From the NCBI GenBank assembly GCA_019057475.1, contig DXJO01000027.1, positions 36,174 through 100,173 of the forward strand: DNA of 64,000 nucleotides, given 5' to 3'. The position numbers and the translations under genes were made by a program. This document shows, one piece after another, positions 1 through 64,000 of the stretch. Each line of letters starts with the position of its first letter. The stretch's first letter is position 1. The DNA is from Candidatus Thorarchaeota archaeon. Its GTDB lineage: Archaea; Asgardarchaeota; Thorarchaeia; Thorarchaeales; Thorarchaeaceae. The notes under the pieces were generated by a model. It did not search any database, was not told where the DNA came from, and saw nothing but the letters and a program-made list of their open reading frames with translations.

Positions 1-453
1 TGCACTCCATGTAGAATGGGTACGCTAGAGATGCTTAGGATACTTGACAAGATCAGGTCGGGAAACGGAGAAGAGGGCGACATAGAGAAGCTTCAGGAGA
101 TAGCAATTACGGTAAAGGAGGGCTCCCTCTGCGGACTCGGCCAGACTGCACCCAATCCAGTACTCACCACGGTCCGATACTTCCGCGATGAGTATGAAGC
201 GCATATCCGTGACAAGATTTGTCCGGCGGAAGTCTGCAAGGCGCTCATAAAGTATGTAATAGTGTCTGAGAAGTGCATAGGTTGCGGAGCGTGTCTACGA
301 ATCTGCCCTGCGAATGCAATCACTGGAAAGAAGAATGAGGTGCATATCATCTCAGATGAACTATGCATCAAATGTGGAGCTTGTTTCGAGGTGTGTCCAC
401 CCAAGGCGAGCGCTATTGACAAGATACCCGCATACCATGGAGGTGGGCACTAA
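1..453 (+). CDS. NuoF/HydB (BfuB)-like NADH-binding flavo-FeS subunit, C-terminal part (5' end outside window)
   Basis: The frame is open from base 1 (CTPCRMG). It has the NuoF motif SLCGLGQTAPNPV and two C-terminal CxxCxxCxxxCP ferredoxin motifs. The stop overlaps the next start (TAATG). Confidence 0.9.
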   Translation, partial: CTPCRMGTLEMLRILDKIRSGNGEEGDIEKLQEIAITVKEGSLCGLGQTAPNPVLTTVRYFRDEYEAHIRDKICPAEVCKALIKYVIVSEKCIGCGACLRICPANAITGKKNEVHIISDELCIKCGACFEVCPPKASAIDKIPAYHGGGH

Positions 454-2750
454 TGCCGAGTCTGACAATAGACGGAAAGCAGATTCAGTTCAAGGAAGAT
501 GGCCGTACCATATTGGATATTGCTCGTGAAGAAGGAATCTATATCCCCACGTTATGCGACCATCCGGACCTTCCTCCCCATGGCGGGTGCCGAATGTGCC
601 TTGTTGAGGTTGAGGGGATGAAGGGCTTTGTCACAGCATGCACAACTCCTGCGAAAGATAACATGATAGTAGACACAACCAATGATGATTTAATGAAGCT
701 GAAGCGCAATATCCTTCAGCTGTTGCTCATAGAGCACCCATCCGCATGCGTCGTTTGTGCCGAGTGGAATACTTGCAATGAGTATCGCAGTCAGCCCTTC
801 AAATCAGGCTTGATCACAGGGTGTAGTACTTGCCCAAGCAAGGCTTCCTGTGAGCTACGAGATGTAGTCGAATATGTAGGACTTGATGATTTAGGTTTCG
901 TGCCAAGGTATAAGGAAATGCCTGTTGAGAAAGATGATCCATTCTTTGACAGAGACTACAACATCTGCATTCTGTGCGCAAGGTGTGTCAGAGTCTGTGA
1001 TGAGATAAGAGGCACAGGAGCTATCAGCTTTGCCAAGCGTGGTCATGAAACAAGAGTGGATACCGCCTTCGGCAACTCGCACTTGGACAGTGGTTGCTGG
1101 TTCTGCGGAGCATGCATCGACGTTTGCCCAACGGGTGCACTATCACCTCGAATGATGAAATGGCATGGAACACCTGATGAAACAGTAGTAACAACCTGCA
1201 TGCTTTGTGGCACTGGATGTCAAATAGAGTTCGATGTGAAGTGGGACAGGATAATGGCATCTCATCCAGGTTCTGAGAACTCCGAGCCAAACCGGGGTCA
1301 TGCATGCGTTCTGGGCAGGTTCTGTATTCCATCCTTGATGAATGCCCCCGACAGACTCAAGATTCCCACTGTTAGAAGGGATGGAGTCAGCATCCCCGTT
1401 TCATGGGATGAAGCATATGAGCGCATAGCGGAAATTCTCAATGAAACCACTCCAGGAAGAATTGGTTTTGTAGGAGCCCCTCACCTCACTACAGAGGCCG
1501 CGTATCTTCTTCAAAAGCTAGCTCGCAGTGCAATAGGAACCTCGAACGTTGATTTCAGAGGCTCAGGTTTTGCCTCGCTTGTTGTCAGAACACTTGCGGA
1601 TACTGACAGCTTCGCAAAGGTTGGGTCACTCCGAGACCTTGAGAAGGCAGATTGGATTATTGCAGTGGGAGGCGACTTTGTAAAGACTCACCAAGTTGTC
1701 GCCAAGTCGTGTTATCAAGCAGTTGCAAGAGGTGCACCGCTGATACTCATTGGAGAGGCCGGCGTGAACCTGAAGAGATGGGCAACAGAACACATCCCAC
1801 TCAAGGCCAAGGCTTTCTCAACAATACTCTCACAACTAGCTGTAGGTGAGGAGAAGCTTAAGGGAGTCAAGAAGCAGCACGCTGAGCATATCAAATCAGT
1901 CGTTTCAAAAGGTGAGGGAGCCATAATCTTCGGCTCTGATATTCTTCTAGCGAACAATCCGGGAGAAGCCATGACAGCCCTCTTGAGGTTGGCTGGTGAC
2001 AAGGGTCGAATCTATCCCGCATTCGATCAAGGCAATGAAGTGGGAGCGATGATAGCTGGGCTGCAGCCGGATCTGCTTCCAGGACTCACATCAGTGGGCG
2101 CATCAAGTGTTAGGAGCAAATTCGAAGCCCTCTGGGGGAAGGAAATCAAGGCTGGTCTAAGTCTGGAACAGATGCGTATGGCGGCATCCAAAGGTGAACT
2201 TGATGTCCTCTATGTGATTGATGGTTCACTGCTCGCAAAAGGTTTCAAGAAAGTTAAGCACGTGATCTACCAGTCTCCATTCCCCTCAGAATGGGTCAAT
2301 CGTGCATCCGTGATTCTTCCTGCAGCAGGCTTTGTGGAGGACTCTGGAACAGTTGTCAACATGGAGATGAAACAGCTTAAGCTGAAACAGGTTACTCAGC
2401 CTATTGGAAAGTCGAAACAGGATTGGCTAATACTAACTGAGCTTGGCAGGAGGCTTGGATCGGAGGGCTTCAAATACAAGAGCCCGAAGAAGGTTGCGAA
2501 GGAGCTAAGGGAGTTTACTAAGGAATTAGATTCTGGGGCCATAGTCGAAATTGAGTCGATCCGGAAAGCAGCTGATTGGAACCCCGTGTACAGGGGCGCA
2601 ATCCTTGCCGAGAGAATACGGGACCTGAAGACATTCATTGACGCCCTACCAGAGAGAGAACGTCCATTGTCTACCGAATCGATGGATGATTTCGTTAAGA
2701 GGTTATCAGAACAAGAAGGCGCAAACACTCAGGTGAAGGAGGCGGCCTAA
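453..2750 (+). CDS. NuoG/FdhA-like FeS protein with degenerate molybdopterin-oxidoreductase domain (BfuA-like)
   Basis: N-terminal 2Fe-2S (IPTLC..GGCRMC..TAC), HxxxCxxC, CILCARCVRVC, CWFCGACIDVCP and TTCMLCGTGC motifs, then a Mo-bisPGD-like fold. GGAGG lies upstream. Confidence 0.85.
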   Translation: MPSLTIDGKQIQFKEDGRTILDIAREEGIYIPTLCDHPDLPPHGGCRMCLVEVEGMKGFVTACTTPAKDNMIVDTTNDDLMKLKRNILQLLLIEHPSACVVCAEWNTCNEYRSQPFKSGLITGCSTCPSKASCELRDVVEYVGLDDLGFVPRYKEMPVEKDDPFFDRDYNICILCARCVRVCDEIRGTGAISFAKRGHETRVDTAFGNSHLDSGCWFCGACIDVCPTGALSPRMMKWHGTPDETVVTTCMLCGTGCQIEFDVKWDRIMASHPGSENSEPNRGHACVLGRFCIPSLMNAPDRLKIPTVRRDGVSIPVSWDEAYERIAEILNETTPGRIGFVGAPHLTTEAAYLLQKLARSAIGTSNVDFRGSGFASLVVRTLADTDSFAKVGSLRDLEKADWIIAVGGDFVKTHQVVAKSCYQAVARGAPLILIGEAGVNLKRWATEHIPLKAKAFSTILSQLAVGEEKLKGVKKQHAEHIKSVVSKGEGAIIFGSDILLANNPGEAMTALLRLAGDKGRIYPAFDQGNEVGAMIAGLQPDLLPGLTSVGASSVRSKFEALWGKEIKAGLSLEQMRMAASKGELDVLYVIDGSLLAKGFKKVKHVIYQSPFPSEWVNRASVILPAAGFVEDSGTVVNMEMKQLKLKQVTQPIGKSKQDWLILTELGRRLGSEGFKYKSPKKVAKELREFTKELDSGAIVEIESIRKAADWNPVYRGAILAERIRDLKTFIDALPERERPLSTESMDDFVKRLSEQEGANTQVKEAA

Positions 2751-3631
2751 TGAAGGGCACAATAGTGATCAACGAACATGTAGTTCCGAATGTAAGACGC
2801 CTTGTACTTGAAGCGCCAGTTATCGCTCGTCGTGCAAAGCCTGGGCAATTTGTGATTCTGATTCCAGATGCAGAGGGTGAGAGAATTCCCTTCACACTCT
2901 CCGATTGGGACGCTTCAGAAGGAACAATCACGATATTCTACTTGGAAGCTGGCGTTTCGACCATGAAACTCACTCGCTTGAAGCCAGGTGAAGCCGTCTA
3001 TACACTCGTGGGGCCTCTAGGCAAACCCACAGAGATTGAGAAGTTTGGAACTGTTCTACTCGGGGGTGGATGCTACGGCCTTGGAGGAATCTACCCACTG
3101 GCTAGGGCTTTCAAGGAAAAGGGGAATAAAGTCATTGCTCTTCTGGAAGCTCGCACATCCTACCTTATCTACAACGAGGACAAGATTGGAGAGGTGGCAG
3201 ACGAAGTCATCATCGCCACTGCGGATGGCTCTCGTGGCGTGCGAGGCCATGTCTGGGAGTCCATAAAGATCTTGGAGGAGAGGGGCGAGAAGATCGACCA
3301 TGCACACTTCGTTGGGTGCACGTACATGATGATGACCTCCTCAAGAGCGACAGAGCAGGCAGGGATCCCCACAATTGTCAGCCTCAATTCGCTCATGGTC
3401 GATGGCACTGGAATGTGTGGATGTTGCAGAGTCCTCGTAGGAGGCGAAACCAAGTTTTCCTGCGTTGACGGGCCTGACTTCGATGGACATCTAGTCGACT
3501 GGGACAATGTATTCGCCAGAGCGGGTGCTTACGTTGGTGAAGAGAACTTGGCGTATCAGTTCCACCAAAGCAGAGATGACGGAGCAATCAAAGACGATGG
3601 ATGCAAGAACTGCGGCAAGGAGGCGGTTTGA
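2750..3631 (+). CDS. nfnA: NfnA/SudB-type FAD/NAD-binding 2Fe-2S subunit
   Basis: Motifs PGQF, GERIPFT, GPLG, MVDGTGMCGCC and CVDGPDFD; translationally coupled. Confidence 0.85.
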   Translation: MKGTIVINEHVVPNVRRLVLEAPVIARRAKPGQFVILIPDAEGERIPFTLSDWDASEGTITIFYLEAGVSTMKLTRLKPGEAVYTLVGPLGKPTEIEKFGTVLLGGGCYGLGGIYPLARAFKEKGNKVIALLEARTSYLIYNEDKIGEVADEVIIATADGSRGVRGHVWESIKILEERGEKIDHAHFVGCTYMMMTSSRATEQAGIPTIVSLNSLMVDGTGMCGCCRVLVGGETKFSCVDGPDFDGHLVDWDNVFARAGAYVGEENLAYQFHQSRDDGAIKDDGCKNCGKEAV

Positions 3632-5067
3632 TGGGCGGCAAGACTCTAACAGCAAAAGAGAGGATGGCAATCCCCAGAGCGAAGATGCCAGAGCAGAACC
3701 CTGCTGCACGTGCAGCCAATTTCGAAGAAGTTCCATTCGGATTGACACCTGAGCAGGCCATGCTGGAAGCTCAGAGATGCATAAGTTGCAGGAATATGCC
3801 ATGCGTTGCCGGGTGTCCCGTCGGCGTTCACATTCCTGAGTTCATCGAACTTGTAGCTGAAGGTAAATTTGCAGAAGCAGCCAGAGAAATCAAGGAAACC
3901 AATGTTCTTCCTGCAGTCTGCGGTCGTGTCTGTCCACAAGAGATTCAGTGTGAGGAGGCTTGCACATTGTGGAAGCGCTTCGGAGGAGTTTCTATTGGTG
4001 CTCTCGAACGATTTGTTGCAGATTATGAGAGAAACAATAACCTGGTCAAGATTCCAAAGAAAGATTCATCCACTGGCAAGAGGGTTGCAGTCATTGGATC
4101 AGGACCATCAGGACTTACCGTTGCAGGAGACCTCATTCTCAAGGGGCACGAGGTTACAGTCTATGAAGCACTGCATGAACCTGGTGGCGTCCTCATATAC
4201 GGCATTCCGGAATTCAGGCTTCCGAAAGAGATAGTGAAGGCTGAAGTTGGCTACATGGAGAGCCTAGGTGTCAAGTTCGTGATGAACGTTGTTGTAGGAT
4301 TGACTATGACCATTGAGGAATTGTTTGATGAACTTGGGTACGATGCCGTTTACATCGGCGTTGGCGCGGGCCTTCCAAGATTCATGCGAATCGATGGCGA
4401 AGACATGAATGGTGTCTTCTCAGCCAACGAGTATCTCACTAGATCGAACCTAATGAAGGGGTATTTATTCCCTGAGTACGATTCACCACTTCCGCCAGGC
4501 AGGCGTGTCTGCGTCGTTGGTGGAGGAAATGTAGCAATGGACTCTGCACGAACAGCGAAGCGCCTAGGTGCCGACGTCACCATAGTTTATCGTCGTGCTA
4601 GAGAACAACTACCTGCAAGAAGTGAGGAGGTTCACCACGCTGAAGAAGAGGGTATTGAATTCAAGCTGCTCTCAAACCCGGTCAAGCTCTTCGGAGAGAA
4701 TGGCAGAGTTACTGGTATGGAGTGCATTCGGATGGAACTTGGAGAACCCGACGACAGTGGTCGCAGGCGGCCAATACCGATAGAGGGTGCTTTCTTCAAG
4801 ATAGAGTGTGACCAAGTGATAATGGCCATTGGTTCGGGAGCCAATCCAGTCTTAACGAAGACCATAAAAGACCTAGAACTCAACCGATGGGGATACATCG
4901 AGGTAGACAAGAACAACCGCACCAATGTGCCCATGGTCTGGGCAGGCGGCGATATAGTAACAGGAGCAGCAACAGTAATCTTGGCTATGGGTGCTGGTCG
5001 AATCGCGGCCAACTCAATGCATGCGGAACTCATGGGATTGCCGCAACCTGGGACTGAGGAGTCGTAG
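3631..5067 (+). CDS. nfnB: NfnB/SudA (GltD-like) NADPH-dependent flavo-FeS subunit
   Basis: Motifs EAQRCISC..CVAGCP, CGRVCPQEIQCE, GSGPSG, YGIPEFRL, GGGNVAMD and AGGDIVTGAATVILAM. ATG 3631 overlaps the previous stop (TGATG). Confidence 0.88.
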   Translation: MGGKTLTAKERMAIPRAKMPEQNPAARAANFEEVPFGLTPEQAMLEAQRCISCRNMPCVAGCPVGVHIPEFIELVAEGKFAEAAREIKETNVLPAVCGRVCPQEIQCEEACTLWKRFGGVSIGALERFVADYERNNNLVKIPKKDSSTGKRVAVIGSGPSGLTVAGDLILKGHEVTVYEALHEPGGVLIYGIPEFRLPKEIVKAEVGYMESLGVKFVMNVVVGLTMTIEELFDELGYDAVYIGVGAGLPRFMRIDGEDMNGVFSANEYLTRSNLMKGYLFPEYDSPLPPGRRVCVVGGGNVAMDSARTAKRLGADVTIVYRRAREQLPARSEEVHHAEEEGIEFKLLSNPVKLFGENGRVTGMECIRMELGEPDDSGRRRPIPIEGAFFKIECDQVIMAIGSGANPVLTKTIKDLELNRWGYIEVDKNNRTNVPMVWAGGDIVTGAATVILAMGAGRIAANSMHAELMGLPQPGTEES

Positions 5068-5202
5068 GGAATTGAAACCTGCACCGTAGTTGCGGCCAGT
5101 GGTACGTCTTGTGGGTACCGGATCCGAAACTGAGTGACACAATCGTCGTGTCACGTCGCTAGTTTTATCAACGCATGGGAGTTCCCCCACTCGGTCGTAA
5201 AT

Positions 5203-5562
5203 ATGTCACATCGACGCGGTCTAAGGTTTGCAAAGACAACCTGCCCAATATGCGGAAGCAAGGAAGTCGCCAGGGATGATTCCAAGGGTGATCTTCTCTG
5301 CACCAACTGCGGCCATATAATGATTCGAAAGGAAACCAGAGCGGTCGGCAAATACGAAGTTGCCCAGCACTTGAAGAGAAATGGAAAGATGACATTCCCG
5401 ATGTTGAGGGAGGTTACCGGTGCCTCTGATGACAAGCTCTTCGGTGTAATTGAGAACATGGAAAACATGGGCTTGATCCAGGACATAGGTGGCAAGTACA
5501 CGCTGACCAAACGCGGTCAACGCTGGTACAGGCAGAGACTCGGGCAGGAATGGGGCTACTAG
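5203..5562 (+). CDS. TFIIB-type zinc ribbon plus winged-helix protein
   Basis: CPICGS..DDSKGDLLCTNCG followed by a wHTH-like segment ending YTLTKRG. ATG 5203 preferred. Confidence 0.7.
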   Translation: MSHRRGLRFAKTTCPICGSKEVARDDSKGDLLCTNCGHIMIRKETRAVGKYEVAQHLKRNGKMTFPMLREVTGASDDKLFGVIENMENMGLIQDIGGKYTLTKRGQRWYRQRLGQEWGY

Positions 5563-5874
5563 TGTCCTTCGGGATACCGCCTCGCGCTGTTAGTTGATAC
5601 GCCGTTAACGAGATTGATGTCGTAAGTTACGTTTCTTTGCGTGCACCTATCTCAACCGTTCATTGTAGGTTGTACAAAGTTGGACACCGAAGTCTAGTAC
5701 GTCCAGGAAACGGCACTGGACTACTCCGTGAGGACCCTTCACAGGTGTGTCATATTCCTCAGAGACCAATGTCGTATTGGTCTATATAAAGCCCACAATA
5801 AAATTGTCCAGATACGTCTAACTTTGCAGCAGCTATTTGCAACCCTTAATATACTATGAAAATTGTTTAACTAA

Positions 5875-5962
5875 GGGTCCGGATGCAGAAGGGTTACATA
5901 CTCTCCCCCCTCCTAACCACGCGAATACCTACTTTCTATTTTCCTTCTGCGTTCGAAACCCC
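5875..5962 (+). ncRNA. Candidate ~88-nt structured small RNA, copy A
   Basis: 13-bp plus 4-bp terminal stem with G-U pairs on the + strand. TTAATA box 29 nt upstream. Shares two 13-nt motifs with 48935-49024. Confidence 0.55.
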
Positions 5963-6045
5963 TACCTATTCTACGGCCCTAACTAGTTATCGCAGAGAGC
6001 TGACAACATTGTCATGCCTCACAGTTGTCAAGCACTTGCCGGGTT

Positions 6046-6264
6046 TTATCCGACGAGCGTACTGAAACAAGATCCAAAACAAGAGATGTGCTCAATCCTT
6101 GGTCGAGAGTAAACAGCCCAAGACCCATCTCCAACAAGCCTTACAAGCACGTGGTTATCTCGCCGCATTAGCCTAACGAGGTTTAAAGCGGCCCTGACTC
6201 CCTTCGGATTCTCGACCAGCTTGTAGACATGACCATTGATAATTTGCCACTTATCGGCTATCAT
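6046..6264 (-). CDS. Small hypothetical protein
   Basis: 72-aa ORF with protein-like composition, downstream of the WD40 gene; no family recognised. Confidence 0.55.
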   Translation of the reverse strand: MIADKWQIINGHVYKLVENPKGVRAALNLVRLMRRDNHVLVRLVGDGSWAVYSRPRIEHISCFGSCFSTLVG

Positions 6265-6320
6265 ATACTCTGGTGTCTGCTTTGCTTAATAACCCCGTCT
6301 GATAGGATTGCAACGAGAAT

Positions 6321-7472
6321 TCACTTGCGGATTACGATGTTTGCGCCATCAATCCGAACATGCGGAAACTCGTCTGACAGCTCAAGTAGCCAGTCCTCCA
6401 GTTCCTCAACACTACTGAAGCGGAGCAACGTGGCTAGGCGATTCATGGGTAGGGTTTCATACCTTCCGATTATCTTTCGGAGCTGCATCATCCTGAAGGC
6501 TGCAAGCTCTGCTTTTTCTTCCTCAGTACGGGGCGCGATCTTGTCAATCCACGGACTGCCCAGCGGAAAGTCCCACACGTAGATCTCACCCTCAAGAGTA
6601 CCCGCAACAAGTTGACGACCGTCGCTACTCATCGCTAGGGAGTGCACGTTCTCCGTGTGGTCAAGTGTCCTCAACAGAACACCTCCGTGCATTTGCCATA
6701 CTCTGATTGTGCCGTCATTGGCGCCTGTCACAAGGTATCGTCCATCGTGGGACACCCATAGTAGCAGGATTGCGGAGGTGTGACCTGACAAGGTGTTCAG
6801 TAGCGTTCCAGAATCTACATCCCAGATATGAACATCTCCATCCTGACCACCTGAAATCATGAAACGTGATTCAGGTGTGAATACGAGTCGAGTTACATTC
6901 CCTTTGTGCCCATGAAGTGTATGGAGTAGAGATCCCGTATCGAGGTCTCGTAGCCATAGAATGCCTGTGGGATTCCTCCCGAGTGCCCTCTTTGAGCCAG
7001 ACACAAGATAGGCCCCATCTGGACTAACAGCAATTGAATAAACTCCTGCGCCTTGTTCCCGGATGCGGGCTATAACTGAATGACCAATATCCCACACACG
7101 ATCCTTGCCGTCGTCCCCACCCGTGATAACGTAGCAGTCATCTGGGGTGATGGCGATTGCAATGGTATGCAGTGAGTTTGGTGTGAGTGTATTCAGTGCA
7201 GTGCCAGCTTCGACGTCCCAGACCCTCACTGCGGAATCCCTATCTGACACCGAGAAAACGCGGCGTCCATCAGAAGTCGCAACCAGTCCGTAGACAGGGC
7301 CCTCGTGACCAATGAACGTATGCACAAGCTTGCCTGTCTGAATGTCCCAGAGCCGGACTGTAGCGTCTTGACCACCTGAAACCACATGACGCCCGTCCTG
7401 GGTCAAAACCACCGACCAGACTGTGAACTCATGCCCCTCGAGCAAGACTGTAAGTTCGAGATTCCCTTCCAC
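6321..7472 (-). CDS. WD40 repeat protein (7 blades) with C-terminal PCI/winged-helix-like domain
   Basis: Seven GH..(W)D-type repeats. The tail RYETLPMNRLATLL..VEELEDWLLEL..RIDG resembles the PCI consensus. Confidence 0.85.
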   Translation of the reverse strand: MEGNLELTVLLEGHEFTVWSVVLTQDGRHVVSGGQDATVRLWDIQTGKLVHTFIGHEGPVYGLVATSDGRRVFSVSDRDSAVRVWDVEAGTALNTLTPNSLHTIAIAITPDDCYVITGGDDGKDRVWDIGHSVIARIREQGAGVYSIAVSPDGAYLVSGSKRALGRNPTGILWLRDLDTGSLLHTLHGHKGNVTRLVFTPESRFMISGGQDGDVHIWDVDSGTLLNTLSGHTSAILLLWVSHDGRYLVTGANDGTIRVWQMHGGVLLRTLDHTENVHSLAMSSDGRQLVAGTLEGEIYVWDFPLGSPWIDKIAPRTEEEKAELAAFRMMQLRKIIGRYETLPMNRLATLLRFSSVEELEDWLLELSDEFPHVRIDGANIVIRK

Positions 7473-7647
7473 CAGTGGTCACTCCTGTATTCTACCGGGT
7501 AGCAGCACGCCTTAAAGGCCTATAAGTACGAGTATGAGAAAGAAAAGCTTGCCGATTCTCTTGGTAATACTTTGGCAGGCACTGAAGATGGTAATCTCCA
7601 GATATCTCTAGAATCTTCGCCGAAGGCAACGCCAAGTGGAGAAATAG

Positions 7648-7754
7648 TGGTGGACCGGGTGGGATTTGAACCCACGACCTTCTGGAGTTTTGATCTCCTG
7701 AGAGATCCAGAAGGATTGCAAACCAGACGATCTGCCGGGCTAATCTACCGGCCC
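7648..7754 (-). tRNA. tRNA-Ala(UGC) with a 30-nt intron at 37/38 (7687-7716) and encoded CCA
   Basis: Acceptor stem GGGCCGG/CCGGTCC with G3-U70. Anticodon arm TCTGG-TTTGCA..T-CCAGA; T arm GTGGG-TTCAAAT-CCCAC. Positions 32-35 (UUUG) pair with intron CAAA as in a bulge-helix-bulge motif. Confidence 0.92.
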
Positions 7755-7786
7755 ACAGTTGCAGGTCTTTCCGTGCCAAGGGCGTT

Positions 7787-8398
7787 TTAACCCTTATGCT
7801 CTTGATACTCCTCGCGCACAACATCCAGCCAGAAGGGTGCGCCCTTGAGCGTGGAGGCTTCTTCAGTTGTAAGCTCCTTATACTCCACCAGACTCATGTC
7901 TTCCGGAATAATGCCACTGACTCCAGCAGGATCTTCCATAATTAATGTGAAATCAAAGTTCCCTGCAATGGCTCTATCCATCATATCGAGAACTTCTTGT
8001 CCTTTCTCCTTCTGCTCCTTGCTATCAGCGAAGCTGATTGCTGTTATGACAACATTTCGAGTACGTTGAAGCAGACCTTCGACGTTGGTGATGAATGACT
8101 CTGCGGTGGGACCGGGCTCGACATTAATGCCAAACTCCGGTAGTCGAATAGTACCTGATCCGGATCTCACGACTCGCGCGTAGAGGAGCGCGGAATCGTT
8201 TACTTTGAGGGTCCATCTGCTGGGTGCTCTCTGCTCAGCTGAAAAAACGTCACTATGGTGGAAGTTGCATTTGGGGCACTCCATGATGAACATGGCTAGT
8301 TCGTTGAAGAAGGGTATGCTGTAGAGTATCGACCTCATCTTCAGGTCGCCTTCACCACATGAGGGGCATCTGAGTGTGATGCCTTCTGTTTTGGACAT
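7787..8398 (-). CDS. zpr1: ZPR1 zinc finger protein
   Basis: Motifs CPSCG..IPFF..CPKC, IPE/LPEFG..EPGP, FITNVEGLL and EDPAGVS. Confidence 0.9.
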   Translation of the reverse strand: MSKTEGITLRCPSCGEGDLKMRSILYSIPFFNELAMFIMECPKCNFHHSDVFSAEQRAPSRWTLKVNDSALLYARVVRSGSGTIRLPEFGINVEPGPTAESFITNVEGLLQRTRNVVITAISFADSKEQKEKGQEVLDMMDRAIAGNFDFTLIMEDPAGVSGIIPEDMSLVEYKELTTEEASTLKGAPFWLDVVREEYQEHKG

Positions 8399-8586
8399 AG
8401 AACCGCTTGTGAGTTTGTGTGCTTATAGTCCTATGCTCGCAGCTAGTAAAGAAACGGTTCACGGATAACTTGCCAGCGTGGCAAAGATACCACATAGCTA
8501 TTTCTGCTATTGAAAAGAGAAGAGGAGGAGCTGGAGGTTCGCGAGAGATCAGTATCACTGCAAAACGAGTAAGAGGAACAACATCC

Positions 8587-9780
8587 ATGGAAATCAACAG
8601 CCTCTACATCATCAAACGCGATACAGGGATTTGCATGTATCACAAGGATTTCCAGGAAGAGGTCTTCGACCCTCAACTTCTATCCTCATTTGTCGTCGCC
8701 ATGACTACCTTCTTTGACGAAGTCACTCGGTCTTCCAAACCTCAAGCAAGAGCGTTCGAAGGAGCAGATTACACTCTTATCGTTGAATTTGGAGAATGGA
8801 CAGTTGGAGCGGTGTCTGCTGACAAAGAGTCACAGCGCCTAAGGGAGAAGCTCAAGAGTGTCATAGCCAAATTTGAGAACCAGTTTAGCCTTTTGCGATG
8901 GGTAGACCTAGATCTGGCAGTCTACACCAGATTCGAGCGACATGTCATTGAAGAGTTCATCCGCGAACAGATAGAGTCTGACAGCCAAATCATAGTGAAA
9001 CCACACTGGGAGTTCTACACAAAGAACCCAGACGTGGTGTCATTTCTTAGATTGGTGCCACAAATATGCACCGTTAAGGACGCCGCAGATTTCTTGGAGA
9101 TGCCGGTGGAAATTGCACTGAATCTTACAGCTGAGGCACTATGGGAGAAGGCAATCATAGTCAGGGCATCCATAAAGGAGGATGACATCTACGATGCAAC
9201 CGCACTGACTGGTCCAAGGGGGTTAGCCAAAGAGGTCCCCCCGGAAGTAACCAGAGTCCTCTCTCAACTAGATGGTGAAACACCGCTTACAATTGCCGCT
9301 GAGAGAGTCAAGACTGCCGACCTCAAACGATTTCTAAGTGACATAGCAGTACTAGCAGAGAAGCACGAGGTTGAGCTTGTTTCTCCAGCTCAAGCCATTG
9401 TGGTTTTGTTCTCGTCAGCGCTTCAAGAATTGTTGGACAGATGTGCAAGAATTCTGGGTCGAAGAGTTACTCATCAAATGTTCTTTGATTCAAGAGATAT
9501 TCAAGCACAGATCTATCCGTGGCTTGCCTTTGTGGACTTTGATGAAAGTCTAGATGTGGAAATCAAGAGCTCTCTCATGTCAGCTGCCGGCAAGCGAAGA
9601 ATCACTCCTGAAATACTCAATGACGGGTTCAGGACATTCCTTCACTCAATTGTGAGAAACATCCGTTCCTATTTGGGCGCTAAGCCTGCTAATACTATCC
9701 TAGATAGAACTCGGGAAGAGATGGGGAAGCAGTTCCCTCGGCGCTATTTGGACATAGAATGGGAATTGTTACGTGTTTAA
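8587..9780 (+). CDS. Longin-like N-terminal domain protein with winged-helix-like segments
   Basis: The N-terminus LYII..TGICMYH..DPQLLSSFVVAM..F matches the longin-like cytoplasmic domain of 30377-36229. ATG 8587 preferred. Confidence 0.65.
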   Translation: MEINSLYIIKRDTGICMYHKDFQEEVFDPQLLSSFVVAMTTFFDEVTRSSKPQARAFEGADYTLIVEFGEWTVGAVSADKESQRLREKLKSVIAKFENQFSLLRWVDLDLAVYTRFERHVIEEFIREQIESDSQIIVKPHWEFYTKNPDVVSFLRLVPQICTVKDAADFLEMPVEIALNLTAEALWEKAIIVRASIKEDDIYDATALTGPRGLAKEVPPEVTRVLSQLDGETPLTIAAERVKTADLKRFLSDIAVLAEKHEVELVSPAQAIVVLFSSALQELLDRCARILGRRVTHQMFFDSRDIQAQIYPWLAFVDFDESLDVEIKSSLMSAAGKRRITPEILNDGFRTFLHSIVRNIRSYLGAKPANTILDRTREEMGKQFPRRYLDIEWELLRV

Positions 9781-9849
9781 CGAAACATTTCACCAACACC
9801 AACAAGATTTACAAGCTAAAGAGAGATTGAATCATTCTACACGAAGAGC

Positions 9850-10647
9850 GTGGAGAGGACCACTCGAGTGACCATATCGAAAACGCGCCGGGCATTGCCA
9901 TTCCTCCTTGGCGGCATTCTAATTGCAATGATTTGGGTAGTTTTATGGTTCTTAGGCCTTGACGATAGCTTGCTTCTGATGGCCATTTTCCTCCCGCCGT
10001 CTGCCGCATTAATATCCGGGATTATCGGTGTTGCGTACTTCGGACAAGAGGGCTTCATGCGGGAAGATAGGTTCCATATGATGAACCTGATGTTGGCTCT
10101 TGCATTGGTTGTATTCGCGATAGCCGAAATTGCAACCGGTGTGATTGGCAGTAGCGAAACTGGCTACTTGGCCATCATTCTAATGCAGCTTCCTGGACTG
10201 CTACTTGTAGCTCTTGGCGTAGCGAGTTACCTAAGAGCCACCACCGAGGTCTTGAACTACAGGAATTATAAAACGATAGCAGCAATAATTTGTATTCCAT
10301 TTGGTTTCTTTGCTGTTGCTGGTGCAATCATGGCAATAGCTGTTCCCGGAGCTTTGACAGTTGAATCCCTCGTCAACATTGTAGTGGCAGCGGGAATTGG
10401 ATCCATCGTACTGGCTCTTGGAATGTTATTGTGGGTCTTTCGACAAGGAGAATTTGCAGCACCTCTTGGATTCGCATTCATCGCAATGCTGCTCTATCTT
10501 GCCAGAAGCATTCTTTGGTGCTGGTTCGGTTTCACTCCTCTCGAATCGCTGTTCCAAGTCCTTGTCGTGGAGTCGTACATACTGTTGGGGGCATCTATCT
10601 CCGTGGCAAGAGGACTGCAAGACGGTAAGGCTGAAATTGTAACTTAG
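9850..10647 (+). CDS. Polytopic membrane protein, unknown function
   Basis: About 8 hydrophobic segments. Confidence 0.7.
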   Translation: MERTTRVTISKTRRALPFLLGGILIAMIWVVLWFLGLDDSLLLMAIFLPPSAALISGIIGVAYFGQEGFMREDRFHMMNLMLALALVVFAIAEIATGVIGSSETGYLAIILMQLPGLLLVALGVASYLRATTEVLNYRNYKTIAAIICIPFGFFAVAGAIMAIAVPGALTVESLVNIVVAAGIGSIVLALGMLLWVFRQGEFAAPLGFAFIAMLLYLARSILWCWFGFTPLESLFQVLVVESYILLGASISVARGLQDGKAEIVT

Positions 10648-10709
10648 CGGTTTCGCTTTCATTGACTAATAATGGATTAAATAGGTGCTTCAGAAAAGGG
10701 ATGAATGAC

Positions 10710-11330
10710 ATGGAAGAAGAGCTGCTATTCAGAGTTGTATTCGTTGTAACCTATGGTTTCTTCTTTGTTGTTAGAGGCTATTTCAGATTCTACAAAGCTA
10801 GGAAAGAATCAACGCAAATTGTAGCTAGAAATGAACCTACAGAATACGGAAAATTAGCTAAGACAGGTATAGCAGTATGCGTTCTTGGCTATTTGATCTC
10901 TGCAATTGTGTATATTCTAATCCCCGAGTATATTGTATGGGCTCAGTTTCCCGTCCCAGCCTTGGTTAGATGGGCAGGTTGTGTAGTCGCAATAATGACT
11001 ATTCCATTGCTTGCTTGGATTCATATAACGTTGGGAAAGCACTACTCTGCAGACCTTGTCATGAAGGATAATCACATGATAGTAACAAGTGGCCCCTATA
11101 GCAGAGTACGGCATCCAATGTATACTGTACTAATTACATTTTCAATAGGAGTAGCAATAATATCTGCAAATCTGCTGCTCATAGCCTTCTCAGTACTATT
11201 AGTAATGCTATTCCCATTTCTCGCTCGTCAAGAGGAACAGATGCTTCTAGATGGATTCGGTGAGGAATACAGTCAATACATGGAAAGAACTGGTCGATTC
11301 ATCCCCCGATTATGTCACAAAGAAAAGTGA
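10710..11330 (+). CDS. Isoprenylcysteine carboxyl methyltransferase (ICMT/PEMT) family protein
   Basis: Motifs LGKHYS..H.IVTSGPYSRVRHPMY and EEQMLLDGFGEEY..Y...TGRFIP; membrane helices. Confidence 0.85.
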   Translation: MEEELLFRVVFVVTYGFFFVVRGYFRFYKARKESTQIVARNEPTEYGKLAKTGIAVCVLGYLISAIVYILIPEYIVWAQFPVPALVRWAGCVVAIMTIPLLAWIHITLGKHYSADLVMKDNHMIVTSGPYSRVRHPMYTVLITFSIGVAIISANLLLIAFSVLLVMLFPFLARQEEQMLLDGFGEEYSQYMERTGRFIPRLCHKEK

Positions 11331-11504
11331 ATTGGAACCTGCCTTTCTTTTCGCTAGAACCTAGATCGAAGCCTGTGTAAGAGTGGAACATTTACGTCAG
11401 GTACTTCACCGCCTGCAATCTGGGGGCTACCAACCTCGAAATCAAAAACCCTTATTATTCCGTCCATGGTGCCGGCAATTGCTTGTCGGCCATTTGGATT
11501 CATC

Positions 11505-13562
11505 TTAGTCATGATGTTGTCGCTGCATCCGCTTCCTGAGCTTTTCCCTCATCTCAGGAGAGATATCAGGGCTATCAGACATCATCTTCCTAAGGGTTTC
11601 AGGAGGAATCCGTTCGATCATCTTCTTCATAAGCTCGGGAGTTGGATCACCAGTCTTGAGCATATGCTTGAACATCTGCATTTCCTTTGAATCTGCTTCC
11701 TTGGTTGTGCGAGAAACCTCTTCACGAGCTACTTCTGCTACTTCTTCCGTCAGTTCCTCAACGCCCTGGTGTGCATAGTATGTGTCGTACAAAGCTTTGA
11801 AGACACCTCCGCGAGCAAGCAACTCCTCGTGCGAACCCTCCTCTATGAGTTCTCCGTGATCAAAGACAAGAATGCGAGATGCATCTGCAATAGTCGTGAG
11901 CCGGTGCGCAATGACTACTGTTGTGCGGTCTGCGAAAAGCAACGCCTGTGCATCTTGAACCAACGCCTCGGAATAGGCATCAAGCCGAGATGTGGCTTCG
12001 TCAAGAATCAATATGCGTGGATTGGCCAACATCGTTCGAGCTATTGTAATCATCTGTCTCTGACCAGCACTGAGGTTCTTCCCATTCTCCAGAACAAGTG
12101 TGTCGTAGCCGTTGGCCAAGACCTCAATGAATTCGTTCGCACCAATGATCCTGCAAAGGTCATGGATTTCTTCGTCGGTTGCTTCAGGTCGACCATATCT
12201 GATGTTCTCCATAATGGAACCATCAAAGAGGTACGGTTCTTGTGGTATCAACGATACTGCATTGTGGAGAGATTCCAGAGTCACCTTGCGAAGGTCGTGG
12301 CTCCCAATGAGAATCCGTCCCTCTTGAGGATCGTAAAACCTGTTGATCAATGCAGCTAGAGTTGTCTTTCCGGCTCCGGTGTGCCCTACTACGGCTACCA
12401 TCTCACCCGGATTAATCGTGAAATCAACGGCCTTGAGCACGGGGGTATCAGGCACGTAAGAGAAAGTGATATTCTCAAAGGTGATACCGTCGCTTTCATC
12501 CGCAAGAACTTCGGCATTTGACAAATCAGCTATGGCACGCTTAGCATCGATGACATCCGAGATTCGGTCCATTGCGGCGAGTGAGGCTTGGATTTGGGTG
12601 CCACCCATAACTAGGCCAAGGAGCGGCCACATGAAGCGTCCAATGAGAATAATACCTAGAAAGACCTCACCAATTGTCAACGCTGGAAGGGTGCCGACAG
12701 CGAGACTTCCGCCCACAAAGAGGACAGCTGCCACTGCGAATTGGCCAATGGATCTGACAAGAGGCTGCATTAGGCTCATCAGTGCCATAAATTTCATACC
12801 ATGATGGTAGGCCTTCTGATTAAGCTCAGACATATCCGCTGCTAGTTCGTCCTCACGATTGAAGGATTTCGCGATGTGAACTCCACTAAGATCCTCAGCT
12901 ATTTGACCTGAAACCTTGCCATAAGCTCTCTGCGAGGCGAGCATAATCCTCTGGCCGACAGTCCCAAAAAGAATCATGATGAATGCAACACCAGGCACAA
13001 CGACCAACGATGTCAAGGCCAGCTGCGCGGATGCAGACCATAGAAGATAGAGTGAAGATACGAGCATCAATATTTGACTTGCGAAATCAATCATCACTTG
13101 GACACCAGTTGTCAACGAAACTGTATCGGTAGTTACTCTAGATGTCACATTCCCACTCTGCTCTGACTTATGATACGATAAGTCCGCGTTGACAAGATGG
13201 CTATAAACATCTGATTGAACTCTCTGTACAAAGCCAGCCTGTGCGCCGGCAAGAATCCAAGTGTTGATGCTTCTCAGGGTCCAAGAGGTAATCTTGAGTA
13301 CAATATATAGAACAACCAAGAGGAGTAACGCATCGAATGTCCCTCCAGCGCTGAACACAACATCAATCCCCATTGTGAGGACAAGGGGTTCGAATACTGC
13401 TACCAATGTTCCAATAATGGCAAATACAGCTCCCACGGCCATAACACGCTTGAATGGTCCAAGATAGCCAAACATGCGCCCTAGAAGGAGTCGAACAGGG
13501 CGACTACGCTTCTCACGTTTGCCTGATAGGCGCCTAGGCCCACCCCTTGGATGCATTCCCAT
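11505..13562 (-). CDS. ABC exporter TMD-NBD half transporter (canonical Walker B Glu and switch His)
   Basis: Motifs GHTGAGKT, LSAGQRQ, ILDEAT and IAHRL; N-terminal TMD. Confidence 0.92.
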   Translation of the reverse strand: MGMHPRGGPRRLSGKREKRSRPVRLLLGRMFGYLGPFKRVMAVGAVFAIIGTLVAVFEPLVLTMGIDVVFSAGGTFDALLLLVVLYIVLKITSWTLRSINTWILAGAQAGFVQRVQSDVYSHLVNADLSYHKSEQSGNVTSRVTTDTVSLTTGVQVMIDFASQILMLVSSLYLLWSASAQLALTSLVVVPGVAFIMILFGTVGQRIMLASQRAYGKVSGQIAEDLSGVHIAKSFNREDELAADMSELNQKAYHHGMKFMALMSLMQPLVRSIGQFAVAAVLFVGGSLAVGTLPALTIGEVFLGIILIGRFMWPLLGLVMGGTQIQASLAAMDRISDVIDAKRAIADLSNAEVLADESDGITFENITFSYVPDTPVLKAVDFTINPGEMVAVVGHTGAGKTTLAALINRFYDPQEGRILIGSHDLRKVTLESLHNAVSLIPQEPYLFDGSIMENIRYGRPEATDEEIHDLCRIIGANEFIEVLANGYDTLVLENGKNLSAGQRQMITIARTMLANPRILILDEATSRLDAYSEALVQDAQALLFADRTTVVIAHRLTTIADASRILVFDHGELIEEGSHEELLARGGVFKALYDTYYAHQGVEELTEEVAEVAREEVSRTTKEADSKEMQMFKHMLKTGDPTPELMKKMIERIPPETLRKMMSDSPDISPEMREKLRKRMQRQHHD

Positions 13563-15421
13563 TACGGAACACCCCCTTGTACCGGCAAGCCCTTGAGAAG
13601 GTTCCTAGCACCCGGCAAGCGCTCAAAGATATGCCTATAGTGCTCGCAAGTTTCGAGTAAATCATCGTGACACCCAGCAGCCACAAGACGACCCTTGTCA
13701 ACGATGATTACCATATCTGATTCCATTAGCGTACGAAGCCGTTGTGTTACAGTAATGCTAGTTCTTCCTACCATGACCTCATCCAATGCTTTCCTCATCA
13801 AGAACTCAGTCTGAGCGTCGACTGCACTCACCGAGTCATCGAGCAACAGAATCTTTGGATCTTGGATTATCGCACGAGCTATTGCCAGACGTTGCCGCTG
13901 GCCACCACTTAGCGTCATGCCGCGCTCTTCCACCATAGAATCATATCCTTCAGGAAGCTCGATTATGAACTCATCAGCTTGAGCCCTCGTGGCTGCCTCA
14001 ACGACCTCATCTTTGGTTGCATTTTTCCGCCCGAATGAAATGTTGTTTCGAACGCTCATCCTAAACAGAAAGATGTCTTGCTCAACGGAGCCAACCATAT
14101 CCCGAACTGTGGTGGTTCTCACATCTCGAAGGCTCACTCCGCCCACGCAAACCTCGCCTTCAGTGGGATCGTACAATCTCAGCAATAGTTTTAGGATTGT
14201 GCTCTTGCCCCCACCGGGCCCACCAACAAGAGCAACTCTGGACCCACCAGGAATTCGTATGCTGAAGTCCCTGAGCGCATAATGTTCATTGTGACTATTG
14301 TTTGAATTATACTTGAAACTAACATTGTCGAACACGATCTCCCCTGCCCAATCGACGTCCAGGGCTTCTTCCTCTGGTTCAACCATCGGATCTTCCCAGT
14401 TCAAGATGTCGACAATTCTCTGTGAATTTACGTGGCCGCCTCGAAGCATCAGCAGCATGCGCGGGAAATGAAAATTGAGAAACTCTAGGGATACTAGAAG
14501 TGTGAGCACCTGCATAAAATTGCCAATAGTCAAAACACCTGATAGGACTGCAAACCCACCGTAGAAGAATGCGACGGCAGTCACACCAACAAGTATCAGA
14601 GCGGGTATGTAAAAGGCCGCTAGACGTCCCTCTTGGGCTTGGAGTTTCTCATATTCCTTGCTTGCGTGCTGGAATTTCTCCTCTTCTCGGGTTTCTGCGC
14701 CAAATGCTCTCACAACCTCTATCCCTTGAAACACACCTTGTGAGATTGAGGTGAGTCGTTCCATGTCCTCAGATCGTTTTCTGCGCACAGGCTCAACCGC
14801 ATTAGCATATTTGTAAGCATAAACAAGATAGAGTGGCATTCCAATCAATATGATTATCGTGAACATGGGAATGGCGATTCCAGAAACGGTCACAAGACCA
14901 AGTAATCCCGGGGTCAAATCGATATTGGAAAGGAAGATAGCCGTGATTACCAAGGAAGTTAGTCCGCCAATGATGTTGCGCATAGCCGGATTCAGGGACA
15001 TGCGGACCCACGTGATATCTTGCATTGCTACTGAGAGTAGTCGCTTGCTATCAACCTCATCATGGAAAGTCATGCTGAACTCCTGAAGAGATTCAAAGAA
15101 ATCCTGTCTTGCATCTCGTTCCCATCTGAGAGTAACGATAGCCCATACATAGCCCACGCCGAAGTAGAGGACCATATAGACTGTAGTAAGTCCTACAATG
15201 AGCCATACATAGAAGGTAAACTGTGCGGTGTACCCTGCAACTGTAAGTTCATCAATCGCAAGCCCAATAATCATAGCCGGCAGAACTAGAAGTAATGTCG
15301 ATATCACCGTGAAGAGAGTTGCCACAGCTATAGACCCGGGATGCTTGAGTAGACCCCCCATCATGTAACGCGTAGCACTCTTGTGTTTAGTTGTCGATTT
15401 GCTGGTCATTGGTTTAGTCAC
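13562..15421 (-). CDS. ABC exporter TMD-NBD half transporter (degenerate site)
   Basis: Motifs GGPGGGKS, LSGGQRQ, LLDDS (E to D) and VTQRL (H to Q); coupled to the partner gene. Confidence 0.92.
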   Translation of the reverse strand: MTKPMTSKSTTKHKSATRYMMGGLLKHPGSIAVATLFTVISTLLLVLPAMIIGLAIDELTVAGYTAQFTFYVWLIVGLTTVYMVLYFGVGYVWAIVTLRWERDARQDFFESLQEFSMTFHDEVDSKRLLSVAMQDITWVRMSLNPAMRNIIGGLTSLVITAIFLSNIDLTPGLLGLVTVSGIAIPMFTIIILIGMPLYLVYAYKYANAVEPVRRKRSEDMERLTSISQGVFQGIEVVRAFGAETREEEKFQHASKEYEKLQAQEGRLAAFYIPALILVGVTAVAFFYGGFAVLSGVLTIGNFMQVLTLLVSLEFLNFHFPRMLLMLRGGHVNSQRIVDILNWEDPMVEPEEEALDVDWAGEIVFDNVSFKYNSNNSHNEHYALRDFSIRIPGGSRVALVGGPGGGKSTILKLLLRLYDPTEGEVCVGGVSLRDVRTTTVRDMVGSVEQDIFLFRMSVRNNISFGRKNATKDEVVEAATRAQADEFIIELPEGYDSMVEERGMTLSGGQRQRLAIARAIIQDPKILLLDDSVSAVDAQTEFLMRKALDEVMVGRTSITVTQRLRTLMESDMVIIVDKGRLVAAGCHDDLLETCEHYRHIFERLPGARNLLKGLPVQGGVP

Positions 15422-15962
15422 TCTTCTCCAACATCTTCGTTATCTTCGTTAGTTTGTCACGGACCTCTTCGATCTCAGCCAGGAGTGGCTTTTTCTCCTT
15501 CTTTGAAAGAAAGGCCTTTATTTCCAGCAATGAATCCGCACCAAACGTCATATTATGGACTAGGTGCCGCGCCCGATTGGTAGGACTCATGAACGAGAAC
15601 CATAACATCGAAATCATTCGCATCTTCAGCTCAGGGGGCATGCGCTTCATGAGCATCTTAACATGCTTTCTGCCAGCCTTAGTCAGACGGTAAGGGGTTC
15701 TTCGTCCATGACCCTCAACCTTCTCGACTAGACCGCACGCTTCCAGCTCCGCTAGATTGGGATACACAGATCCCGGGCCGGGACTCCAAGCACCTCTTGT
15801 TCGGCGTTCGAACTCTTGCTTGATCTCCGATCCTGTCATCTCATTAGTCTTGAGCAACAGCAGCATGAAATGCCGCAGCATTCCTCTAGGAATTGACTGA
15901 GGAGGACGGAATTCTGCAGGGTCGACGCACCCAGAGTGCTTGTTCGTTCTTGTCACCTTCAA
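15414..15962 (-). CDS. PadR family transcriptional regulator
   Basis: RGML..M.G.EI..WSPGPGSVYP.L..LE..GLV..Y.LT.AG pattern; heads the ABC operon; start uncertain. Confidence 0.85.
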   Translation of the reverse strand: MKVTRTNKHSGCVDPAEFRPPQSIPRGMLRHFMLLLLKTNEMTGSEIKQEFERRTRGAWSPGPGSVYPNLAELEACGLVEKVEGHGRRTPYRLTKAGRKHVKMLMKRMPPELKMRMISMLWFSFMSPTNRARHLVHNMTFGADSLLEIKAFLSKKEKKPLLAEIEEVRDKLTKITKMLEKSD

Positions 15963-15968
15963 TGGTTA

Positions 15969-16021
15969 ATATCGTATGCAATATCGTAGACGATATACCG
16001 AGTTATTATCGTATGCGATAT
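15969..16021. promoter_or_regulatory. Three copies of a 16-bp palindrome (ATATCGTAnnCGATAT-like), probable PadR operator
   Basis: ATATCGTATGCAATAT (15969-15984), ATATCGTAGACGATAT (15981-15996) and TTATCGTATGCGATAT (16006-16021), directly upstream of padR. Confidence 0.7.
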
Positions 16022-16095
16022 AAATGTAATGGTTTCAACGCTGCAAGGAAGCGACCACCTGATTTGGGAATGTTGATAAGAAAGGCAGTAGGGGA

Positions 16096-17967
16096 ATGGC
16101 CGGCGCGGTGGTGAACTGCGAATTGGGTGAGCAAGCTAAAGTCAAGGAAACGGTTCGACTCTACACAAAGGTCTGGAAGCTGCCGACCTACAGAGGGGTT
16201 GTCGGTAGGCTCGTGGTGTATGCGTTGTTTTTCTCAATTCTGCTCGCGACCATGAGGACTGCATTCTTTCTAGATCCAAACTCAATGCAAATCCTCCTTG
16301 GATATCTGCTCCTCATTGGTCTGCCCGCTTTGTTGGGCACTAAACTGCTCTATGCTATGGTTGGAGGACCTGAATCGCCACTTGATAACCGAAGAACCAT
16401 AGGCATAGCTCAATACGGCGTGTTACTATGGCTCATCATTGCGTTCTTTGGAGGTGTTGCAGATTTCGTTCTTGCGGCAGATTTCTATGAAGGACGCATG
16501 TGGTTATTGGGACTGGGCATGTCATACATGCTATTCGCATTCTTGCTAACAGCGATGAGTGACCACCATCCTCTGCGTAACTTTGTCGGGGCACTGATGC
16601 CGCTAATTGTTTGGATGATTACAGTCATATCTATTGCACCTATAGTCACGGGACTTCCAACGTACCCGTCCGCTTGGCCAATATTCATAGTAGGCATCTT
16701 CGTTCTTTGCTCTGCCGTGGTTCACTACATATACAGGTCGGTGAGCAAGCCCTTCGAAAGGGACCTTGGAATTAACGGCCCAGCACTCCTCAGGGCATTT
16801 GGCCACGACCTCCTCATGGACAACCCAACTCCCTTCGAGAAAATCATGGACGAAATTTCATTTGAACAAGACATGCCCCTCGAAGTGATTGTCTTCAGAA
16901 ACGCTGGCAATCTTCTTGCAGTGGGTGTTGTACTCTATGTGCATCCAGGACCTTTCAGAAACATCGGCAGTAGCGGTCTGCCATCCGCAGTAATCAAGCA
17001 CGTAAGAGAAACTCACGGGGTGCAGGGATTTGTTCTCCATGGAAGTTGCACTCATCATCAGAATCTAACAACGAAGGAAGACTATGGCAGAATAATGGAA
17101 GAGATTGATAGACTCATTGAGACAACCGAGGTTCACGACACCATTTCCGGACCTCACTGGACAGATGAAGGCAGATTCAAGGTTTGGACGCTCTTCGCGG
17201 GAAACGACCTTCTGACAATCACGACAAGTGCTCCAGATTTCACGGATGACATTGCTCTTGGCGTAGGTATGGACACAGCGAAGATGGTTCGCAAGAGGCT
17301 CCCGAAAATCGGAGGCGTTGCGATTGTTGACGCACACAACTGTATTGATGATAACGCCGTTTCAGTAATGCTTGGGTCAAAAGAAGCTGGAGAGTATGTC
17401 GCCGCAGTGTCTAGTGCGGCGTTCACAACTATCAACAACCCCAGCTCGAAAGTATCGGTCGGGATTCATCAACTAGTGCCTCCAGATGTATCAAAAGAGG
17501 AAGGTATGGGACCTGGGGGGATAACTGCTCTTGTGATGAAATTCGATGATCGAGAGATGGCCCTGTTGTCAATCGATGGAAATAACATGGAACCCGGCAT
17601 GCGAGAGGAGATTATCAGCATGATCAAGGGTTTGGGCATTGACGATGTCGAAGCGGTCACAACGGATACACACGTGGTCAACGCAATTGCGATGTCCAAT
17701 AGAGGGTATTCTCCCGTTGGCGCCCAGAAACGTGAAGAGGTTCTCAGCGGCATAGCTGTTGCCATAACGAAAGCTATGGAGAATATGCTCCCTGTCAGTG
17801 TTGGTCTTGGTTTTGGAGAGGTCAAGGCGCTTCGGACGTACGGCGAGAAGGGATTCGATACATTGACACAAAACATAGTAGAGGCATACAATATCGCCAA
17901 GAGAACCGGGATAAGTGTAGCACTAGCAGGGTTCTTGGGATCGCTCCTGCTTGCATTCCTGCTGTGA
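16096..17967 (+). CDS. DUF2070 family membrane protein
   Basis: N-terminal TM helices; motifs VHPGPFRNIGSS.LP, HG..TH, DAHN, DGNN and TTDTH. Confidence 0.85.
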   Translation: MAGAVVNCELGEQAKVKETVRLYTKVWKLPTYRGVVGRLVVYALFFSILLATMRTAFFLDPNSMQILLGYLLLIGLPALLGTKLLYAMVGGPESPLDNRRTIGIAQYGVLLWLIIAFFGGVADFVLAADFYEGRMWLLGLGMSYMLFAFLLTAMSDHHPLRNFVGALMPLIVWMITVISIAPIVTGLPTYPSAWPIFIVGIFVLCSAVVHYIYRSVSKPFERDLGINGPALLRAFGHDLLMDNPTPFEKIMDEISFEQDMPLEVIVFRNAGNLLAVGVVLYVHPGPFRNIGSSGLPSAVIKHVRETHGVQGFVLHGSCTHHQNLTTKEDYGRIMEEIDRLIETTEVHDTISGPHWTDEGRFKVWTLFAGNDLLTITTSAPDFTDDIALGVGMDTAKMVRKRLPKIGGVAIVDAHNCIDDNAVSVMLGSKEAGEYVAAVSSAAFTTINNPSSKVSVGIHQLVPPDVSKEEGMGPGGITALVMKFDDREMALLSIDGNNMEPGMREEIISMIKGLGIDDVEAVTTDTHVVNAIAMSNRGYSPVGAQKREEVLSGIAVAITKAMENMLPVSVGLGFGEVKALRTYGEKGFDTLTQNIVEAYNIAKRTGISVALAGFLGSLLLAFLL

Positions 17968-18037
17968 ATGATGACATTCCAGAAAGGACATATGAGAGCT
18001 CGTTCATAGTAATAGTTCCCACAGGTAGGTTACAGCG

Positions 18038-18613
18038 ATGGCAAAGAAACGCATCTTGATCTGCATAACTGGAGCCAGCGGAACTATTTACGGAGTCCGA
18101 CTGATTAGAGCCTTGAAGAGTTTGGGACATGAGGTATGCTTGATTGTGAGTAAGTGGGGGGCCGAAACTCTCAAACATGAGATGGAATTGACTCCCAAGG
18201 AATTGGCAAAAGAAGTAGACTACGTCTTTGATAACGATGACCTCTCTGCGGGACCGGCAAGTGGAAGCTATCATCTTGATGCAATGGCGATAGTGCCCTG
18301 TTCTATGAAGACACTTGCAGGTGTTGCGCAGGGATACGCAGAAACCCTTGTCGTCAGAGCAGCAGACTGCAGCCTCAAGGAGAAAAGGCCGCTCGTTTTG
18401 TTGCCCCGAGAAACCCCCCTTAATCTGATCCACATCAGAAATATGGCTCAGGTTGTGGAGGCTGGAGCCACAGTGATACCTGCAAGTCCAGCGTTTTGGC
18501 ACAAGCCAAAGACGATTGAAGATCTTGTGGATTCTCTGATAGATCGGATTCTCACGCACCTTCACGCAAAGGAGATGACCGAGATTGAATGGTCTTCGGG
18601 TTCCTCACGCTAG
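18038..18613 (+). CDS. ubiX: Flavin prenyltransferase UbiX
   Basis: Motifs ITGASG, ASGS, PCSMKTLA, RAAD..LKEKR and PRETP. Confidence 0.93.
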   Translation: MAKKRILICITGASGTIYGVRLIRALKSLGHEVCLIVSKWGAETLKHEMELTPKELAKEVDYVFDNDDLSAGPASGSYHLDAMAIVPCSMKTLAGVAQGYAETLVVRAADCSLKEKRPLVLLPRETPLNLIHIRNMAQVVEAGATVIPASPAFWHKPKTIEDLVDSLIDRILTHLHAKEMTEIEWSSGSSR

Positions 18614-18635
18614 CCTTAGAGCGTGTTAATTGAAA

Positions 18636-20492
18636 TTAGTCCCAGTGAAGAGGACTTGCACAATGGGGACAGACTGTGGTTTCGCCGGGCAGACCTCGCT
18701 TTGCCAGTGCCCCACGGCAGTGAGAGCATTCAATCCTTCTGGGCTGCACCGGCTCGGCCACGGCCTTGCTCCTCAACAGTAGGTCTCTCAGGTTCTCACG
18801 CATATCATCCAGTAGACTTGAGAACTTGGCTTCATCTTCTGAGGCAACAGAGATTCTAGTCTGTTGGTTGTCTTTTGATACTGACCCGATGATGATTACC
18901 TCTGCTCCCTCGACAGTGGCCTTGCCGTAGTATAGGGCTTCTTTCAGCACCTCAAGAAAACCGCGCTCGCCCACAAACCAGACGTCGTGTTGCTCAATTA
19001 CCTTCTTGACTATGCCAAAGACCTTTTCGGCATCAGCTTCTGCGTCCAAGGTTACACTGAACTCGCGCTTCGCCTGAAGCTTTTCATCTATGAGACGATC
19101 AAGATGGGCCATGTCAGCAGTCGCCAAGTACGCATCACGAACTGCAGCCTCATTGGCTGTTGGAATCCGCATCTCAGTGTCGCCATGTTCACTGCACGTC
19201 AATACTGCCAAAGACTCACCTTCTCGTTCGTGGGGTTTAATCTCAACGAGGCTGAGCTTATCGTGGCACTTTGGACACTCGTAAAGGCGCCCGTATAGTT
19301 TCACCAATAATTCATGGTTCATGCATTGCACATAGACGCGAGCACTTTCATGCCCGTTCTGGCACTTCACTTGGAGTTCGAATAGTCCATTCTCAATCTT
19401 GATGTTGCGGATTGTGAAAGGAGCACTGCATTTGCCGCATCGGAAGCTCTCCTCTAGAAACTTTTTTCTATCGATGGCTGGCTCTCGTTCCTCGATTTGC
19501 TTGTAAACGCCAACCTTGAGCCACTTTCGCATTGTTCCATGGATGGGACAGACAAGCTCTAGCGTGACATTTTCTCCCTTGACGCTTTTCTCCAGAATGT
19601 GTGCCAGAAGGTCGCATTTGTCGCATTTGAGCACTGCATTGACTATTGCATCTATGGACTGGGTTGTTCGCTCGATTGGTTGCACGATTTCACAAGAGTG
19701 ACCCTTTGAGCATCTGCACTTCATCTTGTACCCCTTCTTGTCTGTGTCAATGTTGCGTATAGACAGGGGGCGTCCGCAATCTCTGCATGTGAGAGCATCC
19801 TTCACGATGGCATCCTTCTCAGCCTCACCAGAAACCTCTCTTAGAAACTCAGCATTCTCAGCAGGTATCTTCTTCTTGCCCTTTCCGTGAACGGGACAGG
19901 ACATTTCCACATGTGTGTACTTGCCTTTGACTTCCGCTTTTTCCAATGAACAGCGGAGGCCGCATTCATCGCACAGAAGCACTCTCTGCATGACACCTTT
20001 GAGGATGCTTACATCGGAGTTACGAGGAAGGTATCTCATCTCCTTGTGCCCATTGGGACATTTCGACTTGATTTCGAGAACACCCTTCTTGTCTTCAATT
20101 TCATGAACCATGAACTCCTCACTACATCGGGGACAAGTGAAGGCGGCTTCGACAGACTTCCCGGTCTTCTCAATGTCAATGAGGGCTGACACCGCTGAAT
20201 GATGCCCGATTGGGATGGGCCGTTCCTGAGGTCCGTGTTCTGGACATACAAAGATGAACTTGACCTGGCGCTTTCCCAAGTCAGTACTGAGAAGTCCCAT
20301 TGTACTGCCGCAGTCCAGACAGATGCATAGGCCCTGGTACAAATCCTCCAGCATGCCTTTGGCTTGTTGAAGAGGGATTTTCCTATCTTCTCTGTGACCA
20401 TTGAGACATTGCACGCGCATCCGTAGATTCGATCCACGGATATCGGCGTATTTGACATGAAAGGGTTCATTGCATTTCTTGCACGTGAACAT
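18636..20492 (-). CDS. Protein with eight tandem C3H zinc modules, a platform-like domain and a C4 zinc ribbon
   Basis: Alternating CxxC-x21-CxxGH and CxxC-x21-CxxHG units (four pairs; last unit x23); terminal CSHC..CPHC. Confidence 0.8.
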   Translation of the reverse strand: MFTCKKCNEPFHVKYADIRGSNLRMRVQCLNGHREDRKIPLQQAKGMLEDLYQGLCICLDCGSTMGLLSTDLGKRQVKFIFVCPEHGPQERPIPIGHHSAVSALIDIEKTGKSVEAAFTCPRCSEEFMVHEIEDKKGVLEIKSKCPNGHKEMRYLPRNSDVSILKGVMQRVLLCDECGLRCSLEKAEVKGKYTHVEMSCPVHGKGKKKIPAENAEFLREVSGEAEKDAIVKDALTCRDCGRPLSIRNIDTDKKGYKMKCRCSKGHSCEIVQPIERTTQSIDAIVNAVLKCDKCDLLAHILEKSVKGENVTLELVCPIHGTMRKWLKVGVYKQIEEREPAIDRKKFLEESFRCGKCSAPFTIRNIKIENGLFELQVKCQNGHESARVYVQCMNHELLVKLYGRLYECPKCHDKLSLVEIKPHEREGESLAVLTCSEHGDTEMRIPTANEAAVRDAYLATADMAHLDRLIDEKLQAKREFSVTLDAEADAEKVFGIVKKVIEQHDVWFVGERGFLEVLKEALYYGKATVEGAEVIIIGSVSKDNQQTRISVASEDEAKFSSLLDDMRENLRDLLLRSKAVAEPVQPRRIECSHCRGALAKRGLPGETTVCPHCASPLHWD

Positions 20493-20586
20493 AGGATTCC
20501 CTCCGCTACAAACGTGCCGCGGCCAACTGGGGACTAGCGCTCAGGTCCCTAAAATGCGTTTCCCCAAGAGGAAAACGAACAACCAA

Positions 20587-22863
20587 CTACTGAAGATACA
20601 GCGCTATAGTCAATGAATGGGAGCAGTACCTGCATCTAATCGGTTTGCGTGTGCCAAGTTCCTCTACCTGCTCTGTTTCCAGTGGAGCGCCACATCGCAA
20701 GCAAATCCAGGAGTCCATCGTATCGGCAAGCTCATCGATTGTTGTTGGCAGCATGGCGATATCCTCACCTAACGCTTCGACCTTCACAACCGAATGCCGA
20801 CCATTCTCAGGACCAGTAATGAGGAAGATAACTGCGACCTTCTTGCCTGTGTACTTCCCCTTCGCAAACCCGCGAATAGTACCTATGAACTGGCCTCCAA
20901 CAATTGTTTCTTCACTGTCGATGATATGAAAGTTCTTGGCCGGGAGTATCTTCTCTGCTTTGGTGAACAGGACTCGGGGGTTCCAATCGAGAGTTTGTTC
21001 CTGCTGGGTGATTGTCAAGCTCTTCAGGATAAGGTCGAATTCCTCTGATGTTTTCTTTGATGGCTTCAACAGGTCACATACAGATCGAATAAGGTACGGT
21101 TCGACCTGTACGGTATGAAGCTGGTCGCGGAAATCGATGAATGACACCGTAGATACAACTTTGCCTTGAACACAGTCCTTGGTGGGGTAGAACGTGAATT
21201 GAGGGCTCCTGAAGCCACCCACTTCAATACGCGATATCGTTTTCACTGCCTCTCCAGCAAGTTCCATGCTGTCCTTTGGATAAGCGACTATGTTCACCGT
21301 TACATTCGTAATGACATAGCCACTATTGTTCTTCACCTTAACCTTGTAATCGAATTTACCACCCACGATATTGCACCCACGCAGCACTTGCACATCTGCT
21401 TGCTGAGCCTCAACCATCTCAACTAGAGGTTCAAGAATATGCGGCTCTTCATACTCCTCAGCCTCAACAGGCGGCTTGAGCTTGTCCGCCTGTATCTCAT
21501 CGTAGGCGATTTTCATGGCTTCTGCATGATCATGGGGTATCTCTAGGACGTACTTGCCATGCACAGGACATAGCTGCACTACTCGCGACTCTCGCCCTCG
21601 TGGTTCAGCGTACACCAGATCCAGAGAATCATAACACTCAGGACACTGGTAGAAATGTTTGTAGAGGTTCACCAGTGTTTCCTGCGGCAGACCTGGAACA
21701 AAGAATCGCTTTGCTCTATGTCCATTCCTACATTCAACATCGAACTCGATTAAACCCCTCTTGTCTTCAACGTCCCTGAGAAAGAGCGGCATGTTGCATT
21801 TCTCACAGCTAAGACTTCGGACAATTGAGGGCAGCCTATCAATCATTGGCTCGCGTTCCTTGATGTGATCAAACACATCTGAAGGAACATCTCTTTGCAT
21901 CACACCATGAATTGGACAGACTACCCTGAACTCTACTTTCTTCTTACGTCGTTTCACATCATGCCCGTGAGTAAGAAGGCCACACTCGTTGCATGACATC
22001 AGGGCTGCAGCAACCCGATCCTTCACGGGATCACTCCAAGTCAGCGGGATGTTTCTAGTTGTTGTATGACCATCACTTGGACAAATGCATCTGAACTTGT
22101 ATCCAGACTCGTCACCTTCAATGGCTCGTATCGAGAGAGGGAATTGGCAATTACTGGAAACAAGCATCGCTCTAACAACGGCGTCCTCAGGTATCTCGCT
22201 CGCAGCTTGTTTCATGAGCTTAACTAGGTCGGCAGGAATTTCCTTCCTATCAGACCCGTGGAGCGGGCATGATATGTGAATTTTGACAGTTTCTCGATTC
22301 ATCTCAATTCTAGTAATGGTGCTTGGGAGACCACACCTATCGCAATGAACAACTCGTTGTAGCAGTTGTTTGAGTAATCCTTCTTCAGCATTATCAGGAA
22401 CGTATCTTGTTGTCTTGTGTCCATTTGAACACCGCACGAGCATCTCAAGGAAACCCCTTCGGTTCTTAATGCCACTCACTGCATAGACCTGACCACACGA
22501 GAGACACTTGAAGGAGTCCAGAATGGAGCCAGGACTATCCACATCCGCACCTAGAATCTCGACTGTTGACTGAAACTGAGCTGGAAACTCGCGTTCCACT
22601 GGGCCATGAATGGGACAGAGAAAAGTGCTCTCAATCTGAGAATGATGAGGGATGGTGGATAGCTGTGTCATTGAAGACCCGCAGTCGGTGCACAAGAACA
22701 ATTTCTTGAAAAGGTCTGGAGCCATTTCTTGAGCTTGGTGCTCGGCCAATCGTCTGACACTTTTATGACCATTCACACACTGAACATCCATCTTCAGGAT
22801 TTTGTCCTTAATCTCGGCAGCTTGAATGTACAGCTGTTGGCTACATTTTCTGCAAGTGAACAT
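20587..22863 (-). CDS. Paralogue with eight C3H zinc modules, an appendage-like (sandwich plus platform) region and a C4 zinc ribbon
   Basis: Same repeat array, starting MFTC(R/K)KC in both genes; acidic Pro linker; terminal CLRC..CRYC. Confidence 0.8.
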   Translation of the reverse strand: MFTCRKCSQQLYIQAAEIKDKILKMDVQCVNGHKSVRRLAEHQAQEMAPDLFKKLFLCTDCGSSMTQLSTIPHHSQIESTFLCPIHGPVEREFPAQFQSTVEILGADVDSPGSILDSFKCLSCGQVYAVSGIKNRRGFLEMLVRCSNGHKTTRYVPDNAEEGLLKQLLQRVVHCDRCGLPSTITRIEMNRETVKIHISCPLHGSDRKEIPADLVKLMKQAASEIPEDAVVRAMLVSSNCQFPLSIRAIEGDESGYKFRCICPSDGHTTTRNIPLTWSDPVKDRVAAALMSCNECGLLTHGHDVKRRKKKVEFRVVCPIHGVMQRDVPSDVFDHIKEREPMIDRLPSIVRSLSCEKCNMPLFLRDVEDKRGLIEFDVECRNGHRAKRFFVPGLPQETLVNLYKHFYQCPECYDSLDLVYAEPRGRESRVVQLCPVHGKYVLEIPHDHAEAMKIAYDEIQADKLKPPVEAEEYEEPHILEPLVEMVEAQQADVQVLRGCNIVGGKFDYKVKVKNNSGYVITNVTVNIVAYPKDSMELAGEAVKTISRIEVGGFRSPQFTFYPTKDCVQGKVVSTVSFIDFRDQLHTVQVEPYLIRSVCDLLKPSKKTSEEFDLILKSLTITQQEQTLDWNPRVLFTKAEKILPAKNFHIIDSEETIVGGQFIGTIRGFAKGKYTGKKVAVIFLITGPENGRHSVVKVEALGEDIAMLPTTIDELADTMDSWICLRCGAPLETEQVEELGTRKPIRCRYCSHSLTIALYLQ

Positions 22864-22958
22864 GTCAACTCACCATGGCAAAGCTCAGCAGGAATGAGTG
22901 TAACAGGATTGCTCTTAAGACAATTGATGATATGCCTTCAGCGGAAAAGGCGTTTGGA

Positions 22959-24248
22959 CTATGTAACGCTTCCCGGGACATCAACACTCTCAAGGAGCTT
23001 ATCTCCAGCCTTCTTGACCTTGGAACGGTACCCCCGCGTTGTGTAGACTCTCACAGGTCGGAGGTCACGATTAAAACTGCGAGCAATTAGACTGACCTCA
23101 TCAACTGGCCAGAACTCATAGCCCTTGGACCCACGTTCAAAGAACACCAACTCATCAAGGGGGTATTTCCCCGGGTAGTAAGTCACTGAGGGCCTGTCAG
23201 GATAGTCAACATAGACATTTTTTGGATCGATATCCGCCGCCTCAGCAATCTCACTCTCTGCTTGAAAGAGGCCATCGGGAGTGGATATCTTCTTCATGAA
23301 AGCGACATCGGATATCGCTCTTTCGCTAGCCAACTTGATGAGATACCGCTTTCGGAAGTCCTTGTAGAGCCTGCTTGCAGTCTGCATCTCATCTGTGTCG
23401 TCTTCAGTCACTGAGAGTAGTACATCAAGGAATGAGAGGTCATCATAGAGCAGGAATTGTTCAATGTCATCGTCAGGAGAAAGGAAGAGCTGGGACCCAG
23501 CCTCGTCGAGTATACGCAGAAGCATCAATTCTGCGGCGCGCACTGTTCGATGGTAATAGACGGCATCGTACATATTGACGCCTGCCGAGAGGTACGCCTC
23601 GAAGGTATGCATGGAACTCCTGTTCAATGCAATCTTGTTCTTTGCTATCCGTGTTGCGGCGAATAATCTCCGGTACTCTAGCTGAGCGTACTCAACGCCG
23701 GCGAAGTATGCGTCACGCTCAAGATTGTCGATTAATACGGGATTGATGGGACACTTCATGAGATCAAGCCGGAAGCTCTTCAGCGGAACTCCACGCTCTA
23801 GCATGTTCTTTATCTCACTGACGGAAGTCACACTGCCCTTGATGATATCCTTGACCGGTGATTTCGTAGCAATCAAACTGGCAAGCTTCTGTTTATTGGT
23901 TCCCCGAACTGTCAAGTACTCTGTCATGACATTATTCCAAGGTCCTGTTGACAGAGTGAGAAGCATTGCGATCAGTCTTGCTCTCTGGACTTCATCCAAG
24001 TCGCCGTCCAAGGAGTCAAAGAAAACTTTGGTGACATGCATAACTCCGAGCAGACGACCCATCACTGACGTGTCTGCACCCGGGAAGACCAAGTGAATGC
24101 CTGCGGGCCCGCGGATATTGCGCAACCTCTGACTGAGCCGGAGGTCCAGTATGGATTTCTCAACACTCGAGAGCTCTATGTACCCATGAAGCGGATCTTT
24201 GATTTCGAGCACTGATGGATAATCACTAATCGGCATGAAAGTCCCCAT
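22959..24248 (-). CDS. SAMHD1/YwfO-like HD-superfamily protein with degenerate metal-binding motifs
   Basis: IKDPLHGYI..QRLR.I..VFPGA, L.RD.YFAGV.Y and MY..VYYHRTVRAAE scaffold intact; HD residues absent. Confidence 0.8.
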   Translation of the reverse strand: MGTFMPISDYPSVLEIKDPLHGYIELSSVEKSILDLRLSQRLRNIRGPAGIHLVFPGADTSVMGRLLGVMHVTKVFFDSLDGDLDEVQRARLIAMLLTLSTGPWNNVMTEYLTVRGTNKQKLASLIATKSPVKDIIKGSVTSVSEIKNMLERGVPLKSFRLDLMKCPINPVLIDNLERDAYFAGVEYAQLEYRRLFAATRIAKNKIALNRSSMHTFEAYLSAGVNMYDAVYYHRTVRAAELMLLRILDEAGSQLFLSPDDDIEQFLLYDDLSFLDVLLSVTEDDTDEMQTASRLYKDFRKRYLIKLASERAISDVAFMKKISTPDGLFQAESEIAEAADIDPKNVYVDYPDRPSVTYYPGKYPLDELVFFERGSKGYEFWPVDEVSLIARSFNRDLRPVRVYTTRGYRSKVKKAGDKLLESVDVPGSVT

Positions 24249-24377
24249 CTAGCGCAGTTCTAGCGCATCAAACTGTGCTCCTATGGGAGATACGAAGGCG
24301 TGTATTACTGTTTAGGTCTAGGTTTTTCGATGGCTCAGATGCTAACCTTCATGAGGGTTTGTGCAAGTGGCAAGACC

Positions 24378-26204
24378 ATGAAACCTCTGCTGCTGACATC
24401 TCTGATGCTCGTGCTTCTGATGGCCATTCCACTTCAGTCGCCGATGATGCCTATCAACGATGCAGGCAGTGCGAATAAGCTGGTACCATCAAATGACCAA
24501 ATCTATGTGGTTGATGTTGCAGAGGATATCTACAACGCAGTATCCGAGCAGTCGTACCTTGACTTCATTATAGAGCTGACAGAGAATGGCTCTCGGTGGG
24601 TGAATGAGGGGCCGCCAATCGTCTACAGCGATGCGAATATCCGCGCAAGAGACTGGATCTCACAACAACTGGTTCAACTCTCAGGCGGCAGAATAACCGT
24701 TGAACTCATGGGAGAACACAACTCGGTCGTTGGACGCTTACCAGGCTGGATACAGAGTGATGCACCCTGCCTGATGATAGGAGGTCATTACGACAGCGTT
24801 TTCGGGGCTCCAGGGGCTAATGATGATGGTACAGGTGTGGCTGCCACACTTGAGCTGGCACGCGTCTTGTCTGAATACGAATTTCCTTTTGACATTTACT
24901 TCTGCACATGGAACTCAGAAGAAAACGGACTGATAGGGAGCGGCGAGGTTGCTCAAATCTTCGCGAACGACGGGCTCGACATTTTGATGTACTACAACGT
25001 GGATATGCTCCTGGTGGAGAATCCAACGGTGCCCGTGGATGAGCGAGTGCTGATGGTTTACAATTCTGAAGCGAGCACTACATACCATAATGGCAGATAC
25101 TGGGCGGAGCTTGCGAGGATGATGAGCAACAATCTTGGACTCAACCTCATCAAGCCACTCTCGTCTTCCCACTTTCCGTTCTGGATGCAGTCTGACCATT
25201 ACTCATTCATCCGGGAGGGTTATGACCGAGCCATGTTCGCATTCGAATCAGGTTGGGCATTAGATGATGCTTACCATCAGCCCACAGATACATGGGACAA
25301 CCCCATGTACAATTACACACTGGCAAGGGACACTGTCGGCGCCATTGGGGCAAGCATGGCATTGACCATGGCGAACGCGTACGGTCAGCCAACCGATATC
25401 CAATACAATTGCACACTTGAACTAGGTGACACAAGAAGCTACTATTTTGTGCTCAGCATTGAAACTGATGTTGGGGTTGAATGGTTTGGTGATGGTAGCG
25501 ATATCGCCGCTTCGTTATATGCACCTAACGGATCTCTGATGGAAACCGGCGTGACGGATGTGATTAATGATATTGATGATGATGAGCTCTTCGTTGCTCA
25601 CGCCACTCAGAATGGGCTCTACACATTGGTGATGGAGAACACAGGTAACCAGAGCGCCTTCTGCGAATTCAATGTCGGCTACATTACTGACATAAATGGC
25701 GATGGAGTGGTCGATACCGTAGGATACTGGTTTGATCAGATTCAATGGGAGCTGGATAATGATGGTGACGGACTCAGCAATGCGCAGGAGATGCTCATCG
25801 GAACTGACAGGTGGAACGCAGACTCAGACGGAGACGGCATGAGAGACGGGTGGGAGTACCATAACGGTCTCGACCCTCTTGTGGATGATGCATCTGAAGA
25901 TCTCGACCACGACGGCCTTATCAACCTCTTTGAGTACGGGAATGGTACATCGCCCAGCAGCAGCGACTCTGACTCAGATCTCATGCCCGATGGCTGGGAA
26001 ACGGACCATGATCTCAACCCATTGGTGGATGATGCAAACTTAGACCCAGATGGCGACTTTCGAACGAACCTGCAGGAATATCAGATGGGCAGCGACCCGC
26101 ATGTATCCGACCTTGATTTAGTCACACCTGTAGCACTATTGGGAACAACAACTGTACTGGTAGTGCTAGGTGGAGTTCTGGTGAAGAAGAGGCGCTCCTC
26201 GTAG
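24378..26204 (+). CDS. Secreted, membrane-anchored M28 family metallopeptidase with TSP3-like Ca-binding repeats
   Basis: Signal-like N-terminus; motifs GGHYDS, GANDDGTG, EENGLIGS, SDHYSF and YHQPTD; DxDxDG repeats; C-terminal TM helix plus KKRR. Confidence 0.88.
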   Translation: MKPLLLTSLMLVLLMAIPLQSPMMPINDAGSANKLVPSNDQIYVVDVAEDIYNAVSEQSYLDFIIELTENGSRWVNEGPPIVYSDANIRARDWISQQLVQLSGGRITVELMGEHNSVVGRLPGWIQSDAPCLMIGGHYDSVFGAPGANDDGTGVAATLELARVLSEYEFPFDIYFCTWNSEENGLIGSGEVAQIFANDGLDILMYYNVDMLLVENPTVPVDERVLMVYNSEASTTYHNGRYWAELARMMSNNLGLNLIKPLSSSHFPFWMQSDHYSFIREGYDRAMFAFESGWALDDAYHQPTDTWDNPMYNYTLARDTVGAIGASMALTMANAYGQPTDIQYNCTLELGDTRSYYFVLSIETDVGVEWFGDGSDIAASLYAPNGSLMETGVTDVINDIDDDELFVAHATQNGLYTLVMENTGNQSAFCEFNVGYITDINGDGVVDTVGYWFDQIQWELDNDGDGLSNAQEMLIGTDRWNADSDGDGMRDGWEYHNGLDPLVDDASEDLDHDGLINLFEYGNGTSPSSSDSDSDLMPDGWETDHDLNPLVDDANLDPDGDFRTNLQEYQMGSDPHVSDLDLVTPVALLGTTTVLVVLGGVLVKKRRSS

Positions 26205-26210
26205 TTGGCA

Positions 26211-27125
26211 CTAAGCAAGCGTCTTCATCAATAGATCCCAGCGATATTGAATGTAATCTTGCAGCTCTTGAATTTTCGCATCCTGGCGCTCAGGCCTGAA
26301 CAGATGTGAAAACCGACCCTGCATCTTTAGGAACTCCTCAATCGGCTTTCTCTTCTCTGGGTCTTGGAAGCGTTTGCTCTGGCGACCCAAAGTGAACTCA
26401 GTTCCAATACGTTCCCACTGAATCCAGTAGCCTGTTTCCACAGCGAGCTTGCCGAGCTCCACGCCTTTCTCAACCGGGTAATTCCAAGCTTGTGGACAAG
26501 GCAGGAATATGTGAATGAACTTCGGACCGCGAATCTCTTTGGCCTTCAGGAACTTGTCGTAGAGATCACGGGGATAAGCAGTGTTAGCGGTTGCTTGGTA
26601 GACAGGCTCATGCATTGCGACAATGAAGTCCAGCAGTTTCTCTGGCTCCTTCTTCCCGAGCCACGTGGTCGTGGTCTTCGCATGAAGAGGTGTGCCACCT
26701 GAGCGCTGTGTACCGGTGTTGCTATACACTTGATTGTTGTAACAAACGTATAGGAAGTCTGTTCTACGCTCAAATGCGCCGCTAAGGGCCTGTATTCCGA
26801 TATCGAATGTGCCGCCATCGCCAGCCCAGACCATAACTATAGTGTCGTCCTTGCCTTTCGCCGCAAGAGCCGCTCGCACTCCCGAAGCCGTTGCTGCTGC
26901 TGCAGGAAAGGCAGTATTGAGAACGGGTATCGCGAGCCCACTTTTAGGCCAAAGACCTTGCACAACACTTGTGCAACAAGCAGGTACAACCTGAATGACG
27001 TTCCCTTCGAGCGCCTTGTGCGCATGGCGTAGTGCTACCATATCCTGACAGCCTGCGCATGCCGCGTTTCCCTTCAGAACGTATTCCTTGAGAGGCATAT
27101 CTTTCGTTGCTACCATTTTAATCAC
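26211..27125 (-). CDS. porB: Pyruvate/2-oxoacid:ferredoxin oxidoreductase beta subunit
   Basis: Motifs ACAGC, GDGG..DIG.QALSGA, YNN..Y.NTG.Q.S and PCP. Confidence 0.9.
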   Translation of the reverse strand: MIKMVATKDMPLKEYVLKGNAACAGCQDMVALRHAHKALEGNVIQVVPACCTSVVQGLWPKSGLAIPVLNTAFPAAAATASGVRAALAAKGKDDTIVMVWAGDGGTFDIGIQALSGAFERRTDFLYVCYNNQVYSNTGTQRSGGTPLHAKTTTTWLGKKEPEKLLDFIVAMHEPVYQATANTAYPRDLYDKFLKAKEIRGPKFIHIFLPCPQAWNYPVEKGVELGKLAVETGYWIQWERIGTEFTLGRQSKRFQDPEKRKPIEEFLKMQGRFSHLFRPERQDAKIQELQDYIQYRWDLLMKTLA

Positions 27126-28297
27126 CTCAGGTCATGCCAGGTTTCTTCAGGACCCGTTTCTCCGAGCTCCACAGCTTTTACTGTATCAAGAATTACTTCT
27201 TTGATGTCAGACACTGTCATGTCGCGACCGCCAAGCCCACCGATGTAGCTCTTGATGATTGGCCGATGTTTGGTGTTGTACATCGTAGCCCGAATGTCGT
27301 TTGCCACAGGACCACCATAACCGTATGAAACAGAACGGTCAAGGGAGGCGAATCCCTTCACACGGCTGCCAAGCTCTCTGATTCTGTCAACCGGGAATGG
27401 GCGAATCATTCTCATTCGAGCGTTACCCACTTTGTAACCCTCCTCACGAAGTTCGTCAATCGCATCCTTGGCTTCTGCTGCGACTGAACCCTGAGAAGTA
27501 AACACAACCTCTGCATCATCACACTTGTAGCAGTCAATGGGACCACCGAAGTACTTCCCAAAGAGTTTCTTGTATTCGCGTTCGACCTCTTCATACACCT
27601 TCAATGCATTGTGAGTCCCTTCATGCATGGCGTACCTGAATTCCATGTAGTGCTCTGGAAACACGATGTTGCCATGTGAAACAGGGTTCTTTGGGTCCAT
27701 TACCCAATGCGGTGCCTTGTAAGGAGGCAGGAACTTGTCAACTTCCTCCGGCTCGAGATAATCGTAAGTGGACAGAGTGTGACTGAGTACAAAGCCATCT
27801 GCATTGACCATGACAGGCATCAAGACCCTCTCATCCTCGGCCAGTTTGAAAGCCTGGATAATCGTGTGATAGAACTCATCCACACTTGAGACGTAGAACT
27901 GTATCCAGCCTGTTGTAGCCTTGGACATGGAATCATCATGTGTGACGTGGATGTTCCAGCTAGGCGATACGGACCGGTTGATGTTTGCTAGGACAATAGG
28001 AAGCCTTGCAGCTGTGGCCCAGTGCAAAGCTTCATCCATTAGTAGCAGCCCGTTTGATGATGTTGCAGTGAAGGTTCTCGCGCCCGTGGAACTAGCGCCT
28101 ATGCATGCGAACATGGCTGAGTGCTCTGACTCGACGAGGATGAACTGTCCTGGCCATTGACCTGTTTCATGCAGCAGAGCGATCTGCTCTGGCACGGTTG
28201 TTGCGGGCGTGATCGGGTACGCTGCTACGACCTCGACGCGCGCAGACATCACGGCACGAGCCGCTGCGTAGTTGGCACTCATGAGTTGCGTCTTCAT
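27122..28297 (-). CDS. porA: Pyruvate/2-oxoacid:ferredoxin oxidoreductase alpha subunit
   Basis: Motifs AYPITP, ESEHSA, TATSSNGL, DGF.LSH, RPFP and GLGGRD. Confidence 0.92.
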   Translation of the reverse strand: MKTQLMSANYAAARAVMSARVEVVAAYPITPATTVPEQIALLHETGQWPGQFILVESEHSAMFACIGASSTGARTFTATSSNGLLLMDEALHWATAARLPIVLANINRSVSPSWNIHVTHDDSMSKATTGWIQFYVSSVDEFYHTIIQAFKLAEDERVLMPVMVNADGFVLSHTLSTYDYLEPEEVDKFLPPYKAPHWVMDPKNPVSHGNIVFPEHYMEFRYAMHEGTHNALKVYEEVEREYKKLFGKYFGGPIDCYKCDDAEVVFTSQGSVAAEAKDAIDELREEGYKVGNARMRMIRPFPVDRIRELGSRVKGFASLDRSVSYGYGGPVANDIRATMYNTKHRPIIKSYIGGLGGRDMTVSDIKEVILDTVKAVELGETGPEETWHDLR

Positions 28298-28608
28298 ACT
28301 GATTCCTCCTCATCAAAGCCCTCTCGAATCATAGCGATGCATTTCTTCGGGCACACTTCAGCACAACATGCACAGCCTTTGCAATAATCAAGATCAATGT
28401 GCGGAGTGCCGTCCTCATCCAGTGAAATGACGGCTTCGGGACAATGTAGCCAACACGTTCTGCATCGGCTGCATTCATCATAGTCAATCTGTGGCGTGAA
28501 TGTCCGCCAACTGCCAGTCTTGCCGGTGGCACCAATTACTGGTTTAGAGTAAGAAGTCGTGGGCATGTCAGCCCTGGATTTAGGATCGATATTGACCTCA
28601 TTCACCAA
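28294..28608 (-). CDS. porD: Pyruvate/2-oxoacid:ferredoxin oxidoreductase delta subunit
   Basis: TGSWRTF.P, two 4Fe-4S motifs and DYCKGC. Confidence 0.9.
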   Translation of the reverse strand: MVNEVNIDPKSRADMPTTSYSKPVIGATGKTGSWRTFTPQIDYDECSRCRTCWLHCPEAVISLDEDGTPHIDLDYCKGCACCAEVCPKKCIAMIREGFDEEESV

Positions 28609-28717
28609 CAGGGTACACTTCCATGGAGGGTCCTGCTTCGCGATGGCTTCGGCGGAGATATTAACTCTTACGTTCTAGACTCAATGGACTTGCTATGGGA
28701 AAGCTTGAGGGATTACA

Positions 28718-29521
28718 TTGAGATTCACTGTCACACTTGTCCAGATGCCCTGCTTTGAAGGTGACCGCCCGAAGAACTTCGCGTTCGTCAGGCATCTTCT
28801 GAAGGGGCCCAGCACACCTGAAGGCCCTGAGTTCATTCTGTTGCCTGAACTCTTTGCAATCGGATTCAGACATGAAGACTACAATGAACATGGGCCCGGC
28901 GTCCCTGGCCCCACAAGCGAGTTTCTTGCAGAGCTGGCTGAGGAACAAGGCGCATTTGTGATTGCAACAGGCATCGAGGAGAATGACTCAAAGTACTACA
29001 ACACACTAGCCATGGCGACTGATGGTGGCAAGATTATCGGAACCTACAGAAAGATCCATTCATTCCAAGAAGAGAAGGATGTGTTCAAGGGTGGTGACGA
29101 AATCGTGATGTTCGACATTGACGGGCTGAACGTGGGCGTTCAGATTTGCTACGACATTCGGTTCCCGGAGGTGACAAGGAGGCTCGCACTGGAGGGTGCG
29201 CATCTCGTTCTAATCCCTGCTGCATTCCCAGATCCAAGGAGCGCTCATTGGGATACGCTAGTACTGGCACGCGCAATCGAGAACCAGCTCTACGTCGCCG
29301 CAACCAATAGGGTTGGACCTGCGTTTGACGGAAAGACTTACTTTGGCCACAGTCAAATCGTTGATCCCTGGGGACTGCGACTAAGTAGGATGACATCCGA
29401 GGCACAGGTCCTTACAACAACTTGCGACACAAGCGCAGTGGAGTCAGCCAGGAGCCAAATTACTTGCTACGCAGATAGGTCCCAAACAGGGTACGAGAAT
29501 GTCAAGTGGTTCAAGCTGTAA
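28718..29521 (+). CDS. Carbon-nitrogen hydrolase (nitrilase/omega-amidase family)
   Basis: E-K-C triad motifs LPEL, YRKIH and ICYDIRFPE; also RAIENQ. Confidence 0.9.
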   Translation: MRFTVTLVQMPCFEGDRPKNFAFVRHLLKGPSTPEGPEFILLPELFAIGFRHEDYNEHGPGVPGPTSEFLAELAEEQGAFVIATGIEENDSKYYNTLAMATDGGKIIGTYRKIHSFQEEKDVFKGGDEIVMFDIDGLNVGVQICYDIRFPEVTRRLALEGAHLVLIPAAFPDPRSAHWDTLVLARAIENQLYVAATNRVGPAFDGKTYFGHSQIVDPWGLRLSRMTSEAQVLTTTCDTSAVESARSQITCYADRSQTGYENVKWFKL

Positions 29522-29582
29522 CCGCTTCTAGCACAAGCATTAAGTGAGTCCCACCAATGGGATAGCTAGTCCGGAGAGCAAC

Positions 29583-30104
29583 ATGATGAGTAAGACTCCA
29601 TCTGACATAGCCAAACAAATAGTGAAGGACTGGTTCTCAGCCGAAGGCATTAAGGTCGAAACTATCAAGAATCCGCGAGCAGAGTTTCTGTTCAAAGTGA
29701 AGTTCATGCGATTCTTCTTCACAGTGGTGAGGCCAAATGACCAGAAGTACATTCAGATTGAGTCCCAAGTAATGATTTCTCCGCAACACATGAAGCTCCT
29801 TACAGCTGAGAAGATGAAGACATTCCAGATAACCGCGATGAAGTACAGTTTCTCAGCCGATGTAACAATGGGATTCGTGCAGCCTCGACCAGGCCAACAG
29901 AGAGGTCCAAAGCCGCCGGGGCCGGGTTTTGTTGTTTCAGACAGAATCTATGACGATGCATTCAGCGAGGACCATCTGTGGCGTACAATGCGCAAATTGC
30001 ACAGTGCGGTGAACATGGTCATTACCGTCCTCAATGAAATCACTGGGCAGCCGGGGGCTAAGCCACAGACGACCACCGATACAGGACCATCATACTACAC
30101 ATGA
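29583..30104 (+). CDS. DUF2299-like protein
   Basis: WF..EG, V.ISP.H and IY.D..S pattern recalled from archaeal DUF2299; start uncertain. Confidence 0.55.
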   Translation: MMSKTPSDIAKQIVKDWFSAEGIKVETIKNPRAEFLFKVKFMRFFFTVVRPNDQKYIQIESQVMISPQHMKLLTAEKMKTFQITAMKYSFSADVTMGFVQPRPGQQRGPKPPGPGFVVSDRIYDDAFSEDHLWRTMRKLHSAVNMVITVLNEITGQPGAKPQTTTDTGPSYYT

Positions 30105-30376
30105 TCCTCCTGTGGACCCTCATATTCAGGTGACAAGTGGAAACGTGAATGCCATTGTACTCGCTCCACAACGCGATTCTCGTAATCCGGAATTAAGGCT
30201 GCTCGAATCGAATTTTCGAACGACAAGAGCCAACATAGGTATATACACGCATAAGCTCTCAAGGAGTTGCAAACTGGAACGGCGCGAGCCATAAACGAAC
30301 CGCGGTCTCATGAAGAAAACGCAGTAGGCTCAGCTAACTCACTGTGGTGCTCGTCGTGAAGGCCATTTTGCTGACC

Positions 30377-33300
30377 ATGAGAATGCGCCGAGGGAATGTC
30401 GTGAAAAGGGTCTTGGTATCATCTGTCATCATCGTGCTAGTGCTGATAATCCCACTGACAGGGCGTGAAGCCGATACATCGAGTTGGCATCGGCAATCGC
30501 CAGACGAACCAGGCAGAACCAGTCTTGAGCTGGCCGATGTCGGTGGCACAGGTGAAGATGCAGATTCTACTCTGTTCATGTCGCGAACGTTCTCCGACAT
30601 GCAACTCTCCATTCTTAACACCTACGCGGCGACTGCAAAACACAATGAAACACTAGACTTGACTGAGTATTTGTTACCAGGCTGGACCCTATATAATGCC
30701 ACAATGATGCTGAATAATCTGACTGCTGCACCAGAACGGGAGGTTGTGGGTGTTAATCCACAGGCGACTGAGAACTTCAAGATTGAAGAAAATCTGGCAG
30801 GTGACGTTTACACTGAAGAACTTGCGCAGAGTTTCTACGGACAGCCACATAACGGGAGCCTGCTGAACTACTCGATTCGATACCGTGCCATCAATTACGA
30901 CCCTGACTACTATGGTTACGCATTCCATACCATAAGGTCAGACTATTCCAGTAGTTCGACAAATCTTACATCTCACGTCAATGTTACTGCATCCATACCC
31001 TACGTATGGCTCACACTGAGTGGTAGCAACGCAAACCTATCGCAGGATACTGTCTATTGGGCTATGATTGACGGAACAAACCTGGTAGAGTACTTGAATG
31101 TCTATCCGGAAGTGTTTTGGTCATCGGAGGATTCTGCAGGTGATTTCGACACGGCAATCTTTCTTGTTGGTTGGCTCACAGGTAGAGAAAATGAAGCGCT
31201 GTTGAACTACACGTATACTCCTTGGGATCCAGGAACCAACTCCGCTCTTGTCTTTGCGAATCCTCAAGATATCGCTCTTCGAGCAAACTCGACATCCGCT
31301 ACTGATCCTTCAGTTTGGTCGTTCTCCTCCTCCAACAAGAACATCACATTAGTCAACTTCGATTCCAACCAATCAGTGTACATCTATCACAATCTCACAT
31401 TGTGGTACAAGAGGTCTGCAACCGCTCAGACCGACTGGAACATCTCCACACCTGGCGGCAATGTTCTTTGGAATCAGACCCTCACCACAGCCTATCCCTC
31501 AATAACTGGGATTGATGCTAGGTATGTCAACTTCACGAGAATGACTGACTGGAATCCCACAGGGCTGTACAATGGCACTACCAGCACGAATCATGATAAC
31601 TACACAGCCCTCGGAACAGTAGTCCGATGTGCCAACATGACGAACGGGACTTGGACTCTCCAATTTTTCGCGCCAAACTATGTCAAGTCTGTTGATACAT
31701 ACGACAGCTCTGATGCCTTAGAAATCCAGGAAGCGGTCAACATCCAAGTTGACCTGGACATCAACTCAACAATCTCTGACGGTGCCATTCTCGCCAATAC
31801 TGGATTTACCAATCTGACGGTATACCATGAAGGCGCATCGGTCCACACGCCATCAAATGAGAGCGTTGTGGCTGGCAAGACGCACTACCTCTGGGACATC
31901 GAATTCCATAATGATAATGGAACATTTACGATTGAAGTATACTGGACCAACGGGACCGAAGCAGGATACCTTGCAAAAGAGATTGTAGTGTTCTACCCCA
32001 CAACTCTAGTTGCTGCGGAGTACAGTATCGATGCCTACACGGACGACAGCTTTGGTATAAGCGTCTATTACAATGACACATTCACTCCACAGCCCCTTAC
32101 CGGGGCCTTTGCGGTGGTTGAATACTCGTTTGATGGCGGGATAAACACCAGTATGAATGACCAGGGCAATGGCTGGTGGAACGCAACCATCTTCACGATC
32201 GCAAAGGCTCCTGGTACATACAACGTAACAATCTACGCAGAAGGCTGCGCCATCGAGAACCAGACTGCAGTGATATGGGCGACTCTGATCCATGAAACCC
32301 TTCCACTCACATGTGTTTGGTCAGAGCCATATCAAGACAACATAACCTATGTAGAGCAGACCAATTTGACAGTTCAGTATCAGCTAGTCAATGCTGCAAA
32401 CGTCACAGATGCCAACGTGAATGTGACAATTGTGGGGATGGGCACGTGGCAGCTTCACTATGACCTAGCCTCAGAGATCTATTGGATCCAGTTCAACGGT
32501 TCCGATTTCACGACGGGTCTTGACACGTTCACATTGAATGTCAGTGCATGGAAAACGGGTCATGAGGCACAGTTTAGCGACGCCCTCTCCCTGACTGTAA
32601 GATCGGCTCCAACAACCATGACTCTCGATTGGAGCTCCACTACGATAGATTATCTCGGACAGATTGATCTGACAGTCAACTACACCTGTGATGCCGACGG
32701 GCTGGCTGTGCCAACTGGCACGGTTATTGCCAATATCACCATTGACGGAAACTCTCCATTGTACCTGAACTTATCAGGCAATTTCTGGACTGCAAACCTA
32801 ACCGGGGTGTTTCTCGACCTCGGCACACACAGTGTTGTGGTTCAGGCGTGGGCATATGGTTACGAGTATCAGATCAATAGCTCGTACTCCCTTACAGTCA
32901 ACAATGTCACGACTGATGGACTGAGTGTGGTATGGAATCCAGCCAATGTCACTATCGAGTACATAGACAGATTAAATCTGACTGTAGTCTATACTTATGG
33001 CGGCAGCGCAGTTCCATCCACTGCGATAGTAAACGTTACCATCAACGGCCATTCGTACGACTTAAACTGGTCAGCAGGAGCTTGGGAAGGTTCGATACCT
33101 GGCGGGGATATTGGTCCAGGCATCTGGGAAGCAACCATTAGCGCTTGGCTGTATGGCTATGAGCCAAGACTTAACATCACGTCAAATATCAACATCACTC
33201 TAGCCGCCAACTCCTACATTGTCTATTGGGAGCCCTTGGATCTCAACGTCACTTATGTTGAGCAGGTGAATCTGACTGTAATCTATACCCACGATTACCA

Positions 33301-36229
33301 ACCAGTTCTGGGGGCAACCGTTACACTTACACTCAATGACACAAGGATCTTCGACTTCACACTGGGAGCAGACGACCAGTGGCATCTTTTGCTTGATGCC
33401 AGTGTGATTGATCTCGGCAACTGGGATGCCAATGTCACAGCCAATAAAACAGGTTACGACACTGGCACAATGAGCAGGATGATGCTGGTGCGAGTCGACC
33501 CGTGTACGGCTACACCAAACTGGTTGATCACAGAGATATACTACACTCATCAGACAGACCTAAACGTCACACTGCTCGACTCACTGGGCCATCCAATGGA
33601 AAGCACAATTGTAAACGCCACCTATAGTGGAGTCAACTACACCCTCATCCATGTAGTCAACGGAGTTTACAGGCTGCGTCTTAATGGTAGTGATGGGATG
33701 GGCACATACCCAATTCGGATATTCACATTCAGCTATGGATTCATGAACAGAACAGTGGATATCCAACTTGATATAGTAGAAACTCCGACCTCGCTCTATA
33801 CAAGTGGAACGAGAGTCTTTGAATACAGTGGAGCACAGGGCACGATCTTATACAATGACGGATGGCTCGTTTTCAATGTCCGTTATGAGGACATTGACTC
33901 AATTGTGCTGACTGGAGCTACACTGAATGTCACGATTGATGGCCAAGTGTACACACTCTCAATTCAACCGAGTAGCAACTACACGTTGACATTGTACGCC
34001 ATTCAGCTTGGAATCGGAATGCATAGTGGAAGTTTCCTCGCTGACATTTATGGTTACGAAACTAGGAATGAGCCATTCTCAATAGATGTGGAACCTGTGC
34101 CAGCACATATCGAAGTGAGCTTGGGTGTAGTCCCATCTGTCATGTTCCTCAATGACTCAGCTGTTATCAGATTCGATTACATAGACGACCACACTGGAAC
34201 GAGGATTGCTGACGCATCCACAATCATTTTCATTTGGCCAAACGACTTAGCCGTCCAGGATATTGATATCGGCAGATTCGAAGTCACTATCAGTTCCTTC
34301 TCTCTCGCTCTTACCGACCATGTACTAAATGTTACTCTTGGCCATGTCAACTTCACAACATCACAGTTCGTTCGAGTAATCAACATAAGACCGGTGAACA
34401 CACGCTTCACCGCATCTTCATCATTTGGGCAGTATGAAAACGAAACAGTAGTTTTGGCAGTCAACTATACTGACGTCGACCATGGACAGTTCATTCACTG
34501 GGCGAGCGTAAATGCAACCATTGAAGGGACCGTATTCCAGATGGAATACGTAGGAGAGGGAATCTATAGCTTCAATTTGCATATCACATGGCCCCCCGGC
34601 ACATACCAAATATCGTTTGCCGCATCTGCTGTAGGTTGTGCATCCAACCATACAACTGCACAACTTGCCGTCAGTGAGAAAACCGTTGTATACCTAACAC
34701 TCAGCGTCCTCGGTGCAAGCGAAGGGCAGTCCGCCCAGATTGAGGCTACTCTCAGGGAGAACGTTACTGAAGACCCTGTTCGAGGTGTCACCATATACTT
34801 TGAGGTTTCTATTGTCTTCGGCAACGGAACTGTATTGGTATACGAAGAGATCTATGCGTTCCCGACCAATGATGATGGAATAGCAAGCTTCGCCTATTTG
34901 ATTCCAACGGGCGAAACCAGTCCTGTGGACCATCTTGAAATTGTAGCCAGATTTGATGGCACAACCTCAATCTGGAGCACGGAAGCGTTGCGCTCTGTCC
35001 CTGTATCGCCAAGCATTCTTGGTGCGATAATGGCGTTCATTCTAACACCTCCGGGTATGTACATAGTCATTGGCTTCATCCTTCTAGCAACTGTGGCTGC
35101 ATTCTATAACAAGCGGATTAAGCCCAAGAAGAGGGCAGCCATGGATTCACTAGAGAGGCAGCTTCAGGACTTTGCAGACCTCGAAACACTTCGCCATTTC
35201 ATGGCAGTCTATCTTGACCGGGGAACATGTGTATTCTACCATCCATTTGTTGATGAACGCATACAGCCCGATTTGATCAGCGGATTCATCGCCGCTATCA
35301 CAAGTGTCTACGGGGAGATCAAGGGTGATGGAGTCAGAGGCACGCTTGAAGAGATTCAGTATCATGGCCTCCGACTCAATAGCTACAGCGGGAAGTACGT
35401 GATAGGCATCCTAATCCTAGAAGGCGAGATGACAAAGCTCCTCAGAGAGAGACTTCAGTTTTTCATCGAAGTGTTCGAAAAACACCATGAAACCTATCTT
35501 GAGGACTGGGATGGACTCATTGACTGCTTCGACCCCGAATGGGTGGTTTCAAACCTGACTGGATCGTTCAATTACACCTGTCTCTTGCCACACAGATTCG
35601 GAAAGAAGCGCAAAGTCAGCAAGCTGGATGGCAAGATACTGGACCTGATTGGAACACGAAGAGACAATAGAAGAGAGTTCTATCTCCGTGCCCTCATAAA
35701 GCCAGTAGCAGCGTTGATGGGAGCCTCAGAGGCGAAGGCACTGGACAAAATACTAGCCATGGAGGACAAGGGGCTCATAGAACCGATTGGCATTCAGACC
35801 GTTCTGCAACGACAGGGGCTTGGTCTTGCCAATGGAGAGGACGAAACTGTAACAGCGCCCGCATTAAAATCCAAGCCAAAATCACCACCGAAGGTCAAAC
35901 CGCCCAAGCTCAAGCCTGCCAAGAAGAAGATTGATGCACAAGATATAGACGATATCCTTCCGGAGCATGAACCATCTAAGCCACGAGAGGGAACAGAGAA
36001 GCATGAGCCTCGGAAACAACCCCCCGTTGTAGTGGTGGCACCAAAGGATGTAGATAAACCATCACCCATTATGACGCCGACACCAATAACAAAAGTCAAA
36101 GAGACCAAGGCCAAACCTGCTGAAAAGAAGAAGGCGCCCAAGGAGGAGATGAGCGAAGCGGACAAGTTCATTGCTGAGGTTATCGATCTCCTCGCAAAGG
36201 AGAAGAAGAAAAAAGGCAAGTCGGATTGA
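30377..36229 (+). CDS. Giant single-pass surface protein with Ig-like repeats and a cytoplasmic longin-like domain
   Basis: N-terminal hydrophobic signal; ~100-aa beta-rich repeats with many NxS/T sequons; TM helix near residue 1570; IQPDLISGFIAAI motif; Lys/Pro-rich tail. Confidence 0.85.
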   Translation: MRMRRGNVVKRVLVSSVIIVLVLIIPLTGREADTSSWHRQSPDEPGRTSLELADVGGTGEDADSTLFMSRTFSDMQLSILNTYAATAKHNETLDLTEYLLPGWTLYNATMMLNNLTAAPEREVVGVNPQATENFKIEENLAGDVYTEELAQSFYGQPHNGSLLNYSIRYRAINYDPDYYGYAFHTIRSDYSSSSTNLTSHVNVTASIPYVWLTLSGSNANLSQDTVYWAMIDGTNLVEYLNVYPEVFWSSEDSAGDFDTAIFLVGWLTGRENEALLNYTYTPWDPGTNSALVFANPQDIALRANSTSATDPSVWSFSSSNKNITLVNFDSNQSVYIYHNLTLWYKRSATAQTDWNISTPGGNVLWNQTLTTAYPSITGIDARYVNFTRMTDWNPTGLYNGTTSTNHDNYTALGTVVRCANMTNGTWTLQFFAPNYVKSVDTYDSSDALEIQEAVNIQVDLDINSTISDGAILANTGFTNLTVYHEGASVHTPSNESVVAGKTHYLWDIEFHNDNGTFTIEVYWTNGTEAGYLAKEIVVFYPTTLVAAEYSIDAYTDDSFGISVYYNDTFTPQPLTGAFAVVEYSFDGGINTSMNDQGNGWWNATIFTIAKAPGTYNVTIYAEGCAIENQTAVIWATLIHETLPLTCVWSEPYQDNITYVEQTNLTVQYQLVNAANVTDANVNVTIVGMGTWQLHYDLASEIYWIQFNGSDFTTGLDTFTLNVSAWKTGHEAQFSDALSLTVRSAPTTMTLDWSSTTIDYLGQIDLTVNYTCDADGLAVPTGTVIANITIDGNSPLYLNLSGNFWTANLTGVFLDLGTHSVVVQAWAYGYEYQINSSYSLTVNNVTTDGLSVVWNPANVTIEYIDRLNLTVVYTYGGSAVPSTAIVNVTINGHSYDLNWSAGAWEGSIPGGDIGPGIWEATISAWLYGYEPRLNITSNINITLAANSYIVYWEPLDLNVTYVEQVNLTVIYTHDYQPVLGATVTLTLNDTRIFDFTLGADDQWHLLLDASVIDLGNWDANVTANKTGYDTGTMSRMMLVRVDPCTATPNWLITEIYYTHQTDLNVTLLDSLGHPMESTIVNATYSGVNYTLIHVVNGVYRLRLNGSDGMGTYPIRIFTFSYGFMNRTVDIQLDIVETPTSLYTSGTRVFEYSGAQGTILYNDGWLVFNVRYEDIDSIVLTGATLNVTIDGQVYTLSIQPSSNYTLTLYAIQLGIGMHSGSFLADIYGYETRNEPFSIDVEPVPAHIEVSLGVVPSVMFLNDSAVIRFDYIDDHTGTRIADASTIIFIWPNDLAVQDIDIGRFEVTISSFSLALTDHVLNVTLGHVNFTTSQFVRVINIRPVNTRFTASSSFGQYENETVVLAVNYTDVDHGQFIHWASVNATIEGTVFQMEYVGEGIYSFNLHITWPPGTYQISFAASAVGCASNHTTAQLAVSEKTVVYLTLSVLGASEGQSAQIEATLRENVTEDPVRGVTIYFEVSIVFGNGTVLVYEEIYAFPTNDDGIASFAYLIPTGETSPVDHLEIVARFDGTTSIWSTEALRSVPVSPSILGAIMAFILTPPGMYIVIGFILLATVAAFYNKRIKPKKRAAMDSLERQLQDFADLETLRHFMAVYLDRGTCVFYHPFVDERIQPDLISGFIAAITSVYGEIKGDGVRGTLEEIQYHGLRLNSYSGKYVIGILILEGEMTKLLRERLQFFIEVFEKHHETYLEDWDGLIDCFDPEWVVSNLTGSFNYTCLLPHRFGKKRKVSKLDGKILDLIGTRRDNRREFYLRALIKPVAALMGASEAKALDKILAMEDKGLIEPIGIQTVLQRQGLGLANGEDETVTAPALKSKPKSPPKVKPPKLKPAKKKIDAQDIDDILPEHEPSKPREGTEKHEPRKQPPVVVVAPKDVDKPSPIMTPTPITKVKETKAKPAEKKKAPKEEMSEADKFIAEVIDLLAKEKKKKGKSD

Positions 36230-36271
36230 CAATGGTGCGCAAATAACATTTATCTACGGCATGATTCCGGA

Positions 36272-36586
36272 ATGATGAGAGTGCAGACCTTGGCGTGGAA
36301 AATCGAGAACTACTACGTGGTGTCCGAAAAAGTACTGTGCGTAGAGGTCACGATCCCTCTTATGGAATTCTTGCACACAAAAGTCGACGATGTGAAGAAA
36401 GCTTGGCTTGAGATGATGAACCAGGTGTCCACAGAAACTCCCGGGTTCGACATGTCATGGGAGATAGAGCCCCGCGGTGATGATGCACTGGTGACAATCA
36501 AGATTGCGAAAGCGGGAGTTCTCAAGGATTTGACGGCTACTGAAACAAGAAACATGCTCAGCGCCGTAGATGCCTTGTTTGATTAG
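36272..36586 (+). CDS. Hypothetical protein
   Basis: 104-aa ORF fills the gap in the same orientation as its neighbours; start uncertain. Confidence 0.55.
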   Translation: MMRVQTLAWKIENYYVVSEKVLCVEVTIPLMEFLHTKVDDVKKAWLEMMNQVSTETPGFDMSWEIEPRGDDALVTIKIAKAGVLKDLTATETRNMLSAVDALFD

Positions 36587-36622
36587 CAGTATCTTAATAG
36601 CGCCCATAAGCCAAGGTGCATC

Positions 36623-37348
36623 GTGAGTCAGCATTCCATGAGAGTCTCAGACAAACTGTTCATTCTAGCTGTTGCGGGAACCCTTGTCTACGGCCTCATT
36701 GTAATCCTAATTCCTAACACCGTGGCAGTAAGTACTAGTTTCTACTACTGGTTCATGGATGCAGCCTCAGCTTTTGGGTATTCTGGAGCATTTGCTGTAT
36801 CCTTTCTGGGCAACGCGACAATACTGGTGCCTTTTCCATATGTCGTCGTTCCTTTTGTTTTAGGAGCGAACATGGGGTATGATCCGTGGTTCATTGGACT
36901 AGTGTCCGGGGTTGGAGCTGCAATCGGGGAGATGACCGGATATTTCGCAGGGTACTATGGAAGAAGACTCCTGAAAGAAGAGGACAAAGTCAACGGTTTC
37001 AGAGAATATGTGCAGCAACGCCCGAGCATGACACCTCTTATAGTTTGGTTCCTAGCCGCGACCCCTATCCCAGATGATCTGTTAATCGTTCCACTCGGTG
37101 TTGCCCGGTATTCATGGTGGAGAGTGTTTGTTCCGCTTCTTATTGGGAAAGCAGTATTCCTGACAGCAATAGCGTGGGCAGGAAGACTGGGTCTTGTTTG
37201 GGTAGAATCAGTGTTTCTTGGTGGAGACCCCAGCAGCCTAAGTTCAATATCTCTGGAGGCAATTGGTTTCCTTCTCATAGTCTTAGCTCTGTATATGATT
37301 GTGAGAGTGGACTGGAGTAAGAGGTTGGTCGCGAACTCATCAAACTAG
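36623..37348 (+). CDS. VTT/DedA (SNARE-associated) domain membrane protein
   Basis: Motifs SFLGNA..P.P, G.GAAIGE..GY.AG and ATPIPDD..G. Confidence 0.8.
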   Translation: MSQHSMRVSDKLFILAVAGTLVYGLIVILIPNTVAVSTSFYYWFMDAASAFGYSGAFAVSFLGNATILVPFPYVVVPFVLGANMGYDPWFIGLVSGVGAAIGEMTGYFAGYYGRRLLKEEDKVNGFREYVQQRPSMTPLIVWFLAATPIPDDLLIVPLGVARYSWWRVFVPLLIGKAVFLTAIAWAGRLGLVWVESVFLGGDPSSLSSISLEAIGFLLIVLALYMIVRVDWSKRLVANSSN

Positions 37349-37434
37349 TAACGCCGTGACCACGCTGCCTTATCATGTCTGTAAGAATATTCATATTGTA
37401 TGCTCAAGCAAATCACTTGGAGCAGACTTTCGCC

Positions 37435-38175
37435 ATGAGAACCGTAGATAAGATGTTCATTATCTCAATTATACTGGTGGCAGTCTATTGGGTTGTTTCG
37501 CTTGCCTATCCCGACATAACGAGTCCGATAACTGCTCTTTGCGAGTGGATGATTGAAAGCGCGGTTGTCATGGGCTATGCTGGAACTGCCATCATCTCGT
37601 TCTTGGGCAGCGCAAGTGTCATAGTCGAGGTGCCATTCGTAATAGTTCCATTTGTTCTTGGAGGGCTCAGAAGCTCACCCACTGGGCCATTCCTTTTCAA
37701 TCCCTGGCTGATTGGGCTTCTATCTGGAGTTGGCGCTACTCTAGGTGATATGGTCAGCTACGTTCTAGGTCACACGGGAGCTAGATTGCTCAAGGAAGGC
37801 GAGGCTAAGGAATTCAGGGAGTTCATCGATGAGCATCCAACTGCCACACCTCTAGCAATCTGGTTCCTGGCAGTAACTCCACTGCCACTTGACCCAGCAG
37901 TTGTATCATTGGGTGCAGCCAAGTATCCCTGGTGGAAAGTACTCATTCCGAGTCTAGTTGGTGAAATTATATTCTTAATGGGTGTTGCATGGGCAGGAAG
38001 ACTCAGCCTTGATTGGGTGCTAGCGCTGCTCGGAGTCGGAGGGCCAGCAACCATCTTATCGAGAACAAGCGAAGTCCTCGGTATCGTCCTATTGATCCTA
38101 ACGGTATACCTTGTGGTTCGACTTGACTGGTCCAAGCTCGCCTTAAGGAAGTCGCGCGAGTCTACGCAGGTCTGA
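37435..38175 (+). CDS. VTT/DedA domain membrane protein, tandem paralogue
   Basis: Same motifs as the upstream gene (PWLIGLLSGVGA, IWFLAVTP, AWAGRL). Confidence 0.8.
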   Translation: MRTVDKMFIISIILVAVYWVVSLAYPDITSPITALCEWMIESAVVMGYAGTAIISFLGSASVIVEVPFVIVPFVLGGLRSSPTGPFLFNPWLIGLLSGVGATLGDMVSYVLGHTGARLLKEGEAKEFREFIDEHPTATPLAIWFLAVTPLPLDPAVVSLGAAKYPWWKVLIPSLVGEIIFLMGVAWAGRLSLDWVLALLGVGGPATILSRTSEVLGIVLLILTVYLVVRLDWSKLALRKSRESTQV

Positions 38176-38551
38176 ACGCCAAGTAAGTGTGCCCGGACTT
38201 GCCTTTCTCATAATCCAGCTTCAATGGGATATCAAGTTTGACTTTCTCAGGTTTCTCGGGATCAACCCCTAGTAACCTAGCGCTGACGCGTGTGCCCTCC
38301 TCAAGCTCCACGATGGCAACGTAGTAGGGAGTTTCCTCCTGGAATTCATCCGGAGCAATGTGAATAACTGTGAAGGCCACCAGATTCCCCTTGCCACTGA
38401 CTTTGGCCCACTCCATCTTGGTTCCTCCGCAACCATAGCAGGTACCAGAGGGAGGAGCGATGATACGTCCACAGCTAACACACTTGTATGCTTGGAAGTT
38501 CTCATCTTCGATGTTCTTCTTGTAGACCTCAATCGTCGGTTTCTCACTCAT
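38162..38551 (-). CDS. DUF35 zinc-ribbon/OB-fold thiolase partner
   Basis: CxxC..PP...CxxC and PY.VAIVELEEG; coupled to the thiolase gene. Confidence 0.88.
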   Translation of the reverse strand: MSEKPTIEVYKKNIEDENFQAYKCVSCGRIIAPPSGTCYGCGGTKMEWAKVSGKGNLVAFTVIHIAPDEFQEETPYYVAIVELEEGTRVSARLLGVDPEKPEKVKLDIPLKLDYEKGKSGHTYLAFRPA

Positions 38552-39720
38552 ACGTCCGACCTCCTGAAAATTGTGACCACTGCTGTTGCTCCGGTTCCTC
38601 CGAAATTATGCATTATGCCAGTGTCATGGTTGGCGACCTGGTTAGCACCTGCGTCGCCAATCAGCTCTCTGTAGATTACGACGGCTTGCTTAACTCCAGT
38701 AGCCCCCACTGGGTGCCCCACAGCTTTTAGACCACCCATAGGATTGACTGGCATATCACCATCTAGGGCTGTCACGCCATCTCTCAGAGCCTTTGCACCC
38801 TCACCAGGCTTGAAGAGCCCGATATCCTCAGACGCGATTATCTCTGCTATCGTGAAACAGTCGTGGACCACCGCAACGTCCATGTCCTTCGGACCCAGTT
38901 TAGCCATCTTGTATGCCTCCCTACTCGCTGCTATTGATGCCTCAAAGGCAGTCAAGTCATTCCGGTCGCAAAGATTCATGGAAGCGGATGCCTGCCCGGT
39001 CCCTATGATCTTAACCGGGAGGTCTGTGTACTGCTTAGCCTTCTCGTTTGATGTGAGAACAAGAGCGGCGCCTCCATCCGAAATTGGCGAGCAATCGAAA
39101 AGCTTCAAAGGCCAGGCAATGTATCTGGGAGTCATCGCCTTCTCCAGCGTAATTTCTTTCTGAAACTGCGCCAACGGGTTCGTGGACGCGTTCTTGTGCG
39201 CCTTCACTGCAGCACGGGCCATGTCTTCTTCGGTTGTCCCGTACTTGGCCATATGAGCAACAGCCGCGATTCCGAAGACACCCGGAAATGTCAATCCCAT
39301 ACTGGATTCAAACTCGTCATCTGCTGCTGCGGCCAGCGCCTCAGTGGCCTTGTTGGTTGTCACAGAGGTCATCTTCTCAGCCGAAGCAACCAGAACTGTG
39401 TCGTATATCCCAGATTCGATAGCCATCACTGCAGATCTCAGAGCAGTTGCTCCGGATGCACAAGCTGCTTCGTGTCGTGTAGCTGGCACTCCTCTCAGTC
39501 CGGCATAGTCTACTAGCAGCGGTGCAGTATGACCCTGATGGACCAGCATCTCCGGAATAAACGTACCAACGAAAACTGCTTGGATATCCTTCTTGGGAAT
39601 CCCTGCATTATTGGTGGCTCCATCAACAGCCTCAGCAAAAATTTCTCGTAGCGTGATGCCATCAAGCCTTCCGAATTTGGTCTGATAGGCGCTCACAACG
39701 TTTGTGTTCTTGAGCGGCAA
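38548..39720 (-). CDS. Archaeal-type thiolase (acetyl-CoA acetyltransferase)
   Basis: Catalytic motifs EAACASG, HDCF and GHPVGATG are intact. Confidence 0.9.
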   Translation of the reverse strand: MPLKNTNVVSAYQTKFGRLDGITLREIFAEAVDGATNNAGIPKKDIQAVFVGTFIPEMLVHQGHTAPLLVDYAGLRGVPATRHEAACASGATALRSAVMAIESGIYDTVLVASAEKMTSVTTNKATEALAAAADDEFESSMGLTFPGVFGIAAVAHMAKYGTTEEDMARAAVKAHKNASTNPLAQFQKEITLEKAMTPRYIAWPLKLFDCSPISDGGAALVLTSNEKAKQYTDLPVKIIGTGQASASMNLCDRNDLTAFEASIAASREAYKMAKLGPKDMDVAVVHDCFTIAEIIASEDIGLFKPGEGAKALRDGVTALDGDMPVNPMGGLKAVGHPVGATGVKQAVVIYRELIGDAGANQVANHDTGIMHNFGGTGATAVVTIFRRSDV

Positions 39721-39843
39721 TTTGGCACTCTCTCCTCATTCTTGGTTGGGCGCTCGAAGAGGAAAGCCCATATACTGCTTCCGGTTGTGGCTCCGAAGGA
39801 TTTTAAGGGACATAGATAGTGGCTCGCCCTGAGTTGACAATCT

Positions 39844-41046
39844 ATGGACTTCAGACTGTCTGACAAGGAACAGAAGCTCTGGGAAAGGGCAGAAAAATTC
39901 ACACGTGAGCATATCACTCCGCGGGCCCATATCCTTGAAACGCGCGACGAGTTTCCCAAGGAGGTTGTCCAGAAGGCGTATGAGGCTGGATTGATGAACC
40001 TGCACATACCGCCTGAAGCGGGTGGTCCTGGCGTTTCACTTCTTGCTGAAACTCTCGTATCGGAAGCTACAGGTTACGGGTGTGCCGGGATGGCAACTTC
40101 GATTATGTGCAACAACCTCGCGTTTGCACCATTAGTCATAGGCGCAACCATCGAACAGCTTAAGGAATACGTTGAACCACTAATCACAGGCAAAGATGCC
40201 AAATTTGGCTCATTCTGTCTGACTGAAAGAAAAGCGGGTTCAGATGTTGCAGCAATTGCAACCCGCGCAGAGAGGGATGGCGACGAGTACATCATCAATG
40301 GAATGAAATGCTTCGCTACGAGTGCGCCACAGGCATCTCTCTTCACAGTGTTCGCCTCAACCCAACCAGAACTTAAACACAAAGGGCTTTCCGTTTTCAT
40401 GGTCCCGAAAACCAAGGGTGTGAAAATCGGCTTCATTGAGAACAAGGTGGGTCAGAAGAACTCGGTTCAGAGCGAAGTCATTTTTGAAGACGTCAGGGTG
40501 CCCAAAGAATGTCTTGTGGGCAAAGAAGGCGAAGGCTTCAAGATCGCGATGACGACGCTGGATAAGACGAGAGCTGGCATTGCAGCCATTGCTACAGGGG
40601 TTGCTCAAAGAGCCGTTGACGAGGCGGCTAGATTCGCAAGCATTCGACATCAATTCGGGAAGCCCGTTGGCAGGTTCCAAGGAATCAGCTTCAAGCTCGC
40701 AGATATGGGTGCGAAAGCGGCTGCATCACGTCATCTAACTAGATACGCAGCTTGGCTAGCTGACAACAACCTGCCGGTTTCGAAGGACTCTGCGTTTGCC
40801 AAGTTTTTCGCTGCTGATTCCGCCATGCAGAACGCAATAGACGCCATCCAGATAATGGGCGGATATGGCTACCTTGTGGAATACCCTGTTGAGAAGCTCA
40901 TGCGAGATGCAAAGCTGCTGCAGATATATGAGGGAACCAACGAGATTCAGCGCCTTGTTGCTGGCAATACTATGTTGAAGGAGTCTGTGAATTTAGACAC
41001 AGGCTTCCATGTCAAATACGACGGCAAAGATGCGCCAATAGTCTAG
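39844..41046 (+). CDS. Acyl-CoA dehydrogenase
   Basis: Motifs CLTE..AGSD, NG.K.F, R.QFG, Q..GGYGY..EYPVE and IYEGTNEIQR. Confidence 0.93.
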   Translation: MDFRLSDKEQKLWERAEKFTREHITPRAHILETRDEFPKEVVQKAYEAGLMNLHIPPEAGGPGVSLLAETLVSEATGYGCAGMATSIMCNNLAFAPLVIGATIEQLKEYVEPLITGKDAKFGSFCLTERKAGSDVAAIATRAERDGDEYIINGMKCFATSAPQASLFTVFASTQPELKHKGLSVFMVPKTKGVKIGFIENKVGQKNSVQSEVIFEDVRVPKECLVGKEGEGFKIAMTTLDKTRAGIAAIATGVAQRAVDEAARFASIRHQFGKPVGRFQGISFKLADMGAKAAASRHLTRYAAWLADNNLPVSKDSAFAKFFAADSAMQNAIDAIQIMGGYGYLVEYPVEKLMRDAKLLQIYEGTNEIQRLVAGNTMLKESVNLDTGFHVKYDGKDAPIV

Positions 41047-41076
41047 TCCATGTAATGACTGAATTCGGAAAATGAT

Positions 41077-41835
41077 TTGGAGACACCCATCTTGAAGGAA
41101 AATATAACCATCAAGACGATCAAAGAGAGACGCGCAATCAGGGACTATGAAACGTCCAAGGACGTGTCTGATGAACTAGTTCATGAGATTATCGAAGCCG
41201 GTGGCTATGCACCGAGTGCAGAAAATCAACAGCCATGGCGAGTCATCGTTGTTCGTGATAGGAAGTTGCAGAAATTCATCGGTCAGATTGCAGTTGAAAG
41301 GACAATCGAGCTATTTGGCCGAGCAACTCCCCGCGAAGAAATTGAACGTCGTCTGAGCTACATCCAAGCTAAACCAAGCTTGGAGCGAACTATTGACATA
41401 CTCGTAACTGGCAAACGCTTTGAATATATCAAGGGAGAACCTGAAACCAATGGCGCTCCTGTTTTGCTCGTGCTTGCCGTTGATCAAACGCACGTTGGAA
41501 ACTCCCAACCAACATTGAGAGGCACAGGAGGCGTGTATGGATGGTCGTCACCGAGACATGCAGTCATTGCAGGCTCGATGATGATGCAGAATATGGCTTT
41601 GGCAGCCGCCAGTCTGGGGCTTGGAAGCTGCGTGTCTTCAGTACAGCTGGATCATTTCGATGATGTTGGCGCAGTATCGGAGAAGCTTGGAATTCCCTAT
41701 CCTCACTGGGTGCCAATTCTGTGTCTGACTTTAGGATATCCAAAGTTTGCACGCACACTTGGTCCACCCCGTCAGCCGCCCGAAGAGGTAGCGTTCAGTA
41801 ACAAGTGGGGCAAACCGTTCAGAGTGAAGAGGTGA
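41077..41835 (+). CDS. Nitroreductase family protein
   Basis: Motifs RRAIRDY, APSAEN.QPW, QNM.LAA.SLGLGSC and LGYP. Confidence 0.88.
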   Translation: METPILKENITIKTIKERRAIRDYETSKDVSDELVHEIIEAGGYAPSAENQQPWRVIVVRDRKLQKFIGQIAVERTIELFGRATPREEIERRLSYIQAKPSLERTIDILVTGKRFEYIKGEPETNGAPVLLVLAVDQTHVGNSQPTLRGTGGVYGWSSPRHAVIAGSMMMQNMALAAASLGLGSCVSSVQLDHFDDVGAVSEKLGIPYPHWVPILCLTLGYPKFARTLGPPRQPPEEVAFSNKWGKPFRVKR

Positions 41836-41841
41836 CATCAT

Positions 41842-42390
41842 ATGAGTGAACTTAAGGCATTGAGAAACGGATTCGTGGCTTTCTTGGACGGGCTATGGTT
41901 TGGCCTAAGAGAGAATGTTGGCGCACTCTCAATGTACGAAGGATATGCAGGCGGCTTCAAACAAATGGGACTTGAGGCAGCAGAGAGAGAGGGGAGCAAG
42001 GGTCCCGAGGCCGCAGCTAAAATAGCGACCGCACTCATGGCAACGATGGGTCTTGAAGTGGAACAAAATGGCAAGGAGATTATCGTGAAGACCAGCCCTC
42101 TGTGGGAACGGGTATTGGATCGAGGACTCGAGTATTCGTTCCACGTTGAGGAAATCTGCTGGAAGCCTATGCTTGAAGGAATTGGCGAGAAGACTGGTAC
42201 AAAGCCGATTATGGAGTCTTCGCTTCGACTATCACACGTTGAGAGAGTGAAGGTCGAGTACAAGAAAGGAAAGGCCAAGGCAGCTCTCGACAAAGGTGCC
42301 ACGTCCAAGGAAGATTTTGACAAGCAGATTACAGCTCTTGATATAGCGATGCAAGAGATACCTATCGTGGGCCGCTACCGATTCGCATAG
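41842..42390 (+). CDS. Hypothetical protein (possible V4R/TRAPP-like fold)
   Basis: Well-packed ORF; the fold guess rests on sequence pattern only. Confidence 0.6.
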   Translation: MSELKALRNGFVAFLDGLWFGLRENVGALSMYEGYAGGFKQMGLEAAEREGSKGPEAAAKIATALMATMGLEVEQNGKEIIVKTSPLWERVLDRGLEYSFHVEEICWKPMLEGIGEKTGTKPIMESSLRLSHVERVKVEYKKGKAKAALDKGATSKEDFDKQITALDIAMQEIPIVGRYRFA

Positions 42391-42438
42391 AAGGCAGCGA
42401 TTCATACTATGCGGTATGGGTCGTGGAGGTTGACCTGT

Positions 42439-43704
42439 ATGGAATCCCTAGAGAAGGCAGGACTGGCTGTTAATTACAACAAGGTGAGCAGCACCAAGAC
42501 GAAGAGTCTACCATCGAAAGTTTACATTTGGGATGAAACTCTCAGAGACGGTGAACAGACGCCGGGTGTTGCCCTCACGATGGACGAGAAAATCGAGATT
42601 GCAAAGATGCTCGATGAGATAGGGACAGCAATTGTCGCTGTAGGATTCCCTGCGGTCAGCGACGCGGAGAGGAAAGCCGTAGCAGCCATAGCCAAAGAGG
42701 GCTTGAGCAATGCGATTGTCGCTGCGCCAGCTCGTGCAAGAATCTCTGATGTCGATGCATGCATCCAGGCAGAAGTTCAGGAAGTCCCGATTTTCATCGC
42801 TACGTCAGACTTCAGGCTCAAGTACCAGCTGCGAATGACCCGAGATGAGATGCTGGAAAGACTGATCGAGTGCATCGAGTACGGAAAGGATCACGGGATG
42901 ATAGTCGATTACATTGCAGAGGATTCAACACGAAGCGATATGGATTTCCTGTGTCAGGTATACAAGGCGGCGATAGATGCAGGAGCTGACAAGATATGCG
43001 TGGCAGATACAGTCGGCTTTGTTCGTCCTGAGGTTATGAGACACATCATGCGCGAGATTAAATCACGATTGTGGACTAAGAGTAAGTACAAGGTTCCGAT
43101 AGCTATTCACTGCCATGATGACTTTGGCCTTGCAAATGCAAACACGCTGGTCGCTATCGAGGAGGGCGCAACCTACCCTCATGTGTGTGTAAATGGGTAT
43201 GGCGAAAGAGCGGGAAATGCGGCATTTGAAGAAGTCGTGATGGCTCTTGAGGAGCTGCACGGCGTAGACACAGGAATCAATACGGAGAATCTCTATAATC
43301 TATGCGAGCTTGTTGAGCGACATTTTGTAGTTCCCTTACCCCTGCACAAGGCAATCTCGGGCGATAACGCGTTCAGGCACTCCAGCGGAATCCACTCGCA
43401 CGGACAATTGACTCACTCAATGACGTATGAGCCGATTAATCCAATCCGTGTTGGCCGACGGAGAGAGTTCCATTTAGGCAAATTCGTAGGTAGACACTTC
43501 GTAGAATACCTCTTGAGGATGGGTGGAGTGAAGGCTACACCAGAACAGGCCGCGGAAATCACAAGACGCGTGAAGACTACGCATTTAGAGCATAAGAAGA
43601 GGCAGTCGACGGATTCGTTCGATCAGATTAAGGGCAAACTTAAGGAACTCCGTACAGGGGTTTCTGAAAGAGAGTTCTGGTCCATTGTTTTTGCTGTCAT
43701 CTGA
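42439..43704 (+). CDS. Homocitrate/isopropylmalate/citramalate synthase family (DRE-TIM), no LeuA regulatory domain
   Basis: Motifs DETLRDGEQ, HCHDDFG, GERAGNA, HSSGIH and YEP; GGAGG upstream of ATG 42439. Confidence 0.88.
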   Translation: MESLEKAGLAVNYNKVSSTKTKSLPSKVYIWDETLRDGEQTPGVALTMDEKIEIAKMLDEIGTAIVAVGFPAVSDAERKAVAAIAKEGLSNAIVAAPARARISDVDACIQAEVQEVPIFIATSDFRLKYQLRMTRDEMLERLIECIEYGKDHGMIVDYIAEDSTRSDMDFLCQVYKAAIDAGADKICVADTVGFVRPEVMRHIMREIKSRLWTKSKYKVPIAIHCHDDFGLANANTLVAIEEGATYPHVCVNGYGERAGNAAFEEVVMALEELHGVDTGINTENLYNLCELVERHFVVPLPLHKAISGDNAFRHSSGIHSHGQLTHSMTYEPINPIRVGRRREFHLGKFVGRHFVEYLLRMGGVKATPEQAAEITRRVKTTHLEHKKRQSTDSFDQIKGKLKELRTGVSEREFWSIVFAVI

Positions 43705-43711
43705 CTGCTGT

Positions 43712-44464
43712 TCAGGTTGGGTTGCTTAGCTTCTTGCTAAGCTGGTAGCGTAGTACTACACCACCATCCATTAGTGCTATGCCAAAGAAAAACGCCCAGC
43801 CAAAGATCAGAAGGATCATTGCATCAAATGCCCACTGGTCCGTTAGGAAACGAAAGGCAACCTCAAGCACGAGAAACAGTGTTGCAGTTATCAGTGCGAT
43901 GTGAATCCCCGTTTTGAAGAGCCGCGTGGCTTTCGAAGATGATGAGGCGATTGGACTGATGATCTTCTCAGCGTTGTCAACGGTCACATTCACGAACCGT
44001 CCTGCAGTCACCTGTTCCTTTGTGAGTTGCTCCACTGCGTCGAGGTCTACGCCGTCAAGTGGAACAGAGAGGAATGTGCCCCTAAGATACTTCAGAGCGG
44101 CCCCTCCGCTGAACAATGCCATGACTACAAGCACAATGATGGCTATCACGAGCTGCCAAAAAGCGAACAATGCAAGGAGCAGGAGAAGAACAACGAACAT
44201 GCATACAATCTCAATTATGCCTCCTGCACTCTCCACTCCGCCCTCGAAGAGGAATGCAAGTCGCTTCATGGCGGATACATTGACCCAAGTGTGATAGAGT
44301 TCAGCTTCCTCGCTCACCCCAAGATGGCGCTCTATCGATTCAAAGACCTCTTTCTTCTTGCCGCCGTAGACTGAAACTCGTAGCAAGGAGCGAGAATCGG
44401 TATCCACAGAAGATTTCGCGTCGTTCACGATGGTATTTCTCTCCTCAACACGAACATGAAGCAC
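43712..44464 (-). CDS. Hypothetical membrane protein
   Basis: About 4 TM segments. Start placed at GTG 44464 to avoid overlap with the divergent methyltransferase. Confidence 0.6.
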   Translation of the reverse strand: MLHVRVEERNTIVNDAKSSVDTDSRSLLRVSVYGGKKKEVFESIERHLGVSEEAELYHTWVNVSAMKRLAFLFEGGVESAGGIIEIVCMFVVLLLLLALFAFWQLVIAIIVLVVMALFSGGAALKYLRGTFLSVPLDGVDLDAVEQLTKEQVTAGRFVNVTVDNAEKIISPIASSSSKATRLFKTGIHIALITATLFLVLEVAFRFLTDQWAFDAMILLIFGWAFFFGIALMDGGVVLRYQLSKKLSNPT

Positions 44465-44558
44465 TGACAGTCCTTTGATATAATCCTTGGGAATGCCATG
44501 AAAGGATGATTCGAACTCCACCGAACCATTTTTCCGTGAGGCTGCGTCATCGTGTTCC

Positions 44559-45268
44559 ATGGCAGATATAATCGGGAGAATCATGAAAGACGCGCTTGCA
44601 GGTGAGGATGCCAAATACTCCATTGAGCGCGACGATGGCAATGTGCGGGACGACCTAGGGCGGAGCTATCTTGACCCATTTCCTGAGTGGCCAGAGGGAG
44701 AGCGTCAAGCGATTGTGCACGCTAAGGGGAGTGTCCTGGATATTGGTTGTGGAGCAGGAAGAGTGATGCTCTACCTAAGGGAACAGGGTTACGCCACGGT
44801 TGGTGTCGACATATCACCGGGTGCTGTTGAGGTCTGCAAAAATCAGGGACTAGTTGATACTCATGTAATGTCGGCTGAGAATTTGAAGTTCAAACCCAAC
44901 ACGTTCCACACGTATTGCTATTTGGCGGCAATTTCGGAATCCTAGGGGAGGAATCGAGAATCATCAAGATGTTGAAAGACCTCCATCGAATTACAGCCCC
45001 GGATGCCATCATTTTAGCATCGTCTAGAGATCCCGAAGCCACTGATGACCCTGCACACTTGAAGTATCATGAATGGAACAGGGAAAGACAGCGCCCAGTG
45101 GGGTTGGTCAGAATCAGACTGAAATACAAAGATGAGATAGAAGATTGGTGGGAACTCTTGCTGGCGAGCCCTGAAGATATGAATAGGCTGGCACAACAAG
45201 CAGGTTGGACCCTAGATAGAACGTTTGGGCCACAATATCTCTACGTGGGCCTTCTTCGAAAGGAGTAA
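44559..45268 (+). pseudogene. Class I SAM-dependent methyltransferase split by a 1-nt frameshift near 44912 (or sequencing error)
   Basis: ERDDG and VLDIGCGAG lie in the first frame; LFGGNFG and the C-terminus lie in the second. Adding one base joins them (..HT-V-LLFGGN). Confidence 0.75.
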
Positions 45269-45274
45269 AGAAAA

Positions 45275-45805
45275 ATGACTGTTTACGCACTTGGAAATTT
45301 CGTGCCTGAGATAGCAGATAGCGCTTACATCCATCCTCAGGCAAGTGTCATAGGTAATGTTAGAATTGGAGAGAGAGTCTTCGTAGCTCCTCATGCTTCC
45401 ATAAGGGGAGATAGGGGCCGCATAGAGATTGATGACGAATCAAATGTGCAGGACGGAGTGATTATACACTCAGATGATGTGTACGTGACCAGAGTTGGCA
45501 AACGCGTGAACATAGGACACAATGCTACCGTCCATTCAGAGAGCATAGGAAACTATGCTGGAATCGGTATAAGCGCCGTATTGATGGTGGGAAGCAAAGT
45601 GGCTGAGGGGGTTCTGATAGCCAACTCTGCAATGCTGCATCCGAAGACCAAGACTGAACCATACAAAATCTACGCTGGAGTTCCCGCCAAATACCTAAGG
45701 GACTTTGAAAAGGATGAACCGGCTAGAATTGCATTCAACCGCTACCTTGATTGGTACGTGGAAAACACATTCAGGTACCCTGAGGAATTGAGAAGAATCG
45801 ATTAG
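45275..45805 (+). CDS. Gamma carbonic anhydrase family hexapeptide-repeat protein
   Basis: Motifs IRGD, SNVQDG..IH, IGH.A.VH and GVPAK. Confidence 0.88.
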   Translation: MTVYALGNFVPEIADSAYIHPQASVIGNVRIGERVFVAPHASIRGDRGRIEIDDESNVQDGVIIHSDDVYVTRVGKRVNIGHNATVHSESIGNYAGIGISAVLMVGSKVAEGVLIANSAMLHPKTKTEPYKIYAGVPAKYLRDFEKDEPARIAFNRYLDWYVENTFRYPEELRRID

Positions 45806-46470
45806 AGATCTTGATTGTTAGCTTGCCCCCATAGAATAAGGATTCTCTCGGCAACTGAAAGGAGGAACTCTTCGTCCTCAGACTTTTGCGTCCACCGCAT
45901 CTCCAGAGGATGCGCATTCAGGGTTGGTTTTGCTATCGCACTGCCATCCTTGGAGAGAACCACGTGAACGGATGTCTTGAATACGTTAATTGAGGAGTCC
46001 GACGCCATGAGAGGGACTACAGGCACAAGGAGTACGTTGATTAATAATGCGAGGAAAGGAATGGTCAAAGCTACCTCAGGATTGCTAGGAAATGCATTCA
46101 GGAGGATGAACCAGAGAGCCGCGCAGACAATGGAAGCTCCAAGTAGCGCATCAACCAATAAGGGCCACACGGCAGCTGGTCGCCTATAATGGAAGTGAAT
46201 TTGGTCCTCGCTATCCAGAAATCTGATGTCAACAAAGTAGGCTCTCATTGAAGCCAACACGACAAGTATGTAAAGCACACCCAAGAGAGGCAGCATGACG
46301 CCATCCAAGCCCGTGTGCAGCACCCACAGTGGAAATAGTACCAAGGCAAGAAGGGAGCCAAAGAGCGGCCACGCTTTGCCTGGACGCTTGAAGAACAATG
46401 ATCCCTCAGAATCACTTGCTTGAAGCAGTTCCAATGCATCCTCCATCTCTTGGTTCGGGGGACCAATCAT
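45802..46470 (-). CDS. Hypothetical membrane protein
   Basis: About 4 TM segments; start uncertain. Confidence 0.6.
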   Translation of the reverse strand: MIGPPNQEMEDALELLQASDSEGSLFFKRPGKAWPLFGSLLALVLFPLWVLHTGLDGVMLPLLGVLYILVVLASMRAYFVDIRFLDSEDQIHFHYRRPAAVWPLLVDALLGASIVCAALWFILLNAFPSNPEVALTIPFLALLINVLLVPVVPLMASDSSINVFKTSVHVVLSKDGSAIAKPTLNAHPLEMRWTQKSEDEEFLLSVAERILILWGQANNQDL

Positions 46471-46578
46471 GAGCAGGGAATCCGCACAGCTCCTGATATA
46501 ACATTCTGAACGAGGCACACGGTATACTTTTAGCACTCTGAACATTCATGGTCAGCAGAGATTCAACAAGGTGTGGCT

Positions 46579-46956
46579 ATGCTGAAGTTTCCCTTCCTCT
46601 TCTACTGTTGCGTGTGTGGGCACCCCAACGAACTCAAACCAGATGTGCCCCTAGCACCGAATGTTAAACCTCTGGACATTGAGTGCTCGAACTGTGGCGA
46701 CAAGACACATGTAATTCTATCAGCCTGTCCGAAGTGCAAGAATGCGTTCCAATTTTTCCTCTCCGACCTGGATTTCCCCGAAGAGATGAAACGGCTAGCA
46801 GAGACCTATGTCAAGCTGATTGCCGGGATTAGGGATAGCCTTTCGGACCATATCGCCGAGTTCAACGTTCCCGTCCCCAAACGCTGGACACATCTACTGG
46901 AATGCAATTGCGGCCACCAGCACAACGTAGAGATATCACTCCCGCAGCTTGACTAG
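46579..46956 (+). CDS. Small multi-Cys zinc-binding protein
   Basis: Motifs CCVCGH, CSNCG, CPKC and CNCGH. Confidence 0.7.
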   Translation: MLKFPFLFYCCVCGHPNELKPDVPLAPNVKPLDIECSNCGDKTHVILSACPKCKNAFQFFLSDLDFPEEMKRLAETYVKLIAGIRDSLSDHIAEFNVPVPKRWTHLLECNCGHQHNVEISLPQLD

Positions 46957-46999
46957 GAATGATGTTCAACCTTTGTGAATCACCTAGTGGCGAATCATC

Positions 47000-47785
47000 A
47001 TGACACCCAGATTGAAAGACCGCGTCAAGGCAAAGGTCGCCATGCAAGTGATAAAGCGAATGACTCGAGATGAGAGAATCATCAGGGTATTCCTTGGTGC
47101 CAAGCCAGATGATGTGCCAAAACGCTTACTCTTGGTAGCAACACCGTTTGTTCTTGACAGAGCAGCTTCCAGACTGAGCAAGGTGAGAATCACTGGGAAT
47201 GTCACAATCGGTCAGTACGAGGAGGTTGATGTTGGCGTTGTTAATACCGGCATGGGAACTCCATCTGCGGCAATGGTGATGGAGGCTGTAGTTAGAACTC
47301 AGCCGATTGCAGCGGTCAGAGGGGAGCTGTGTGGAGGGCTAGGCAAGTCTCAGAAGATTGGAGAGGCGTTCCTAGCAACTCAGGCGATAGTGGGTGACGG
47401 ATGCGGTCTCACGTATTTTGGCTCCGAATCTACCGTGGCTGCACACCCAGGTCTCACAGAACACGTATTGAGGATTGCTAAACGTCTGAAACTTACGACG
47501 CATCGGGGCAAAATTTGGACTACCGACGTCTTGCTCAAGCAGACCAAGGAGCTGCTTGTGAACTGGATTGAGAAAGGAGCAATGGCAGTCGATATGGAAT
47601 CCAGCGCCATCTTGGGCATAGCCAGCATGGAGGACGTGCCGGCCGCTTCACTGAATTGCATCTCTGACCTGCCAGAACGGGGGATGGGTCCGTTTGATAT
47701 GAAGGAAGTCGACCCCAATTTCCTTACAGGACTCGACTTGACTCTCATTGCTGCCCTTAGAAGCGTAACAACCTGGTCGAACTAG
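47000..47785 (+). CDS. Nucleoside phosphorylase (PNP_UDP_1) family protein
   Basis: Motifs GMGTPSAA..ME, G.IWTTD, AVDMES and ISD. Confidence 0.8.
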   Translation: MTPRLKDRVKAKVAMQVIKRMTRDERIIRVFLGAKPDDVPKRLLLVATPFVLDRAASRLSKVRITGNVTIGQYEEVDVGVVNTGMGTPSAAMVMEAVVRTQPIAAVRGELCGGLGKSQKIGEAFLATQAIVGDGCGLTYFGSESTVAAHPGLTEHVLRIAKRLKLTTHRGKIWTTDVLLKQTKELLVNWIEKGAMAVDMESSAILGIASMEDVPAASLNCISDLPERGMGPFDMKEVDPNFLTGLDLTLIAALRSVTTWSN

Positions 47786-47806
47786 GCTGCTGTTTCGAAG
47801 TTGGCA

Positions 47807-48244
47807 CTAGCCGATCACAATCTTAAGGTCAAGGTTTGTGGGACAGTTCAGGGAGTTTGCGATAGGACACGACCTGTGGGCCATTTCAGCCGCTTTCGTA
47901 ACCTTGCTTCGTTGAGACTCGTCCGCAATCACTATCGTCATCTTCAGATCGATCCTGTCGAATCGCCATATCGGTCCATCTTCGACCATTGGCCCATCTG
48001 CACTGACCTTGACGTCCTTGAACTCCGCGTGGAACGCCTGTGCAGCCTTGAAAAGGGATAAAATAACGCAGGAAGCCGACGCTGATAGCAATAGTGTCTG
48101 AGGAGAGAACTTGCCTGGAGGTGCATCAGGCCACCAGTCCGGAGCAGAGGTGATTTCGAACTCTTTCATACCGTCCAGTGTGATACCGACAAACATCGGT
48201 TTGATTATCTTGGCGTCCAGATGGTAACTGTGTTCAGCTGACAT
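47807..48244 (-). CDS. OsmC family protein
   Basis: SP..LLL.A.ASC and AH..CPI.NSL, with two conserved Cys. Confidence 0.82.
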   Translation of the reverse strand: MSAEHSYHLDAKIIKPMFVGITLDGMKEFEITSAPDWWPDAPPGKFSPQTLLLSASASCVILSLFKAAQAFHAEFKDVKVSADGPMVEDGPIWRFDRIDLKMTIVIADESQRSKVTKAAEMAHRSCPIANSLNCPTNLDLKIVIG

Positions 48245-48329
48245 TGGGTATCCTCAGGATTAACTTAACGTATGTGAATATAAATTACGTCTTTTAACCA
48301 AAAGTGCTTGTTGTCTTGTTATGGGGATA

Positions 48330-48767
48330 CTAGACTACCGCGATATCATATGAGAGATGAACCGGGCATTTCATGGAATTGGATACTACGCAATACCTGT
48401 GCGCTCTCTCGGCTGCCTTCTTCATTTTTTTCTTGTCTTTCTCGGTCGGCACAGTGATCCGAACTGATAGTGAGATCTTCTCAAACTCCCAACCGAACTC
48501 GCCTTGTTTGAGGTTCCCCGATGCCTCAATCTCGAAGCCGGTGAAATCCGCGTGGAATCGCTTCGCAACACCTGTGAGCGATCCACCATAACAAGACACA
48601 GCAGATGCTAGAAAGAGGTCCTCAGGAGAGAGCGTACCAGGTGGAGACTCTGGCCAAAAGTCAAGAGGAGTAGCCACTTCGAGTTCAGATTTGCCCTTTG
48701 GCGATATTGATACAATCTTATCTCGGACCCACTTGCTGGTCAACTCGTAGTGATGCTCATCAGACAT
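48330..48767 (-). CDS. OsmC family protein, tandem paralogue
   Basis: Motifs SPEDLFLAS..SC and AHRYC.VSNS. Confidence 0.85.
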   Translation of the reverse strand: MSDEHHYELTSKWVRDKIVSISPKGKSELEVATPLDFWPESPPGTLSPEDLFLASAVSCYGGSLTGVAKRFHADFTGFEIEASGNLKQGEFGWEFEKISLSVRITVPTEKDKKKMKKAAERAHRYCVVSNSMKCPVHLSYDIAVV

Positions 48768-48934
48768 TATTGGTTCCTCGAAAAACGATGCTCAAGACCC
48801 CCCTCAAGAGGGTTCCGTTATGGCAAGAAAATCGATGCATTTCAAGGTATAACGGAATGCAACTCAATCGGGGGTATAGGTTTCTCAATGACTCTGACGG
48901 TAGGGCTTATTAGGGAGCAAGTTACATTATACCT

Positions 48935-49024
48935 TGGTGGTTTGGGCCAGCGGGGCACCTATTTTCTATACATGCCCTCATAACTCCCCCCTCCTACCAG
49001 TTGTCCTACTGGTTCAAGCCACCA
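48935..49024 (+). ncRNA. Candidate ~90-nt structured small RNA, copy B
   Basis: About 22-bp terminal stem with five G-U pairs; TTATTA 28-29 nt upstream; T5 tract downstream; shares motifs with copy A. Confidence 0.55.
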
Positions 49025-49169
49025 CCTCATTTTTCCAATGCAACTGGTTTCAAGAGCACAGGCGATTCTTGGTTAAGATAATGGCATCAAGTCTGTTTGA
49101 AATAAATCCCCCTGAGCAATACTTTATGAGAGAGTGGCTATCTCAAAGCGGCAACGTGGTGGAGAATTG

Positions 49170-49859
49170 ATGAAAGGACTGAAAGACCCGTCTATACGCG
49201 ACTTCGTCTATGTGCACCTTCTCTTTGCGGTTGTGGCTGCAGCAGTTCTTCTCTTCCCAGCCACGACAGGGATCAGTGCACGCATGCTAGTCGTGGTTAT
49301 CGCGTATAATGTAATGATACCACTTGTAGCGTCACAGCGCGGTCACACGGAATGGATCAGAATCTGGCTTTTCGCACTCGCGCTAAGCATTCTCCAAATC
49401 TGGCCAGACTGGTACCTCTCTGCAGAGCTTGGTGTTCTCGCATTCCCAGATGATGGATTTCTCATGATTGGAACTGTTCCAGCCTATTTGGCGGGACTCT
49501 GGGCGATTCCCCTGTTCACCATCATATACGTTGGTCAGTTCGTTCAGAGGCGATGGGCTGACAAATGGGTTCTTGTCATTGTTGGCGCATTAACTCTTGC
49601 GATTTTCGGTTCCGCCGAGGCAACCATGTGGATGCTTCCATCGTGGTCCGCTGTAGGTGTAGCGATGATTGGCCATGTAGCAGTCTACATCATCGTCCCC
49701 GAGATAGTTCTTGGACTCTCTACCTACATTACCTTTGATATTGTCCGAGAGCGCCCCCTGTGGATGATAGCCATTGCAGCGGTCCTTGTGATGATTCTCT
49801 ATCTCGGATGCGCCGTTCTCTCCTTCTTCATGATAGAGCGCGTACTACTTGGAGCCTAG
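49170..49859 (+). CDS. Conserved hypothetical membrane protein
   Basis: About 7 TM segments; motif PDWYLS..LG.L.FPDDG. Confidence 0.7.
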   Translation: MKGLKDPSIRDFVYVHLLFAVVAAAVLLFPATTGISARMLVVVIAYNVMIPLVASQRGHTEWIRIWLFALALSILQIWPDWYLSAELGVLAFPDDGFLMIGTVPAYLAGLWAIPLFTIIYVGQFVQRRWADKWVLVIVGALTLAIFGSAEATMWMLPSWSAVGVAMIGHVAVYIIVPEIVLGLSTYITFDIVRERPLWMIAIAAVLVMILYLGCAVLSFFMIERVLLGA

Positions 49860-49957
49860 GAATCCGACACCCACACGTCCGAGAACTTGCTTATGGCAAG
49901 GCTTATCGGACACGCACACTAAACTTCTGCCATCAGAATTGTAGCTGGGAATGAGAA

Positions 49958-50746
49958 ATGGAGTTTCCAGAAGGTCTTAGATTCGGCGATTACGAAAAGG
50001 TGCGGGAAAAGATCGTTTCGTTCATCAGGGACTATGTTCAGAAAGCGGGTGTAGACGGTGTAACCCTCGGCCTTAGTGGAGGAATAGATTCAGCGCTCGT
50101 TGCCACTCTGGCCGCTCAAGCGATTGAACCATCCCGCGTACATTGCATTCTGATGCCTGTTGATGCCAAAAAAGACCAGCACGTCAGCGATGCCAAGGAA
50201 ATTGCAGAGTCACTGGGAATCAATTACGAGATATTCGAGCTGAAGAACGTCATCAAAGCCTTTGATCCGCTGAAACTTGAAAGGGTCGCTCTCGGCAACT
50301 TGATGGCAAGAGTTCGGATGGTGGTCTGGTATGCCAAGGCGAATCAGAACAATCTGCTTGTTTTGGGAACGGGAAATAAGAGCGAGTTGATGGTCGGTTA
50401 CTTCACCAAGTATGGGGACGGGGGGGCGGATATTCTACCTATAGCAGATTTGTACAAGGTCAATGTGCGTGAACTGGCCAGGCACGTGAATGTTCCAGAG
50501 CATATAGTCACCAAGGTTCCGACCGCTGGCCTTTGGGCAGGACAGACCGATGAAGGAGAGATTGGCGTCACGTATGATGAGATAGACACGATTCTTTTCC
50601 TACATGTCGAGAGAGGGTATAATCCCGATGAGATCAAGTCGTATGGTGTTGATTCAGACAAGGTGGACCGTGTCTTAGAGATGATGGCAAGGTCTCAACA
50701 CAAGAGAGAGTTGCTTCCTAGGCCCATTGTGGCAAGGAATCTGTAG
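49958..50746 (+). CDS. nadE: NH3-dependent NAD+ synthetase
   Basis: Motifs GLSGGIDS, N..AR.RM, GTGNKSE, GYFTKYGDG, PTAGLW.GQTDE and HKR. Confidence 0.95.
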   Translation: MEFPEGLRFGDYEKVREKIVSFIRDYVQKAGVDGVTLGLSGGIDSALVATLAAQAIEPSRVHCILMPVDAKKDQHVSDAKEIAESLGINYEIFELKNVIKAFDPLKLERVALGNLMARVRMVVWYAKANQNNLLVLGTGNKSELMVGYFTKYGDGGADILPIADLYKVNVRELARHVNVPEHIVTKVPTAGLWAGQTDEGEIGVTYDEIDTILFLHVERGYNPDEIKSYGVDSDKVDRVLEMMARSQHKRELLPRPIVARNL

Positions 50747-50899
50747 GAGCAGTATCATTAGAAAGAAAGTGGAGTAAGGAAAATTGGAGTCTTTGGGATA
50801 GTCCAAAGGAAGAGTACATTTGGCGATAATGGCGTAGTTCATAAGATATTAAGTAAAACAGCCTCGCTAACTCTCCTATCCCAACTGGGAGGTCTTCGG

Positions 50900-51805
50900 A
50901 TGAATATGCGCTCGGATTCCAGGCGATTTAGTGTCATTGCCAATCCAACTGATGACGAGGTGAAAGAATTCCAGAAGGGATTGGAAGCCCATAATTTGGA
51001 ACAGACTAATGGAGAGTTCAATAGTCCTAAGGACTGGATTAATCTAGTTCTCAAAGACCACGAGGGTAATATCGTTGGAGGGGTTCTGACTAGTACCCTT
51101 TTCTGGTCACAGTATCTTGAGGTTCTCTGGGTAGATGATAAATATCGAGGTCTTGGTTATGGAAGAGACCTCGTTCTGGAAGCAGAGAGATTATCGAAGA
51201 AAAACGGATGCATAACATCACACACGTATACGTTTTCGTGGCAAGCACCTGATTTCTATCAGGCAGTTGGATACAAGCTCATAGCTACCTATGAAGGATA
51301 CATCGATGGCATTACAGAACTTATCCTTATGAAACGACTAGATACGATTGATGATGTACCAACCCAGAAGGGAGACTCCACTCGATTTGCAATCTCTGAA
51401 GATTCAACTAAGGAATCACAGAGTATTGTCCGCAAGGGGCTCGGAAAGAATTTTGACCAGCACGTTAGTGATTTGCTTAAGAAACATCCCCAAATTGGAT
51501 ACAAGTTGGTCATAAAGAACGATGATGGGCAAGTGATTGGAGGACTGTGTGGTTATACAATCCTTGGGACCATGCATATAGCCGAACTCTGGGTTGATGA
51601 GGGATATCGTGGTCAAGGCTATGGAAAGGATCTCTTAATGCATGCAGAAGAACTTGCCAAAGAGAAAGGGTGCATTGCAGGTCAGATAGCGTGCTTTTCA
51701 TTTCAGAATCTTGATTTCTTGAAGAAACATGGATACAACACACATGGAGTTTCAGATGGGTATCGAGATGAAGTCAAGGAGTACTATCTCATCAAGAAGT
51801 TCTAG
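50900..51805 (+). CDS. Tandem GNAT acetyltransferase
   Basis: Two LWVD..YRG.GYG.DL motif-A repeats. Confidence 0.88.
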   Translation: MNMRSDSRRFSVIANPTDDEVKEFQKGLEAHNLEQTNGEFNSPKDWINLVLKDHEGNIVGGVLTSTLFWSQYLEVLWVDDKYRGLGYGRDLVLEAERLSKKNGCITSHTYTFSWQAPDFYQAVGYKLIATYEGYIDGITELILMKRLDTIDDVPTQKGDSTRFAISEDSTKESQSIVRKGLGKNFDQHVSDLLKKHPQIGYKLVIKNDDGQVIGGLCGYTILGTMHIAELWVDEGYRGQGYGKDLLMHAEELAKEKGCIAGQIACFSFQNLDFLKKHGYNTHGVSDGYRDEVKEYYLIKKF

Positions 51806-51906
51806 ATTGGAAATAGAACTTTCTTGGATTTTCACATGCACGAAGATAGAATTCAATTATCTCATCTCTTGATGATTATCCTTCTCGCGTTCAAAGAAAA
51901 ATAAGA

Positions 51907-52009
51907 GAATCGAGCTGGAAATCGTTTGACCACCAGCTCTTTCAACTATTCAGGTCATTTCATTGATTTGACCCATTCATAGACAGGAGCGCACATCTCT
52001 TTCATGCGC
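51907..52009. repeat. ~103-bp direct repeat, copy 1 (hairpin plus 16-codon minus-strand ORF)
   Basis: Near-identical to 54577-54680; contains GAGCTGG-n14-CCAGCTC. Confidence 0.9.
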
Positions 52010-52048
52010 CCCTCGTAGGGTTCATCAGGTGAAGCTCTCTTCGATTAT

Positions 52049-53761
52049 TCATATTGTCATTGGGAACATTGCTGCTATTATCCAACTAAATAGAAGGGCA
52101 TTGACCATTGGCCCCAGATAGTGATGACCGGTCAGATGATGACCCCATACGATGAAGACTGTAGTTATGACAAACCAAGGTGCGAAAGCATAGAAGAACA
52201 GGAATGAGAAGCCAATCATACCTGGCAGAAGAGGCAGTCCTGTGATCAGGCCAAAGCCATATTGCACTATGAGCAGTATGAAGTACGGACCACACTTGAT
52301 GAGAATTGCTTTCAGTGTCCAATCAGTTTGTGCACGACTCCAAGCATCTCGGGTTTTGATTCGCATCACTCCAATCAGCCACTTGCTCTCAACAATGAAG
52401 TAGACAAAGAGTACCACAAAATAAATGGGGACAGTTAATGCTCGTGGCCCGGTCAGGTCATTGAACCCTGGCAGGAAACAGCGGAAATCAAGCGCGAGTC
52501 CGACGTCAACGAGCAAAGTCCAACCATATATCCAGAGCATTGCGATAAATGCTAGGAGGAATGTCTTCATCAGTCTATTAACAAGCACTGGACTAGTTTC
52601 TGTTTCGTCACTACTTTCAAGAGCCAATCCCGGACGTAAATGTAGAATCAGATAAAGAACTACGTAGGCGATTATACTACCACCCAAGACCCAAGAGATA
52701 ATCTCAAGTCCATACCTCTGAGGAAATGAAATCATAAAATCAAGAAACATACCAACCCCCAGCAACGGGAAGAATGTTCCCAACCCAATCAGCGCATAGA
52801 CTGCTCCCATTCCCAAGAATGTTTTATTGCTGGCCGCAGATTCAGTCGAGGGCCGTTTCCTAATATCCTGAAAGATCGGTAGTCCCGCAAGAATAGCAAG
52901 AAGAGGGAATATCGAGAGAGTTACTCCAAGTATAGAGATGAAGCCACCGACAAGCCAGATTTGGAAAACAAGGTCTGTGCTGGGGATCCAATGCGAATCC
53001 TCCTCGCCGCCCTTGAGACTATTTTTCATCCACTCTACGCTCTCTGATACAATCACAGCGTCAACTGTTTCGAACAGATGGTTAGTCCTTGGAAAAATAG
53101 CCCTACGAGCTGTACCATCCTCAAAGTCGCCATACGTGACTCCTGCTTCGATATCCGTGAAACCAAAGGATGCCTCCAGTAAGGTCAGATTGCGCGGGTA
53201 CGAGGAGAGAGAATCGAATGACCCTGTAGCAACAAGCAGATTGGGTATATAGCTCGCACTGCTTGAGACCCAGGCCCCCACAAGTACGAGAGCATCGACA
53301 ATCACTGATGATTCCTCGATGGCGGCCCAGGATATACCGCCACCCATACTATGTCCTATAAGCCCAATTGATGAGCTGTTAACATAGTCCAAATTAGCAA
53401 GATATTCTAGGGCAGCCGCCCCACTTCCTGAGCCAGCATCACTGTTACCATGACCATTCGCGTCAATTGTGAGTGTGACGAAGCCCCGTCGGGCCAGTTC
53501 GATACCAAACGCCATCAGCCACTCCTTGCATTGAATCACGCCATGAATCACGACCACTCCTGGAAGAGGGTCCGTATCTGTCGCATAGACTGGCACCTGA
53601 AGAGTGGCATGGATATTGGAGTCGTCAGCTGCTTTGAAGTCGACTTCGGTCACGCTGACAGTGCCAAACCCTGCCTGAGTGACTCCAGCAAGCCCAGTTC
53701 CCAACAGCATTATGATAATGCTGAGGACTAGGACAATGTATCTCATTCTTAGTTTCATCAA
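52049..53761 (-). CDS. Membrane-anchored alpha/beta hydrolase
   Basis: HG oxyanion motif, GHG.S and GHSMGG nucleophile elbow; multi-TM C-terminus. Confidence 0.85.
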   Translation of the reverse strand: MMKLRMRYIVLVLSIIIMLLGTGLAGVTQAGFGTVSVTEVDFKAADDSNIHATLQVPVYATDTDPLPGVVVIHGVIQCKEWLMAFGIELARRGFVTLTIDANGHGNSDAGSGSGAAALEYLANLDYVNSSSIGLIGHSMGGGISWAAIEESSVIVDALVLVGAWVSSSASYIPNLLVATGSFDSLSSYPRNLTLLEASFGFTDIEAGVTYGDFEDGTARRAIFPRTNHLFETVDAVIVSESVEWMKNSLKGGEEDSHWIPSTDLVFQIWLVGGFISILGVTLSIFPLLAILAGLPIFQDIRKRPSTESAASNKTFLGMGAVYALIGLGTFFPLLGVGMFLDFMISFPQRYGLEIISWVLGGSIIAYVVLYLILHLRPGLALESSDETETSPVLVNRLMKTFLLAFIAMLWIYGWTLLVDVGLALDFRCFLPGFNDLTGPRALTVPIYFVVLFVYFIVESKWLIGVMRIKTRDAWSRAQTDWTLKAILIKCGPYFILLIVQYGFGLITGLPLLPGMIGFSFLFFYAFAPWFVITTVFIVWGHHLTGHHYLGPMVNALLFSWIIAAMFPMTI

Positions 53762-54017
53762 GGACCCTTTTCCTCCTGAATGGCTCAGTCAGGTCCTATA
53801 TTTATTTCATCCCAGAATCTGTATTTTCTAACATATAGTTCCGTTGAGTGGCTGCCCCTCGGAATTCATCGGGCCCAGATTCCAGCGGTCAGCTGGTTCA
53901 AACCAAGGGATAGTGACAGCATCTCGACGGTCCGCTTTATCTGAAACTGGCTTTCAGATGGACTTAGATAATGATTTAGAGCATATTGAACCGAGCTCTA
54001 ATCAAGGACGTGTTCGT

Positions 54018-54551
54018 ATGCTCGAAGGAAAGAAGGTAAACCTCAGGGTTATCGATACCGAAGATATTTCGACTTACGCTGAATGGATGAATGATCGCGC
54101 CTTTGTAGGGGAATTTTTCATCCCCCGCCAGAGGGCACACAGTGACTACGAAAAAGGATTCAAGGAGCGCTCTCCGGATAGCGAAACCCTCATCATTGAA
54201 ACCAAGGATGGCACGAAAGCGGGCTGGATTACCTTTTTTCTCTCACGATTTGGGGGATATGCAACATCAACGGAAATTGGCTATATGCTAGCACCAGAAC
54301 ACCGAGGGAAAGGGTACTGTACTGAAGCAGTCACGATAATTCTAGATTATCTGTTCCTTCTCCAGAAAACTGAGCGGATTCAGGCAGTCATCGCTGACGA
54401 AAACGTTGCCTCGAAAAGAATACTAGAGAAGACTGGATTCGAAAGAGAAGGAGTTCTTCGGAAACTGGTGTACTCGATAGGAAAATGGTGGAATGTAACG
54501 GTTTATAGTATTCTCCGGGAAGAATGGAAAGAACCTAGGATTTTGAAGTGA
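54018..54551 (+). CDS. RimJ/RimL-type GNAT acetyltransferase
   Basis: Motifs EIGY..RGKGY.TEA and N.AS...LEK.GF..EG.LR. Confidence 0.9.
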   Translation: MLEGKKVNLRVIDTEDISTYAEWMNDRAFVGEFFIPRQRAHSDYEKGFKERSPDSETLIIETKDGTKAGWITFFLSRFGGYATSTEIGYMLAPEHRGKGYCTEAVTIILDYLFLLQKTERIQAVIADENVASKRILEKTGFEREGVLRKLVYSIGKWWNVTVYSILREEWKEPRILK

Positions 54552-54576
54552 AGCTTTGGAATCTTCAAAAACAAGT

Positions 54577-54680
54577 GAATCGAGCTGGAAGTCCTTCGAC
54601 CACCAGCTCTTTCAACTAATCAGATTTATTTCATACTCTTGACCCATTCATAGACAGGCGCGCACATCTCTTTCATGCGC
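54577..54680. repeat. ~103-bp direct repeat, copy 2
   Basis: Matches 51907-52009. Confidence 0.9.
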
Positions 54681-54727
54681 TCCTTCTCGGGATTCATTCC
54701 GGAGGGCTTCCAGCCATAAGCCTAGGT

Positions 54728-55198
54728 TCAAGCGGGTTTGAAATAGCGGATGTCGGTGAGCGCACCAGTTCGTTCAGATTTTTTCTTGAAGACAGCTTGA
54801 ACACGCATACCGATCTTCAGCGCGCCGGGTTTCACTTCGCCTATCTGATGGATAAGGGCTCCATCGGTTTTCTCAATCTCGATAAATGCAAGGACGATAG
54901 GTTCCGGCAGTCGTTCGCCGTTGTTATCCTCATGAGTAATTGTGTAGCTCGCAATAGCACCGGTCGGTGGTAGTTCAATCCAATTGGATAGCTCAGCAAA
55001 GCATCGATCGCAGTACATTCTAGGAGGCATGAATGTGTGGTTGCACTTATCGCAATGGGTTGCCACAAGCTTCTCTTTGTCTCGTAGGGCGACGAAGAAG
55101 CGCTCGCCAGCGATACCGGCTGTATAGATGTAGTCTACCTCCATATCGCCTTCAACGTGCATTATTCTCCTCGGATCTCGGATCTTGTCGTACGCCAT
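54728..55198 (-). CDS. DUF35 zinc-ribbon/OB-fold protein
   Basis: CxxC..PPR.YC..C and RTG.LTDI.YF.P. Confidence 0.88.
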   Translation of the reverse strand: MAYDKIRDPRRIMHVEGDMEVDYIYTAGIAGERFFVALRDKEKLVATHCDKCNHTFMPPRMYCDRCFAELSNWIELPPTGAIASYTITHEDNNGERLPEPIVLAFIEIEKTDGALIHQIGEVKPGALKIGMRVQAVFKKKSERTGALTDIRYFKPA

Positions 55199-55202
55199 TG
55201 TG

Positions 55203-55718
55203 TTACTTCTCCTTTATTGGTTCGAAGTAGAGGATGTCGGTAACCGAACCTTTCCGCTCGTTGGCAGGCTTCCACACAGCTTGAACAGGCATCCCCACAT
55301 GAATCTTCTCGATATCGACATTCCCCAGCTTGTGGAGAATACCAATTCCAGGACTTGCTCCATCCAAATCAACAACAGCAACTAAGATAGGCGTCTTAAT
55401 CCGGTTTGCGTCTGCATCCAGGTAGGAAATGGAGTAAGTATTGATTTTGCCAGTGCCTTTGATGTAGACCCATTCATCAGTGGCACGGAAGCATTGCTCG
55501 CAGAACATGCGCGGTGGAACGAGTACTCGATCACATTGACGGCACCGTCGCCCGACAATGCGGCCGTTCTTCAACTCCTCAAGATACTTCGTGTAGGCAA
55601 TGCCTGCACTCCATGCATACTTTGCGTTGGGCCGCCCACGGAAAGTAATTGTATCTTTCGACTCAAGGTCAGCAGCTGAAAGGCGTGTTCCCCGTAAATC
55701 CTTGACCTTCTCACTCAT
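55203..55718 (-). CDS. DUF35 zinc-ribbon/OB-fold protein
   Basis: CRQC..PPRMFCEQC and R.GS.TDI.YFEP. Confidence 0.88.
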   Translation of the reverse strand: MSEKVKDLRGTRLSAADLESKDTITFRGRPNAKYAWSAGIAYTKYLEELKNGRIVGRRCRQCDRVLVPPRMFCEQCFRATDEWVYIKGTGKINTYSISYLDADANRIKTPILVAVVDLDGASPGIGILHKLGNVDIEKIHVGMPVQAVWKPANERKGSVTDILYFEPIKEK

Positions 55719-55757
55719 CCGACTTATCTCTCCTTCTTTTCATTTGCATGATACACA

Positions 55758-56921
55758 TTAGCGGCGAAACACGGTAACAGTACCCACCTGCATGAGATCT
55801 CCCCATGCTTGGGCGACGCCAGTTTCCGCCCCTGATACTTGGCGCTTCCCAGCCTCATTACGCAGCTGCCAAAACATCTCACAGCACTTCATGAGCCCAG
55901 CAGCGGCTATAGGGTTTCCTACACCTAGCAGCCCACCTGAGGGGCATATGGGAAGATCACCATCCCTTTGTGTGACCCCGTCAGCAGTTAGTTGGGGCGC
56001 TTCACCCTTCTTTGCAAGCAATAGCCCTTCCATGTGGTGCAGTTCTTTGTACGTAAACGGATCGTAAGGTTCCGCAAAGTCCACCTCTTTGGGCGGATCT
56101 GTGATTTTTGCCATCTTGTAGGCCATCTTGGCCGCTTCTGCTACATACTGAGGGAAACAGAGGTCCCTGTTGGTCCAATAGGCCGAATCCAAAGACCAGC
56201 CAACGCCGTCAATCCAGACCGGAGCGTCAGTGAATTTGCGTGCAACATCCTCAGAGGTAAGAACGAGCGCGGCTGCGCCGTCGCTTGGTGGGCTTATGTC
56301 AAGGCGTTGGACAGGCCAGACCATGGTTTCCGAGTTGAGAACATCCTCCACTGTGATTTTTGCCGCCAACTGGGCGCTAGGGTGGTCGAGAGCATTGCCT
56401 TTGTTCTTTACTGCGACCATGGCGATGTGTTCTTTGGGGATATTGTAGGTTTTCATGTAGCGGTTCATTTCAAGGGCGAATATCCAGACGAGGTTAGGGT
56501 TAAGGGGACGAGTAATGATTGGGTCCCAAATCGTGCGGAAGGCAGTCTGCGGATGAGGTATGCAGGGGCTCATCTTCTCCTCAGCTACGACTAGACATGT
56601 ATCGAATAGACCAGAGGCCACATGCCACCAGCCTCCAATGGGAGAAAAGACTCCAGTTCCTCCGCCCACATACACTCTGGAGTACGGTTTTCTTGTAGCA
56701 CCCGCACCATCCAAGAGGTTGTCGGCTTTCATATGGATCCCGTCAAATGCGTCGGGAGCAGTTCCCATCACCACACAGTCTATGTCATCCATGGTCATTC
56801 CTGCGGATTCTAGGGCCGCATTGGCTGCAAGGTAGGATAGCTCCTTGCCAGTTTCTTTCAACCGTCTTCTGAACAGAGTAATTCCCGCACCAACTACGGC
56901 GACTCGCCTTTTCACATTCAT
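55758..56921 (-). CDS. Thiolase-fold protein lacking the canonical catalytic Cys
   Basis: Thiolase scaffold (EKMS, SDGAAA, SGG..G.GNP) with YVGGGTG in place of ACASG. Confidence 0.85.
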   Translation of the reverse strand: MNVKRRVAVVGAGITLFRRRLKETGKELSYLAANAALESAGMTMDDIDCVVMGTAPDAFDGIHMKADNLLDGAGATRKPYSRVYVGGGTGVFSPIGGWWHVASGLFDTCLVVAEEKMSPCIPHPQTAFRTIWDPIITRPLNPNLVWIFALEMNRYMKTYNIPKEHIAMVAVKNKGNALDHPSAQLAAKITVEDVLNSETMVWPVQRLDISPPSDGAAALVLTSEDVARKFTDAPVWIDGVGWSLDSAYWTNRDLCFPQYVAEAAKMAYKMAKITDPPKEVDFAEPYDPFTYKELHHMEGLLLAKKGEAPQLTADGVTQRDGDLPICPSGGLLGVGNPIAAAGLMKCCEMFWQLRNEAGKRQVSGAETGVAQAWGDLMQVGTVTVFRR

Positions 56922-56939
56922 CGCTATTCTACTCCTGGT

Positions 56940-58091
56940 CTATAGTTCGCTGCTCAAAACAGCCACACATCCCGTAGCTGTAGGCACACCCCGCCAACTC
57001 TGGGCCACAGCCGTTTCAGCATCCTTCAGTTGTCGTGTTCCAGCCCGTCCCTGTAGTTGCAGAACGCACTCCAGAACAGACTGGAGTGCTGATGCCTCAA
57101 GTAGGTTACCAGCACCAATACGTCCTCCAGAAACATTCACGGGCAACTTGCCGTTTCTGCTGAAGTTGCCTTGTTCTAACAGCTTGCCGGCTTCTCCGTT
57201 CTCACATAGTCCTAAAGCTTCGATATGCTGCAGTTCTTTGTACGAGAACCAATCATCGACCTCGGCGAAAGCGATTTGCTTTTGCGGGTTCTTTATGCCA
57301 GCCATCTTATAGGCACGTTCGGCCGCAAGACGAGCATATTCTGCGGTACTCCAAGTACGGGACTCAATCCAGGGTGTATCTGAGCACCAGCCAACTCCCT
57401 TGAGCCACACGGGATCGTCTGACAAATCCTTAGCCTTTTCCTCTGAAGCGAGAACCATGACGATTACACCGTCTGCGAGAGGGCTGATGTCCCTGCGGGT
57501 CAGCGGATCAGACACGAACTCGGAATTCATCACGTCATCCATTGTCATTTTTGCAGCATAAGCGGCTGACGGATTGCTCAAAGCGTTTTGCTTGTTCTTC
57601 ACGACTACAGCTGCGCACTGCTCACGCGTTGTCCCGGTTTCATGAAGGTACCTGCGCATCTCAAGGCCTGCTACGAAGTAAGGATGTACGTTGAAGGCGC
57701 GATTGTAAATTGGATCAAGACCATGGGTGACTATGCCTGGAAACGTAAGAATATCAGAGGCCTTGCTGTGCGCCTCAATCGCAACTACATCAAAGAGACC
57801 TGTTTCAATCTGCATCACGCCGTTGATAAGCGCCAGCAACCCATCTCCACCTATAGTACAGACCGACCGAAGAACTGCGCCTAGCTGATCGGGCACGAAC
57901 TCGTCGAAAATCGAGTACCCCTCATAATAGTCTTCGGCAGCCGTAAGGAAGCTAGCAATGTCCTTTCGAGGATTCACACCAGCATCTTCGTAAGCTTTGA
58001 CAGCAGCTTCAAACATCTGTTCTTTGAAGGAAATGTCCGGCGTAGTACTTTGAAAACTAGTATGTCCAACACCAACGATGGCTACAGTCAT
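56940..58091 (-). CDS. Thiolase-fold protein, degenerate partner subunit
   Basis: VAIVGVG..F, K..NA..NP.A and PVNVSGG; no ACASG, HDCF or GHP. Start at MTVAIV. Confidence 0.83.
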   Translation of the reverse strand: MTVAIVGVGHTSFQSTTPDISFKEQMFEAAVKAYEDAGVNPRKDIASFLTAAEDYYEGYSIFDEFVPDQLGAVLRSVCTIGGDGLLALINGVMQIETGLFDVVAIEAHSKASDILTFPGIVTHGLDPIYNRAFNVHPYFVAGLEMRRYLHETGTTREQCAAVVVKNKQNALSNPSAAYAAKMTMDDVMNSEFVSDPLTRRDISPLADGVIVMVLASEEKAKDLSDDPVWLKGVGWCSDTPWIESRTWSTAEYARLAAERAYKMAGIKNPQKQIAFAEVDDWFSYKELQHIEALGLCENGEAGKLLEQGNFSRNGKLPVNVSGGRIGAGNLLEASALQSVLECVLQLQGRAGTRQLKDAETAVAQSWRGVPTATGCVAVLSSEL

Positions 58092-58573
58092 GAGAGATCC
58101 CTTCGAAATTCGATTTCTCCGAGGCATTCCCTGAGGGAGTTCAATGCTCAACCACGGATGGGGCTTGTTCGAACCATTCCACCTCAAAAACATTGTGGAC
58201 CTCAAGGTGCCGTTGAATAGATTGATTCCCGGCACACTCAAGGAAATTCAGCTGGTTGATGTAGCGCAGGATCCCCCCTGATCAGCAGATTTTTGGCCGC
58301 TCCCAGTTATTAAGATGAAAAAGAGAAAGAAGAGGAAAGAGAAAAAGACGAGGGGCCACTACTCGGCGTCTCCAATTGTTCAACTTATGATATAGTCACT
58401 GTCCAGTGCTTTTAAAAAGACGACTTTGAGAGGGTCAAGGAGCGCAGGCGAGTATGAGAGTGCGCGAGTCACGGTGCGACACGTCATTCATCTTACGGAC
58501 CAACACTAACATGGTCAGCTTTATGAATTGAATACCGAGAGGTACGAGCACTCAGACAGTGGAGAGATATAGG

Positions 58574-59383
58574 ATGTCGAATAAGCGCAACGAAGAATCA
58601 TGGGACAAGCTTGCGTCCTACTACAAATCAGCATACATCATCTCCGTTGAGAACTACCACTATAACTCATTTGGACCGGGAGATAACGAGCTAGGCATCA
58701 TAGGAGATGTCCAAGGTCTTGACATACTAGAGATTGGTTGTGGAGGCGGACAAAACGCGATTGTTTTGGCAAAACGAGGCGCAAAGTCAGTCACCGGGAT
58801 TGACCAATCTGAGAACCAGCTTAGGTTTGCCAGACAACTTGCAGAGAGTCAAGGAACCCAAGCTACATTCCTCAAGAGCGATATGGAGGATATGTCAGCC
58901 GTCGCTGATTCTTCATTTGATTTGGTCGTATCCTCACATGCTATGAATTACGCTTCTGACATTAACAGAGTATTCAATGAGTGTTCAAGAGTACTCAGAC
59001 CAAATGGGCGAATCGTAACCTGCATGAACCATCCAACCTGGATAGTTCTTGGAGAAGCTCTTCAAGAGGATGATTTCGCAAAGATTGTCAACTACTTCGA
59101 TGAAACCAAACAAAAGTGGGACTGGAACAAGTACAAGGGAGATAAGATAGCAACATTCGAATCTTCCGAATGGCAACTAAATCAGATCATCAATGGACTC
59201 ATCTCAGCTGGATTCTGTATCGAAAGTCTTACCGAGCCAAGGGGTTATGCATTGGAGGAAATAGAAAAGCTACCCTCAGATGCTATGCCGTATCGTAATT
59301 CGGACTACACGCCTGAGGAGTTCATTCGAGCAAGCACAGTAATCCCCGTTACAGTCATCATCAAAGCCATCAAGAAGGAGTAG
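58574..59383 (+). CDS. Class I SAM-dependent methyltransferase
   Basis: Motifs ILEIGCGGG, GID.S, FDLV and RVLRP.G. Confidence 0.9.
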   Translation: MSNKRNEESWDKLASYYKSAYIISVENYHYNSFGPGDNELGIIGDVQGLDILEIGCGGGQNAIVLAKRGAKSVTGIDQSENQLRFARQLAESQGTQATFLKSDMEDMSAVADSSFDLVVSSHAMNYASDINRVFNECSRVLRPNGRIVTCMNHPTWIVLGEALQEDDFAKIVNYFDETKQKWDWNKYKGDKIATFESSEWQLNQIINGLISAGFCIESLTEPRGYALEEIEKLPSDAMPYRNSDYTPEEFIRASTVIPVTVIIKAIKKE

Positions 59384-59516
59384 AGGTCTCGTTTTGTGTA
59401 GGTGCCTTCTGACATTGCACCCATGCAGTGCGATTGAACGGGGAATATCGAATGTGCGGGGATAGCATCCTTTTCTAGGAGGTTCATGAATACCATAAAT
59501 GGAGAGAAATTCCAAA

Positions 59517-60014
59517 ATGACGAAGATTGTAGATGTGCTTTTGGACAGCTTCAACCACGAAGCAAAGCAGGCCAAAGTGGTCCTTGCTGCAGCCAAGTCG
59601 GTAGATATGGACTACACTCCGGGGCAGGGAATGAAGCCTCTGAAAGAGCTTGCGAACCACCTCGCACAGATTCCATCCCTTGACCACAGGATGTATTCTC
59701 GAGAGATAGAAACCGCAGAGCAAGCGCAGGCCCAAGAGAAAGAGCTCTCGCGAGATGACCTTGACGGGATGCTTTCCGTTTTCGACGATGGCATCGCGGC
59801 TGTAAACGCCAGATTCCGTGACATGTCTGACAAAGACCTACTTGAGAATAAGCTCAAGCCATTCTACGAAACCCGGTCTGAGAAAAACTGGGCCTACTAC
59901 ATGTCTGAGTTCATCCGTCACATCGCAATGCACAAGATGCAGCTCTGGATGTACCTAAAGCTGGCTGGCGCCAAGGTTGACATGATGACCTATTACGGCG
60001 TCCCACCCAAGTAG
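59517..60014 (+). CDS. DinB family protein
   Basis: M..L.ELANH and H..MH..QL..YL..G His triad. Confidence 0.82.
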   Translation: MTKIVDVLLDSFNHEAKQAKVVLAAAKSVDMDYTPGQGMKPLKELANHLAQIPSLDHRMYSREIETAEQAQAQEKELSRDDLDGMLSVFDDGIAAVNARFRDMSDKDLLENKLKPFYETRSEKNWAYYMSEFIRHIAMHKMQLWMYLKLAGAKVDMMTYYGVPPK

Positions 60015-60020
60015 GAAAGC

Positions 60021-60042
60021 TCCGTTATCGGCAAATAACGGA
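60021..60042 (+). terminator. Hairpin after the DinB gene
   Basis: TCCGTTAT-cggcaa-ATAACGGA perfect 8-bp inverted repeat, 7 nt after the stop. Confidence 0.4.
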
Positions 60043-60395
60043 AAGGGTATCATTCAGCCAACTCATTGATGTGAATCCTCAGTCATTATGTGATATATGA
60101 GTTCGGGATTTCTAGTCGCACGTTATCGAATGACGGCTATCGCTTTTTTCTTCAACTCGTTTGCGTTGTTCCGTTGAAGCCTCACCAAACAGCTCACAAA
60201 ATCGGCACGTTCCCCGGTAAAACGACCAGATATGACCAAGATTAGCTTAAATCATTCCATAATAAGCCATTACATGTTTATCCAGTCAGTGGTATTCGGA
60301 AACGCTCCATCTGAAAACGACGAGTGAATGACACTGCGACGAGTGCGGGGTCTCCAAACTGGATGGTGCGATTGCCTTCCAAAAGGTGTGTATAG

Positions 60396-63300
60396 ATGAG
60401 AATCAATAGAAGGTCTGTGGGTCTTGTATTCCTGATGACAATGCTACTTGCATCGGGACTTCTTTCACAAGTTGGGATAACACCGCTCAATTCGAGTACC
60501 GAAGGAGCGATGCCGCACGTAATAGATGACATGCTGAGCCCTGGGCCATCAAACCCTGAAACCATGTATGTCACCTCCGATCTCCCACTATCGACAACCG
60601 GTACTGGATTCCTGTTGCCTGTGATCGAATACGCCAATGGGACCTTCGTCGGACGCAGCGCAAGAGCAAACGAGTCCAGCACCTTCTACTCCCAAAGATT
60701 CGATATTCCAGAGGGATGGTACACAACTCAGATTACAGCGATAAGCTCGGAGATGTACCACCTCAGAGATTGGATACAGAATGGAGATTTCTCAAGCATT
60801 ACTGGATGGTTACAAGATGAGTATGACATCCCTAGCGTCGTAACGGAGAATTATGACGCCATCAATGACTGGATTACGATTGTTCGCGCCTCTGGTGGAA
60901 AAGTGCAATACGATTATTGGGGTTCATGGAACCAAACAGTACAAGTCATCGAGGGTGGAGCTGTTTCTGCAACGCTGAATGTCACGTACAAGATTGACAC
61001 CACCACCGGAACCAACGGACAGAATGCACAACCGTATCTCTATGTCAATGGCTCCATGTATGAACTGCCATCCGGAGGAGCAAGATTTGGCGATAATCTT
61101 GATTGGACGACCTACTCCGTTGAGCTGCCACTCTCTGAACTCACGTTTCCAGGAAACCTGGAGGTGGCACTAGGCATACAAGGCTGGGCGGGAACTCAAT
61201 TCCAGACCCAAGGCACTCTCACTTGCGACAACGTCACATTGACCCTTCAGACCTCAAGACTCATCGAGGTAGTTGACCTGACAACACGCGACACAGATAA
61301 CCCCTCAAACACGGTGCAGTTCACAACGGGAGCAGGTGGAAAAGGCTACGCCACCCTCTCAGGCAACTGGACAAATCATGTAGAGTTAGAGTTTCTAGCC
61401 AATGAAACAGGAACGGAGTTTACTCTGGACCTCTATATGCATTTGATGCGAAACAACAATCTTGATACCAATACATACACTGTCGCGAACGGCACTGATG
61501 CAACTTGGGATTCCGCGTTTACCGCGCGGGAGATGGCCTACCCATTTACATTCCACTACTTCAATGTGTCAATTCCTCATGATTGGACTCTCAACTTGGT
61601 GCATGATGCATACAACGATCTCCAGCTGTCTGGCACAACCTACTACAATGCCACATACTACGGGGCCGAATCAATACTCGTGTGTGATGTCTACGGTACT
61701 GGAGTCAGCGGAACGCCCCACTACGGCACCTGGACCTTATCGTCGACCGCCCCCAACTATGGCAAGGCCCTCTCGTCATGGGGTATGCCGGGCGGATTCT
61801 GGACTGAAACTGCCAACTTCTATCCGAACTCAGCTCTGCGGATCAATGTCACTTTCAGCGACGGAATAGGAACCCCTCCGGCCTCTCCGGGTTCTGGATT
61901 GCTGACGCTCTACGATGCAGAAACGCAGCTTGTCTACACCGAGTCTGGAGGCGCTCTGGACGGTTTCGGTCTACACACCTACCAGAATGGAACAGGCACA
62001 TCAAACATCACAGTTCAACCCACATGGCTTGCTGGCCCAATTACAGCCATCGCGTCATGGAGCAATGGGACGTCGGTGGGAGAAACTAGGAACCAGCTAT
62101 TCATCTATCATAGAACTGAGCTGGAGATAGAAGCCGCCCTCTATTCAGTATTTCGAGGTGATACAGTTTCCGTAAGAGTCAAGTATGTTGATTCTGAAAC
62201 GGGACTCGGCATACCTGCAGCCTTGCTCTACTTCAATTGGACATATGGTTCTGGCACCATGGGGTACGCTGGTAACGGATGGTACGCCGGATATGTTGAC
62301 ACCTCAATGGCCACAATAGGGGCCTATCCAGTCGAAGTGAACGCATCCAAGGAGTACAATGATTTTGCACTAGTAACTGGCATTACAATCGAGATACAAG
62401 AGAGAACCACGCTTTTCTCACCCAGAAATCTGCGGACCCCGACCACGGACTACGAGATCCCATGGGGCAACTCGAAGATTATCTACTTGGCATACGAAGA
62501 TACCATAGCAATGAATCCAACAGCCCTAGGTGCCGACCCAGGCAGTCCCGGGAGTCCAGATGTAACGGACACGTACACTTCCAACAATGTCTACGCTACA
62601 GTGACCAGTGTGGGCAATGAAGTCTCTCTTACTGTTGAAACCAATGTCACTTCCTACGATTTCCTGGTCGCCGACCTCACTTCGTTATCCTATAAGATTG
62701 AAGGCAAATTCAGCGCCGCAGTTGACTCGGGAACTGTCTATGCGTACAACTTCAGTAGTAGCTCCTGGGTGATGATTATCGATTCATACAAACCAATAGT
62801 CGACACCACTCTCTCATGGAAGACCTCCAGACCGGCGGACTTCATCTCTGTAGATGGCATTACTAGGGCGCAGGTCAATGCAACCCATTCTACCTCCTTC
62901 AGCTACAACCTCGACCTCTTCGATTTTGTGGCCAACCGCCCTATCGATGACACTGAACCAGGTGCTTCAATCATATCAGATTGGCCAGCACAGTCTGTCG
63001 TTGGCACTCAAGTAGGACCCGTCTTCAACACATCTCTGAACATTTGGCAGGTCACACTGAATACAAGGGATGTTGTGCCAAGTGAATACACAGTACTAGT
63101 TGAGGCCTCAGCGACCGGTCATCAGAGCAAGTCCTTGGAGTTGACAATTACCGTAAAGGCCCATCAAACACGGGTGTCAGTATCTCCGCCTTCGGCAACT
63201 CCTTGGAGCTGGAAGACGTGGATCAGTGTTTCAACCGTGAACACCGACAACTCATCAATAGTACTCTCGGAAAACAACATCTCATTGATTCAAGTGGAAT

Positions 63301-64000
63301 CCGCGTTTGGCATTCAGGTCTTCACCTCATCGAATTGGACATACAGCGATTCAAGTGGATATGCCAAAGTTGCACTCTATCTTGACACAAGTGCTTGGGA
63401 CATCGGTTCTCACTCCGTGACAGTCACAGTGACCACATCAGGCACAGGTCTATCCAAGTTCTTTGATGATGGGACCACAGAGTTTGAGATGACCATCAGG
63501 GCACATGATATGGGAGTATCAGTGGACCCACTTACTGAAACACCTTGGACTTGGAAGACCAACGTAAGTGTCAGGTTGACCGACCTTGACAACTCCACAC
63601 TCGCAGTAGGTCCTGATAATGTAACACAGATAGTCGTCGCTGGACAGACTTTCGCATCGTCCGACTGGACATACTCGAATGGTATATTGGTTCTTTGTGG
63701 ACACCAGCGACTGGTCAGTTTCCTCCAACTCGTACGATGTTCTTGTCACGACTTCAGGTTCACCTCAGCATTACAATGATGGCGCAGGTACAGTGATTAT
63801 AACGATAAGGTCGCACATTCTCATCGTTTCGGTATCTCCGCCAGCGGCAACACCCTGGAGTTGGAAGACTGATGTGACCGTTACTTTGGTCGACCTTGAC
63901 AACTCCACACTCACAGTGAGCCAGGACAATGTTACGCAGATAGTTATTGCTGGACAGACATTCACTGCCAGCAGCTGGACGTATTCCGCTGGATCCTTCA
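60396..64000 (+). CDS. Giant secreted/surface protein with Ig-like repeats; frameshift near 63684, continues past the window end
   Basis: Signal peptide; rich in Thr, Ser, Trp and NxS/T. The repeat xH..VSV.P...TPW.WKT recurs in a shifted frame that stays open to base 64000. Confidence 0.8.

Follow-up and report, generated by a model that had tools for sequence, protein, structure and literature searches.

The window (the whole 64,000-nt stretch of Thorarchaeia DNA analysed) contains two hairpin-forming elements on the plus strand, copy A (5875-5961) and copy B (48935-49024). Copy A lies beside genes for a TFIIB-type zinc-ribbon protein and a WD40 protein, and copy B beside genes for an OsmC protein and a DUF6989 protein. 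A first-pass annotation of the window had proposed that the two belong to a new small-RNA family, and all of the strings that it quoted were found in place.

Folded as the plus strand, copy A forms GGGU plus a 14-bp stem around a 48-nt loop, with a minimum free energy (MFE) of -25.4 kcal/mol (z = -3.78) that was matched by 0 of 200 shuffles. Its minus strand folds with a z of only -1.82, so that the G-U pairs favour the plus strand, and the fold z-scores agree with the strand from which the RNA had been read. Copy B closes with a 16-bp terminal stem (MFE -36.4, z = -4.58). The stems of the two copies have no sequence in common, as had been remarked, because the stem covaries across the family to which they belong (see below). 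A TATA-like box was likewise confirmed upstream of each copy (Table 1), and a nearer TTATAC of copy B is missing from its orthologue in genome G005. The T5 run that follows copy B (49030-49034) is likely a terminator.

Copies A and B share an exact 13-mer (5903-5915 and 48984-48996) and a second motif identical at 12 of 13 positions (5927-5939 and 48957-48969), the order of the two motifs being swapped between the copies. Within the window alone, the sharing of a 13-mer is no more than chance would produce once two mismatches are tolerated. Searching the whole 3.34-Mb genome for further copies, as had been suggested, yielded six exact occurrences of the 13-mer against about 0.1 expected, and five of the six sit in hairpins with a common core. 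The sixth lies on contig C26, in antisense orientation within a 100-nt intergenic gap; relatives have not kept it, and we do not count it as a member. In that gap (L005:1485-1587, about 6470-6570), which is flanked by genes on the same strand, the complement of the 13-mer is on the mRNA strand, in a structure of G-runs and CCCCGG repeats; the match is probably coincidental, although it might be a target site.

Two other features of the window were recorded. A sharp-edged dispersed repeat of about 192 bp (5655-5846, plus strand) abuts the TATA-like box of copy A. The same genome has 13 copies that are 150 bp or longer, with identities of 82-94%, and the four genomes of the genus that also carry the repeat have 12-21 matches apiece. 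A TATA-like box lies within it, some 75 nt short of the 3' end, and the repeat is possibly a MITE or else a transposon-derived RNA that stands alone. At 7651-7754 on the minus strand lies a 104-nt tRNA gene (Rfam tRNA, 54.7 bits), long enough for an intron.

Table 1. Coordinates of the features of copies A and B in the window
Feature	Position	Strand	Remarks
Copy A, TATA-like box	5847-5854	+	21-30 nt 5' of the stem; kept in 3/3 same-genus orthologous loci
Copy A, terminal stem, 5' strand	5875-5893	+	From the fold; changes in same-genus orthologues GU/GC- or UG/CG-compatible
Copy A, GUUACAU	5893-5899	+	
Copy A, loop	5894-5941	+	Without the family's inner stem and AUGCCCUCA loop
Copy A, C-rich block	5901-5921	+	Includes the 13-mer at 5903-5915
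Copy A, second motif	5927-5939	+	
Copy A, terminal stem, 3' strand	5942-5961	+	From the fold
Copy A, ACCU tail	5964-5967	+	After the stem; kept in 4 genus orthologues
Copy B, TATA-like box	48906-48913	+	About 29-30 nt 5' of the stem; present in the G005 orthologue
Copy B, terminal stem, 5' strand	48935-48950	+	From the fold
Copy B, counterpart of U-rich inner-stem strand and conserved ACAUGCCCUCA loop motif	48957-48980	+	From alignment to models R1/R2
Copy B, C-rich strand AACUCCCCCCUCCUACCA	48982-48999	+	Equals the family consensus
Copy B, terminal stem, 3' strand, then ACCU tail and T5 run	49009-49034	+	

Structure and distribution of the RNA family

Hairpins on contigs C19, C24 and C36 share with copy B a core of about 53 nt, set between arms that are unrelated from one element to another but self-complementary. 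The best-conserved member, which in this genome is at C24:50368-50460 on the minus strand, lies downstream of a radical-SAM (tes-like) gene and, in most genera, also upstream of a phzF-like gene. More diverged paralogues are present in the same genome at C20 (about 5750; a minus-strand match, the sense strand being the opposite one), C52:2814-2897 (plus strand) and C32:6197-6292 (plus strand), which brings this genome to eight members or more, graded in their divergence.

The consensus fold, derived from an alignment of 19 canonical copies, has a 14-bp terminal stem, a weak 5-bp extension and a 6-bp inner stem (UUUCGU/ACGAAA) whose 15-nt loop, UACAUGCCCUCAAUU, contains AUGCCCUCA; on the 3' side an unpaired C-rich strand of 17 nt, CUCCCCCCUCCUACCAC, follows, and ACCU stands after the stem in 19 of 19 members. 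In this alignment 96.3% of the cells are paired (35-54% in slid controls), and ten pairs show changes on both sides, which was reached by 0 of 500 shuffles. Such shuffle-based statistics are inflated by the relatedness of the genomes, but the slid controls and the diversity of pair types back the stem independently. Double changes were seen in 21 pairs, four of them in the inner stem, when 26 paralogues were aligned to the model, an alignment which is biased towards the structure by having been fitted to it. The G-U pairs fix the RNA strand, a conserved BRE/TATA lies upstream, and in several copies a T-run follows the stem. The predicted RNA is about 90 nt long, in some cases with an extra 5' leader of 45-75 nt. 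Two paralogues (L150 and L153) carry insertions of 30-55 nt, forming extra hairpins, within the loop or the C-rich strand, and in one genus the RNA has been duplicated in tandem 3' of the tes-like gene, as two matches 331 nt apart (G017:C26).

BLAST, with one copy as the query, recovered the core from 23 out of 24 genomes in the same taxonomic family. Identity was 98%, and these genomes represent 16 genera and contain 2-8 matches apiece. A covariance model of the family (R1) matched 84 of the 87 genomes of the order and all of its 17 genera, with 1-9 copies per genome; as the class holds a single order, this set represents the whole class. By contrast, R1 had no match in 112 genomes from 21 other families of the phylum. 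Rfam gave no match at gathering score for either copy in the window and none at E≤10 around them, E-value scans of five orthologous loci returned nothing relevant, and full-text literature searches found no description of this RNA. The family is thus previously uncatalogued and class-specific: the annotation's claim of novelty held, with neither a known Rfam family nor a MITE end behind the elements, and the family is far larger and better conserved than the annotation could have seen, being class-wide and showing strong covariation. Taken with its separateness from neighbouring genes, the structure, strand and distribution of these elements make them a stand-alone, Thorarchaeia-specific family of structured RNAs, predicted from sequence to be independently transcribed; that this is a real ncRNA family we consider almost certain.

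The identical core also evidently causes recombination, or assembly chimeras and breaks, in Thorarchaeia MAGs. At G005:C161:235-373 (plus strand), the 5' arm of the C19-type paralogue continues into the 3' arm of the tes-phzF orthologue together with its flank, and many model matches lie at contig ends (for example G046:C395:1-86 and G071:C224:1-91), so the family explains contig breaks in these genomes.

Copies A and B are diverged paralogues, peripheral members of this larger family. Both have the closing stem (4 + 14 bp in copy A, 16 bp in copy B), the ACCU tail and the upstream TATA-like box. The C-rich strand of copy B is identical to CUCCCCCCUCCUACCAC and its loop motif is retained, with a degenerate inner stem. 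Copy A keeps GUUACAU and a C-rich block that equals CUCCCCCCUCCUACCAC apart from one inserted A, but the inner stem UUUCGU/ACGAAA with its AUGCCCUCA loop is absent, both its 3' strand and the loop motif having been lost, and the second motif lies on the other side of the C-rich block. Copy A is thus a rearranged member and not the archetype of the family. The model scores follow the same gradation, with R1 giving 112.6 bits to the C24 member, 63.8 to C19, 53.6 to C36, 27.8 to C32, 23.6 to copy B and 22 to C52. Copy B is a borderline match, with E 0.17 genome-wide and 0.0016 in 31 kb, values that, like all E-values of these models, are rough; its score under R2, a second model including paralogues, is inflated by its presence in the R2 training set. 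Copy A has no R1 match at E≤1, and R2 places it correctly by position and strand (5877-5962, plus) with 10.4 bits and a rough E of 3.6, which is not significant because copy A is without the inner stem and loop.

Both copies were compared with their counterparts within the genus. Copy A is maintained: when its site is set beside the syntenic one of three same-genus genomes, three of the four sequences have an identical loop while the flanks diverge, and the changes in its stem go from G-U to G-C or from U-G to C-G. Judging from these comparisons, copy A is keeping its stem, C-rich strand and tail under selection, and is therefore a simplified or specialised sibling and not a dead copy. Copy B and its counterpart in one same-genus genome differ at a single position out of 90, whereas their flanks have diverged by about 10%; no counterpart was found in the other four same-genus genomes, which are incomplete.

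The C-rich strand and its possible partners

The C-rich strand contains CCUCCUA, the same 7-mer that stands at the 3' end of the 16S rRNA of this genome (...CACCUCCUAAG). GGAGG is overrepresented between positions -18 and -12 relative to start codons, so Shine-Dalgarno (SD)-led initiation is used in this organism, and the CCUCC complementary to its SD falls, in the predicted fold, within the unpaired strand, as in an anti-RBS sRNA. The annotation had further described the loop as the reverse complement of an SD and start codon, GGAGG-n9-ATG; this antisense geometry is present in copy A (n9) and copy B (n8), but is absent from the canonical members.

Searches for targets gave little. Exact complements of 11-13 nt occurred only antisense to the RNA genes themselves, and a degenerate scan allowing G-U pairs returned 127 registers without enrichment at start codons. 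Loci on C10 and C14 with 12-13 nt of complementarity proved to be a duplicated segment, with no tRNA, and were set aside. Nor did 550 SD-start sites show any bias towards the extended complement of the RNA; as these sites are not extended towards the RNA sequence, any masking of ribosome-binding sites would be generic.

A further complementarity lies in the 5' leader. Many orthologues and paralogues carry there a bipartite purine box (for example GGUAGG...GGGAG), which in several genera ends about 22 nt before the stem and is complementary to both halves of the C-rich strand. Duplexes between leader and strand average -13.7 kcal/mol (-10.2 for shuffles), and 39% of the leaders are equalled by no more than 5 shuffles in 100. 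The box also forms a local hairpin.

The best explanation overall, and one to which we give not quite even confidence, is that these are Thorarchaeia-specific stand-alone RNAs of about 90 nt which would act in trans via their C-rich strand. That the action is in trans rather than in cis seems to us quite probable; base-pairing to SD-like RNA as the main mode is a more tentative proposal. By such pairing, the invariant C-rich strand and the loop would engage purine-rich, SD-like sequences in trans and would lower translation initiation, in the manner of anti-RBS sRNAs. The complementarity of the leader's purine box suggests a self-masking switch, in which the box of an RNA's own leader would pair with the C-rich strand and thereby alternate the molecule between closed and open states. 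Several observations speak against SD pairing. The core is invariant over 53 nt, a length beyond what a seed requires, and this suggests a protein or a tertiary fold; in the main orthologue, the leader box may keep the C-rich strand paired; and the genes' own antisense strands are the only sequences with 11 or more complementary bases.

With no long targets, unbiased SD sites and 53 invariant nucleotides, an RNA bound by protein stays a strong rival, possible if on balance unlikely. The RNA would then be a scaffold or decoy, that is, an RNP component or a sponge, with its pyrimidine strands read by a C/U-binding protein that it would titrate or guide; candidates are the KH-type aDim2/Pno1 and Nob1, which hold the 16S 3' end in 30S maturation, and an Sm-like protein on the U5 tract. 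The near-invariance of the core at each of its 53 positions across 16 genera fits such a role, as do its two CCCUC-type motifs and U5 tract, the identity of CCUCCUA with the 16S 3' end and the similarity of the CACCU tail to it, and the lack of convincing targets from the RNA searches. Of the protein partners that the annotation had named, TROVE is absent, and three LSM genes are present but are also found in three archaeal control genomes, and hence say little. The U tract, moreover, is predicted to be paired in the inner stem, and no protein gene is consistently linked to the copies (MBL-fold and methyltransferase neighbours each recur in only two loci); the partner is purely conjectural.

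Rather improbable is a compact, pseudoknotted sensor or catalytic RNA, in which the C-rich strand would be structural and paired with the 5' leader. Its appeal lies in the bipartite leader boxes, whose distance is fixed and whose complementarity extends to both halves of the strand and exceeds that of shuffles, and in the extreme conservation of the core, the many copies and the permutation-like order of motifs in copy A relative to copy B. Against it, one genus has no leader box, nor do many paralogues in which the TATA is 26-35 nt away from the stem; the box forms a local hairpin as well, and Rfam models of ribozymes and riboswitches gave no match; the strand, for its part, never varies, so that covariation cannot be shown for this pairing.

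We regard it as very improbable that copy A is a decaying pseudogene or chance look-alike, or that the elements as a whole are mobile DNA (MITE ends) or small-protein genes. Copy A lacks the inner stem and loop and has no significant model match, but within the genus its loop is more conserved than its flanks and its pairing survives the changes in the stem. It adjoins the 192-bp repeat, but this stops at 5846, before the TATA box and stem, and so lies outside the copy; stem differences between copies are compensatory, unlike those of transposon or insertion-sequence ends, and the core motif has 0 matches in viral contigs. One reading frame through the core is open for 80-120 codons in three loci, but 17 of 62 loci have no start codon, the ends are variable and all three codon positions are invariant, and a small protein was rejected on these grounds. 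A box C/D or H/ACA guide sRNA was also rejected: neither box is found in the consensus, copy A or copy B, the tail is ACC and not ACA, and Rfam gave no matches.

Least probable of all is that the RNA regulates the gene downstream of it in cis, as a leader or riboswitch (of the phzF-like gene in the case of the orthologue and of the DUF6989 gene in that of copy B). In many genera phzF does lie 60-140 nt downstream of the orthologue, and copy B ends 110 nt 5' of a start at 49134, but phzF has a conserved TATA of its own between RNA and start codon, some genera have another or an opposite-strand gene 3' of the RNA while the upstream radical-SAM link stays, the paralogues have unrelated neighbours or no same-strand gene downstream, and a T-run follows the stem in several copies.

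Relation to known RNAs and implications

Among archaeal RNAs, the closest in kind are sRNA154 and sRNA41 of Methanosarcina mazei, which are anti-RBS sRNAs (PMC5867862). Like the Thorarchaeia RNA, they are stand-alone and intergenic and display unpaired, anti-SD-like pyrimidine tracts for which masking of ribosome-binding sites in trans has been proposed (PMC5867862). The Thorarchaeia RNA has no sequence or structural homology with them, and differs in being multi-copy, with a near-invariant core of 53 nt and a long closing stem. In Firmicutes, hairpin-displayed C-rich motifs of RsaE/RoxS and the UCCC loops of Staphylococcus aureus RNAIII pair with G-rich SD regions. These RNAs resemble the Thorarchaeia RNA in having several unpaired C-rich motifs and sibling copies; they are, however, bacterial and unrelated in sequence, and use short CCCC loop seeds where the Thorarchaeia RNA bulges a 17-nt strand out of its 14-bp stem. 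Rfam models of the Firmicutes families with C-rich seeds did not match it.

The annotation had also drawn an analogy with Y RNAs, which are similarly about 90-100 nt long, pair their 5' and 3' ends into a long stem, have an internal loop rich in pyrimidines and exist as several paralogues. The likeness is one of outline only and did not stand up as an analogy: Rfam Y_RNA gave no match, and a search of this genome (96.4% complete) for TROVE/Ro60 (PF05731) found none while detecting its positive controls, so that the partner of a Y RNA is lacking.

The 16S rRNA 3' end offers another parallel, with its CCUCCUA and a tail after a hairpin (helix 45 in 16S rRNA, as against CACCU after the stem of the Thorarchaeia RNA); only these 7 nt are common to the two, the rest of the RNA being unrelated to rRNA, and mimicry is put forward as a hypothesis. 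On this bolder proposal, which we think distinctly unlikely, the family would be a class-wide, multi-copy mimic of the 16S 3' end, consisting of a hairpin and an anti-SD-like tail with CCUCCUA exposed. It would globally tune SD-dependent initiation, or sequester those factors of small-subunit maturation that hold the 16S 3' end, with the leader switch hiding or exposing the mimic. If true, this would be a ribosome-directed RNA regulator with no described archaeal counterpart.

Of all known groups, the Asgard archaea stand nearest to eukaryotes, and, to our knowledge, almost nothing is known of their non-coding RNAs. The family described here has a core conserved like segments of rRNA and a fold that covariation proves, is near-universal in Thorarchaeia in several copies, and is missing from Rfam and from the sister classes. 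It provides annotation pipelines with a new model and, for a lineage that is uncultured, opens a concrete way into the study of post-transcriptional control or of an RNP.

Follow-up and report, generated by a model that had tools for sequence, protein, structure and literature searches.

Two tandem genes, A and B, lie 94 bp apart on the minus strand of the window (the whole analysed stretch of 64,000 nucleotides from a Candidatus Thorarchaeota archaeon). The sequence-only reading had described two tandem ORFs with MFTC(R/K)KC starts, and we found both where it had placed them. Their features are as follows.

18636–20492, minus strand: gene A, ORF of 618 aa starting MFTCKKC; zinc-ribbon array, platform-only ear and C4 ribbon
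19113–20492, minus strand: A array, residues 1–460; four a/b dyads, eight CCCH sites
20145–20492, 19797–20144, 19449–19796 and 19113–19448, minus strand: A dyads 1–4
18759–19112, minus strand: A predicted platform subdomain, residues 461–578, without a beta-sandwich (hhalign and VIA)
18639–18740, minus strand: A terminal C4 zinc ribbon (C589/C592/C608/C611), then LPGET (pattern scan and conservation)
20587–22863, minus strand: gene B, ORF of 758 aa starting MFTCRKC; zinc-ribbon array, hinge, full ear and C4 ribbon
21481–22863, minus strand: B array, residues 1–461; four a/b dyads, seven intact CCCH sites
22516–22863, 22168–22515, 21817–22167 and 21481–21816, minus strand: B dyads 1–4
21394–21480, minus strand: B hinge, residues 462–490; acidic, variable, low model confidence
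21064–21393, minus strand: B predicted ear beta-sandwich subdomain, residues ~491–600 (AF2 pLDDT 85.7 and VIA matches)
20713–21063, minus strand: B predicted ear platform subdomain, residues ~601–717 (VIA and Foldseek matches)
20590–20712, minus strand: B terminal C4 zinc ribbon (C721/C724/C744/C747; pattern scan and conservation)

As had been claimed, both proteins end in a C4 ribbon, whose cysteines were placed in A and B by the pattern scan; the LPGET motif that follows in A is conserved in A-type proteins. Scans of Pfam and NCBIfam matched neither protein to a catalytic family, in agreement with the earlier view that there is no catalytic motif, and we found no transmembrane segment in A or B. 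B orthologues across Thorarchaeota are 60–69% identical, and A orthologues 41–46%.

A pattern scan of both proteins bore out the eight alternating modules in four units of ~116 aa. Modules start at residues 1, 55, 117, 171, 233, 287/288, 349/350 and 403/404, and type a modules (54 aa, CxxC-x21-C-x-N/K-G-H) alternate with type b modules (62 aa, CxxC-x21-C-P/S-x-H-G), giving units of 116, 116, 116/117 and 112 aa. The last module of A has x23 spacing and reads CSEHG. Judged by sequence, the repeat far exceeds chance; an HMM built from one unit position retrieves the other positions with E values of 1e-10 to 1e-25, and types a and b are homologous to each other (hhalign 96.7%, E 3e-10). With these HMMs, the same unit position in the other paralogue scores 150–184 bits versus 27–76 bits for other positions. 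Hence, the position-by-position correspondence between A and B noticed earlier is real.

Across 33 A-type and 104 B-type proteins, the ligand Cys and His residues show little or no variation. Module 5 of B (residues 233–287) is without its first Cys, which is the loss reported previously in unit 3 of the longer protein: residue 236 is Ser in B and S/A/T/D, never Cys, in the 104 B-types. Hence, the loss belongs to the family as a whole and is no accident of this locus. In the confident AlphaFold model of A (pLDDT 86, pTM 0.63), every module has a knuckle and three strands and then a helix or helices. An amphipathic helix had been proposed to close each module; the helix is present in the model, and its amphipathic character did not stand out, with muH of 0.42–0.50 after a-modules, mixed values after b-modules and neither clearly above shuffles.

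By model and pattern, the modules are probably zinc ribbons, each having CxxC...C-x2/3-H, three predicted strands and invariant ligands, with the exception of B module 5. The classical zinc ribbon consists of two zinc knuckles flanking a three-stranded antiparallel sheet, and CPxCG is a common zinc-ribbon knuckle. The array modules have this two-knuckle, three-stranded plan in common with ribbons of the TFIIB, TFIIS, RpoP, bL33, LysW and eIF2-beta types, and the type b CPxHG is a CPxCG knuckle with His replacing the last Cys. However, they differ from classical ribbons in their Cys3-His ligands with two fixed alternating variants (C-x3-H and C-x2-H), in the helices after each ribbon and in their repetition as four a/b dyads. 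Nor do they follow C2H2 fingers (C-x2-4-C-x12-H-x3-5-H, beta-beta-alpha), for they read C-x2-C-x21-C-x2/3-H and form three strands and then a helix.

The repeat had gone unrecognised in the sequence-only reading, and it corresponds to no family in our searches either: neither the Pfam and NCBIfam scans of A and B nor the single-sequence and dyad-profile searches of the PDB gave a significant sequence match for the dyad (best PDB profile match E 0.13), and its ligands are invariant. We found for it neither a characterised Pfam family nor widespread homologues of known function. Matches of A and B to Evr1_Alr, DUF723, DmmA and Sel_Asgard were sub-threshold noise in the Pfam and NCBIfam scans, and beta-propeller matches of the whole A model by Foldseek (rmsd ~25, TM ~0.1) were 3Di repeat artefacts. 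The VIA list for the whole A model was filled by the C-terminal platform, and residues 1–232 of B gave a best score of 0.84 in the ESM Atlas, to generic zinc ribbons and below the useful range. Some library matches consist only of 5–10 short stretches of ~20–30 profile positions and resemble cysteine-pattern noise; one of them, P0171, was on reading a short-period CPIHG/CPKC repeat protein. All that we found agrees with the scaffold suggested from sequence, stabilised by zinc, lacking a catalytic motif and built from a repeat of no recognised family, and the a/b dyad is a compact, apparently undescribed zinc domain that merits a family definition.

Behind the array of B lies an acidic hinge (pI 4.05; pLDDT < 50 at residues 475–488) and then, by structural comparison of models, a two-part adaptin/COPI-type ear. 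The N-terminal Ig-like beta-sandwich of appendages was recognised in the B model and is absent from A; the C-terminal TBP-like platform was recognised in both. The top Foldseek matches of the B ear were all AP2 alpha/beta2, COPI beta/gamma and BBSome GAE-platform chains, aligned over 234–250 columns (best E 3e-10; TMt 0.75 for beta-COP 9qpq_H). By VIA, the whole ear matches the AP2 alpha ear 1w80_A with Z 15.3 over 211 residues, followed by the beta2 ear (Z 13.9), gamma-COP (13.4), AP-4 beta (12.9) and BBS9 (11.9). The sandwich matches GGA2 GAE (Z 10.4) and the gamma2-adaptin ear (Z 9.8), and the platform matches the AP-4 beta platform (Z 12.9, rmsd 2.4, 113 residues aligned). The platform of A matches those of beta2-adaptin (Z 11.9, rmsd 2.8), AP-4 beta (11.4) and alpha-adaptin (11.1) and aligns to the B cassette profile with an hhalign probability of 94%. 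The earlier reading of the pair had passed over this adaptin-type appendage, which makes up the C-terminal 160–300 residues.

In the model, the B ear has the same two-part fold as the AP2 alpha/beta2, AP-4 beta and COPI beta/gamma ears (1w80, 3h1z, 1e42, 2mj7, 1r4x, 9qpq_H) and the BBS9 GAE-platform (6vbu_9), with VIA Z of 11.9–15.3 over 190–213 residues. Like those appendages, it follows a flexible hinge at the C-terminal end and is better conserved than the rest of its protein: in B-types the majority fraction is 0.84–0.90 in the ear, 0.70 in the array and 0.52, the lowest of the protein, in the hinge. Cys564 and Cys596 of the sandwich are invariant in the B family, and the C4 ribbon cysteines of B are invariant in the 104 B-types and present in at least 90% of rows of the Asgard cassette alignment. 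Unlike those appendages, however, the B ear has no detectable sequence similarity to them: the Pfam ear families Alpha_adaptinC2, B2-adapt-app_C, COP-gamma_platf and Coatamer_beta_C gave no match at E ≤0.1 in A or B, and the cassette profile, searched against the PDB, retrieved no ear chain with E ≤10. Further differences from adaptin and COPI are the C4 zinc ribbon after the platform in A and B, the platform-only state of A and the lack of AP/COPI-type partner subunits encoded near the pair. The alpha-solenoid (HEAT) trunk of adaptor large subunits is also absent; the hinge is there, but the trunk is a mostly-beta zinc-ribbon array.

We found the four-dyad array only in Thorarchaeales, and single dyads in small proteins of other Asgard lineages, mostly with proline-rich linkers and double zinc ribbons and in some cases with a PCI-like winged helix. 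Full-length B gave a match in 237/400 Asgard genomes; outside families f1 and f2, the matches listed cover only B residues ~440–755. This ear-plus-ribbon cassette occurs across Asgard archaea as the C-terminal end of many unrelated proteins, including single-pass and multi-pass membrane proteins, and the N-terminal parts of those sampled include NosD beta-helix, SBBP/LVIVD propellers, HEAT and bPH. Dyad and ear are joined also in a Helarchaeota protein (P0194).

The conserved neighbours of A and B (ABC transporters, DUF2070, UbiX, an HD-associated protein and an M28 peptidase) are uninformative on function, as are the neighbourhoods of other ear genes. The order HD_assoc_2, B, A, UbiX, DUF2070 is kept across the family, but conservation extends to all of the 20 kb, and in the sister family f2 UbiX is retained and the HD gene is not. 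Hence, we do not call this neighbourhood an operon or a system.

We show that a single duplication, close to the base of the family, gave rise to A and B; the sandwich was then lost from A, which has evolved the faster of the two. The pair had been taken as probably heterodimeric, and an obligate A–B heterodimer, with rods pairing lengthwise in the manner of the two large subunits in an adaptor complex, would agree with the tandem arrangement kept in many genomes, with the position-by-position correspondence of the modules and with the tandem pairs in which ear-cassette genes often occur elsewhere (L069, L084, L086, L090). However, with every candidate scored, the B type stands alone in one genome from each of genera g8–g11 and g15 (88–97% complete), and the A type in four genomes of genus g13; in one genome with both (G320), the genes are 1.7 Mb apart. 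Since several genera keep only B and one only A, an obligate heterodimer is not supported and we consider it quite unlikely, and the earlier proposal lacks support as a general rule; a facultative A–B complex in genomes with both genes is possible.

In TFIIB, TFIIS, RpoP and Elf1, the zinc ribbons make contact with nucleic acids or with polymerase, and the eight ribbons could likewise read DNA or RNA, making A and B regulators. The basic a-modules (net +4), the PCI-like winged helix of some single-dyad relatives, weak sub-threshold Pfam zinc-ribbon matches and automatic homologue names (RpoP/RPC12, Elf1, topoisomerase-type Zn ribbon) point this way; yet those names are generic COG-type matches under any curated threshold, and the array as a whole is near neutral (median pI 7.3–7.7 in 25 A-type and 42 B-type proteins). 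Moreover, the Pfam scan found no HTH or other DNA-binding family in A or B, the array is joined to an ear of the protein-interaction kind and the single-dyad relatives carry mostly linkers and double ribbons rather than DNA-binding domains. We consider nucleic-acid binding quite unlikely. The modules may instead bind ubiquitin-like modifiers in a multivalent way, with the ear docking ESCRT components, so that the proteins feed the Asgard ESCRT system. ESCRT-linked proteins of Asgard archaea, with triplets of zinc ribbons and with appendage regions of the adaptin type, have been proposed as ESCRT-0 analogues (Makarova et al. 2024, 10.1101/2024.02.06.579148), and some homologues of A and B have faint zf_UBZ matches. 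Against this, Pfam scans of A and B gave no match to Vps28-C, longin, the steadiness box or any ESCRT family (short helical motifs such as the steadiness box could escape hmmscan), and the conserved 20-kb neighbourhood holds no ESCRT gene. Families without the ear do have EAP30 of ESCRT-II (f8 31/31, f10 12/12, f11 22/22, f13 12/12), and it was not found in the three f17 genomes (82–88% complete) with ear and dyad; the phyletic profile of ESCRT-II showed no correlation with the ear. We consider this ESCRT-linked role quite unlikely.

At about even confidence, we favour A and B as paralogous, soluble, non-enzymatic docking scaffolds specific to Thorarchaeales, in which the array would be the lineage-specific part and the ear the interaction hub. 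Eukaryotic ears have peptide-motif pockets on platform and sandwich (FxDxF, DPF/W and WxxF sites). The cassette would be a shared docking hub facing the cytoplasm and, by analogy with AP2 and COPI ears, may bind short peptide motifs of partner proteins. The array, the variable and lineage-specific part, could be a zinc-stabilised spacer or a multivalent binding surface, and would lend the hub specificity or reach. The predicted docking function is drawn from fold analogy, and a shared fold is no proof of shared function.

Ears in Asgard archaea have been published (Eme et al. 2023, PMC10307638; Makarova et al. 2024, mBio, 10.1101/2024.02.06.579148). In these papers, archaeal and Asgard appendage domains are treated as interaction hubs, and in Methanosalsum an appendage is joined to a GOLD domain via a transmembrane linker. 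A and B resemble the published Asgard proteins as multidomain proteins with an appendage region, and the published ones sometimes carry zinc ribbons; however, what defines those is a Vps28-C, steadiness-box or longin domain or ESCRT genes in the neighbourhood, and we found nothing of this kind for A and B. No eight-module CCCH array turned up in the accessible parts of the text and supplements of the two papers, and our literature search found no paper on a Thorarchaeota zinc-ribbon repeat, zinc array or array–ear fusion. As far as that search reaches, the zinc array and its fusion to the ear appear undescribed, and the Asgard ears themselves were already known.

More broadly, the cassette might mark an Asgard-wide, ESCRT-independent sorting or docking system in which a single cytoplasmic hub domain serves membrane receptors and soluble adaptors alike, and the Thorarchaeales proteins would then be analogues of adaptor large subunits, with a rod of eight zinc ribbons replacing the alpha-solenoid trunk. 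We consider this unlikely. If true, coat-adaptor design would have a prokaryotic forerunner or parallel here. What is seen in B is an ear in a defined and strongly conserved architecture, which follows the trunk–hinge–ear logic of adaptor large subunits but has a very different trunk, made of zinc ribbons. The partners of the ear, once identified, would show what archaeal ears dock to and hence whether a sorting-type system exists. The ear is also the tail of a family of membrane proteins, and in several cassette proteins a transmembrane segment lies 25–45 aa before the cassette.

The window comes from contig C7 of a 3.34-Mb Thorarchaeota (Asgard) assembly that is 96% complete. Genes A and B run in the same direction, with 94 bp between their ORFs:

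18636-20492, minus strand, gene A (ORF, 618 aa)
20587-22863, minus strand, gene B (ORF, 758 aa)
22036-22167, module 5 of B (B residues 233-276)

By pattern scan and unit alignment, we found eight modules in both proteins, matching almost to the letter the alternating array described in the sequence-only reading. Type a modules (54 aa, CxxC-x21-C-x-N-G-H) strictly alternate with type b modules (62 aa, CxxC-x21-C-P-x-H-G) in the pattern scan, and the four units measure 116, 116, 116-117 and 112 aa. Both proteins end in a C4 ribbon, as that reading had it, but it missed the adaptin-type ear. Across 33 A-type and 104 B-type sequences, the ligand Cys and His residues are invariant or nearly so, with B module 5 as the sole exception. 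Its first Cys, earlier noted as missing from unit 3 of the longer protein, is absent from 104/104 B-types and replaced by Ser, Ala, Thr or Asp; C239, C259 and C261 are retained, and the His in 44 of the 104. The change is family-wide and not a local mutation, and the site is remodelled or degenerate, perhaps with its metal lost. The extra Cys at B 259 (C-x-C) is conserved in 91/104 orthologues.

Protein A was modelled with AlphaFold2 using 33 homologues in the alignment (pLDDT 86.1, pTM 0.63). Each module is built as knuckle, strand, strand, second knuckle and strand, followed by one helix after type a and two after type b. Hence, the model indicates that each module combines a Cys3-His zinc ribbon and a helical spacer. 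Sequence and profile searches gave no significant match to the array in Pfam, NCBIfam or PDB. With the whole A model, Foldseek gave repeat artefacts (rmsd about 25), and matches to the C-terminal domain, not the array, took up the VIA list.

B residues 462-758 were modelled with 29 homologues (pLDDT 85.7), and the model runs from a disordered acidic hinge through a beta-sandwich and an alpha/beta platform to the C4 ribbon. The best 14 Foldseek matches were all ears (AP2 alpha, AP2 beta2 and COPI beta/gamma), with BBSome GAE-platform chains further down the list. Matches to both subdomains extended over 234-253 columns, the lowest E being 3e-10, and beta-COP matched with TMt 0.75. A VIA search served as a check independent of Foldseek.

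VIA matches to the B ear
AP2 alpha ear (1w80_A): Z 15.3, 211 aligned residues
beta2 ear (3h1z_A): Z 13.9, 208 aligned residues
gamma-COP (1r4x_A): Z 13.4, 213 aligned residues
AP-4 beta platform (2mj7): Z 12.9, rmsd 2.4, 113 aligned residues
BBS9 (6vbu_9): Z 11.9, 190 aligned residues

The C-terminal domain of A aligns to the platform half of the B cassette, i.e. ear plus ribbon (hhalign 94%), scores VIA Z 11.1-11.9 against the platforms of beta2, AP-4 and alpha, and has no sandwich subdomain. Pfam ear families and PDB chains gave no sequence-level match to A or B, and the predicted ear assignment holds at the fold level only. Conservation in B (majority fraction) is highest in the cassette (0.84-0.90), followed by the array (0.70) and the hinge (0.52). 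Two sandwich cysteines, Cys564 (21171-21173, in SVCDLL) and Cys596 (21075-21077, in PTKDCV), are conserved without exception in the B family and almost so across the Asgard cassette family; they may form a structural pair or contribute to another metal site.

HMMs trained on orthologues of a single unit position recognise the remaining positions (E 1e-10 to 1e-25), and the repeat similarity is, at the sequence level, beyond what chance would give. The same position of the other paralogue scores 150-184 bits vs 27-76 bits for other positions; hence, the four-unit array predates the divergence of A and B. Type a is homologous to type b (hhalign 96.7%, E 3e-10), which together with the unit scores gives a history of module, a/b dyad, four dyads and then gene duplication. 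In the array tree, A and B are reciprocally monophyletic (94/93 and 97/96), and proteins of the sister family f2, which have B-type architecture, branch outside. Hence, A goes back to a single duplication close to the family's base; it lost the sandwich and evolves faster than B (orthologue identity 41-46% vs 60-69%). We are highly confident of this anatomy and evolutionary history.

Among 400 Asgard genomes, the four-dyad array is limited to the window's family, f1, and its sister f2, which belong to the same order; 68/85 f1 genomes matched the unit profile and 78/85 full-length B. Searching the profile against 1.84 billion representative proteins gave 187 matches at E <=1e-3 (9 at E <=1e-30), and these comprise, besides array proteins, small one-dyad proteins and one Ranarchaeia protein with up to three units. 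The named single-dyad proteins are from Ranarchaeia and Helarchaeota, and the genome scan placed dyads in families f14 (19/19), f16-f19 and part of f22. After the dyad, these proteins usually carry either a proline-rich linker with a double zinc ribbon or a winged helix of PCI-like type. The Helarchaeota protein P0194 combines dyad, PCI-like winged-helix segment, ear and ribbon; hence, the dyad-ear link exists in a second lineage. Up to 6-7 single-dyad paralogues occur per genome, with the dyad at the N-terminal end of small Asgard proteins (e.g. loci L091:426-1163:+, L093:1142-1702:-, L096:1279-1878:- and L098:1192-1845:-). With all candidates scored, B alone was present in one genome from each of genera g8-g11 and g15, and A alone in four g13 genomes; in one genome the two lie 1.7 Mb apart.

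Full-length B matched in 237/400 genomes. Outside f1 and f2, the matches listed cover only B residues about 440-755 (ear and ribbon) at 33-42% identity, in array-free proteins ranging from 314 to 2,463 aa; other f1 proteins reach 59% cassette identity among the matches listed. Sampled N-terminal parts include NosD beta-helix, SBBP and LVIVD propellers with TSP3 repeats, FG-GAP/BBS-like propellers, HEAT repeats and a bacterial PH domain. Several proteins have a signal/anchor segment and, 25-45 aa ahead of the cassette, one transmembrane helix; some have 6-7 transmembrane helices in front of it, and two are anchor and cassette alone. These membrane proteins resemble receptors that carry an ear as their cytoplasmic tail. 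Cassette genes often occur in tandem pairs. The membrane-protein loci, all in Asgard genomes other than the window's (L070:7455-10205:+, L082:2962-6375:+, L071:856-8244:+, L072:2341-9495:+, L073:2496-4418:+, L074:2351-4204:+, L075:2497-4800:+, L086:2492-3571:- and L086:3599-4705:-), show about 40-59% cassette identity to B, and some single-pass members carry extracellular NosD, SBBP, LVIVD or TSP3 domains.

Family f22 has soluble proteins of about 606-616 aa ending in the cassette (L076:2436-4253:-, L077:2750-4597:-, L078:2227-4044:- and L079:2409-4235:+), whose layout recalls the propeller-GAE-platform of BBSome subunits. The L076 N-terminal beta-propeller weakly matches Pfam BBS2_Mid, BBS7 propeller and PHTB1_N, and the other three share its N-terminal sequence.

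A and B are soluble proteins in which we found no transmembrane segments or catalytic families; in B, a variable acidic hinge connects a highly constrained ear to a zinc-ribbon array that is itself constrained and keeps its ligands invariant. The cassette may be a common cytoplasmic docking hub, with its N-terminal partners as interchangeable input modules, of which the zinc array would be the Thorarchaeales-specific one. The eight predicted zinc sites would hold small modules unable to fold alone, and the array would serve as a spacer or offer a surface for multivalent binding. We give even odds to A and B being docking scaffolds. The near-neutral pI of the array (median 7.3-7.7) and the company it keeps argue against a role in binding nucleic acids generally. 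A tie to ESCRT of the kind that Makarova et al. (2024) proposed for other ear proteins of archaea is not supported here: neither ESCRT domains in A or B nor ESCRT neighbour genes were found. ESCRT-II EAP30 occurs in families without the ear, and the three f17 genomes with both ear and dyad (82-88% complete) gave no EAP30 match.

Asgard ear domains are already published (Eme et al. 2023, PMC10307638; Makarova et al. 2024). In the searchable papers and supplements, we found neither the Cys3-His a/b dyad nor the eight-module array nor the array-ear fusion described.

The window's own genome encodes a third, distant ear-like protein of 485 aa without the terminal ribbon (contig C24, L089:3244-4698:+), with 23% identity to the B cassette (E 7e-22) and a weak N-terminal HEAT-repeat match. 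The gene directly upstream of B (22959-24248, minus strand) matches the HD_assoc_2 region only (E 1e-18), and no HD domain was found in its product. As a neighbour of the A/B pair it is conserved across f1, not in f2; synteny extends over the whole 20-kb region.

Follow-up and report, generated by a model that had tools for sequence, protein, structure and literature searches.

The hairpin element studied here, copy B, belongs to what is apparently a conserved and undescribed family of small-RNA genes (the B family), whose members of about 95-150 nt were found with a covariance model in all 33 Thorarchaeales genomes searched. We consider it very probable that the family is a functional RNA gene, in which a closing stem of variable sequence carries a near-invariant C/U-rich loop that includes the anti-Shine-Dalgarno (anti-SD) sequence. 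Copy B is encoded on the plus strand of the window (the whole stretch of 64,000 nucleotides that was analyzed), within a 366-nt gap flanked by two divergent OsmC-like genes on one side and by a DUF6989 membrane gene on the other. The preliminary description of copy B missed the multi-copy and order-wide status of the family, as well as the complementary 5' domain of its long paralogs.

The covariance model, built from 17 copies, matched 32 of the 32 genomes of the window's family and the one genome of the sister family, and none of 117 other Asgard genomes. The number of matches varies from one to eight per genome, and the window's own genome contains five intact and two decayed copies. Exact-pattern matches in GTDB came nearly all from bins titled Thorarchaeota or from other, including related, archaeal bins; in the non-Thorarchaeota matches that were examined, the stem and the remainder of the loop were absent. 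Viral contigs searched with three patterns gave no match. Within the window, Rfam 15 returned only one tRNA at the gathering score, and over positions 48800-49150 it returned nothing up to an E-value of 10. The literature searched contained no paper on the B family and no account of regulatory small RNAs in Thorarchaeota. Two side observations concern other parts of the window: on the minus strand, a tRNA match of 104 nt (7651-7754) probably contains an intron, and a class I methyltransferase (44559-45268) is apparently split into two overlapping frames, by a frameshift or an assembly error.

The closing stem of copy B joins a 5' arm at 48936-48957 to a 3' arm at 49002-49023, both on the plus strand, by 16 Watson-Crick pairs, five G-U pairs and one C-A mismatch, as had been read from the sequence at the outset. 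The 101-nt element folds at z = -4.67, and none of 200 shuffles was equally stable. Across the copies the stem comprises about 16-23 pairs, with variable sequence and preserved pairing. In the alignment of type-1 copies, the type to which copy B belongs, 94.7% of stem cells are paired, compared with 27-53% in slid controls, and two-sided (compensatory) changes occur at 10 of the 20 stem pairs, a level matched by none of 500 shuffles. The plus strand is fixed as the functional one because G-U cells outnumber A-C cells there by 58 to 9 across the 17 aligned copies. This covariation and the G-U bias bear out the earlier proposal of a plus-strand small RNA selected at the RNA level, with an anti-SD loop conserved on a variable stem.

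The surroundings of the stem have the anatomy of a gene. A TATA box (TTATTAG, 48907-48913, plus strand) precedes the stem by 28-31 nt, a distance that is kept in 11 orthologs despite unrelated spacers, and TATA-like words occur 20-34 nt upstream in 76% of 41 type-1 copies. Adjoining the TATA box on its upstream side is a conserved AYGGTRG element (48897-48903, plus strand), possibly a BRE or a regulator site, with a similar motif at the matching position in seven of the 11 type-1 orthologs compared. The RNA is predicted to begin at about 48933-48936, and the stem is followed by ACCU and a pyrimidine/U tract (49024-49034, plus strand) that is the likely 3' end and terminator; similar tails are found 3' of most copies. 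The TTATTA at 48907 and the T5 at 49030 reported earlier are thus both present. The divergent OsmC-like gene (48330-48767, minus strand; PF02566) marks a conserved locus: an OsmC gene lies upstream in 42 of 64 type-1 copies, a stable synteny, and copy B is the ortholog at this locus. From features that are established (gene-like anatomy, strand, conservation of structure, distribution and invariance of the loop), we infer transcription here, and pairing, targets and repression below. As judged from sequence, the intergenic location with its own promoter and terminator suggests that copy B would be transcribed on its own, as a trans-acting RNA about 95-100 nt long. Of two RNA runs considered, one yielded nothing; the other, from a cold seep, contained four of the 19 family words, and a 725-nt contig crosses the element at a depth of 7.8, equal to that of the neighbours; because it may represent DNA and looks like read-through at the neighbours' depth, this contig is not evidence of expression.

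The loop of copy B is about 44 nt long, C/U-rich and near-invariant, and is built of four modules that include AUGCCCUCA and the anti-SD CCUCCUA; both loop motifs noted earlier, at 48957 and 48979, were confirmed. In the family as a whole the loop measures 44-55 nt, of which about 40 bases are near-invariant. All modules are given here on the plus strand. The U-rich M1 (48958-48969) has the consensus UUUUC(U)GUAA, of which copy B is a variant. The near-invariant M2 (ACAUGCCCUCA, 48970-48980) is exact in 139 of 156 copies, as counted in a search anchored on the M2 motif with two changes allowed. M3 (AACUC(n)UCC, 48982-48994) has a C-run of varying length and is predicted to be unpaired (0.88-0.96 on average), and M4 (UACCA, 48995-48999) is kept in at least 140 of the 156 copies at each position. 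The anti-SD core CCUCCUA (48990-48996) is identical to the 3' tail of the 16S rRNA gene of the window's genome, and its predicted single-strandedness in 90-99% of copies indicates that the motif is exposed. Several lineages have acquired extra hairpins, only ever between modules, and therefore the modules appear to act as separate elements.

The accessibility of the modules differs among the types of copies. The loop of type 1 is open; in types 2 and 3 a short insert pairs with M1, which forms the 5' strand of an inner helix, and raises M2 into an inner hairpin loop. Two alternative inner hairpins had been proposed as a possible switch of motif exposure. Both do appear in the predicted fold of copy B; however, they are not universal, since, depending on type, 61-79% of copies have GGGC, and the CCAG/CUGG hairpin is confined to type 1 (41% of copies), being absent from types 2 and 3. 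In its predicted fold, copy B can also have M2 sequestered by the inner end of the 5' arm, an alternative that is common but not universal. The suggestion of an anti-AUG at a fixed spacing from the anti-SD did not hold, as this arrangement is not maintained in the commonest paralog type.

Coding potential offers another way to read these conserved bases, either as an SD-led minus-strand ORF or as an ORF from the AUG within M2. The minus strand can be read as SD plus AUG, the plus-strand AUG CCC UCA is near-invariant, and the minus-strand ORF of 19 aa described earlier is indeed present in copy B. Its peptide is not conserved, however: the ORF ranges from 7 to 42 aa in orthologs and is absent from type 2. 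The plus-strand reading comprises three codons and a stop in type 1, changes frame elsewhere and shows almost no synonymous change, and the promoter and the G-U pairs point to a plus-strand RNA. We therefore regard a small peptide gene as extremely improbable. A tRNA-like reading (CUCAUAA plus 3' ACCA) was rejected, as the RNA has no 5' half for pairing and type 2 lacks CUCAUAA.

A second element of the window, copy A (5875-5962, plus strand), had been joined with copy B into one family with motifs in swapped order. We find that it represents an RNA family of its own, present as a single copy at a distinct conserved locus. Copy A scores E 0.24 with the B covariance model, and their resemblance is confined to the C-rich anti-SD core UCCCC(C)UCCUA(A)CCA; the swapped-motif reading falls because the second supposedly shared motif is the variable end of the B loop, and the order is not conserved. 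The orthologs of copy A have an invariant loop of their own, with the core CCCCUCCUAACCACGCGAAU, and often lie downstream of a TFIIB-zinc-ribbon gene. The TATA box of copy A is closely preceded by a roughly palindromic motif of about 27 bp (5820-5847) that recurs several times per genome in the genus, a possible transcription-factor site. As a separate observation, a repeated non-coding element with TTCGAACCTCCCTCCTACCAC and an anti-SD/ACCA core, having no family stem, occurs on two small contigs of genome G000, C10 (L266) and C14.

Type-1 synteny is accompanied by a different behaviour of types 2 and 3, whose copy number is variable and whose sites are scattered. Within type 2, a subgroup whose members have nearly identical promoters and 5' extensions is found in many unrelated, accessory-looking contexts (L346, L347, L357, L366, L380, L417 and others), suggesting recent spread on mobile DNA. 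It is known that tRNA and tmRNA genes serve as integration sites, and similarly a tyrosine-integrase element of about 24.7 kb in genome G012 has inserted in one family gene, which it splits within M1 (the crossover site), a single case. The host 5' arm is left at one end of the element, and the loop and the matching 3' arm at the other. Unlike the tRNA/tmRNA case, in which a 3' end is restored, the G012 element brings a separate whole copy with its own stem, a complete RNA gene that lies some 70 bp in from the left end of the element. The element loci on contig C119 are L465:1348-1582 and L466:10933-12224; just upstream of the probable start of the integrase there are two additional TGCCCTCA repeats, and most of the element genes tested have no Pfam match. 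The scatter of types 2 and 3 and the targeting of one copy by this element could be taken to mean that the family is no RNA gene but a DNA-level element, either a mobile repeat or a recombination site. Such an origin is very unlikely in view of the strand-specific G-U pairs, the TATA box at a fixed distance, the U-rich tail and the position of type 1 beside OsmC; moreover, integrase homologs adjoin only one locus of several hundred, and no viral contig matched.

Long paralogs differ from copy B, which lacks this domain, by a 5' domain between the TATA box and the stem, with only 44% pairwise identity. Despite this divergence in sequence the domain keeps a G-rich site complementary to M3/M4, followed after 2-10 nt by GGG or GG(C/U)AUG, which is complementary to M2. 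The complementarity of the 5' extension exceeds that of its own shuffles in 39 of 46 dereplicated long forms, and the real motifs outscore 30 of 30 double-shuffled motif sets as well as the swapped order. A pattern of site a plus GGG is present in 25 of 25 long forms against 0.8 in shuffles, with the pattern fitted on these related sequences; owing to this relatedness and to the discovery of the pattern by eye, these statistics overstate the complementarity. The direction of the two-site complementarity is consistent in two different 5' architectures. We read the 5' domain as a putative built-in partner mimic that resembles an SD site and then a start region, and the domain gives a direct, testable prediction of the binding partner of the loop.

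The same domain could instead complete a compact, pseudoknotted RNA in the long form, in which the GGG of the 5' hairpin kisses M2 and the G-rich arm exchanges onto M3/M4; copy B and other short forms would then have long siblings or a different small RNA as their partners in trans, within a sibling or sponge network. This GGG is kept in the long-form 5' hairpin and is predicted to be unpaired (0.76), the two 5' architectures share the same two-site complementarity, and genome G000 contains both long and short forms. However, the sister-family copy shows no G-rich 5' domain, and among non-coding sites the 5' domain of a sibling does not stand out as a partner of the loop. These observations leave the pseudoknot and its network improbable. 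The loop must be under some other constraint, since its side does not covary with the 5' domain.

Messenger RNAs were considered as partners of the loop in the window's genome, where SD sites are in use: GGAGG has its peak at -12 to -16, and strong starts amount to 22% compared with 4% in controls. Predicted loop pairing with start regions is stronger than with coding controls by -2.4 kcal/mol, and sites below -20 number 52 against 12. This preference is due entirely to M3/M4, with M1 and M2 adding none, and it only equals the best of 25 shuffles. Bipartite sites are about three-fold commoner at starts (34 versus about 11), and starts show no enrichment of GG(G)CAUG. Targets among mRNAs therefore do not account for the invariance of M2. 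Genomic SD flanks track the 16S tail, not the C-run of the RNA. The best loop-mRNA duplexes genome-wide do not exceed those of shuffled loops, and no specific conserved mRNA target was found for the loop despite its general start-region preference. Among individual candidates, the top M2 mRNA keeps its complementarity within the genus only, the other top trans candidate has no clear orthologs, and the neighbouring genes were rejected as cis targets, including the OsmC-like gene, whose start region pairs weakly.

Stable RNAs fared no better as partners. No antisense match above chance was found to 16S rRNA, 23S rRNA, SRP RNA, RNase P RNA or 5S rRNA, and one 16S antisense site was rejected because it varies. 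A collinear 7+7+7-bp duplex can be drawn with 23S rRNA positions ~679-710, and the RNA might accordingly be a guide or chaperone for this region. The duplex is no better than those of shuffled loops, of which 50-60% are as good, the 23S site changes in two genera in which M2 does not, and the alignment contains no C/D or H/ACA boxes; this role is largely refuted and, in our judgement, highly improbable. Two side observations touch on rRNA. A TATA-led segment upstream of tRNA-Sec in G000 (contig C42; L472:1030-1170) contains a 17-bp complement of 23S rRNA that is found in the genus only, and the 16S rRNA genes of this genus (L269 and L278, in genomes G009 and G024) have insertions within helix 45 or immediately 3' of it, ahead of the anti-SD tail, which are possible introns or expansion segments.

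The main rival to base pairing with messages is that proteins recognize the loop (of the Lsm/SmAP or KH type, or factors of small-subunit maturation or initiation), with the 5' domain only gating access; in a variant, the loop is possibly a decoy for the 3' end of 16S rRNA. Recognition by a protein or the ribosome would better explain why about 40 nt are invariant without covarying targets. M1 is rich in U, and the genome has genes for three Lsm-family proteins. In addition, (UC)GUAACA and CCUCCUA recur in the same order in the consensus loops of types 1 and 3 and in the final 50 nt of 16S rRNA (P < 0.01 in a post hoc test), although copy B and type 2 lack an exact GUAACA and the test was chosen after the match had been noticed. 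The preserved complementarity of the 5' domain points instead to base pairing, and no partner protein was found. We judge recognition by proteins or the ribosome less likely than not, though with an appreciable chance.

Our preferred reading, which we hold at somewhat less than an even chance, is a broad masking of SD sites in which the long siblings are self-masked. The loop mirrors the sequence with which the ribosome docks mRNA, and it therefore probably acts on translation starts. The long end-to-end stem would protect the RNA and keep the ~44-nt C/U-rich loop open, and the loop would act through short, split base pairing: the anti-SD sequence of M3/M4 would pair with purine-rich, SD-type sites, with possible assistance from M2, whose partner would be a GGG(CAU)-like sequence located 2-10 nt further downstream. 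Such pairing could block 30S loading on many SD-led messages rather than on one target. Long paralogs with their cis-encoded partner mimic may be self-masked or switchable, and short forms like copy B would be open. Against SD masking, the ~40 near-invariant bases far exceed the 9-nt loops of the bacterial cuckoo RNAs. A wider scheme, which we put forward as a speculation with perhaps a modest prospect of being right, is an order-wide Asgard system in which the invariant loop would act globally on initiation or the small subunit, with open and mimic-locked siblings, and would matter enough for an element integrating into the gene to bring a replacement copy.

Several known RNAs resemble the B family in part. 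Y RNAs and vault RNAs have an end-to-end stem, a pyrimidine-rich loop, a U-rich tail and several paralogs, all of which are shared by the B family. Assignment to Y RNA was rejected: Ro60/TROVE (PF05731) was found in none of 61 family genomes, the variable stem has no conserved bulged helix, and there is no Rfam match. Assignment to box C/D or H/ACA guides was likewise rejected, as the alignment contains no boxes and the rRNA duplex is neither above shuffles nor covarying. The C-rich loops of RsaE/RoxS in Firmicutes also carry motifs for SD pairing, as the B family does. Further Firmicutes RNAs, the multicopy LhrC (PMC4132741) and RsaA (PMC3961350), are similar in their sibling genes and unpaired C-rich motifs for SD pairing. 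In contrast to LhrC, RsaA and RsaE, the B family has a different architecture and no defined targets, and there is no sequence or model match between them.

The closest parallels are the cuckoo RNAs of Alphaproteobacteria (RSs0680/CcsR, alpha-r14), in which two to four small hairpins lie side by side, with a CCUCCUCCC loop of 9 nt (PMC4615179). Like the B family they are multi-copy, with variable covarying stems, an invariant anti-SD loop and partial synteny (PMC4615179). The B family differs from them in being archaeal and in having one end-to-end stem, a four-module loop of 44-55 nt and paralogs with a complementary 5' domain; adjacent CCUCCUCCC hairpins are not found in it, the family having a single closing stem and the loop core CCCCCCUCCUACCA. 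An archaeal example is sRNA162 of M. mazei, in which a single-stranded region masks a ribosome-binding site (PMC3510493). This RNA pairs with a specific neighbouring mRNA (PMC3510493), whereas the neighbours of the B family are not predicted targets and its loop is a generic anti-SD. Cuckoo RNAs (PMC4615179) and sRNA162 (PMC3510493) provide a precedent for SD masking. Some 40 near-invariant bases, in several copies and in all searched genomes of the order, represent a conservation at the level of housekeeping RNAs, and the invariant core could serve to mark Thorarchaeales in metagenomes. If the family works as predicted, it would provide a global RNA control of SD-led translation, with unusual self-masking, in close prokaryotic relatives of eukaryotes. 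In its predicted mode of action the B family is most like the cuckoo RNAs, the C-rich sRNAs of Firmicutes and sRNA162, and it belongs to none of them.
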